IMG/VR virus record: IMGVR_UViG_3300029142_000001 | Span: 64,001 to 79,360 of that record | Direction: 5' to 3' (one strand) | Source: a virus | Taxonomy: Duplodnaviria > Heunggongvirae > Uroviricota > Caudoviricetes | Length of the DNA stretch: 15,360 bases | Shown: positions 1 through 15,360 of the stretch, one piece after another | Layout: every line of letters begins with the position of its first letter | Numbering within the stretch: the stretch's first letter is position 1 | The notes under the pieces: generated by a model | What the model saw: only the letters and a program-made list of their open reading frames with translations | Told to the model about the DNA's origin: nothing | Databases searched by the model: none | Position numbers and translations under genes: made by a program

Positions 1-48
1 GAGTATGAATTTCAAGGTAAAAAATGTCTTGTAAAATTTAGATGGTGA
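1..48 (+). CDS. 3' end of an upstream ORF (partial; ...EYEFQGKKCLVKFRW*)
   Basis: Frame 1 is open from base 1 to TGA at 46-48; that stop lies inside the 5' acceptor strand of tRNA-His. Confidence 0.55.
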   Translation, partial: EYEFQGKKCLVKFRW

Positions 49-117
49 ATGTAGCATAAATGGTTAATGCATCCGGTTGTGACCCGGAGGAAGGCGGATC
101 GTTACCGCTCGCTCACC
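44..117 (+). tRNA. tRNA-His(GUG) with encoded G-1
   Basis: G44 = G-1 opposite C117 (C73). Acceptor GTGAATG/CGCTCAC has one A-C mismatch. D stem GCAT/ATGC, anticodon arm TCCGG-TT GTG AC-CCGGA, T arm GGCGG-ATCGTTA-CCGCT. Confidence 0.93.
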
Positions 118-164
118 CTTATAACCAGACATTCATTTGTCGCCGGATGATGTAACCGGCAAGC

Positions 165-236
165 GGGGACTTGGTGATAGTGGTAACACATCTGGCTTGC
201 AACCAGAAATCAGGGGTTCGATTCCCCTAGTCTCCA
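165..236 (+). tRNA. tRNA-Ala(UGC)
   Basis: Acceptor GGGGACT/AGTCTCC with G3:U70 (Ala determinant) and A73; anticodon arm TCTGG-CT TGC AA-CCAGA; T loop TTCGATT. Confidence 0.96.
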
Positions 237-260
237 TTTTTTGAATGAAAGGAACTTACA

Positions 261-449
261 ATGAAGTTTAAATTGGTTTGTGATTGGCATAAAACTTGGT
301 TTATGATTCCTGAAAATAAATATGATGAATGGATTAGTTATAATGACGAAAACAATAACAATTTTCAAGCTCGTCCAGATTGGATGTTGTGTATTGGCGA
401 TTATCATGATGTGATGAACATTATTTTTGAAAATCCTAGTATGGAATAA
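261..449 (+). CDS. small phage hypothetical protein (paralog of 461..643)
   Basis: 62 aa, AAGGA upstream; shares the VCD..WFMIPE..YDEW...P.WM..IGD motif with the next ORF. Confidence 0.8.
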   Translation: MKFKLVCDWHKTWFMIPENKYDEWISYNDENNNNFQARPDWMLCIGDYHDVMNIIFENPSME

Positions 450-460
450 ATGGAGGAATT

Positions 461-643
461 ATGTTTAGATTCGTATGTGATCCTTACGGTTCATGGTTTA
501 TGATTCCAGAAGATAGGTATGATGAATGGGATGAATTTATGTCCATGAATTCTGATGAAGAATATCCAAGATGGATGGAATATATTGGAGATTCTGGGGC
601 TTTATCGGAAATGGTATTTGAAAAAGCGGAGAGAAAAATATGA
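461..643 (+). CDS. small phage hypothetical protein (paralog of 261..449)
   Basis: 60 aa, GGAGG RBS at 452-456, clear similarity to the preceding ORF. Confidence 0.8.
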   Translation: MFRFVCDPYGSWFMIPEDRYDEWDEFMSMNSDEEYPRWMEYIGDSGALSEMVFEKAERKI

Positions 644-981
644 CCACACTTGAATTGTTAGATAATTGGCACGCTGAACATAAGGCAAGAGCAGTAAATA
701 TCGATATTGAAGATGGATATGGTTCTTGTGTATGGAGATGTGAACTTATTGGAGAGCATGGAATAGTCCATTCAAATCAATCATGGATTGAAGAAGATGA
801 ATTGCGTGAATTGGGAATTGAAGACGGAAAAGATTTTATTGTAGATGAAAAATTGAATATCCGTGCCCATCTTATTAGAGAAAATGCTATCTGGGTATGC
901 AATTATGCTGGAGATGATTGGGGAACCCTTGACGGAACAATTTTAGCTGGCATAATGGCATATAGAAAGATATACGAATAA
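640..981 (+). CDS. hypothetical protein (acidic, 113 aa)
   Basis: ATGA overlap with the previous stop, GGAG upstream, ends 6 nt before tRNA-Leu. Confidence 0.75.
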   Translation: MTTLELLDNWHAEHKARAVNIDIEDGYGSCVWRCELIGEHGIVHSNQSWIEEDELRELGIEDGKDFIVDEKLNIRAHLIRENAIWVCNYAGDDWGTLDGTILAGIMAYRKIYE

Positions 982-987
982 ACAATT

Positions 988-1061
988 GCCCCTGTAGCCC
1001 AATAGGAAGAGGCGGTAGTCTTAGAAACTATCTGTTGCTGGTTCGAGTCCAGCCAGGGGTA
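988..1061 (+). tRNA. tRNA-Leu(UAG), short variable loop
   Basis: Acceptor GCCCCTG/CAGGGGT, A73; anticodon arm GTAGT-CT TAG AA-ACTAT; 5-nt variable loop CTGTT; T arm GCTGG-TTCGAGT-CCAGC. Confidence 0.93.
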
Positions 1062-1079
1062 TTATTAAAAAAGGATTAT

Positions 1080-1538
1080 ATGATGCAATATACACATAGA
1101 CTTGTAATTGGAGATTGGTCAGATGATGGCCACAATCAAAAGGATTTTTTCACTTTCAAGTCAAATTTTTCAGAAGAAGAAATTCAAAATGCATATCTTC
1201 GTGCAGTTGAGCATACAAAAGTATCTCTTCATAATGATTTTCAAGATGATTCAGACTGTCATGCAATTCTATGTGATTATGAAGAGAGTAAAGTATATGA
1301 TGAAGATTGGAATCGTCTAGTTGATGGAAATGTGAATATGTCTGTATTAGAAGAATCAACAGATTATGAAGATGGTGGATATTGGATGAGTTCAAAAGAT
1401 GTTGCAATTCTTTTTCTTCAAATGGTAAAAAGCCAATTGGAAGAATTTGAATACGAAATAATTTCTGAAGTCAAACCAATTAATGGATATTGGCATAACA
1501 CTTTCAATTATGGATTTGGATATGGTGTATTTCCCTAA
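1080..1538 (+). CDS. phage hypothetical protein (IGDWSDDGH motif)
   Basis: The ORF-track start at 1035 lies inside tRNA-Leu; ATG 1080 follows AAGGA (1071-1075). The GDWSxDGH N-terminal motif is recalled from other large-phage hypotheticals. Confidence 0.8.
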   Translation: MMQYTHRLVIGDWSDDGHNQKDFFTFKSNFSEEEIQNAYLRAVEHTKVSLHNDFQDDSDCHAILCDYEESKVYDEDWNRLVDGNVNMSVLEESTDYEDGGYWMSSKDVAILFLQMVKSQLEEFEYEIISEVKPINGYWHNTFNYGFGYGVFP

Positions 1539-1563
1539 ATAATATCGAGAATCATTCTCATTT

Positions 1564-1636
1564 GCGCCCATTGCGATACTGGAATCGTCCCTTGGCTCCA
1601 ACCCAAGGTGTATCCGTTCGAACCGGATTGGGCGTG
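1564..1636 (+). tRNA. tRNA-Trp(CCA)
   Basis: Acceptor GCGCCCA/TGGGCGT, G73; anticodon arm CTTGG-CT CCA AC-CCAAG; T arm ATCCG-TTCGAAC-CGGAT; followed by a T-run. Confidence 0.93.
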
Positions 1637-1655
1637 TTTTTTTTTATATTTTGTC

Positions 1656-1683
1656 TTGACTTTTCATCTTTTACTGCTATAAT
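1656..1683 (+). promoter_or_regulatory. sigma70-type promoter with extended -10
   Basis: TTGACT (1656-1661), 16-nt spacer, TG-C-TATAAT (1678-1683), then AAGGAG and the ATG at 1695. Confidence 0.8.
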
Positions 1684-1694
1684 ATGTAAAGGAG

Positions 1695-1913
1695 ATGGAT
1701 ATGACTTTTGAAGAATTTCAGGCACAATCAGTAGAAAGCCAGCGAGAATTGTTTAAAGTTCTTGTTCAAGTAGTTTACGCGGCGGATTGTTCTCCTGAAG
1801 GGCATTGTAGTTACAATCATAACTACTACGGGAGAGATTCTTACGCTCGCCCTACGCAATGTGACTGCCGTTTATCTGGCTTAGTTTCCCGAGCAGAGGC
1901 TTTGCTTGGATAA
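1695..1913 (+). CDS. hypothetical protein, Cys/His-containing (72 aa)
   Basis: Directly downstream of the promoter and AAGGAG; start could be 1695 or 1701. Confidence 0.75.
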   Translation: MDMTFEEFQAQSVESQRELFKVLVQVVYAADCSPEGHCSYNHNYYGRDSYARPTQCDCRLSGLVSRAEALLG

Positions 1914-1922
1914 TAATCATTA

Positions 1923-1995
1923 GCTACTGTAGCATAATTGGAAATGCACCAATCTTCTAAATTGGCCGATGGGGGTTCAAATCCCTCCAGTAGTG
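1923..1995 (+). tRNA. tRNA-Arg(UCU) copy 1
   Basis: Acceptor GCTACTG/CAGTAGT, G73; anticodon arm CCAAT-CT TCT AA-ATTGG; A20 present. Confidence 0.93.
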
Positions 1996-2004
1996 TTAAA
2001 ACTT

Positions 2005-2077
2005 GAGCCCGTGGTGAAACTGGATATCATGTCGAGCTTCTAACTCGATGTTCCCCGTTCGAATCGGGGCGGGCTTG
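2005..2077 (+). tRNA. tRNA-Arg(UCU) copy 2
   Basis: Acceptor GAGCCCG/CGGGCTT, G73; anticodon arm TCGAG-CT TCT AA-CTCGA; A20 present; T arm CCCCG-TTCGAAT-CGGGG. Confidence 0.93.
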
Positions 2078-2085
2078 CTTGGAGA

Positions 2086-2307
2086 ATGGAAATGTTAAAG
2101 GATTCAAATCATACAAGAATTGAAAAATTTAATTGGGTCTATAATAAAAATGAAGATCCAGATATTATTACTCCGTATGTTCGAGTCCAATACATCGATA
2201 ATCAATATAAAACAGTTCAATTATTTGATTTTAAAAACAATAAATCGTATAGAATGACATTCGGAGAGTTTAAAAATAGTAAGTATTTGAAATACAAATC
2301 CTCGTAG
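2086..2307 (+). CDS. hypothetical protein (73 aa)
   Basis: GGAG at 2081-2084; the stop TAG is positions 8-10 of tRNA-Arg(UCG). Confidence 0.65.
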   Translation: MEMLKDSNHTRIEKFNWVYNKNEDPDIITPYVRVQYIDNQYKTVQLFDFKNNKSYRMTFGEFKNSKYLKYKSS

Positions 2308-2370
2308 TTCAATTGGCAGAGCGTCGGTCTTCGAAACCGAATGTTGGGGGTTCGAATCCCTCCGGGGATG
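2298..2370 (+). tRNA. tRNA-Arg(UCG)
   Basis: Acceptor ATCCTCG/CGGGGAT, G73; anticodon arm TCGGT-CT TCG AA-ACCGA; T arm GGGGG-TTCGAAT-CCCTC. Confidence 0.92.
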
Positions 2371-2386
2371 TTTAAGGAGATTTATT

Positions 2387-2797
2387 ATGGCAGCAGATTT
2401 GCATATTCATGTTTTTGGAGAAGGTGAGTTTACTGAGGATGATTTTCGGGACATGTTTTCAAATGTCTTAGGTTCAAAATGGTTTAATCCTAGTATTCGT
2501 TCCGATTACAGTATTTATGAAAAGTGTTATGGGCTTCCAAATATTTGGATTGGAGAAGTTTCTTGGTTGAAGGCGAATTTAACCGGAGATGGAGAAACTT
2601 TCATTCCAGATCCCGTGGGTAAAGTTTCAGAAATTGTAGGAGAACATCAGCCAATTGTAGATGATGAATTTATTGATTCAATCCGTTCTGCATTCAATTC
2701 TGACAATACTACAATGTACAATTGTGCAGATAAAGAGGATGTAGTTGAATTTCTTAATGCTCATAGAGGAAAAAGAGCATTTACAATCAGTTGGTAA
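2387..2797 (+). CDS. phage hypothetical protein (MAADLHIH N-terminus)
   Basis: 136 aa, AAGGAG RBS; N-terminal HxH motif. Confidence 0.85.
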   Translation: MAADLHIHVFGEGEFTEDDFRDMFSNVLGSKWFNPSIRSDYSIYEKCYGLPNIWIGEVSWLKANLTGDGETFIPDPVGKVSEIVGEHQPIVDDEFIDSIRSAFNSDNTTMYNCADKEDVVEFLNAHRGKRAFTISW

Positions 2798-2819
2798 ATT
2801 TTTAGAAAGGAGCATTAAT

Positions 2820-3011
2820 ATGAGACAGGCACATTCAAAGAAAAAGGAAATTGAATTTACTCGTGGGAATGCTCGAATTCGTATGAGCATCACAGAAAAA
2901 AATTACAACAGAATTCTTGACATTCTAGCAGATCATGGCTATACTGATATGGAGAATATTGTAAGAAAATCAGTTGTTGTGAGAACTAGAAATATTCGAA
3001 AGAAGAACTAA
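2820..3011 (+). CDS. small basic hypothetical protein (63 aa)
   Basis: Start re-assigned from 2745 to ATG 2820, which follows AGGAG (2808-2812). Confidence 0.7.
   Translation: MRQAHSKKKEIEFTRGNARIRMSITEKNYNRILDILADHGYTDMENIVRKSVVVRTRNIRKKN
2917..2945 (+). promoter_or_regulatory. intragenic sigma70-type promoter
   Basis: TTGACA (2917-2922), 17 nt, TATACT (2940-2945), about 75 nt upstream of tRNA-Leu(UAA). Confidence 0.65.
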
Positions 3012-3022
3012 CGGACATAAAC

Positions 3023-3098
3023 GACCCGGTAGCCCAATTTGGCAGGAGGCAACAGACTTAAAATCTGTACAGTCTGGGTTCGAATCCCAGTCGGGTCA
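3023..3098 (+). tRNA. tRNA-Leu(UAA), short variable loop
   Basis: Acceptor GACCCGG/TCGGGTC, A73; anticodon arm ACAGA-CT TAA AA-TCTGT; 5-nt variable loop ACAGT. Confidence 0.93.
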
Positions 3099-3174
3099 TT
3101 TTGAAACGGAACGACATGGAGGGGTCGTAATAATAGAAAATCCAATCCCACCAGCCTCATTACTGGAAATAAAA

Positions 3175-3528
3175 ATGAGAAATTTCGCACAAAGAAAATT
3201 AAGCAAAGCAGTAGTTAAAATATTTCAAAAAAAGACAGATCGTTTTACTTTTACTCAATCTGGATCTGGCATAACTCGTTGGATTATGCATAATCCAGAT
3301 ATTCCAGAATTAACAATTCGATTTGATTCTGATATAACATGGATGGATTTTATCATACCTTTTTTCAGTCCTGATTTTTATTACAATGGAGAAATATTAA
3401 AATTTGGATATATCCAACATATAAAAATTGTTCTGACTTCTATTCGAATAAGAAATAGATTAAAATCAAAATTGCGTAGTTTACATAATATGGAACTAGA
3501 TAAAATTGTAAGATATGCAAATAGTTAA
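3175..3528 (+). CDS. hypothetical protein (117 aa)
   Basis: Fills the gap between tRNA-Leu(UAA) and the tRNA-like RNA; RBS is weak. Confidence 0.65.
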   Translation: MRNFAQRKLSKAVVKIFQKKTDRFTFTQSGSGITRWIMHNPDIPELTIRFDSDITWMDFIIPFFSPDFYYNGEILKFGYIQHIKIVLTSIRIRNRLKSKLRSLHNMELDKIVRYANS

Positions 3529-3535
3529 ATTTTGA

Positions 3536-3651
3536 GAAGTTGTGGCGGAATGGCATACGCACGGGGGCACCCGATTGACGGTTCGAGTCCGTAAAGTACC
3601 CGGCAGGGGAACATAATGGATCCATTGTAGGTTCGAATCCTACCAACTTCA
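3536..3651 (+). ncRNA. tRNA-like RNA 1 (116 nt): no anticodon loop, two T-arms, two GGCA-capped hairpins
   Basis: Perfect acceptor GAAGTTG/CAACTTC + A73, Leu-type D arm GCG-GAATGGCATA-CGC, T arms at 3578-3592 and 3627-3643, GGCA tetraloop hairpins at 3562-3573 and 3599-3608. Confidence 0.8.
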
Positions 3652-3667
3652 TTTGAAGGAAATATAA

Positions 3668-3847
3668 ATGAATTATGTAGAATGTAAAAATTGTAAAGGT
3701 AAGGGACATGTTTTAAATGGTGCAGCCGCATTTGGTCTTACTGTTTTCAGTATTTTTATTGTTCCTCTTGAAAGAAATGATCCTAATGGAGTGACGAGAG
3801 ATAAATGTTCAGCATGTAACGGTACTGGATACCGTAAATTGAAATAA
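3668..3847 (+). CDS. 59-aa microprotein with two DnaJ-type CxxCxGxG zinc-binding motifs and a hydrophobic core
   Basis: Not in the ORF track. GAAGGA at 3655-3660. Translation: MNYVECKNCKGKGHVLNGAAAFGLTVFSIFIVPLERNDPNGVTRDKCSACNGTGYRKLK*. Confidence 0.85.
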   Translation: MNYVECKNCKGKGHVLNGAAAFGLTVFSIFIVPLERNDPNGVTRDKCSACNGTGYRKLK

Positions 3848-3851
3848 TTTT

Positions 3852-3999
3852 GAGGATATAGTGTAGTGGTAGCACAATTCCAGGGTTCAGTTAGAGGTTC
3901 GATTCCTCTCTTCCTCGTTTAAAAAATGTATGGGGGAGTAGTTTAACGGGAAAACGGTTCCATCAGGTTTAAGGTCAAGTTCGATTCTTGATATCCTCG
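3852..3999 (+). ncRNA. tRNA-like RNA 2 (148 nt): two anticodon-less tRNA bodies with cross-paired acceptor strands
   Basis: Two D arms (3861-3875, 3941-3955) and two T arms (3893-3909, 3975-3991). 3852-3858 pairs 7/7 with 3992-3998; 3932-3938 pairs with 3910-3916 (5 WC + 2 GU). Confidence 0.8.
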
Positions 4000-4025
4000 T
4001 TTTAAAGTTAAATGGAGTATATCAA

Positions 4026-4124
4026 ATGCCTAGAGATCTCAGTATTGAACAGATTAGATGCTTGAACAATTGGCCACATGGAACAGTGGGAAGAAACAAG
4101 TTAAAGAAATATATGCTCCTATAG
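4026..4124 (+). CDS. possible 32-aa microprotein
   Basis: GGAG at 4014-4017, ATG 4026, MPRDLSIEQIRCLNNWPHGTVGRNKLKKYMLL*; stop lies inside tRNA-Leu(CAA). Confidence 0.45.
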   Translation: MPRDLSIEQIRCLNNWPHGTVGRNKLKKYMLL

Positions 4125-4188
4125 CCCAACTGGAAGAGGCGTTTCACTCAAAATGAAAATGTTGCTGGTTCGAGTCCAGCTAGGAGTA
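4115..4188 (+). tRNA. tRNA-Leu(CAA), short variable loop
   Basis: Acceptor GCTCCTA/TAGGAGT, A73; anticodon arm TTTCA-CT CAA AA-TGAAA; 5-nt variable loop ATGTT. Confidence 0.93.
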
Positions 4189-4215
4189 TTTTTAAATTTA
4201 CCCAGAGGAAATATT

Positions 4216-4494
4216 ATGACAACAGTAAAAGAGTTAATTGAAATTCTTAAAACACTTAATCAAGATGATATTGTGATTTTGAGTTCGGACCCAGAAGGAA
4301 ACTCGTATTCTCCTATTCATCCAGGAGTAGAAATTGACATGAAATATGCAGGCGGTCAAGTTCGTCCTGCTAAACTCACTGATCATCATAGAAAACTTGG
4401 ATACACAGAAGAAGATCTTTTTGATCCGGTTTTTGATTACGAGTATGATCCAGTTCCGGTTTCTTGTATTTGCCTGTATCCTAAATTTCATTAG
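4216..4494 (+). CDS. small phage hypothetical protein (TVKELIEIL...SSDPEGNSYSP)
   Basis: The track start at 4153 lies inside tRNA-Leu; ATG 4216 follows GAGGA (4205-4209). Confidence 0.8.
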   Translation: MTTVKELIEILKTLNQDDIVILSSDPEGNSYSPIHPGVEIDMKYAGGQVRPAKLTDHHRKLGYTEEDLFDPVFDYEYDPVPVSCICLYPKFH

Positions 4495-4502
4495 AACTTT
4501 GC

Positions 4503-4531
4503 TTGACTTTCCTTTATTCACTCACTATACT
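4503..4531 (+). promoter_or_regulatory. sigma70-type promoter followed by leader hairpin and RBS
   Basis: TTGACT, 17 nt, TATACT; then GGGA-ATAG-TCCC hairpin and AGGAG. Confidence 0.8.
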
Positions 4532-4565
4532 TGTCTCAGGGAATAGTCCCCAAAGGAGATTATCT

Positions 4566-4745
4566 ATGACATTCGTTGTTTATCAAGGTGTGAATGAGAT
4601 TATTATCACCACGGGAGAAAAAGAAAAGAGTATGTTGGCAAAATATTCGGATCGTAATTTTGAGGAAGATTATGATCGAGATGAATTTGATGATGTGACT
4701 TTAATTGAAATTAGCTCCCTTGTAAAATTGGGAATGGTCATTTAA
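4566..4745 (+). CDS. small acidic hypothetical protein (59 aa)
   Basis: Start re-assigned to ATG 4566 behind AGGAG; the track's TTG start at 4503 is the -35 box. Confidence 0.75.
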   Translation: MTFVVYQGVNEIIITTGEKEKSMLAKYSDRNFEEDYDRDEFDDVTLIEISSLVKLGMVI

Positions 4746-4774
4746 CTGATTCCAATATCCTTTTATCCATTAAC

Positions 4775-4797
4775 AATCCCCTAACGGGGATTTTTTT
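4775..4797 (+). terminator. intrinsic terminator
   Basis: AATCCCC-TAAC-GGGGATT followed by a T-run. Confidence 0.85.
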
Positions 4798-4809
4798 ATT
4801 TAAAATCTC

Positions 4810-4838
4810 TTGACTTTTACATGTTTTAGTGCTATACT
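4810..4838 (+). promoter_or_regulatory. sigma70-type promoter with extended -10, leader hairpin and RBS
   Basis: TTGACT, 17 nt, TG-C-TATACT; then AGGGA-ATGA-TCCCT hairpin and AGGAG. Confidence 0.85.
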
Positions 4839-4873
4839 TGTCTGAGGGAATGATCCCTTTAGGAGATCAAACA

Positions 4874-5308
4874 ATGTCCACCACGACTGAAACCATTATT
4901 ACTGATTTCTCTCTTAGCATGTTCACTGGATCTCTGGATTTCTTCCAGCACAGTCTAATGCGTCGATTCGTCCATAGCGAGGGTGTCCAGTATGTTGCAG
5001 AGCAAGGGCGGGCCTATTGGTTCGTGGATCTCGTGGCCTCTCATGTGGCCTGTGGGAAGCTCAGAGGGCATATCCGGGCTGGGGATATGGTTGAGATTCG
5101 TTTGGTCGAAAACAAGACTCGAAACGGCGGCGCAAAGGCTCAGGTGATCTTCACGGACCCCAATACTGGGGAGAGTCAGAAGCCTGTCTGCCTTCAGCGG
5201 ATCCTTCAGACAGATTTCTGTTTTGATGGGCTGAAGAATCGGACTCTCCGTATGTTCCTCTCTTTTGATGGCTTGCGGTATACTCTTTTTCTGCCCAGTG
5301 AGTACTAA
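4874..5308 (+). CDS. DUF6876-like protein
   Basis: Motifs LSMFTGS..FFQH, SEGVQYVAEQGRAYWFVDLVAS, QRILQTDF and C-terminal LFLPSEY match the family as recalled. Start moved to ATG 4874 (AGGAG upstream). Confidence 0.75.
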   Translation: MSTTTETIITDFSLSMFTGSLDFFQHSLMRRFVHSEGVQYVAEQGRAYWFVDLVASHVACGKLRGHIRAGDMVEIRLVENKTRNGGAKAQVIFTDPNTGESQKPVCLQRILQTDFCFDGLKNRTLRMFLSFDGLRYTLFLPSEY

Positions 5309-5329
5309 AAAAAAATAATCACAGAAAAC

Positions 5330-5358
5330 TTGACAATGGTATTTTTAGTGGCTATTAT
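5330..5358 (+). promoter_or_regulatory. sigma70-type promoter
   Basis: TTGACA, 17 nt, TATTAT; A-rich upstream tract; leader hairpin GCGGG...CCCGC (5364-5382); AAAGGA before ATG 5409. Confidence 0.8.
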
Positions 5359-5408
5359 TAGGGGCGGGCAAATGAGACCCGCAAAGAAACCACCGAAAGG
5401 AATTTGAA

Positions 5409-6332
5409 ATGACGACTGCAACTCTTTCCACCGAAACGATTTCCGAAACCATTCGCTCTGCTTTCGATTTCAGCGTTGATAAGATGCCCCTCTCCGGTCC
5501 GGATAACATGAAGACCCCTCACTATGGTCTGTTCCGTTCGGACAATATGGCAAGCGTTGGAAAGGCCGTGTCCCGCACTTACAATCCCCATACGGTCGAT
5601 GATATCTGTGCCCTTGCAGAAGCAGCTTCAGAAGCTTTTGATGGTGCTTCTTCTGTCCAGGCTCATTGGCGAGATGGTCATTACATCACTGTTGCTCCTT
5701 CCAACGATCAGCAGCGAGCAGTTTTCGATAAGCGTTTTGTTGGTGCTGGAGCCCATGAAATTCGTGATGATTCCGATATCTACATTCCTCGTCTGATCAT
5801 TCGGGCTGGATATGATGGCCGAGCATTCACTGCCCAGCTTGGTATTTACCGTCTTGTATGCCGAAACCTTGCTGTGATCCCTGTTAAGGGCAAGTCGGTA
5901 TCTGCCTCAATCCGTCATACTTCAAATCTTCAAAATCGTGTTGAATCTCTGGCAGAAGATTTCCGCTCGATTCTTGCGAATGCAGATGATGTTGCCGAGG
6001 CAATTGATCAAGCAAACCGTCAGAAGGTCGATATGGCAGCCTTTATTCGGAAGGTTTACCCTCTCCGTGATGATGCCTCTCAGCGAGTTCAGAATGCCTA
6101 TGCTGCCCGTGTGGAGGCAATCATGAGTCGTCTCTACCGCGAGCGTAACGCTCTGGGCCTTCCTTCCGAGGATTACGGCACTGCAACCGCCTGGGAAGCT
6201 TACAACGCCGTTCAGGGTCATGTCCAGCATGAAGCACGCCGGAACAAGCGTCCTAGCCAGTTTGATCGGGCTCTGATGGCCCTTGAGGATCCGGCTGTTG
6301 CACGGGCGGCAGAACTTGCCTTCACTGCCTAA
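5409..6332 (+). CDS. DUF932/DUF945-like phage-plasmid protein
   Basis: GLFRSD, YDG.AFTAQLGIYRLVCRNL, SIRHT and TAWEAYNAVQ motifs are typical of the family as recalled. Confidence 0.8.
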   Translation: MTTATLSTETISETIRSAFDFSVDKMPLSGPDNMKTPHYGLFRSDNMASVGKAVSRTYNPHTVDDICALAEAASEAFDGASSVQAHWRDGHYITVAPSNDQQRAVFDKRFVGAGAHEIRDDSDIYIPRLIIRAGYDGRAFTAQLGIYRLVCRNLAVIPVKGKSVSASIRHTSNLQNRVESLAEDFRSILANADDVAEAIDQANRQKVDMAAFIRKVYPLRDDASQRVQNAYAARVEAIMSRLYRERNALGLPSEDYGTATAWEAYNAVQGHVQHEARRNKRPSQFDRALMALEDPAVARAAELAFTA

Positions 6333-6345
6333 TCCATTCATAAAC

Positions 6346-6369
6346 AAGCCTCCTGACGGGGGCTTTTTT
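6346..6369 (+). terminator. intrinsic terminator
   Basis: AAGCCTCC-TGAC-GGGGGCTT plus T-run, right after the stop codon. Confidence 0.9.
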
Positions 6370-6383
6370 ATTTCCCTCATATC

Positions 6384-6412
6384 TTGATTTTTTAATGATT
6401 AGATGCTATAAT
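6384..6412 (+). promoter_or_regulatory. sigma70-type promoter with extended -10
   Basis: TTGATT, 17 nt, TG-C-TATAAT; AGGAG then ATG 6430. Confidence 0.8.
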
Positions 6413-6429
6413 AGGTGAAGGAGAATATA

Positions 6430-7359
6430 ATGAAGCGTTCAGAAACAAAGTACAATGTTGGAGTGGTCATCGGTCGATTCCAGGTCCACGAACTTCATCC
6501 TGGACATGTAGAGCTTTTGAACTGGGTGAATGACAATCATGATACAATGATTGTCTTTCTTGGAAATTCTCCCGTTCTGAGTCGATCAAACCCTCTTCCA
6601 TATAATGCTCGTCGAATGATGATCCAAGAACAATATCCCGATGCTCTGGTACTTCCTCTGGATGATATGAGAGACGATAGGCTCTGGTCGGATCAAGTAG
6701 ATGATATGATCAGTCGGGTTGTCCGTCCTACCGAGACCGTATGCATTTACGGGTCTCGTGATAGCTTCATTCCTCACTACACTGGAAAGAACCAAACACA
6801 AGCGATGGAAGGGACCGGACATTTCTGGTCAGGATCCGAAGTCCGTGAAAAGATCGCAAACAAGACAGGAAAGAATGCAGATTTTCGGGCGGGGGCAATC
6901 TATGCTGCAAACGGAGCATATCCCCGAGTGATTCCTACGGTAGATGCGGCGGTATTTACAAAGGATGGCGATATCGTAATGGTCCGTAAGAACGGTGAAG
7001 ATAAGCTTCGATTCCCTGGTGGATATGTCGAGCCCGGATCTACATTTGCTTCAACCATTAAGAGAGAAATCCGCGAAGAGGTTGGAGATCTTGAAGTGAA
7101 TGTTTCTTATATTGGTGATCTTGAAATCGATGATTGGCGTTACCGAGGGAATCAGGATATTATTCATACTACAGTTTTCCGAGCGGATATTCTTTGGGGA
7201 GGTATTGGAAGATTCACTGATGTAGCAGAGATTGCGGAAACTGATATCGTAACTCAGACAAATCTACGACTTGGATATAGGGAATCTGTGGTTCCAGAAC
7301 ATCACGCAATTGTTGAAATGCTTATTATGGAAGGAATGCTTGATAATGAACCCGCTTGA
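6430..7359 (+). CDS. nadM: bifunctional NMN adenylyltransferase / Nudix (ADP-ribose) hydrolase, NadM-Nudix (NatV-like)
   Basis: IGRFQ, HPGH (HxGH) and NPL motifs; C-terminal Nudix box GGYVEPGSTFASTIKREIREEVG. Start re-assigned from GTG 6415 to ATG 6430. Confidence 0.92.
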   Translation: MKRSETKYNVGVVIGRFQVHELHPGHVELLNWVNDNHDTMIVFLGNSPVLSRSNPLPYNARRMMIQEQYPDALVLPLDDMRDDRLWSDQVDDMISRVVRPTETVCIYGSRDSFIPHYTGKNQTQAMEGTGHFWSGSEVREKIANKTGKNADFRAGAIYAANGAYPRVIPTVDAAVFTKDGDIVMVRKNGEDKLRFPGGYVEPGSTFASTIKREIREEVGDLEVNVSYIGDLEIDDWRYRGNQDIIHTTVFRADILWGGIGRFTDVAEIAETDIVTQTNLRLGYRESVVPEHHAIVEMLIMEGMLDNEPA

Positions 7360-7777
7360 TCAATTACCGAAAACAAAAGATGGAGTTACCATCGGTCCAT
7401 ATGATAGAGTTTATAAATGGTATATTCATTCACGAATTGGATTATTCAATCCATATTCTACATCACCAGATCAAAATAAAGAATGTTTTGAACAGAGATT
7501 GAAAGAATTTCCTCCCCCTCCAGAAGATGTTGAAAATATAAAAAAAGCATTTAGTAATAATTATTATATCACTCATCATGAATTGTTGTGGTTGTCTATG
7601 GGGTTTAATGAAGTAGGAATTTTATCTGCATCAAGTAGAGATTATGGATTTTTTCCAGTTTCGGAGTGCTATTCGACAAAAGAGCTTGCATTATCTGAGA
7701 AAGAACATTATAATCATTTTTGGGAAATTCAAGAAGACAGATTAAATCTCAATATCATATTATACAAAAAGGAATAA
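7346..7777 (+). CDS. hypothetical protein (LPKTKDG motif, 143 aa)
   Basis: ATG 7346 behind GGAAGGA, overlapping the nadM stop. Confidence 0.7.
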   Translation: MNPLDQLPKTKDGVTIGPYDRVYKWYIHSRIGLFNPYSTSPDQNKECFEQRLKEFPPPPEDVENIKKAFSNNYYITHHELLWLSMGFNEVGILSASSRDYGFFPVSECYSTKELALSEKEHYNHFWEIQEDRLNLNIILYKKE

Positions 7778-7780
7778 ATT

Positions 7781-8368
7781 TTGAACATTTTTGTATTAAA
7801 TAATGATCCATATCAATCTGCTATAGATCAATGTGATAAACATGTGGTCAAGATGATTCTTGAATCCTGTCAGATGATGTGTACCGCTCATAGAGTTATG
7901 CATGGTGAAATGGTTATTGGTAAGACTGCCAAGGGTAGAAATGTGAAGAGATGGATTCTTGAAGATGAATCCAATAATCAAACATTCTATATGGCTACTC
8001 ATGTAAATCATCCTTGTAATGTATGGGTTCGGGAATCTTTTGAAAATTATGTTTGGCTACATCAACACACAGAAGGATTGGTATCTGAGTTTCATTTCAG
8101 AAATAAGAAGTCTCATGCATGTGAACCACTCATCAAAATGCTTGAAGCTCCACCTTCAAATATTAAGCGTAATGGGCTAACTTCTTTTGCGTTGTGTATG
8201 CCTGAAGAATACCATCAAACAAATGATCCTGTTCAGTCTTATCGGGATTTTTATTACTGGGAAAAATATAGAAAGCTAGGGATTGCTGATTGGAATAAAG
8301 GTCGTGCAATGCCCAATTGGATGGGAGAATACAATGAAAGATACAAAGATGTTATGGAGAGAGTTTGA
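7781..8368 (+). CDS. pyrimidine dimer DNA glycosylase (DenV/endonuclease V-like family)
   Basis: MNIFVL, DKHVVKMILESCQM, THVNHPCNVWVRES, CMPEEY and DPVQSYR motifs; TTG start 7 nt after AAGGA. Confidence 0.8.
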   Translation: MNIFVLNNDPYQSAIDQCDKHVVKMILESCQMMCTAHRVMHGEMVIGKTAKGRNVKRWILEDESNNQTFYMATHVNHPCNVWVRESFENYVWLHQHTEGLVSEFHFRNKKSHACEPLIKMLEAPPSNIKRNGLTSFALCMPEEYHQTNDPVQSYRDFYYWEKYRKLGIADWNKGRAMPNWMGEYNERYKDVMERV

Positions 8369-8510
8369 TTCTGGAAAGAAACAGCTTGTAGGAATTGTGG
8401 ATAGATCAACGGAAATTCCAACTCCAACAAAAGATCAAATAGAATTGTTCGGAGTTAAAAGATATTATGTCACAGATGTATTTTGCATGGAACAGGAGAA
8501 AAATAAATGA
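8334..8510 (+). CDS. small hypothetical protein (58 aa)
   Basis: ATG 8334 behind GGGAG; its stop overlaps the next start (ATGA). Confidence 0.55.
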   Translation: MKDTKMLWREFDSGKKQLVGIVDRSTEIPTPTKDQIELFGVKRYYVTDVFCMEQEKNK

Positions 8511-9514
8511 CCATTACAAAGGAAAATAAAACAGTCGTAAAATTAATGGCCATTAGATCTAAAGATGAAATGGTTATTGCTTTTGATGGATATAATAATC
8601 GTTCTATTCCAAATTTTATTTTTAATGATGAATTGAAGGCAGAAAAGACATTTAGTAATTCGTGGTTTAAAATTCCTACATCTGAGATCAAATCTATTCA
8701 TGCTCCTGGAAAGAAGGTTATAGATTCTCAAAAATGGATTCTAAGGGATGAATCTTTGGAAAGTGCTAAAATTCCTTTGACTATTCGATATGATAAAGTA
8801 GAAATGGATGAGGATGGGGATTGGTCAGCACCTGAATATATGATGTATCAGTCGTTGTATAAGTTGGATGTCACATATAAGGAACTTTCACCAGAAGAAA
8901 TCGATTTCGAAATTAGATATATTTGTGATGATCTAAAAGAATTACCGAATGTTAGTAATTTTAAATATCCTACCGGAACAAGATGGGATAGATATGCAGG
9001 CAAGCATCATCCTACAAATATCACATACAAAGATATTGTAACTGGACCACAGGCAGCAATTTTTTATCCTGAAATTCTTCATCCTCTGCTTCCTTGTGAA
9101 TTAACACCGGAGCAATCATTCAAAATTATTCATAATTTCCTAGAAGAAAACATTGATAGATCTGTCGCATCATTCACTAGTTATGAGAATATTCAAATTC
9201 TTCATGTGAAAAAGATCATCGGATTACATACTCCATACTCTCATAAAGTGGATGTATCATCATTTCGATCTCGTAGGCCAAAATATGAAGATAGAATGGT
9301 TAAGACACGAGATAAAGAAATCTATACAATTGATGCAAAGAAGGGTGCAAATATTCCTGTATTCAGTGGAGATAGCCTAGAAGATCTTGACCGTAACATT
9401 TCTACCTATCTAAATGCGTTGATCGAATATATCAATACACCTGTTGTGGATTGCCCTACATGTGATGGATTTGGTATTGTTCATAAAGAATTCAAAGATC
9501 CTAGAGAGGAATAA
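8507..9514 (+). CDS. hypothetical protein with a C-terminal CPTCDGFG motif (335 aa)
   Basis: Long ORF, AGGAG upstream, a single DnaJ-type CxxCxGxG. Confidence 0.85.
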   Translation: MTITKENKTVVKLMAIRSKDEMVIAFDGYNNRSIPNFIFNDELKAEKTFSNSWFKIPTSEIKSIHAPGKKVIDSQKWILRDESLESAKIPLTIRYDKVEMDEDGDWSAPEYMMYQSLYKLDVTYKELSPEEIDFEIRYICDDLKELPNVSNFKYPTGTRWDRYAGKHHPTNITYKDIVTGPQAAIFYPEILHPLLPCELTPEQSFKIIHNFLEENIDRSVASFTSYENIQILHVKKIIGLHTPYSHKVDVSSFRSRRPKYEDRMVKTRDKEIYTIDAKKGANIPVFSGDSLEDLDRNISTYLNALIEYINTPVVDCPTCDGFGIVHKEFKDPREE

Positions 9515-9516
9515 GA

Positions 9517-9891
9517 ATGAAAATTATTGTTTGTGGTGGTCGTGATTTCACAGACTATAAATACATTAATTCAAATTTAGACGCATTACATCAAAGTCAA
9601 CCAATTACTTGTGTTGTACATGGAGATGCCCGTGGAGTAGATCGAGCAGCAGCACAATGGGCAACAAAGAATAAAATCATGGTGATTCCATATCCAGCAG
9701 ATTGGAACAAATATGGAAATAGTGCTGGTCCTATCCGCAATACTCTTATGTTAAAAGAAGAACGCCCGGAAGCAGTAGTTGCATTTCCGGGCGGTGCGGG
9801 AACTGATCATATGAAGAAAATTACGAAAAGAGAGAATATCCGATTGATCGAATTTGATCCAGATATGAATGTTCTTGAATTCTTATCCTGA
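9517..9891 (+). CDS. SLOG-superfamily protein (YspA/DUF2493-like)
   Basis: IIVCGGRDF, VVHGDARGVD, PADW..YG.SAGPIRN and VAFPGGAGT motifs. Confidence 0.9.
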   Translation: MKIIVCGGRDFTDYKYINSNLDALHQSQPITCVVHGDARGVDRAAAQWATKNKIMVIPYPADWNKYGNSAGPIRNTLMLKEERPEAVVAFPGGAGTDHMKKITKRENIRLIEFDPDMNVLEFLS

Positions 9892-12800
9892 AGTAATATT
9901 GTATTTTACTTCTACATCAATCGTATTGAGTGGTTCATCATCTACAGGGACATAACTATCTGTAAATGTCAATAGAATACTTCCTGATCCTGTAGATGTT
10001 GGTGTACCCGCAAGACGGAAAAGTTCTACAATATTATTTGTCTGAATCTTTTCAATTGTGATTCCATCTGGAAGAGGGAATGAAGGATCAACTGTAACAC
10101 TAACAGAATCTCCATCCAATACTTTTTCTGTGTCAATGATTTCAAGATTAATAGGAGTAATTGCTCCCCCAGATATTCCTACCATGTTGGGAATATTTTC
10201 GGTTAACAAGTAAATTCCTGGTTCTTCATTTTCATCAGGATCAACATATCCAAAATCTCCAGCTACAACAACTTCTGTAGCATTTGGATTGCCATTTCCT
10301 TCTACTCTAACCTCCCATCCTCTTTTTGTGAGAACGGCAGATTCTGCTTGACGCGGATTTAAGAAGGTTGGTCTATTTGCCTTGGTTGTTGTAACTCCCC
10401 AAGATCCAGCGGATTTTCTGATAGAAGATACAATTCCACCTGTTCCAAGAATACGATATGTGAATGTAATTCTGTAATCCACTGTTTGAGTAGCATCTTT
10501 AATAATGATTGTACCTGTTCTTAGAGCAGCGGCAGTATCTGTATTTCCATATACGGTAATGGTTGAAGATTCTCCTGGAGCTAATGTTGGAATAGAAGGT
10601 ACAAAGAATACTCCACCAAAGCTTAATTCTCCTTCAAAATCGAAGGTAAAATCTTCAAGAGTTAAACTACCAGTATTTGTAATTTTCAATGGAATTGATA
10701 AAGTAGATCCTATTGCATGACTTCCTTTATCTGTTGTCGATCCATTTGCGATCGGAGTACCATCAAGATTGGTTACACCAACACTTCTTGTATCCGCAGG
10801 GGCAGGATCTGTAACATTACCAGTTAGATTAAGAACAAAGGAAGAATCAAACGGGTTTGTTGTTACAAGGGTAAGAACAGAAGATTTCGCTCCTGTTGTG
10901 ATGGTTTCAAGAGAGGTTTGTAATCCGATTGTTGCTCCATCAGCAAGTGTAACACCAGCAGCGATTCCTTGACTGATTGCAAAATCACCAGTAATAGAAA
11001 CTGTGACAAATTCCATAACACCTGGACCACTATTTCCAATAACAAAATTTTGGTTTTGAATCGTATCTTGCTGAACATCTCCAAGTCCAAATGTTGCTCC
11101 ATCTGTAAATTGAGTTCCAAATGGATCGTATGCTGTTAAGCTACCAAATGATTCTGGGGTAGAAACTTCATCGTTTGGTGGAGCAATAGCAGCACCAAGA
11201 GCAGATGTAGTTCCTCTAACATTACCCCAAATATCATCATATAGAATAGAAGGAGTAAAGTCTGCTTCTGTTGTTCCGAGTGTTGGAATACCAATAGATT
11301 GAGAAATTCCCCAATCTTGAGTTGTAGTATTTGATCCAAAATCTATATTTGTCATGTTTGCATATTCTGAAATTGATCCTGTTGATTCATCAGAAATCAT
11401 ATTGAATCTGACAACATAACCAAAATCTTCTGGAATAGCTACATTTGGTCCAAACAATCTAGCAGTTGTATGTCCTGGAAGTCTTACTACTGTATTTGCT
11501 TGCATTCTGACTCTCATGGACATATCAGTAGCATTTAACCAAGGATTACTATCTTCTCCAATTTCTTGCCCACGGGTCACTCCATTGAACAGAGAGAAGC
11601 AAACAACATTTGTTTCAGTATAAGCGATGTTGTTTGAAACATTAATATCAAAAGATCCTTCTGATATGTTAAAATCTGCAAGTCCAGAAGCTGTTGTAGT
11701 TCTATTTGAAACATTTGAACTGATAATATTTCTTTGTGTTCTAGTTGGACTAGGAGCAGTCGCACCATGACGATACGCACCATCTAATTTATTTCCATAT
11801 ACAGTGTTATATCCGCCCTTCACAGTTCGAATAACATCTTTTCTATTTTCTTTGATAGAGTTGAATAGAAGATGGTAGCTCAAACATGGAGAAGTCTGAC
11901 GAATACCAGATTCGTTGTCTGAGATACCGAATGAACATCCGATTACAAACTGATTTGTATAGAATTTTTCGGCATTTGTTTCAGACATGAAATAAGCATC
12001 TTGGCCATCGTTCCAACAGTTCTGAATCAATAATCCATCAATATATGGTGTAGATGGTTGAGAATCTGAACTTGTTCTATTCCAAAAATTGGAAAGAGAA
12101 ACAAATCCATTATAGGTATCATTTGATCCTGCAATGGTGTTTACACCAGGAGATGGGTTGTTGTATTGATCAACATTTGCATCTCCGAATGCTCGCATGT
12201 TTGAATTTACAATCGCAACAAGTTCAGATCTAACAACTTCGATACATGGAGCAGAAGAATCATCGCTTCCATCCAAAATCGCAGAAGGTCTAAATTCTAT
12301 ATTATCAATAATAAAGTTTTTACATTGATCAATCTGAATTGGAGTGACATCACTCGCAGGTGGTCCGGTAACAGATCTGAAAACTGGCTTGGTACCAACA
12401 CCATTCCAATATACTTTCCAGTTATCATCGACAAATTCAATAGTTGTTGTGATTGTTTCTTCGTGCCCGGAAAGAATTCTTAAAGCAATATCATTGTTTC
12501 CTCGTTGAGCAGTTTCAGCAGCGGCAAGGGTTGAATAATCTCCACCAGATCCAACAGTATATTCAGTTCTGGAGTTTGCAGATACAGGAACATCCCAGCG
12601 AGCAGTAGCGGATTGGCCACTTGGATTAGTACATCTATAAAATACAACACCTTGGCCTTGTCCAAGAACTGGGATATATGCATTTCCTCGCATAAGACTT
12701 AATTTTTCAGATGTTGGTTCAGCACCCATCATATCAATAAGAATGCCTTCTCTTCTTGGATCATTTACATATCGATATCCATCTGAAATACCTAATGTTG

Positions 12801-13623
12801 AAGTAGCTCCAACCCACCATTGATGCATACACTGTTCCCATGAGGAACCGTCACCAGTACTTGATCCATCAAATACAATTTTGTATGAATAGTTTTCTGG
12901 TTTATCAGCATCAAATGTTCGTACATAGAATGTACTGTATCCTAAAGTATCATTGTCTCCATATCCATAAGAAAATCTATCCAAACTACCAACAGTTCCT
13001 TCTCTATAAGGAACCCCTGTTACTTTTGTATATTCTTCTTGAACAAGAGAAAAAGCACTCAAAGAAGGATCTGATGAACCTCCTGGAGTTAATGTAATTC
13101 TAACATTTGTAATTCCATCATATGCAATAAAATTGTATGAGAAATTTCTTGTTGTCGAAGAACCAGTTGTACTATTAGTTGTTTCTAAAAGAACTGTTTG
13201 AGAATCATTTGCATCAGTTACCAAAAATCCAGTGTTTTGTGGGTGTGATGGATATGTTAAAGTTCCTGATAGATCATAAAAATGACCTTCACTAACACCA
13301 ACAACAAGTTCGTATGATGCTCCTAATGCTCCTACAGATGCATTGGTAATAAGATCCCCAGCAAAAGAAACAGGAATAATTGGCCTTGCCCAGATTTCAG
13401 CATTGTAAAGACCATTCGATGTAATCGAAAGGTTTGGATCTCCACCACCAGCTTTAGTCAGATAAAATTCATTTGAATTTGTACCGCTTGTAACCCATTC
13501 GAATTCCTGTGATGGTCCAGACCAGATATGCTTTTCCAATCCAAATCCGCTTTTAAACAAGAATGGGCTATCTGCCACATTACCAGCAGGAAAATTCTGT
13601 AATTTGTTAATGACTGGGGCCAT
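9883..13623 (-). CDS. large virion-associated protein: pectin-lyase-like beta-helix, two choice-of-anchor-D/ASH-like Ig domains, T4-like GWxxR..EVxVA motif and C-terminal Ig-like domain
   Basis: 1246 aa, AAGGA RBS. YTVGSGGDYSTLAAA cap followed by N/D/I-rich repeats; F-I-x-N-x-G and LAPGES Ig motifs; LPDGITI...LAGTPT in the C-terminus. Confidence 0.7.
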   Translation of the reverse strand: MAPVINKLQNFPAGNVADSPFLFKSGFGLEKHIWSGPSQEFEWVTSGTNSNEFYLTKAGGGDPNLSITSNGLYNAEIWARPIIPVSFAGDLITNASVGALGASYELVVGVSEGHFYDLSGTLTYPSHPQNTGFLVTDANDSQTVLLETTNSTTGSSTTRNFSYNFIAYDGITNVRITLTPGGSSDPSLSAFSLVQEEYTKVTGVPYREGTVGSLDRFSYGYGDNDTLGYSTFYVRTFDADKPENYSYKIVFDGSSTGDGSSWEQCMHQWWVGATSTLGISDGYRYVNDPRREGILIDMMGAEPTSEKLSLMRGNAYIPVLGQGQGVVFYRCTNPSGQSATARWDVPVSANSRTEYTVGSGGDYSTLAAAETAQRGNNDIALRILSGHEETITTTIEFVDDNWKVYWNGVGTKPVFRSVTGPPASDVTPIQIDQCKNFIIDNIEFRPSAILDGSDDSSAPCIEVVRSELVAIVNSNMRAFGDANVDQYNNPSPGVNTIAGSNDTYNGFVSLSNFWNRTSSDSQPSTPYIDGLLIQNCWNDGQDAYFMSETNAEKFYTNQFVIGCSFGISDNESGIRQTSPCLSYHLLFNSIKENRKDVIRTVKGGYNTVYGNKLDGAYRHGATAPSPTRTQRNIISSNVSNRTTTASGLADFNISEGSFDINVSNNIAYTETNVVCFSLFNGVTRGQEIGEDSNPWLNATDMSMRVRMQANTVVRLPGHTTARLFGPNVAIPEDFGYVVRFNMISDESTGSISEYANMTNIDFGSNTTTQDWGISQSIGIPTLGTTEADFTPSILYDDIWGNVRGTTSALGAAIAPPNDEVSTPESFGSLTAYDPFGTQFTDGATFGLGDVQQDTIQNQNFVIGNSGPGVMEFVTVSITGDFAISQGIAAGVTLADGATIGLQTSLETITTGAKSSVLTLVTTNPFDSSFVLNLTGNVTDPAPADTRSVGVTNLDGTPIANGSTTDKGSHAIGSTLSIPLKITNTGSLTLEDFTFDFEGELSFGGVFFVPSIPTLAPGESSTITVYGNTDTAAALRTGTIIIKDATQTVDYRITFTYRILGTGGIVSSIRKSAGSWGVTTTKANRPTFLNPRQAESAVLTKRGWEVRVEGNGNPNATEVVVAGDFGYVDPDENEEPGIYLLTENIPNMVGISGGAITPINLEIIDTEKVLDGDSVSVTVDPSFPLPDGITIEKIQTNNIVELFRLAGTPTSTGSGSILLTFTDSYVPVDDEPLNTIDVEVKYNITSG

Positions 13624-13636
13624 TTAATATCCTTTG

Positions 13637-14584
13637 TTATTCGACTAAATCTGATTCTTCGTCAATATATAGATTTTCTTCTGAGTCTTCTTGGATTTCT
13701 GATTTCTTATGAAGTCTGTTTCTTGTTCTCTGAATTTCTTTTCGAACCTTCTTAGGTTGAATTTGTGAGGCGAGACCTTCATCTCCAAAAATAAGATCTT
13801 TCTTTTCTTCTGGAAGTTCTTCTTTGACATTTTCAAGTAATTCAACGCTAGATTCATGGGAATCCTTGTAGATTTTTGCTTTATAGAAAGAATGTACTAA
13901 GAATATAAGTGTGACAATAAGACCTATTCCAAGAAGAACGAATCCAATAATAGCAATCCATTTCAGATAATAAGTTCCTGCAACAGCAATTGTTGTGATG
14001 AGAAGACCGAATCCGATAAGATATGCACCAAGTTTTGGATTGAAGAATGCAAGAGCAATACCACCAATAACAATAAGACCACCAAAAGCGGCCATGCTTG
14101 TTAATAGTGTGTACAATTTTTTTCGAGCTTCTTTACTTTCTTCTTCTTGTGCTTCTTGCAGATCAGCTTCAAGATCTTCAACTGTTCTTCCTGTACTTGA
14201 AATCATTCTCGATTCTTCTTCGAGCTTATCAACTTCTTGAACAATTCTACTGGTTTCATTTGTAATATTTCCAGTTTCACGCTGAATATCATCAACAGCG
14301 GATGCTAATTCTGGAAGTTCTCGTAAAGCCTCTGATTGGCCTTCAATAATATCAGCAGATTCTTGAATTCGTGTAGCTGAATCTCGAATAGCAGATCCTG
14401 ATTCTTGAATCTCTACGGCAGAATTTATAAGTTTTCCGCCCGTCAAAGAATTTGTACTAGATCTAGATATTCCCGATGTAGAACATCCTAAAAGACTTAT
14501 ACTCATTACTCCGATGAAAAATAATAACAATAGTCTCTTTTTAAATGTTGTATTATCATTGTAAGTGTTTGTCTGGTCTAACAT
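13637..14584 (-). CDS. lipoprotein signal + coiled coil + three TM helices (spanin/holin-like architecture)
   Basis: KKR n-region, hydrophobic h-region, lipobox LLG-C34; heptads IQESGSA IRDSATR IQESADI IEGQSEA; three 23-26 aa hydrophobic segments; charged tail. Confidence 0.75.
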   Translation of the reverse strand: MLDQTNTYNDNTTFKKRLLLLFFIGVMSISLLGCSTSGISRSSTNSLTGGKLINSAVEIQESGSAIRDSATRIQESADIIEGQSEALRELPELASAVDDIQRETGNITNETSRIVQEVDKLEEESRMISSTGRTVEDLEADLQEAQEEESKEARKKLYTLLTSMAAFGGLIVIGGIALAFFNPKLGAYLIGFGLLITTIAVAGTYYLKWIAIIGFVLLGIGLIVTLIFLVHSFYKAKIYKDSHESSVELLENVKEELPEEKKDLIFGDEGLASQIQPKKVRKEIQRTRNRLHKKSEIQEDSEENLYIDEESDLVE

Positions 14585-14948
14585 ATATCATTGCTCCAAT
14601 TCCATTTTTTAATATCAGTGATGTTTTTGGATTTCTCTTCGCATATTCATACACTTTTTTGCATGAATCTTCACTCATATCAAGGTATCGGTCCCATCTG
14701 TGATATCGATTTTTTCCTGTTCTAAAGTTTCTATGAACACTATCCGGGATTTGAAAAACCGGAAAGCCTAAAAATGATTCATCTGGATTGTAATCACAAT
14801 CACATGATTCGGCGGATAAAATAGCTCCAGTAGTTCCTTGCATAGTATCTACAGGGTTAGGAATGTTTGCAGTAACAGTTCCCGGAGCAGAACCTTCTTC
14901 AGTAGTAAAATCTTCTAGTTTTAATTGTATTTCTTTAAAGGTCTTCAT
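14556..14948 (-). CDS. T4-like phage protein with a capsid-targeting-like N-terminus (MKTFKEI)
   Basis: N-terminus resembles T4 internal proteins (MKTFKEF / MKTYQEF). The FLGFPVF...RW.RYL...GAMIYVR domain is recalled from T4-like phages. Confidence 0.7.
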   Translation of the reverse strand: MKTFKEIQLKLEDFTTEEGSAPGTVTANIPNPVDTMQGTTGAILSAESCDCDYNPDESFLGFPVFQIPDSVHRNFRTGKNRYHRWDRYLDMSEDSCKKVYEYAKRNPKTSLILKNGIGAMIYVRPDKHLQ

Positions 14949-15357
14949 TTATTTTATCTCTTACATAAATTTCGAATTCTAATACATCATCAAATATTGC
15001 AACTCTATTAGAATTCAATAATTGCCTGACTTTATTATTTATAATTGTGTCTTTTTTCCCATACGGTCCAGCAATCCATGTTGCCTGTACTTCAAAATTA
15101 TCCATAATAAATTCATTATAATAGCTCCAATCATCAGGAGAACCATCTATAATATCATTCATAACATTTTTTTGAATTTTTGAACTATTTCTTTGTAGAA
15201 ATTTTTCTATTAAAACAACATAAATTTTAATATATTTTTGAATAACATCTTTTATTCGATGTTTATTAATTTTAATAAATTGTGGGTAAGCTAATATAGA
15301 TTCGGGAATTTTAATATCTGGATATTTTTTTTGTACTTCAGAATTAAATTTATTCAT
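14935..15357 (-). CDS. hypothetical protein (140 aa; may extend beyond the window)
   Basis: ATG lies 3 nt from the window edge; stop overlaps the next gene by 14 nt. Confidence 0.65.
   Translation of the reverse strand: MNKFNSEVQKKYPDIKIPESILAYPQFIKINKHRIKDVIQKYIKIYVVLIEKFLQRNSSKIQKNVMNDIIDGSPDDWSYYNEFIMDNFEVQATWIAGPYGKKDTIINNKVRQLLNSNRVAIFDDVLEFEIYVRDKINEDL
15036..15043 (-). promoter_or_regulatory. candidate T4-type late promoter TATAAATA
   Basis: The + strand reads TATTTATA at 15036-15043, 88 nt upstream of the 14948 start, heading three structural-looking genes. An 8-mer this AT-rich can arise by chance. Confidence 0.5.
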
Positions 15358-15360
15358 AAA

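Follow-up and report, generated by a model that had tools for sequence, protein, structure and literature searches.

A conserved family of non-decoding, tRNA-Leu-like RNAs predicted in phage tRNA clusters

Our analysis covered a 15,360-nucleotide stretch of DNA (the window), the final 15.4 kb of an IMG/VR virus contig that is 79,360 bp long and about 37% complete. Positions 3536-3651 on its plus strand are a gene for a small non-coding RNA of 116 bases that lies in a phage tRNA cluster. This RNA belongs to a family that, as far as its sequences and their distribution can tell, is phage-specific, conserved and derived from class II tRNA-Leu. The upper body of the tRNA has been kept, namely the 7-bp acceptor, U8, the Leu-type D arm with G18G19, the canonical T arm, U48 and A73, and the variable-arm region has grown to three hairpins, which are a second T-arm, a small hairpin with a GGCA loop and an arm with a UGG loop. 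A short stub hairpin stands for the anticodon arm, and compensatory evolution maintains all of these parts. The explanation that accounts best for these observations overall, and that we consider probable, is an excised, non-decoding, tRNA(Leu)-derived RNA which acts in trans as a look-alike. The family is new as a distinct and much better constrained variant of a kind of RNA that is already known, the stable tRNA-like RNA of the phage tRNA cluster.

The window RNA can be read as a tRNA in which the anticodon and variable arms have been replaced by about 65 nt. A sequence-only reading of this DNA had listed a 7-bp acceptor, A73, a Leu-type D arm, small hairpins and two T arms, and direct reading of 3536-3651 bore out this anatomy element by element:

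3536-3542, plus strand: 5' strand of the acceptor stem, GAAGTTG, in perfect 7-bp pairing with CAACTTC at 3644-3650
3543-3544, plus strand: U8 and G9, by direct reading
3545-3560, plus strand: D arm, GCG(G)-AATGGCAT-(A)CGC, class II leucine-type, with A14, A15, G18, G19 and A20a; its stem has 3 bp, GCG/CGC, plus G13.A22
3561, plus strand: A26, which closes the segment 3543-3561 (U8, G9, D arm, A26)
3562-3573, plus strand: hairpin A, CGGG-GGCA-CCCG, a stub with a 4-nt loop and no anticodon that replaces the anticodon stem
3574-3577, plus strand: linker ATTG, by direct reading
3578-3592, plus strand: T arm 1, ACGG-TTCGAGT-CCGT, with a 4-bp stem and the T-loop TTCGAGT
3593-3598, plus strand: linker AAAGTA, conserved, with the family consensus nAAGTA
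3599-3608, plus strand: hairpin C, CCC-GGCA-GGG, by direct reading
3609-3614, plus strand: linker GAACAT, with the family consensus GAA(A)A
3615-3626, plus strand: arm D, the palindromic AATG-GATC-CATT, at the position of a class II variable arm and ending in U48 (3626)
3627-3643, plus strand: T arm 2 (the canonical one), GTAGG-TTCGAAT-CCTAC, abutting the acceptor 3' strand
3644-3650 and 3651, plus strand: acceptor 3' strand CAACTTC and discriminator A73; CCA is not encoded and the next bases are TTT

Two details of the sequence-only reading did not survive. It had called the loops of the two small hairpins GNRA tetraloops, and both are GGCA in the window, with a pyrimidine (C) at loop position 3. 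It had also described a duplicated module that included ATTG. Only L297, the closest relative, has this sequence too; in most members AGAT or GGAT takes its place, and an exact duplication of the module is not a feature of the family.

Automated annotation gives a mixed picture of this gene. ARAGORN makes neither a tRNA nor a tmRNA call at 3536-3651 and an Rfam search at default filters misses these positions, while a sensitive search matches the Rfam tRNA model (RF00005) over exactly 3536-3651 with 39.9 bits (E 4.5e-7; gathering score 29), leaving the anticodon arm unaligned. In the default and sensitive searches of 3536-3651 against Rfam 15, tRNA itself was the only described family matched, with no intron and no ribozyme. 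The thermodynamics of the single sequence are unremarkable. Its folding is not better than that of shuffles (z = -1.05), the family fold at -35.1 kcal/mol is 1.8 kcal/mol costlier than the MFE of -36.9, and the pairing probability of T arm 1 is only about 0.17 in the nearest-neighbour ensemble. Support for the fold is comparative.

Relatives of the window RNA did not emerge from direct similarity searches. A blastn search with the window sequence against 50,697 phage records returned no relatives, tblastn with the 1246-aa protein of a neighbouring gene gave no homologous locus, and a pattern made from the adjacent tRNA-Leu(CAA) found no related loci. The upstream ORF had no relatives beyond contigs of the same phage. 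Four such contigs are 100% identical and thus uninformative on selection. Scanning viral contigs for a pattern of GGCA followed by two T-loops at short spacing, with a script that required one acceptor to enclose both T-loops, brought to light RNAs that share the layout of the window RNA and are 114-121 nt long; blastn with three family members added no further relatives. The first wide two-T-loop scan was contaminated, as the anticodon arms of tRNA-Leu(CAA) and tRNA-Ser(CGA) match the T-loop pattern (for example at 5644-5731 of L107), and these false matches were removed on the basis of how far the first T-loop-like match lay from the element's 5' end.

To counter ascertainment bias, a second scan used a pattern made from arm D and T arm 2 only. 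It recovered 35 viral stretches, and the new members again had T arm 1 and both small hairpins. When 596 Gb of prokaryote genomes were scanned with this pattern, only two of the matches proved to be true members, and both are on MAG contigs beside tRNA genes; one (L288) lies within a cluster of nine tRNAs and the other (L280) on a 4.5-kb contig with one tRNA. The remaining 17 of the 19 prokaryote-genome matches were due to chance, in coding DNA or CRISPR-like repeats. It is this comparison, 35 viral stretches against two true members, that leads us to regard the family as phage-specific. Metagenomes of lakes, activated sludge and sea water yielded a further 21 distinct sequences when scanned, bringing the total to 51 distinct relatives (from IMG/VR, JGI/ENA metagenomes and the two MAG contigs), which were aligned.

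The sequence-only reading had proposed building a covariance model from phage metagenomes. Such a model (R2), built from an alignment (A5) of loci found by the arm-D/T-arm-2 pattern only and with the window left out, recovers the window RNA at 81.4 bits (E 1e-17), compared with 24-35 bits for ordinary tRNAs, the window's own. Over about 2.8 Mb of loci, true members score 60-124 bits and everything else, other tRNA-likes included, at most 51 bits. A literature search found no paper on the family; it may be present without a name among the 10,006 candidate viral structured RNAs catalogued in 2023 (PMC10690425). Two kinds of related arrangement were also seen in the course of this work. Two loci, L141 and L247, carry what is apparently an unfused version made of two tandem mini tRNA-likes, and two other phage contigs, L077 and L027, contain true tRNA-within-tRNA genes.

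The strongest evidence that these sequences encode a structured RNA is covariation. In the 51-sequence alignment 96.4% of cells are paired, a count that leans towards the model to which the family alignments were fitted, and 26 of the 30 pairs have changed on both sides. The covariation score reaches 0.746, compared with 0.220 in shuffles (0/500 as high) and 0.05-0.13 with slid partners, and two sub-samples gave the same result. An independent hairpin search, made sequence by sequence, found the same compensations as the model-fitted alignment. The latter was used since MAFFT alone misaligned hairpins A and C, and in two of the alignments (A4 and A7) the search patterns themselves account for some of the T-loop and GGCA conservation. 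Compensatory changes are present in all seven helices. They affect 7/7 pairs of the acceptor (helix 1), 4/4 pairs of hairpin A (helix 3), where 99.5% of cells are paired, 3/3 pairs of hairpin C (helix 5) and 4/4 pairs of arm D (helix 6), for which the family form is AGTA-TGG-TACT. T arm 1 (helix 4) covaries at its two outer pairs and conserves GG/CC and TTCGA-N-T, and this conservation also holds in the sample gathered with no requirement on that arm. T arm 2 (helix 7) is 100% paired.

One helix of the window departs from this pattern. Its arm D, like that of L297, is in a shifted register, AATG-GNTC-CATT, so that three of its four pairs are non-canonical when it is placed in the family register by the R2 alignment; the other six helices of the window are in the family register. 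As an alternative, the AGTA linker could pair with the TACT strand of arm D; this is disfavoured, arm D covarying as a local hairpin.

Conservation also extends to unpaired positions. Among the relatives U8 is present in 50/51, U48 in 51/51 and the UGG loop of arm D in 46/51, and the discriminator is A73 in 31 of the 33 distinct members counted. The D loop is of a conserved AAYGGTA type, with A14, A15, G18G19 and A20a kept across the family, the T1 loop is TTCGA[A22/G17/T11/C1]T and the nAAGTA linker is conserved. The window has all of the conserved unpaired residues: U8, A14/A15, G18G19, a T1 loop of the form TTCGANT, nAAGTA, U48 and A73. The loops of the small hairpins are more variable. That of hairpin A is GGCA in most members and 8-12 unrelated nt in others, its length varying between 4 and 12 nt and no sequence being common to all, and that of hairpin C is GGCA in 33/51 and CGCAA in 6, the rest being GNRA-type (GAAA or GGAA in a few) or other; two family members have no hairpin C. 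The two loops tend to change jointly, which is a lead only, confounded by ascertainment and phylogeny.

These data bear directly on whether the element could be without a selected function, either a relic in decay or two tRNA genes joined by accident. Homing endonucleases and rearrangements abound in phage tRNA clusters, and the tandem mini tRNA-likes of L141 and L247 look like an unfused version. However, in 51 divergent relatives, sampled from lakes, sludge and sea water, 96% of cells are paired and every helix shows compensation, the single-stranded motifs are conserved, and the encoding of CCA agrees with the neighbouring tRNAs, as described below. The claim of the sequence-only reading that this is maintained structure rather than decay thus holds across the 51 sequences, and the relic reading is effectively refuted by the covariation; we give it next to no weight.

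As the sequence-only reading had proposed, the RNA has no anticodon with which to decode. What follows position 26 in the window is a 4-bp hairpin with a 4-nt loop rather than a 5-bp anticodon stem, and not one of the 51 relatives has a 7-nt U33 loop on a 5-bp stem. Since no member has such a 7-nt anticodon loop, the family RNAs are predicted to be unable to read codons. The sole internal 7-nt loop is that of T arm 1, and one could imagine an odd decoding tRNA that uses it as its anticodon arm (UUCGAGU, with the anticodon CGA for the serine codon UCG), or that uses hairpin C and its flanks in the same way (GCA). The stretch GACGG-TTCGAGT-CCGTA can indeed be drawn as a 5-bp arm with a 7-nt loop, U33 and G37, and the 17 nt of 3596-3612 lie directly 5' of the class II-like variable arm. 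However, the equivalent of position 37 in the T1 loop is a pyrimidine (T or C) in 12/51 members, the T1 stem has 4 bp, and GG/CC with TTCGA is the signature of a T-loop. A hairpin of 12-18 nt would also intervene between position 26 and the supposed anticodon stem. The loops of hairpin C have 4-5 nt and never 7, they lack U33, and the hairpin is not even present in every member. Additionally, the locus of one relative (L236) has an ordinary tRNA-Ser(CGA) as well, and ARAGORN does not call the window RNA. We regard a decoding role as extremely improbable.

A different route back to a normal tRNA would be a precursor with an unconventional intron, the halves of which are joined by RtcB or the Rnl ligases. 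The phage does encode RtcB and both Rnl1-like and Rnl2-like ligases, and the tRNA-within-tRNA genes of L077 and L027 demonstrate that nested arrangements exist. But in neither the window nor the family consensus does any contiguous excision yield a 5-bp stem with a 7-nt U33 loop. The inserted hairpins are each locally closed, with no bulge-helix-bulge motif and no group I core, and Rfam gives no match to an intron or ribozyme. This reading is only marginally more credible than decoding and is also very improbable.

In 24 loci with at least 4 tRNA genes each, CCA follows the element in 8/8 loci whose tRNAs encode CCA and in 0/16 loci whose tRNAs do not, a count that overstates independence because the loci are related. 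The encoded-CCA status thus agrees with the neighbouring tRNAs in 24/24 loci, in keeping with the tRNA-like ends that the sequence-only reading had assigned to the RNA. The window RNA has no encoded CCA, and one of the window's nine tRNAs encodes it. A 3' end that is matured and put to use in a tRNA-like manner would lead one to expect such concordance, for which a simple cutting mark would not easily account.

The genomic setting of the RNA is the tRNA/accessory region of a large lytic-type phage. The contig has 33 tRNA genes by ARAGORN and encodes RtcB, Rnl1-like and Rnl2-like RNA ligases, Nampt, NadM-Nudix, Gad1, DUF932 and DUF6876. The RNA-repair and anti-defence genes among these fit an arms race over tRNA and do not prove a role for the RNA. 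Upstream of the gene a consensus scan found one site of interest:

2917..2945, plus strand: promoter-like site TTGACA-17-TATACT, matching at 11/12 positions, a pattern match only

On its 3' side lie, in this order, tRNA-Leu(UAA), an ORF, the window RNA, another ORF, the next tRNA-like RNA and tRNA-Leu(CAA), and no terminator-like site was found on the plus strand up to 4400. The site could drive this mixed tRNA/ORF unit. The window RNA starts 7 nt past the stop of a 117-aa ORF and ends 16 nt before the start of a 59-aa ORF. It is very likely that the RNA is transcribed in a mixed tRNA/mRNA operon, processed by RNase P and at its 3' end, gains CCA or has it encoded, and builds up as a stable RNA about 119 nt long. 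Elsewhere, family members occur inside or at the head of tRNA clusters, often between genes, and several loci of 7-14 kb carry the element without any tRNA. No protein is consistently encoded next to family members; the genes that recur there are for Seg-type GIY-YIG homing endonucleases and calcineurin-like phosphoesterases, and an RNase R-like gene was found once.

Such positions also invite the explanation that the element is RNA punctuation, a mark for cutting by RNase P/RNase Z between the ORFs and RNAs of the cluster or a cap that protects mRNA ends from exonucleases, with the excised RNA having no function in trans. The close spacing to the two flanking ORFs, a unit with a single promoter-like site and no terminator, and the frequent location of members between genes or heading tRNA clusters all speak for it. 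However, an acceptor/T-arm minihelix alone would suffice as a cutting mark, and across the 51 sequences T arm 1, nAAGTA, hairpin C, the UGG-loop arm, U48 and the Leu-type D loop are conserved or covarying as well. The encoded CCA, which tracks the tRNAs, is relevant to a 3' end that is used and not to a cut site. We therefore consider punctuation as the sole function improbable, and the trans-acting look-alike remains our preferred reading.

The leucine character of the RNA is apparent in several of its features. When family D arms were compared with those of 1,542 phage tRNAs, tRNA-Leu was the best match in 16/31 members, and Leu made up 149/310 of the top-10 matches versus 11% of the reference set; the acceptor stems are unlike those of co-resident tRNA-Leu genes. 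In E. coli the determinants of LeuRS are A73, the A15-U48 Levitt pair, G18G19, A20a and the D/T-loop elbow, with the anticodon and the variable arm dispensable (PMC9976931). The leucine identity elements recognised in the sequence-only reading agree with this set, and A73, A15-U48, G18G19 and A20a are kept in the family. The sequence determinants of an E. coli-type LeuRS substrate are thus present in the window and conserved among its relatives, although this set may not be that of the host; for a Streptomyces LeuRS, A73 is not a determinant (PMC6614811). A precedent for charging an anticodon-less leucine-type RNA is the minimalist tRNA-Leu of Larkin et al. 2002, which, in the account of it given in PMC9976931, consists of the upper body only, without anticodon and variable arms, is still charged and edited by the E. 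coli enzyme and needs A73 and the elbow; unlike the family it is artificial and has no added domain. The family RNA is plausibly leucylated. The host LeuRS may be able to charge it because all the E. coli determinants are present and the anticodon and variable arms are not needed, and we rate this as close to evenly balanced, leaning slightly to the negative.

Comparison with known RNAs helps to place the family. With class II tRNA-Leu (RF00005) it shares the 7-bp acceptor, U8, the 3-bp D stem with G13.A22, the order A14 A15 .. G18 G19 N A20a, U48 as the Levitt partner, the canonical T arm, A73 and an extra arm directly 5' of the T arm, and its members are encoded among phage tRNA genes, often adjoining those for tRNA-Leu. 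It differs in having no anticodon arm or loop, in its length of 115-121 nt against 83-90, and in the second T-arm and small hairpin between the D arm and the variable-type arm.

The tRNA region of phage T5 gives rise to two stable RNAs, RNA1 and RNA2, that are known experimentally. They are annotated in AY543070 as 'tRNA-like stable RNA with unknown functions' (RNA2, 125 nt; RNA1, 144 nt). RNA2 resembles the family in having two T-arm hairpins within one acceptor stem and a small NNN-TGG-NNN hairpin, and RNA1 has a leucine-type D arm together with a large insert. In contrast to the family, RNA2 has an 8-bp acceptor, a 5-bp D stem that is not of leucine type and a long-range stem enclosing T arm 1. 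The family models score these RNAs no better than ordinary tRNAs, RNA2 reaching 23-28 bits with R1/R2 (27.8 with R2) and RNA1 about 17 with R1. Membership of the window RNA in the T5 RNA2 family was rejected, as the interior does not align and only the general layout is common. RNA2 does have relatives of its own, L103 and L213, with a conserved interior motif from TGAAAGAATGGTTC to TCCGCA.

The sequence-only reading had pointed to the stable RNAs of about 120 and 140 nt in the T4 tRNA cluster, and the T4 record confirms these as rnaC (139 nt) and rnaD (119 nt). Known also as species 1 and 2 RNAs, they still have no assigned role (PMC3014915, PMC9697503). In rnaC, the 3' part resembles the family in its T arm and acceptor-like stem. 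Unlike the family, neither RNA has a leucine-type D arm or a second T arm, and rnaD has no T-loop. The comparison with T4 RNA C/D that the sequence-only reading had suggested came out negative by both sequence reading and covariance model: R1 gives rnaC 12.5 bits and no match to rnaD, there is no sequence similarity, and the window RNA is not their homolog.

Two further non-decoding RNAs with tRNA-like parts deserve mention. The tRNA-like domain of tmRNA can be aminoacylated, has no anticodon and undergoes tRNA-like end processing. The whole molecule is about 350 nt long, with a tag ORF and pseudoknots, is charged by AlaRS through G3.U70 and has no D stem. The window RNA, by comparison, has 116 nt, an A-U pair at 3-70 (A3538-T3648) and no ARAGORN tmRNA call, and G3.U70 is found in only 13/51 members. 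The bacterial Y RNA module YrlA (RF02553) is likewise non-decoding, has a tRNA-like elbow and is also present in some phages (PMC4201824). It differs in the permuted order of its arms and in its Ro60-binding stem, and Rfam gives no YrlA match on 3536-3651, with a weak 15.5-bit match on the neighbouring element.

Taken in order, the proposed mechanism would run as follows. The RNA would be cut from the operon transcript by RNase P and 3' processing, would receive or already encode CCA, and would fold as a tRNA upper body with an extra three-hairpin domain. Without an anticodon it would be unusable in the ribosomal A site, and in trans it would mimic tRNA(Leu), so that a host factor which recognises the tRNA upper body is occupied or diverted. 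All steps past a non-decoding RNA with tRNA-type ends are what we infer. Within the fold, the D loop and T-loop 2 would form a normal elbow, and T-loop 1 with one of the conserved GG-containing loops may form a second elbow-like knot, an arrangement that we put forward tentatively. The most specific version of the look-alike reading is a leucylatable mimic with a second elbow, serving either as a decoy for a host tRNA-directed defence enzyme or as a Leu donor for non-ribosomal transfer. We consider it unlikely in this full form, and the same low probability attaches to the targets that a decoy of this kind might have, which are an anticodon nuclease, a 3'-end nucleotidyl-/pyrophospho-transferase toxin or an acetyltransferase toxin.

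Since the 1970s phage tRNA clusters have been recognised as a source of stable tRNA-like RNAs, T4 RNA C/D and T5 RNA1/RNA2 among them, to which no role has been assigned. The family described here is a compact and well-defined case of such RNAs, occurring widely in aquatic phages, with strong covariation and tRNA-type ends, and it keeps exactly what LeuRS reads and drops what the ribosome reads. It also illustrates that a recurrent class of phage RNA genes is overlooked by tRNA gene finders and by the default filters of Rfam. One synthetic RNA of 119 nt would make the old question testable, through charging, binding partners and protection from tRNA-targeting defences. If true, the decoy or Leu-donor reading would amount to a new class of RNA-based counter-defence or aminoacyl carrier.

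The family of two-T-arm, anticodon-less tRNA-Leu-like phage RNAs is not uniform in length, and it includes reduced forms. These forms, together with a variant layout found in two other phage or metagenome loci (L-numbers denote such loci), are as follows.

L296 607-707: reduced family copy, 101 nt, without hairpin C and arm D
L296 1519-1636: full family copy on the same contig, 118 nt
L158 3547-3651: reduced family form, 105 nt, without hairpin C
L141 3015-3137: anticodon-less tRNA-like of about 75 nt with an adjoining minihelix
L247 8744-8864: the same arrangement

In the last two the anticodon arm is a GGCA loop closed by a stem of 6 bp, and a second acceptor/T-arm minihelix lies directly 3' of the tRNA-like, a tandem arrangement which looks like an unfused counterpart of the two-T-arm layout.

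The window itself contains a second odd tRNA-like element (3852-3999), located 4 nt downstream of the 59-aa ORF that follows the family member. Its first part, 3852-3917, scores 38.3 bits with the Rfam tRNA model and holds 11 nt at the anticodon-arm position, and a second acceptor/D-like start is found downstream of this match at 3932. Unusual shapes also extend to the ordinary tRNAs of this phage, listed here with G000 standing for coordinates on its longer sequence.

Window 987-1062, 3023-3098 and 4114-4189: Leu-anticodon tRNAs UAG, UAA and CAA, 76 nt each
G000 49272-49357 and 62499-62584: tRNA-Met(CAU) and one tRNA-Asn(GUU), 86 nt

All three Leu-anticodon tRNAs have the short variable loop of a class I shape and the tRNA-Met and this tRNA-Asn carry long variable arms, thus the usual class assignments are swapped between them.

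Looking beyond the family, T5 RNA2, the 125-nt stable tRNA-like RNA of phage T5, has homologs in uncultured phages (L103 3709-3828 and L213 1134-1255). The interior motif from TGAAAGAATGGTTC to TCCGCA is common to all three, so that T5 RNA2, too, defines a conserved family. Elsewhere, one tRNA gene is nested in another (L077 about 4971-5120 and L027 about 4994-5144, both on the + strand). Here the anticodon loop of the outer tRNA contains a complete inner tRNA gene, and judging from this arrangement the outer tRNA would fall into halves upon processing of the inner one. Separately, phage contigs carry other RNAs close to tRNA clusters: L110 9248-9316 is a type II hammerhead ribozyme (69 bits), and L077 1708-1777 is a skipping-rope RNA (60 bits).

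The neighbours of family members in other loci are also of interest. In L208 and L180 ARAGORN places a tRNA with anticodon CUA, the amber-suppressor type, directly after the family member, 142-145 nt downstream, which hints at stop-codon recoding in these phages. The solitary member of L263, a locus without any tRNA, has within 2-4 kb two calcineurin-like phosphoesterase genes and an RNase R/II-like gene with RNB, CSD2 and S1 domains (4756-6753, - strand).

The window phage encodes the following genes.

G000 42574-43845: RtcB
G000 26777-27874: Rnl1-like ligase
G000 31339-32313: Rnl2-like RNA ligase
G000 28151-29533: Nampt
Window 6415-7359: NadM-Nudix
Window 8507-9514: Gad1

The NadM-Nudix and DUF932 genes fall within a G+C-rich stretch (window 5001-7000, 0.49 versus 0.34-0.39 in the remainder of the window) that may be a recent acquisition. 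Nampt and NadM-Nudix form an NAD-rebuilding pair, and with RtcB, the two Rnl-like ligases and Gad1 they give this phage a dense repertoire for RNA repair and counter-defence.

What the first reader, a model, noticed from the sequence alone, without database searches (positions are those of the whole stretch)
3536..4188. Candidate system: tRNA-mimic cassette embedded in a phage tRNA array
Seen: RNA 1, Zn microprotein, RNA 2, a 32-aa ORF and tRNA-Leu(CAA) are packed with gaps of 4-26 nt. The two RNAs have unrelated sequence yet share the design 'acceptor + two T-loops, no anticodon'. Established: interdigitated double T-loops in RNase P, T-box leaders and the L1 stalk bind the tRNA elbow. Inference: convergence on two T-loops suggests selection, either as multivalent tRNA mimics or as elbow-binding RNAs. 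The function is speculative.
Basis: inference. Interest (0 to 1): 0.75.

Follow-up and report, generated by a model that had tools for sequence, protein, structure and literature searches.

The report
Two double-elbow phage tRNA look-alikes
This phage carries two real, conserved RNA genes that each fold like a tRNA with a second tRNA "elbow" built in and cannot read codons; they belong to two separate, apparently undescribed families, but they do not form a conserved unit with the small proteins next to them.

Summary
Both RNAs are real; the cassette is not supported.

RNA1 (3536-3651) belongs to a family of about 27 phage RNAs with strong covariation. It has a leucine-type tRNA body, a tetraloop in place of the anticodon arm, and a second T arm, loop-E hairpin and second D-type GG on the variable arm.

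RNA2 (3852-3999) is two tRNA bodies with crosswise acceptor strands, two D arms and two T arms; 28 other phage sequences share this layout. Each T-loop has a D-type GG, so these look like tRNA elbows, not elbow-binding interdigitated T-loops.

None of 26 RNA1 loci carries the Zn microprotein or an RNA2-type gene. The microprotein's relatives sit elsewhere. The 32-aa ORF overlaps tRNA-Leu and has no relatives in my loci. Gaps of 26 nt or less are normal in this array.

Function is inferred: non-decoding tRNA-shape mimics, RNA1 probably chargeable with leucine. The closest known RNAs are T5 RNA2 (annotated, also two T arms), T5 RNA1 and YrlA. This scan reported RNA2-type RNAs before on other phages; I found no earlier report of the RNA1 family on other DNA.

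The parts
3536..3651 (+). RNA1: leucine-type tRNA body without anticodon; second elbow module on the variable arm. Acceptor 3536-3542/3644-3650, discriminator A 3651, no encoded CCA
3545..3560 (+). RNA1 D arm, class II/Leu type (A14, A15, GG, A20a)
   Evidence: identity set from PMC9976931
3562..3573 (+). RNA1 hairpin H1 (4 bp plus tetraloop) in place of the anticodon arm
   Evidence: covaries in the family
3574..3626 (+). RNA1 inner module: short stem 3574-3577/3623-3626 (weaker support), T arm 1 3578-3592, AGUA 3595-3598, hairpin H2 3599-3608, GAA 3609-3611 (loop-E / sarcin-ricin-type consensus), second D-type GG 3618-3619
   Evidence: motif name from established RNA structure knowledge
3627..3643 (+). 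RNA1 T arm 2, stacked on the acceptor; preceded by U48
3668..3847 (+). 59-aa protein with two CxxCxGxG motifs around a hydrophobic stretch; member of a widespread small phage protein family; not linked to these RNAs elsewhere
3852..3999 (+). RNA2: two tRNA bodies with swapped acceptor strands. Outer acceptor 3852-3858/3992-3998 plus G 3999; D arm A 3861-3875; T arm A 3893-3909; inner acceptor 3932-3938/3910-3916 plus G 3917; AU-rich linker 3918-3931; D arm B 3941-3955; T arm B 3975-3991
3877..3970 (+). Putative joint helix of RNA2 (3877-3888 with 3957-3970) replacing both anticodon arms; irregular, with tandem U-U; inferred from the family, not shown in this member
   Evidence: shuffle p=0.60 here; 9 bp, 100% paired in the L121 subfamily
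4026..4124 (+). 32-aa ORF with a GGAG ribosome site; overlaps tRNA-Leu by 10 nt; not called by the collection's gene caller, no relative in 3.1 Mb of fetched loci; doubtful gene
4115..4188 (+). tRNA-Leu(CAA), short variable arm, no encoded CCA
2917..4792 (+). Likely transcription unit: sigma-70-like promoter 2917-2945 (11/12; another at 1656-1683) to terminator-like hairpin 4775-4792
   Evidence: consensus matches only; counts near the shuffle mean

Best explanation
The stretch holds two independent non-decoding RNA genes, each presenting two tRNA elbows, lying among small ORFs in an ordinary phage tRNA array. Shown (sequence, covariation): the secondary structures, loss of the anticodon, conservation in unrelated phages, and lack of linkage to the microprotein. 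Inferred from established tRNA biology: they are cut from the array transcript by RNase P and 3' trimming and receive CCA like their neighbours; each T-loop docks on a D-type GG; RNA1 is probably leucylated, because bacterial LeuRS reads A73, A15-U48, G18G19 and A20a and not the anticodon; the inner acceptor of RNA2 (7 bp, discriminator, tRNA-like trailer) may be opened to give a two-piece RNA with two acceptor ends. Speculative: they act as shape mimics (decoys or competitors) for host proteins that grip the tRNA elbow or acceptor end, such as CCA-end or aminoacyl-modifying toxins or uncharged-tRNA sensors, with the second elbow adding avidity or stability. They should be poor decoys for anticodon nucleases. 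My odds: folds about 0.9, no cassette about 0.85, decoy role about 0.4.
For: RNA1 family: on a sequence-only alignment of 18 members, 92% of cells are paired, 22 of 30 pairs have compensatory changes, 0/500 shuffles reach this and slid controls give 40-47%. RNAalifold recovers acceptor, H1, T1, H2 and T2 unaided. 26 members give the same picture (model-fitted alignment). A14A15, A20a and the second GG are in 27/27; A73 and U48 in 26/27, both exceptions being bulge mis-registers; C follows the discriminator in 26/27. Leucine identity rules: PMC9976931. RNA2: crosswise acceptors pair 7/7 and 7/7 against 5/7 and 6/7 for self-pairing; 0 of 992 pairs of this phage's real tRNAs pair better crosswise; -29.0 against -18.5 kcal/mol. 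28 other sequences share the layout, all 7 outer acceptor pairs are compensatory, and L029 and L185 have the identical outer acceptor. No linkage. Precedent for opening a 7-bp inner acceptor: M. smegmatis YrlA (PMC4201824).
Against: The joint helix of this RNA2 is not above shuffles. The short inner stem of RNA1 is only 76-79% paired. A15-U48 is common in this phage's own tRNAs (18/32; with A73 7/32), so the leucine assignment is suggestive only. Discriminators of RNA2-type RNAs vary (G, A, C, U). The search patterns required T-loops and partly AGUA, so those counts are biased. Host unknown; only 37% of the genome is held.
Confidence: 0.6

Rival explanations
1. The RNAs are amino-acid carriers for non-ribosomal transfer rather than decoys: RNA1 delivers leucine to a host or phage aminoacyl-transferase, and an opened RNA2 could carry two residues.
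For: Leucine identity set and C74 are conserved. Both RNA2 heads have a 7-bp acceptor, a G discriminator and a trailer like those of real tRNAs in this array.
Against: The inner acceptor is sealed by a short loop in all other RNA2-type members, and discriminators vary. No recurring neighbour ORF was seen across the RNA1 loci.
Confidence: 0.17
2. They work like Y RNAs: structural tethers or scaffolds for a specific phage or host protein (Ro60-like or unknown).
For: The inner module of RNA2 has the YrlA order T arm - acceptor-like stem - D arm. One RNA1-bearing jumbo phage encodes a TROVE protein.
Against: No RF02553 match, no TROVE gene in the 79 kb held, no GNCGAAN0-1G motif. The TROVE gene lies 59 kb from RNA1 in G001 and is absent from two other complete genomes.
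Confidence: 0.12
3. One reading: RNA1, Zn microprotein, RNA2, 32-aa ORF and tRNA-Leu form one co-functional module.
For: Adjacent and probably co-transcribed. The closest microprotein relative also lies at the end of a tRNA array.
Against: That relative follows an ordinary tRNA-Gln. Seven other relatives lie among small ORFs, six with no T arm in the locus and one with a single T arm about 2.8 kb away. 26 RNA1 loci have neither partner. Three complete RNA1 genomes lack the microprotein and the RNA2 pattern. Three near-complete RNA2-type genomes lack RNA1. At least three more tRNA-like RNAs are scattered through this array.
Confidence: 0.06
4. The two T-loops interdigitate, as in RNase P, T-box Stem I and the L1 stalk, and bind the elbow of host tRNAs.
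For: Two T-loops per RNA; such a motif is a proposed search target in viral RNAs (PMC4919913). A loop-E motif as in RNA1 also occurs in T-box leaders (own knowledge).
Against: Each loop is a full tRNA T arm with invariant G53-C61, U54, U55, C56, A58 and its own conserved GG partner. In RNA2 each T arm sits in a complete tRNA body.
Confidence: 0.05
5. Decayed tRNA genes: RNA2 is two tandem pseudogenes (each half resembles a tRNA-Gly that lost a stem strand) and RNA1 is a damaged tRNA-Leu.
For: Each RNA2 half scores alone as a tRNA and keeps a TTCCA run; the joint helix is weak here.
Against: Reciprocal compensatory differences favour the crosswise acceptors. Intact D and T arms; conserved families in unrelated phages.
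Confidence: 0.06

Closest known systems
Phage T5 RNA2 (NC_005859 32959-33083, 'tRNA-like stable RNA with unknown functions')
   Same: Phage tRNA-array RNA with acceptor, D-like arm and two TTCGA T arms, no anticodon. The inner T arm is nested in an extended anticodon stem and followed by a GG motif. Present in over 400 phage records.
   Different: Its inner head lacks a second acceptor stem and D stem. The RNA1 model gives it only 30 bits. I found no paper describing its fold.
Phage T5 RNA1 (NC_005859 30501-30644)
   Same: Leucine-type D arm, no functional anticodon, in a tRNA array, function unknown.
   Different: One T arm only; no inner elbow or AGUA/GAA module; 24 bits with the RNA1 model.
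YrlA, tRNA-like Y RNA (Rfam RF02553; Chen et al. 2014, PMC4201824)
   Same: Permuted module T arm - acceptor-like stem - D arm, as in the inner head of RNA2 and loosely RNA1; a 7-bp stem can be opened by RNase P and receive CCA.
   Different: YrlA is mounted on a Ro60-binding stem next to an rsr gene; here the module is mounted on a second tRNA body. No model match, motif or nearby TROVE gene.
T4 RNA C and RNA D (species 1 and 2)
   Same: Stable RNAs of unknown function in a phage tRNA cluster (PMC9697503).
   Different: RNA C has one T arm, RNA D none detected.
Bacterial class II tRNA-Leu (RF00005)
   Same: RNA1 keeps the acceptor, D and T arms and the LeuRS identity set.
   Different: No anticodon loop; the variable arm carries a second T arm.
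Interdigitated T-loop motif (RNase P, T-box, L1 stalk)
   Same: Two T-loops in one RNA.
   Different: The known motif is two pentanucleotide loops filling each other; here the loops are tRNA T arms with GG partners.

Membership tests
Decoding tRNA (RF00005) | 7-nt anticodon loop on a 5-bp stem | tested here: not met
   RNA1 has a 4-bp tetraloop hairpin; RNA2 halves have 16 and 18 nt between D and T arms instead of 21-22
Decoding tRNA (RF00005) | 7-bp acceptor, D arm with GG, T arm | tested here: met
tRNA-Leu identity (bacterial LeuRS) | A73, A15-U48, G18G19, A20a, T-loop contacts | tested here: met
   RNA1 family 26-27 of 27; rules in PMC9976931; 7 of 32 ordinary tRNAs here also have A73 plus A15-U48
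tRNA-Leu identity (bacterial LeuRS) | is leucylated | not testable with these tools
   needs an aminoacylation assay
YrlA Y RNA (RF02553) | match to the family model | tested here: not met
YrlA Y RNA (RF02553) | Ro60-binding motif and adjacent Ro60/rsr gene | tested here: not met
   no motif; no TROVE in the 79 kb held, genome 37% complete; 1 of 4 RNA1 genomes has TROVE, 59 kb away
YrlA Y RNA (RF02553) | permuted T - acceptor stem - D domain | tested here: met
   inner head of RNA2
Interdigitated T-loop elbow binders | two pentanucleotide T-loops interlocking, no D-loop partner | tested here: inconclusive
   sequence favours D/T elbows, but tertiary contacts cannot be computed here
T5 RNA1 / RNA2 families | sequence and structure homology | tested here: not met
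   24 and 30 bits with the RNA1 model, like ordinary tRNAs; no BLAST match
Conserved gene cassette | parts syntenic in relatives | tested here: not met
DnaJ-type zinc finger (PF00684) / anti-TRAP (PF15777) | Pfam score above the curated cut-off | tested here: not met
   24.4 against 32.7 and 17.4 against 32 bits; only the CxxCxGxG repeats are shared

The most novel reading that the evidence does not exclude
Phages have evolved two-elbow tRNA mimics by at least two wirings (second head on the anticodon stem, or on the variable arm) as a dedicated class of anti-host RNAs. This RNA2 matures into a two-piece RNA with two chargeable acceptor ends, and RNA1 is a leucylated bivalent decoy whose loop-E hairpin adds a further protein-binding surface.
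Probability: 0.15. Interest if true: 0.85.

Novelty: new variant of a known kind. Interest (0 to 1): 0.6.

Why it matters
Phage tRNA arrays hold stable tRNA-like RNAs whose role has been open since T4 RNA C/D and the T5 RNAs were annotated. Two covariation-supported two-elbow folds, missed by ARAGORN and lacking Rfam families, give specific testable models: charging, RNase P opening, elbow docking and decoy activity. T5 RNA2 also has two T arms, so the class can be tested in E. coli with a laboratory phage. The negative result removes the microprotein cassette as a lead.

Tried and rejected
BLAST against cultured phages found no homologue of either RNA or of three family members; the Bacillus phage PK-3 hit was an ordinary tRNA-Ala. 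A pattern built on this RNA2's joint strands found only tRNA-Gly. The first twin pattern was mostly ordinary tandem tRNAs. The GTDB scan for RNA1 gave three chance hits. Single-sequence folding is not significant for either RNA (z about -1); the support is comparative. The palindromic arm and cross-pairing of the two GGCA hairpins in RNA1 were rejected because they are not conserved. The joint helix of this RNA2 did not beat shuffles. L027 was dropped as a false twin. A protein search of viral contigs with the microprotein found nothing; the Atlas gave leads under 0.9 only. The 32-aa ORF was too short for the protein search, so only tblastn on fetched loci was done. No CCA-adding enzyme was found in the 79 kb held. 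Eight literature searches found no description of either fold; the library lacks most subscription papers, including older T5 work. No complex was predicted, since no protein-protein claim is made.

Full report
Setting. The window is the last 15 kb of a 79,360-base phage contig, 37% complete, with 33 tRNA genes in an array of about 22 kb. The finding lies near the end of the array. Three other assemblies are identical over the region.

Observation. The gaps are 16, 4 and 26 nt, and the 32-aa ORF then overlaps tRNA-Leu(CAA) by 10 nt. Such spacing is ordinary here: 36 of 57 junctions beside an RNA gene are 26 nt or less, and ORF 2086-2307 runs into a tRNA-Arg in the same way. Neither RNA folds better than its shuffles on its own, so I looked for relatives.

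RNA1. Pattern scans of viral and metagenome contigs and a covariance model gave about 27 distinct members of 115-121 nt, scoring 65-127 bits against 52 or less for ordinary tRNAs. The layout is constant: acceptor, D arm, a short hairpin instead of the anticodon arm, a short stem, T arm 1, AGUA, a hairpin, GAA, a linker with a second GG, the partner strand of the short stem, T arm 2, acceptor. On a sequence-only alignment, 92% of cells pair, 22 of 30 pairs show compensatory change, and no shuffle or slid control approaches this. RNAalifold finds five of the seven helices unaided. The short stem is less well supported (76-79% paired, register varies). In several members it reads like a D stem whose loop has been opened to insert the T arm and hairpin, which would make the inner module a rewired tRNA core; that is inference. 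AGUA/GAA is the loop-E (sarcin-ricin type) consensus (own knowledge); AGUA was part of the search pattern, GAA was not part of the database scans. A14, A15, A20a, A73 and U48 are near-invariant. These are the E. coli LeuRS determinants, and that enzyme does not need the anticodon arm (PMC9976931). C follows the discriminator in 26 of 27, which suggests CCA completion. Members occur inside tRNA arrays or alone among protein genes. Rfam has no specific family for them.

RNA2. It is more than an acceptor with two T-loops. The 5' strand of the first half pairs 7/7 with the 3' strand of the second half, and the inner strands pair 7/7, against 5/7 and 6/7 for self-pairing. The nested fold is 10.5 kcal/mol better than two separate halves. 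Each half has its own D arm and T arm but only 16-18 nt where anticodon and variable arms need 21-22. Scans found 28 other sequences of this layout in about five subfamilies; whether they share descent with this RNA is not shown. All seven outer acceptor pairs covary, and L029 and L185 share the identical outer acceptor. In the gut-phage subfamily the two middle strands form a 9-bp helix that is 100% paired, with one compensatory and one wobble position. In this member that helix is irregular and no better than shuffles, so it is inferred. One feature is particular to this member: the inner acceptor is a full 7 bp with a discriminator and a 14-nt AU-rich linker that resembles the trailers of its real tRNAs. 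RNase P could open it as it does M. smegmatis YrlA, whereas other members are sealed by short loops.

Elbow or elbow binder. [quoted passage not shown] Here every T-loop is a canonical tRNA T arm and has a conserved D-type GG available. Two tRNA elbows is the simpler reading; tertiary structure was not computed.

The cassette. The Zn microprotein has two CxxCxGxG motifs, below Pfam cut-offs, and belongs to a family of about 90 representatives. Its closest relative (71%) follows an ordinary tRNA-Gln. Seven others lie among small ORFs, six with no T arm in the locus and one with a single distant one. None of 26 RNA1 loci has the microprotein or an RNA2-type gene. Three complete jumbo-phage genomes with RNA1 have neither, and three near-complete genomes with RNA2-type genes lack RNA1. 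The 32-aa ORF has a ribosome site but was not called and has no relative in 3.1 Mb of loci. The same genome has further tRNA-like RNAs scattered along the array, one of them also with two T arms. The parts are therefore neighbours in a polycistronic array, not a conserved module. Caveat: no close but non-identical relative of this phage was found.

Mechanism. I commit to non-decoding tRNA-shape mimics, matured with the array, that engage host proteins through acceptor end and elbows. The folds are shown comparatively; maturation and leucylation follow from known enzyme rules; the decoy role is speculation (about 0.4). Rivals are amino-acid carrier, Y-RNA-like tether, cassette, elbow binder and pseudogene.

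Comparison and novelty. Phage tRNA-like stable RNAs of unknown function are known. T5 RNA1 is leucine-type with one T arm. T4 RNA C and D have one T arm and none. YrlA supplies the permuted module, but membership fails on model, motif and Ro60 linkage. I found neither fold in the searchable literature. Earlier agents of this scan reported RNA2-type RNAs in other phages and anticodon-less leucine mimics of other layouts; these are unchecked leads, not support. My crosswise reading was noted before I saw them. Verdict: new variants of a known kind, interest 0.6; the cassette itself is not a real system on present evidence.

Noticed in passing
G000:C1:62115-62241 (1.8 kb before the window): Third two-T-arm RNA with nested acceptor strands and reduced D arms, directly behind a sigma-70-like promoter.
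   Followed up: partly
G000:C1:53656-53764, 63374-63478, 63505-63600: Further tRNA-like elements with a T arm but no normal anticodon arm, missed by ARAGORN.
   Followed up: no
L352:5960-6084 (phage T5 RNA2): The annotated T5 stable RNA has two T arms, the inner one nested in the anticodon stem and followed by a GG motif; conserved in over 400 records.
   Followed up: partly
L121:3130-3263 and about 55 related loci: Abundant two-elbow RNA in small gut phages, standing alone among small genes rather than in a large tRNA array; 9-bp joint helix.
   Followed up: partly
L050:294-425 and L080 (minus strand, about 9290 from its end): tRNA-like RNAs with three T-loop hairpins.
   Followed up: no
window 987-1062, 3023-3098, 4114-4189: All three tRNA-Leu genes lack the long variable arm (type I), while RNA1 has the class II-type D arm.
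   Followed up: no
window 45-118; G000:C1:60856-60929: tRNA-His and one tRNA-Lys have an atypical T-loop (GATCGTTAC). None of the phage's tRNAs checked encodes CCA.
   Followed up: no
window 8507-9514; 6415-7359; 5409-6332: Gabija anti-defence Gad1 (E 3e-42), a cytidylyltransferase-Nudix fusion, and a DUF932 protein.
   Followed up: no
L263:960-1304 (G000:C1:63627-63971): 114-aa ORF in the array with a weak Acb2/Tad1 sponge hit.
   Followed up: no
L339:3442-3715: In a 498-kb phage, enlarged tRNA-like RNAs lie about 1 kb upstream of a TROVE/Ro60 gene without matching YrlA at the gathering score.
   Followed up: partly
L317:2496-2714: Permuted tmRNA match 3 kb from an RNA1-family gene.
   Followed up: no

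What the first reader, a model, noticed from the sequence alone, without database searches (positions are those of the whole stretch)
3852..3999. Domain-swapped double tRNA: a permuted tRNA nested head-to-head in the anticodon position of another
Seen: two tRNA-like units lacking anticodon loops. Within each unit the acceptors pair poorly (unit 1: 5 WC + 2 mismatches; unit 2: 3 WC + 3 GU + 1 mismatch). Swapped, GAGGATA (3852-58) pairs 7/7 with TATCCTC (3992-98), and GGGGGAG (3932-38) pairs with CTTCCTC (3910-16; 5 WC + 2 GU), with positions 6-7 covarying across units. Unit 1 cannot close its own anticodon stem in register because only A3882 separates ATTCC from GGGTT. Swapped, the anticodon strands form two weak, U-U/G-U-rich stacked helices around a 1x4 internal loop, and A15 of unit 2 gains a canonical Levitt partner U3892. 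The fold is fully nested, with the inner acceptor closed by a 15-nt linker (3917-3931, starting at G73). Both units end CCTC-G73-TTT. Established: circularly permuted tRNA precursors are opened by RNase P and RNase Z in some algae and archaea. Inference: processing gives a two-stranded bivalent RNA with two elbows and two CCA ends but no anticodon. It could be a decoy for tRNA-end or elbow-binding immune toxins (toxSAS pyrophosphokinases, nucleotidyltransferase or GNAT toxins) or for uncharged-tRNA sensors. I know of no description of this architecture.
Basis: partly seen in the sequence, partly recalled or inferred. Interest (0 to 1): 0.92.

Follow-up and report, generated by a model that had tools for sequence, protein, structure and literature searches.

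The report
Two interlocked tRNA-shaped bodies in phage
Inside the 33-gene tRNA cluster of an uncultured T4-like phage lies a 148-base RNA gene made of two tRNA-shaped bodies with crossed ends and no anticodon, so it cannot read codons. I found the same layout conserved in other phages and no published description, so it looks like a new kind of tRNA look-alike whose job is unknown.

Summary
Window 3852-3999 has two tRNA-like units with intact D and T arms and shortened anticodon regions. Within each unit the acceptor strands pair poorly. Crossed, they pair 7/7 Watson-Crick (3852-58 with 3992-98) and 5 WC + 2 G-U (3932-38 with 3910-16). Folding gives both crossed stems probability 0.75-1.0 and the in-cis stems 0.

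I found no homolog of this element, so it has no covariation test of its own. Four assemblies carry an identical copy.

The same nested layout (outer 5' half, inner 3' half, loop, inner 5' half, outer 3' half) occurs in unrelated phage contigs. Across nine distinct sequences, 98% of consensus pairs form and 28 of 42 pairs show compensatory changes, including all four cross-unit helices. The architecture is therefore real as a class. This element forms 39 of the 42 class pairs, but its two central "anticodon" helices are too weak to be predicted.

Cleavage into two strands, two CCA ends and a decoy role are all untested. The nearest published relative is YrlA, a circularly permuted tRNA mimic. 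Rfam has no family for the double form. Earlier notes of this scan report the same architecture on other DNA.

The parts
3852..3858 (+). Outer acceptor stem, 5' strand (GAGGAUA)
   Evidence: Pairs 7/7 WC with 3992-3998. Pair probability 0.75-1.0; in the MFE fold.
3861..3875 (+). D arm 1 (4-bp stem, loop AGUGGUA)
   Evidence: Rfam tRNA alignment; MFE fold.
3877..3887 (+). Central strand a (AUUCC-A-GGGUU): outer anticodon-stem 5' strand and inner anticodon-stem 3' strand of the class layout
   Evidence: Aligns to these class positions. Only 3/5 and 4/5 standard pairs with U-U mismatches; pair probability below 0.03.
3893..3909 (+). T arm 1 (AGAGG-UUCGAUU-CCUCU)
3910..3917 (+). Inner acceptor 3' strand (CUUCCUC) plus discriminator G
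   Evidence: Pairs with 3932-3938 (5 WC + 2 G-U). Pair probability 0.94-0.97.
3918..3931 (+). A/U-rich 14-nt linker closing the inner acceptor stem
   Evidence: Unpaired in the MFE fold. Class members have 4-9 nt at this position.
3932..3938 (+). Inner acceptor 5' strand (GGGGGAG)
   Evidence: See 3910-3917.
3941..3955 (+). D arm 2 (GUUU-AACGGGA-AAAC)
   Evidence: model alignment.
3957..3969 (+). Central strand b (GUUCC-AUC-AGGUU)
   Evidence: Partner of 3877-3887 in the class layout; weak pairing.
3975..3991 (+). T arm 2 (UCAAG-UUCGAUU-CUUGA)
3992..3999 (+). Outer acceptor 3' strand (UAUCCUC) plus discriminator G
   Evidence: See 3852-3858.
2917..2945 (+). Sigma-70-like promoter (TTGACA-17-TATACT) that may drive the unit containing the element
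   Evidence: 11 of 12 consensus match. No + strand terminator-like site was found in 2900-4600, and the next 10/12 + strand promoter match is at 4503. A consensus match only.

Best explanation
Window 3852-3999 encodes one structured RNA of about 148 nt, not two tRNAs. The 5' end of unit 1 pairs with the 3' end of unit 2 to form an outer acceptor stem. The 3' acceptor strand of unit 1 pairs with the 5' strand of unit 2 to form an inner acceptor stem, closed by a 15-nt loop counting the discriminator G. D arm 1 therefore belongs with T arm 2 (outer body) and D arm 2 with T arm 1 (inner, circularly permuted body). The result is two tRNA 'top halves' with two elbows joined where anticodon arms would be, and no anticodon loop, so it cannot decode.

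It is a weak-hinged instance of a recurrent class of nested double tRNA-like RNAs, for which I found no published description, in the tRNA clusters of large phages.

Inferred, not shown:
- It is transcribed with the neighbouring tRNAs.
- Host RNase P and 3'-end enzymes trim it at the outer stem and it receives CCA.
- The inner stem, with 7 bp, G73 and a single-stranded loop, may also be opened. M. smegmatis YrlA is a precedent.
- Its role lies in the phage-host conflict over tRNA. It would present tRNA acceptor/elbow surfaces to tRNA-binding host factors or repair enzymes without being usable or cleavable at an anticodon, acting as a decoy, sponge or adaptor.

I put the fold at about 0.75 and the conflict-related role at about 0.3-0.4.
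For: - Crossed stems: 7/7 WC and 5 WC + 2 G-U, against 5/7 and 6/7 (three of them G-U) in cis.
- Energetics: the MFE fold and pair probabilities choose the crossed stems; -29.0 against -17.8 kcal/mol.
- Paralog covariation: positions 6-7 and 66-67 differ between the two units on both strands and are complementary only when crossed.
- Genome background: 32 of 33 tRNAs here have perfect cis stems, and reciprocal cross-pairing is rare at 2 of 528.
- Maintained hairpins: both T stems and both D stems differ between the units yet stay paired.
- Independent class: L216:349-502, L158:7682-7829, L258:5897-6049 and L264:10128-10280(-) have the same module order and no cis acceptor complementarity. All 168 cells pair in the crossed structure, with 8 compensatory pairs; cis acceptors pair at 36-46%.
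- Larger set: with L089:4820-4968, L089:4671-4812 and a second double type (L216:193-334 and relatives) there are nine distinct sequences. 98.3% of cells pair, 28 of 42 pairs are compensatory, and all four cross-unit helices covary.
- Fit to the class: the window element aligns end to end to the class model, module for module (39.2 bits), and forms 39 of 42 consensus pairs.
- Same genome: two more composite tRNA-like RNAs have two T arms inside one perfect terminal stem, at window 3536-3651 and G000 about 62114-62247.
- Real sequence: identical in four assemblies.
- Context: RtcB, RNA ligases and Gad1 are in the same record.
Against: - I found no homolog of this particular element, so there is no covariation of its own.
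- The syntenic relative L137 lacks it between tRNA-Leu(UAA) and tRNA-Leu(CAA).
- The discrimination between crossed and cis folds rests on two base pairs per stem, because positions 1-5 fit both.
- The central helices that are strong and covarying in the class are 3/5 and 4/5 here, with U-U mismatches and pair probability below 0.03.
- The class model finds the element only with filters off, and at a score little above that of a single tRNA (39.2 against 34.7 bits). Homology to the class is therefore not shown.
- Gene neighbourhoods of class members gave no functional clue.
Confidence: 0.6

Rival explanations
1. Evolutionary debris. The two units are decaying or recombined tRNA gene copies in a fast-turning-over tRNA array. 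The crossed complementarity is a leftover of how they arose, for example exchange of halves between neighbouring genes, and no functional RNA is made.
For: - Phage tRNA arrays do contain scrambled tRNA fragments, for example L047:1940-2060.
- The element is a singleton without homologs, and the closest syntenic relative lacks it.
- The central helices are degenerate.
- An earlier scan note (e1-5364532) left this reading open for a similar pair.
Against: - Both D arms and both T arms are intact. Their stems differ between the units but stay paired.
- Both anticodon regions are shortened to similar lengths rather than randomly damaged.
- Producing the order 5'A-3'B-5'B-3'A by deletions needs two independent events.
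- The same order is under clear selection in other phages.
- The same genome holds two more composites closed by perfect terminal stems.
Confidence: 0.17
2. Two separate mini-tRNA-like RNAs. Each unit is cut out and folds in cis with an imperfect acceptor stem. Other anticodon-less phage tRNA look-alikes close in cis in this way.
For: - Single anticodon-truncated tRNA-like genes that close in cis exist in phage contigs: L003:3915-3977(-), L100, L049, L040/L095.
- Rfam's tRNA model scores unit 1 above its gathering threshold.
- After cleavage the heterodimer is no more stable than the homodimers in the nearest-neighbour model.
Against: - The cis stems have mismatches at 6:67 and 7:66 in both units, next to the T stem.
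- Pair probability for the cis stems is 0 in the precursor, and the cis fold is 11 kcal/mol worse.
- 32 of 33 real tRNAs in this genome have perfect cis stems.
Confidence: 0.1
3. A processing or stability signal only. The tRNA-shaped fold serves as an RNase P / RNase Z cleavage mark that separates and stabilises the flanking small mRNAs (59-aa ORF at 3668-3847 and downstream ORFs), with no role for the released RNA.
For: - The element starts 4 nt after the stop codon of the 59-aa ORF.
- It lies in a promoter-to-promoter unit that mixes tRNAs and small ORFs, with no terminator.
- tRNA punctuation is an established processing principle in mitochondria (general knowledge).
Against: - One tRNA-like fold would be enough, and real tRNAs already flank these ORFs.
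- The nested layout is conserved with covariation in the inner body and hinge in other phages.
- In L159 a comparable double unit stands alone behind its own sigma-70-like promoter with no tRNA nearby.
Confidence: 0.08
4. A precursor of real tRNAs. The RNA would be a permuted or split pre-tRNA, as in Cyanidioschyzon and some archaea, cut in the hinge and rejoined by the phage RtcB or RNA ligases into one or two decoding tRNAs (Asp and Pro are missing from the array).
For: - The phage encodes RtcB and several RNA ligases.
- No tRNA-Asp or tRNA-Pro was called in the record.
- Permuted tRNA genes matured through circular intermediates are known (discussed in 10.1101/312249).
Against: - The hinge holds only 1 + 3 unpaired nucleotides here and 4 + 7-8 in the class, too few for two 7-nt anticodon loops.
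- There is no bulge-helix-bulge motif.
- The stems next to the hinge are mismatched.
- No bacterial or phage splicing endonuclease of that type is known (10.1101/312249).
Confidence: 0.02

Closest known systems
YrlA Y RNAs of bacteria and mycobacteriophages (Rfam RF02553; Chen et al. 2014, PMC4201824; crystal structure 6CU1, bioRxiv 10.1101/312249)
   Same: The inner body has YrlA's topology: T arm, then an acceptor-like stem closed by a loop, then a D arm, that is, a circularly permuted tRNA without an anticodon loop. YrlA folds into a true L shape. M. smegmatis YrlA has a 7-bp stem, is cut by RNase P and receives CCA, which is the precedent for opening the inner stem. YrlA loci are linked to RtcB repair operons, and this phage also carries RtcB.
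   Different: In YrlA the permuted body sits on a Ro60-binding stem with a GNCGAA motif, next to a TROVE gene. Here it sits inside a second complete tRNA-like body. No TROVE gene is present in the 79-kb record, there is no Rfam YrlA hit at E up to 10, and no GNCGAA motif is seen by eye.
Nested double tRNA-like RNAs of other uncultured phages, found here (L216:349-502, L158:7682-7829, L258:5897-6049, L264:10128-10280(-), L089:4671-4812 and 4820-4968, L216:193-334 and relatives); I found no published description
   Same: Module order and segment lengths are identical: 7-nt acceptor, 2 nt, D arm, 1 nt, 5-nt stem strand, hinge, 5-nt stem strand, 5-nt variable loop, T arm, 7-nt acceptor, discriminator, loop, then the same again. 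They have crossed acceptor stems, lie inside tRNA clusters and lack an anticodon loop.
   Different: Those have no cis acceptor complementarity at all and have strong, covarying 5-bp central helices with a 4 x 7-8 nt hinge. The inner body of one type derives from a tRNA-Met. The window element has a 1 x 3 hinge, mismatched central helices, two similar acceptor stems and a longer linker. Sequence homology is not demonstrable.
Phage T4 species 1 and species 2 RNAs (rnaC, rnaD)
   Same: They are small stable RNAs of unknown function encoded inside a T4-type tRNA cluster. rnaC ends in a T arm and a terminal stem.
   Different: The architecture differs: one T arm plus long hairpins, and no second tRNA body. 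Similarity to the window element was not tested beyond inspection.
Circularly permuted and split tRNA genes of Cyanidioschyzon merolae and some archaea
   Same: The order 3' half, linker, 5' half, and opening of the acceptor loop by RNase P / RNase Z.
   Different: Those mature into decoding tRNAs through bulge-helix-bulge splicing. Here there is no anticodon loop to restore and no such motif.

Membership tests
Canonical tRNA (Rfam RF00005) | 7-bp acceptor stem formed within one gene | tested here: not met
   Unit 1 has 5 WC + 2 mismatches. Unit 2 has 3 WC + 3 G-U + 1 mismatch. Cis pair probability is 0.
Canonical tRNA (Rfam RF00005) | Anticodon arm with a 5-bp stem and 7-nt loop | tested here: not met
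   11 nt and 13 nt stand in place of 17. ARAGORN calls neither unit.
Canonical tRNA (Rfam RF00005) | D arm and T arm with conserved loops; score at or above the gathering threshold | tested here: inconclusive
   The arms are intact in both units. Unit 1 scores 38.3 bits (above 29) and unit 2 scores 27.3 bits (below).
Nested double tRNA-like phage RNAs (class defined here by alignment A5 / model R2) | Outer acceptor stem formed by the 5' end of unit 1 and the 3' end of unit 2 | tested here: met
   7/7 WC, pair probability 0.75-1.0.
Nested double tRNA-like phage RNAs (class defined here by alignment A5 / model R2) | Inner acceptor hairpin directly after T arm 1, followed by 2 nt and D arm 2 | tested here: met
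   5 WC + 2 G-U, pair probability 0.94-0.97. Geometry confirmed.
Nested double tRNA-like phage RNAs (class defined here by alignment A5 / model R2) | Two cross-unit 5-bp 'anticodon' helices joined head to head | tested here: inconclusive
   The strands are in the right places and of the right length, but only 3/5 and 4/5 standard pairs form, with U-U mismatches. Pair probability is below 0.03.
Nested double tRNA-like phage RNAs (class defined here by alignment A5 / model R2) | Detectable sequence/structure homology to class members | tested here: inconclusive
   Missed by R2 with default filters. Full-length alignment at 39.2 bits with filters off, against 34.7 bits for a plain tRNA.
Nested double tRNA-like phage RNAs (class defined here by alignment A5 / model R2) | Compensatory changes in the crossed stems among own homologs | not testable with these tools
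   I found no non-identical homolog.
YrlA (Rfam RF02553) | Permuted tRNA-like module: T arm, closed acceptor stem, D arm | tested here: met
   3893-3955 has this order.
YrlA (Rfam RF02553) | Ro60-binding stem formed by the RNA ends; neighbouring Ro60/TROVE gene; Rfam score | tested here: not met
   There is no TROVE match in the 79-kb record, which is only 37% complete. There is no RF02553 hit at E up to 10. The ends form a tRNA acceptor stem instead.
Permuted pre-tRNA genes (Cyanidioschyzon / archaea) | Restorable 7-nt anticodon loop and a bulge-helix-bulge splice motif | tested here: not met
   The hinge has only 1 + 3 nt and no such motif is seen in the sequence.

The most novel reading that the evidence does not exclude
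RNase P and 3'-end enzymes open both acceptor stems. The product is a two-stranded, pseudo-symmetric RNA with two elbows and two CCA ends, possibly both aminoacylated. It acts stoichiometrically on the host's tRNA-handling machinery. It might soak up toxins that modify or cut tRNA acceptor ends or elbows. Alternatively it might occupy two neighbouring tRNA sites at once, for example on the ribosome or on a dimeric enzyme. That would be an RNA-only counter-defence of a new type.
Probability: 0.12. Interest if true: 0.9.

Novelty: new variant of a known kind. Interest (0 to 1): 0.68.

Why it matters
Phage tRNA genes are usually explained by codon usage or by replacing tRNAs that host defences destroy. 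An RNA that keeps two complete tRNA 'top halves' and has discarded the anticodon cannot serve either purpose. Yet the layout is conserved with compensatory changes in several unrelated large phages. This suggests phages use the tRNA shape itself as a tool.

If so, it would extend the short list of tRNA mimics (tmRNA, YrlA, viral tRNA-like structures). It may also bear on the 50-year-old question of what the stable non-tRNA RNAs in T4-type tRNA clusters do. This element shows how such an RNA could arise: by tandem duplication of a mini-tRNA followed by crossed co-variation, an RNA version of domain swapping.

Tried and rejected
Searches for homologs of the window element that found nothing usable:
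- blastn against 50,697 phage records: no match.
- IMG/VR pattern scans on the unit 1 D arm/T loop, the unit 2 D arm/T loop and both acceptor ends. They gave only unrelated tRNAs or single anticodon-less look-alikes.
- GTDB genomes: only unrelated repeats.
- Model R1 (arms only) on 23 loci and on 17 whole viral records related through the DUF932 gene: nothing.
- Protein anchors: the 59-aa neighbour has no relative in IMG/VR, and the 117-aa neighbour has none among 5.8 billion proteins.
- The three other contigs carrying that gene are 100% identical over 1200 nt.
- The closest DUF932 relatives (54-59% identity) lack the element.

Other negative or uninformative results:
- The L159-type pattern found only two identical copies.
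- The Pfam context of the analogue family was uninformative.
- Literature searches found no description of a double or nested tRNA mimic in phages.

Readings considered and rejected:
- A YrlA member: no Ro-binding stem and no Rfam hit.
- A spliced permuted pre-tRNA: too few hinge nucleotides.
- An assembly artefact: the sequence is identical in four assemblies.

The L089:4236-4402 composite looked like a further analogue in its minimum-energy fold. It scored only 32.9 bits with the class model, so I do not count it.

Full report
CONTEXT. The window is the last 15 kb of a 79-kb IMG/VR phage record (35% GC, estimated 37% complete). The record carries 33 ARAGORN tRNA genes in a 22-kb array. It also carries RtcB, RNA ligases and a nicotinamide phosphoribosyltransferase. 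The window itself holds a NUDIX/cytidylyltransferase-like protein, a Gad1 anti-Gabija homolog and DUF932. None of the tRNA genes encodes CCA, and all are followed by T-rich sequence. A strong sigma-70-like promoter lies at 2917-2945. No + strand terminator-like site was found in the scanned region, and the next 10/12 + strand promoter match is at 4503. The stretch between these two promoters may therefore be one transcription unit; this is inference. It holds tRNA-Leu(UAA), a 117-aa ORF, a 116-nt tRNA-like RNA, a 59-aa ORF, the element and tRNA-Leu(CAA).

OBSERVATION. Two tRNA-like units occupy 3852-3917 and 3932-3999. Rfam's tRNA model aligns both from end to end, with 11 and 12-13 nt in place of the 17-nt anticodon arm. 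The scores are 38.3 and 27.3 bits against a threshold of 29. ARAGORN calls neither.

- In cis, the acceptor strands give 5 WC + U-U + A-C (unit 1) and 3 WC + 3 G-U + A-A (unit 2).
- Crossed, they give 7/7 WC (outer) and 5 WC + 2 G-U (inner).
- RNAfold chooses the crossed stems.
- The crossed structure is 11 kcal/mol better than the cis structure.
- Pair probabilities are 0.75-1.0 and 0.94-0.97 for the crossed stems and 0 for the cis stems.

Positions 1-5 of the two acceptor stems are nearly the same in both units and fit either fold. The choice rests on positions 6-7 and 66-67. These differ between the units on both strands and match only when crossed.

CHANCE. In this genome 32 of 33 tRNAs have a perfect cis stem. 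Full pairing between non-cognate strands occurs in 14 of 1056 cases, and reciprocal full pairing in 2 of 528 gene pairs. I ran a geometry-based scan of 726 adjacent D/T-arm unit pairs in about 250 tRNA-rich phage loci. Only four cases had both crossed stems at 6 or more pairs with poorer cis stems: this element and three RNAs discussed below. The overall folding z-score is unremarkable (-0.97), as is usual for tRNA-like RNAs.

NO HOMOLOGS OF THIS ELEMENT. DNA, pattern, model and protein-anchored searches found only identical copies in three further assemblies. The closest syntenic relative is L137, with 58% DUF932 identity and a similar tRNA order. It has 18 nt between tRNA-Leu(UAA) and tRNA-Leu(CAA) and no such element.

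THE SAME ARCHITECTURE ELSEWHERE. A generic pattern for a shortened tRNA-like unit followed by a second T loop and the geometry scan turned up L216:349-502, L158:7682-7829 and L258:5897-6049. A follow-up scan added L264:10128-10280(-). In these RNAs of about 150 nt the cis acceptor strands are unrelated (2-4 of 7 pairs). The crossed stems are perfect, and the 'anticodon' strands form two Watson-Crick 5-bp helices across the units, joined head to head by a 4 x 7-8 nt internal loop. The inner body derives from a tRNA-Met: its stem strands and variable loop match those of phage tRNA-Met genes.

On four distinct sequences the crossed structure pairs in 100% of cells, with 8 compensatory pairs. The cis acceptor stems pair in 36-46% of cells. 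A covariance model of the crossed structure (R2) then found more:

- Two further doubles in a 278-kb jumbo-phage contig: L089:4820-4968 at 88 bits and L089:4671-4812 at 65 bits.
- A second double type next to the first: L216:193-334, L258:5730-5871, L264:10306-10447(-) and L158:7525-7671.

Across nine distinct doubles, 98.3% of cells pair and 28 of 42 pairs show changes on both sides. By helix the counts are 6 of 7 in the outer acceptor, 7 of 7 in the inner acceptor, and 4 of 5 and 3 of 5 in the two central helices. Slid controls pair at 33-41%. That alignment was fitted to the model and so leans towards it. The MAFFT-based result does not share that bias. The nested, domain-swapped double tRNA is therefore a real, selected RNA design in phages.

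Rfam has no family for it. It gives only sub-threshold tRNA and YrlA matches on these loci.

HOW THE WINDOW ELEMENT FITS. Segment by segment it has the class layout, and with filters off it aligns to R2 from position 1 to 153 (39.2 bits). It forms 39 of the 42 consensus pairs. It differs in four ways:
- The hinge is 1 x 3 nt.
- The two central helices are A-U/U-U/U-U/C-G/C-G (in the register) and U-G/U-U/G-U/G-C/G-C, and thermodynamics does not predict them.
- The two acceptor stems resemble each other.
- The linker closing the inner stem is 14 nt, or 15 with the discriminator G.

The score is close to that of a single tRNA aligned to the same model (34.7 bits). I therefore claim the same architecture, not shown homology.

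Two further composites in the same genome have two T arms enclosed by one perfect terminal stem. One is at window 3536-3651, with a 7/7 WC stem. The other is at G000 about 62114-62247, where a 9-bp stem encloses T arm 1 followed directly by a 6-bp hairpin. L137:1866-1955 is similar. This makes an outer closure over two T arms a habit of this phage lineage.

L159:2968-3109(-) is a stand-alone double unit. It has shortened anticodon regions, a 7/7 WC outer stem and a weak inner stem. It sits a few bases behind a sigma-70-like promoter in a locus without tRNA genes. Its identity to the window element is about 50%, mostly at generic tRNA positions.

MECHANISM: WHAT IS SHOWN AND WHAT IS INFERRED.
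- Shown: the sequence can form, and is predicted to form, the crossed stems. It has no anticodon loop. The class is under selection for the nested fold.
- Inferred from established tRNA biology: the outer stem stacked on T arm 2 is an RNase P / 3'-end-processing / CCA-adding substrate like its neighbours.
- Inferred from YrlA: the inner stem has 7 bp stacked on T arm 1, G73 and a single-stranded A/U loop, so it could be opened. The 7-bp stem of M. smegmatis YrlA is cut by RNase P and then receives CCA, whereas shorter YrlA stems are not cut (PMC4201824; 10.1101/312249).

Two points argue against obligatory opening. Several class members cap the inner stem with only 4 nt, one of them the GNRA-type GCAA. 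And for the window element the two-strand complex gains only about 8 kcal/mol over the free strands and equals the homodimers.

FUNCTION. No result here addresses it directly. The element cannot decode. It keeps the surfaces read by acceptor- and elbow-binding proteins. It lies in a phage with RtcB and RNA ligases (RNA-repair enzymes), NAD-metabolism genes and a Gad1 anti-defence homolog. Published work shows phage tRNAs countering tRNA-cleaving defences (discussion in PMC13096335) and links tRNA-like RNAs to RtcB repair loci (10.1101/312249). A decoy, sponge or adaptor role in that conflict is the best available guess, at about 0.3-0.4.

KNOWN RELATIVES AND NOVELTY. The nearest published kind is YrlA, a circularly permuted tRNA mimic. 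The window element fails YrlA's other defining features: Ro-binding stem, TROVE neighbour and Rfam score. T4 rnaC and rnaD share the setting but not the fold. Six literature searches found no description of a tRNA body nested in another.

Earlier notes of this scan report the same architecture on other DNA, including the AGCACUG family that I found independently. Those are unchecked AI notes and do not count as support.

I rate the element a new variant of a known kind (tRNA mimics). The class is well supported. This particular instance is a singleton with a weak hinge.

Noticed in passing
window 3536-3651 (+): A 116-nt tRNA-like RNA. It has a perfect 7-bp acceptor stem, a D arm, two GGCA-tetraloop hairpins, a palindromic AAUG-GAUC-CAUU hairpin and two T arms. 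There is no anticodon loop. Rfam tRNA scores 39.9 bits with a large insertion, and ARAGORN misses it.
   Followed up: partly
G000 about 62114-62247 (L006 about 9114-9247), upstream of the window: A third composite. A 9-bp perfect terminal stem (AACCAUAUU/AAUAUGGUU) encloses two T arms. T arm 1 is followed directly by a 6-bp hairpin (AUAUCU/AGAUAU).
   Followed up: partly
L216:53-722; L258:5590-6270 and 7041-7164; L158:7525-8335: Arrays of five or more adjacent tRNA-chassis RNAs of 85-154 nt. Each has an acceptor stem, D arm, anticodon stem and T arm, with a different insert in place of the anticodon loop. Two of them are nested doubles.
   Followed up: partly
L159:2968-3109 (-), identical in L194:1111-1252 (-): A stand-alone 142-nt double tRNA-like unit with shortened anticodon regions. 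The outer stem is 7/7 WC and the inner stem 5/7. It lies a few bases behind a TTGCAA...TATACT promoter-like site, and ARAGORN finds no tRNA gene in the 12.4-kb locus.
   Followed up: partly
L137:1866-1955: In the closest syntenic relative, an RNA of about 90 nt closed by an 8-bp perfect stem (GGUUAGUG/CACUAACC) carries two T arms only 25 nt apart.
   Followed up: no
L089:4236-4402: A jumbo-phage composite of about 170 nt. Its MFE fold has an outer stem, a CCCCC/GGGGG helix and a 7-bp helix enclosing a T arm, a 6-bp hairpin with a UCAG loop, a class-II-like D arm and a further hairpin. It scores only 32.9 bits with the double-tRNA model.
   Followed up: partly
L002:10757-10826, L003:3915-3977(-), L100, L049, L040/L095: Single phage tRNA-like genes whose anticodon arm is replaced by a tetraloop hairpin or about 10 nt. 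Apart from L002, whose acceptor has two terminal mismatches, they close in cis.
   Followed up: no
L006:656-765 (G000 53656-53765): A weak tmRNA-model match (20 bits, threshold 47) in the 250-nt gap between tRNA-Gly and tRNA-Thr. It may be another tRNA-like RNA.
   Followed up: no
G000 60856-60929 (tRNA-Lys) and window 45-118 (tRNA-His): Two tRNAs carry an unusual T loop (AUCGUUA in place of UUCGAAU). Several array tRNAs (Met at 49272, Asn at 62499) are 86 nt long with long extra arms.
   Followed up: no
window 3668-3847 (+): A 59-aa ORF ending 4 nt before the element. It has two CxxCxGxG zinc-knuckle-like motifs flanking a hydrophobic segment and has no relatives in IMG/VR.
   Followed up: partly
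window 6415-7359, 8507-9514, 9517-9891: A NUDIX plus cytidylyltransferase-like protein, a Gad1 (anti-Gabija) homolog (E 3e-42) and a YAcAr-domain protein lie together downstream of the tRNA array. This looks like an anti-defence neighbourhood.
   Followed up: no
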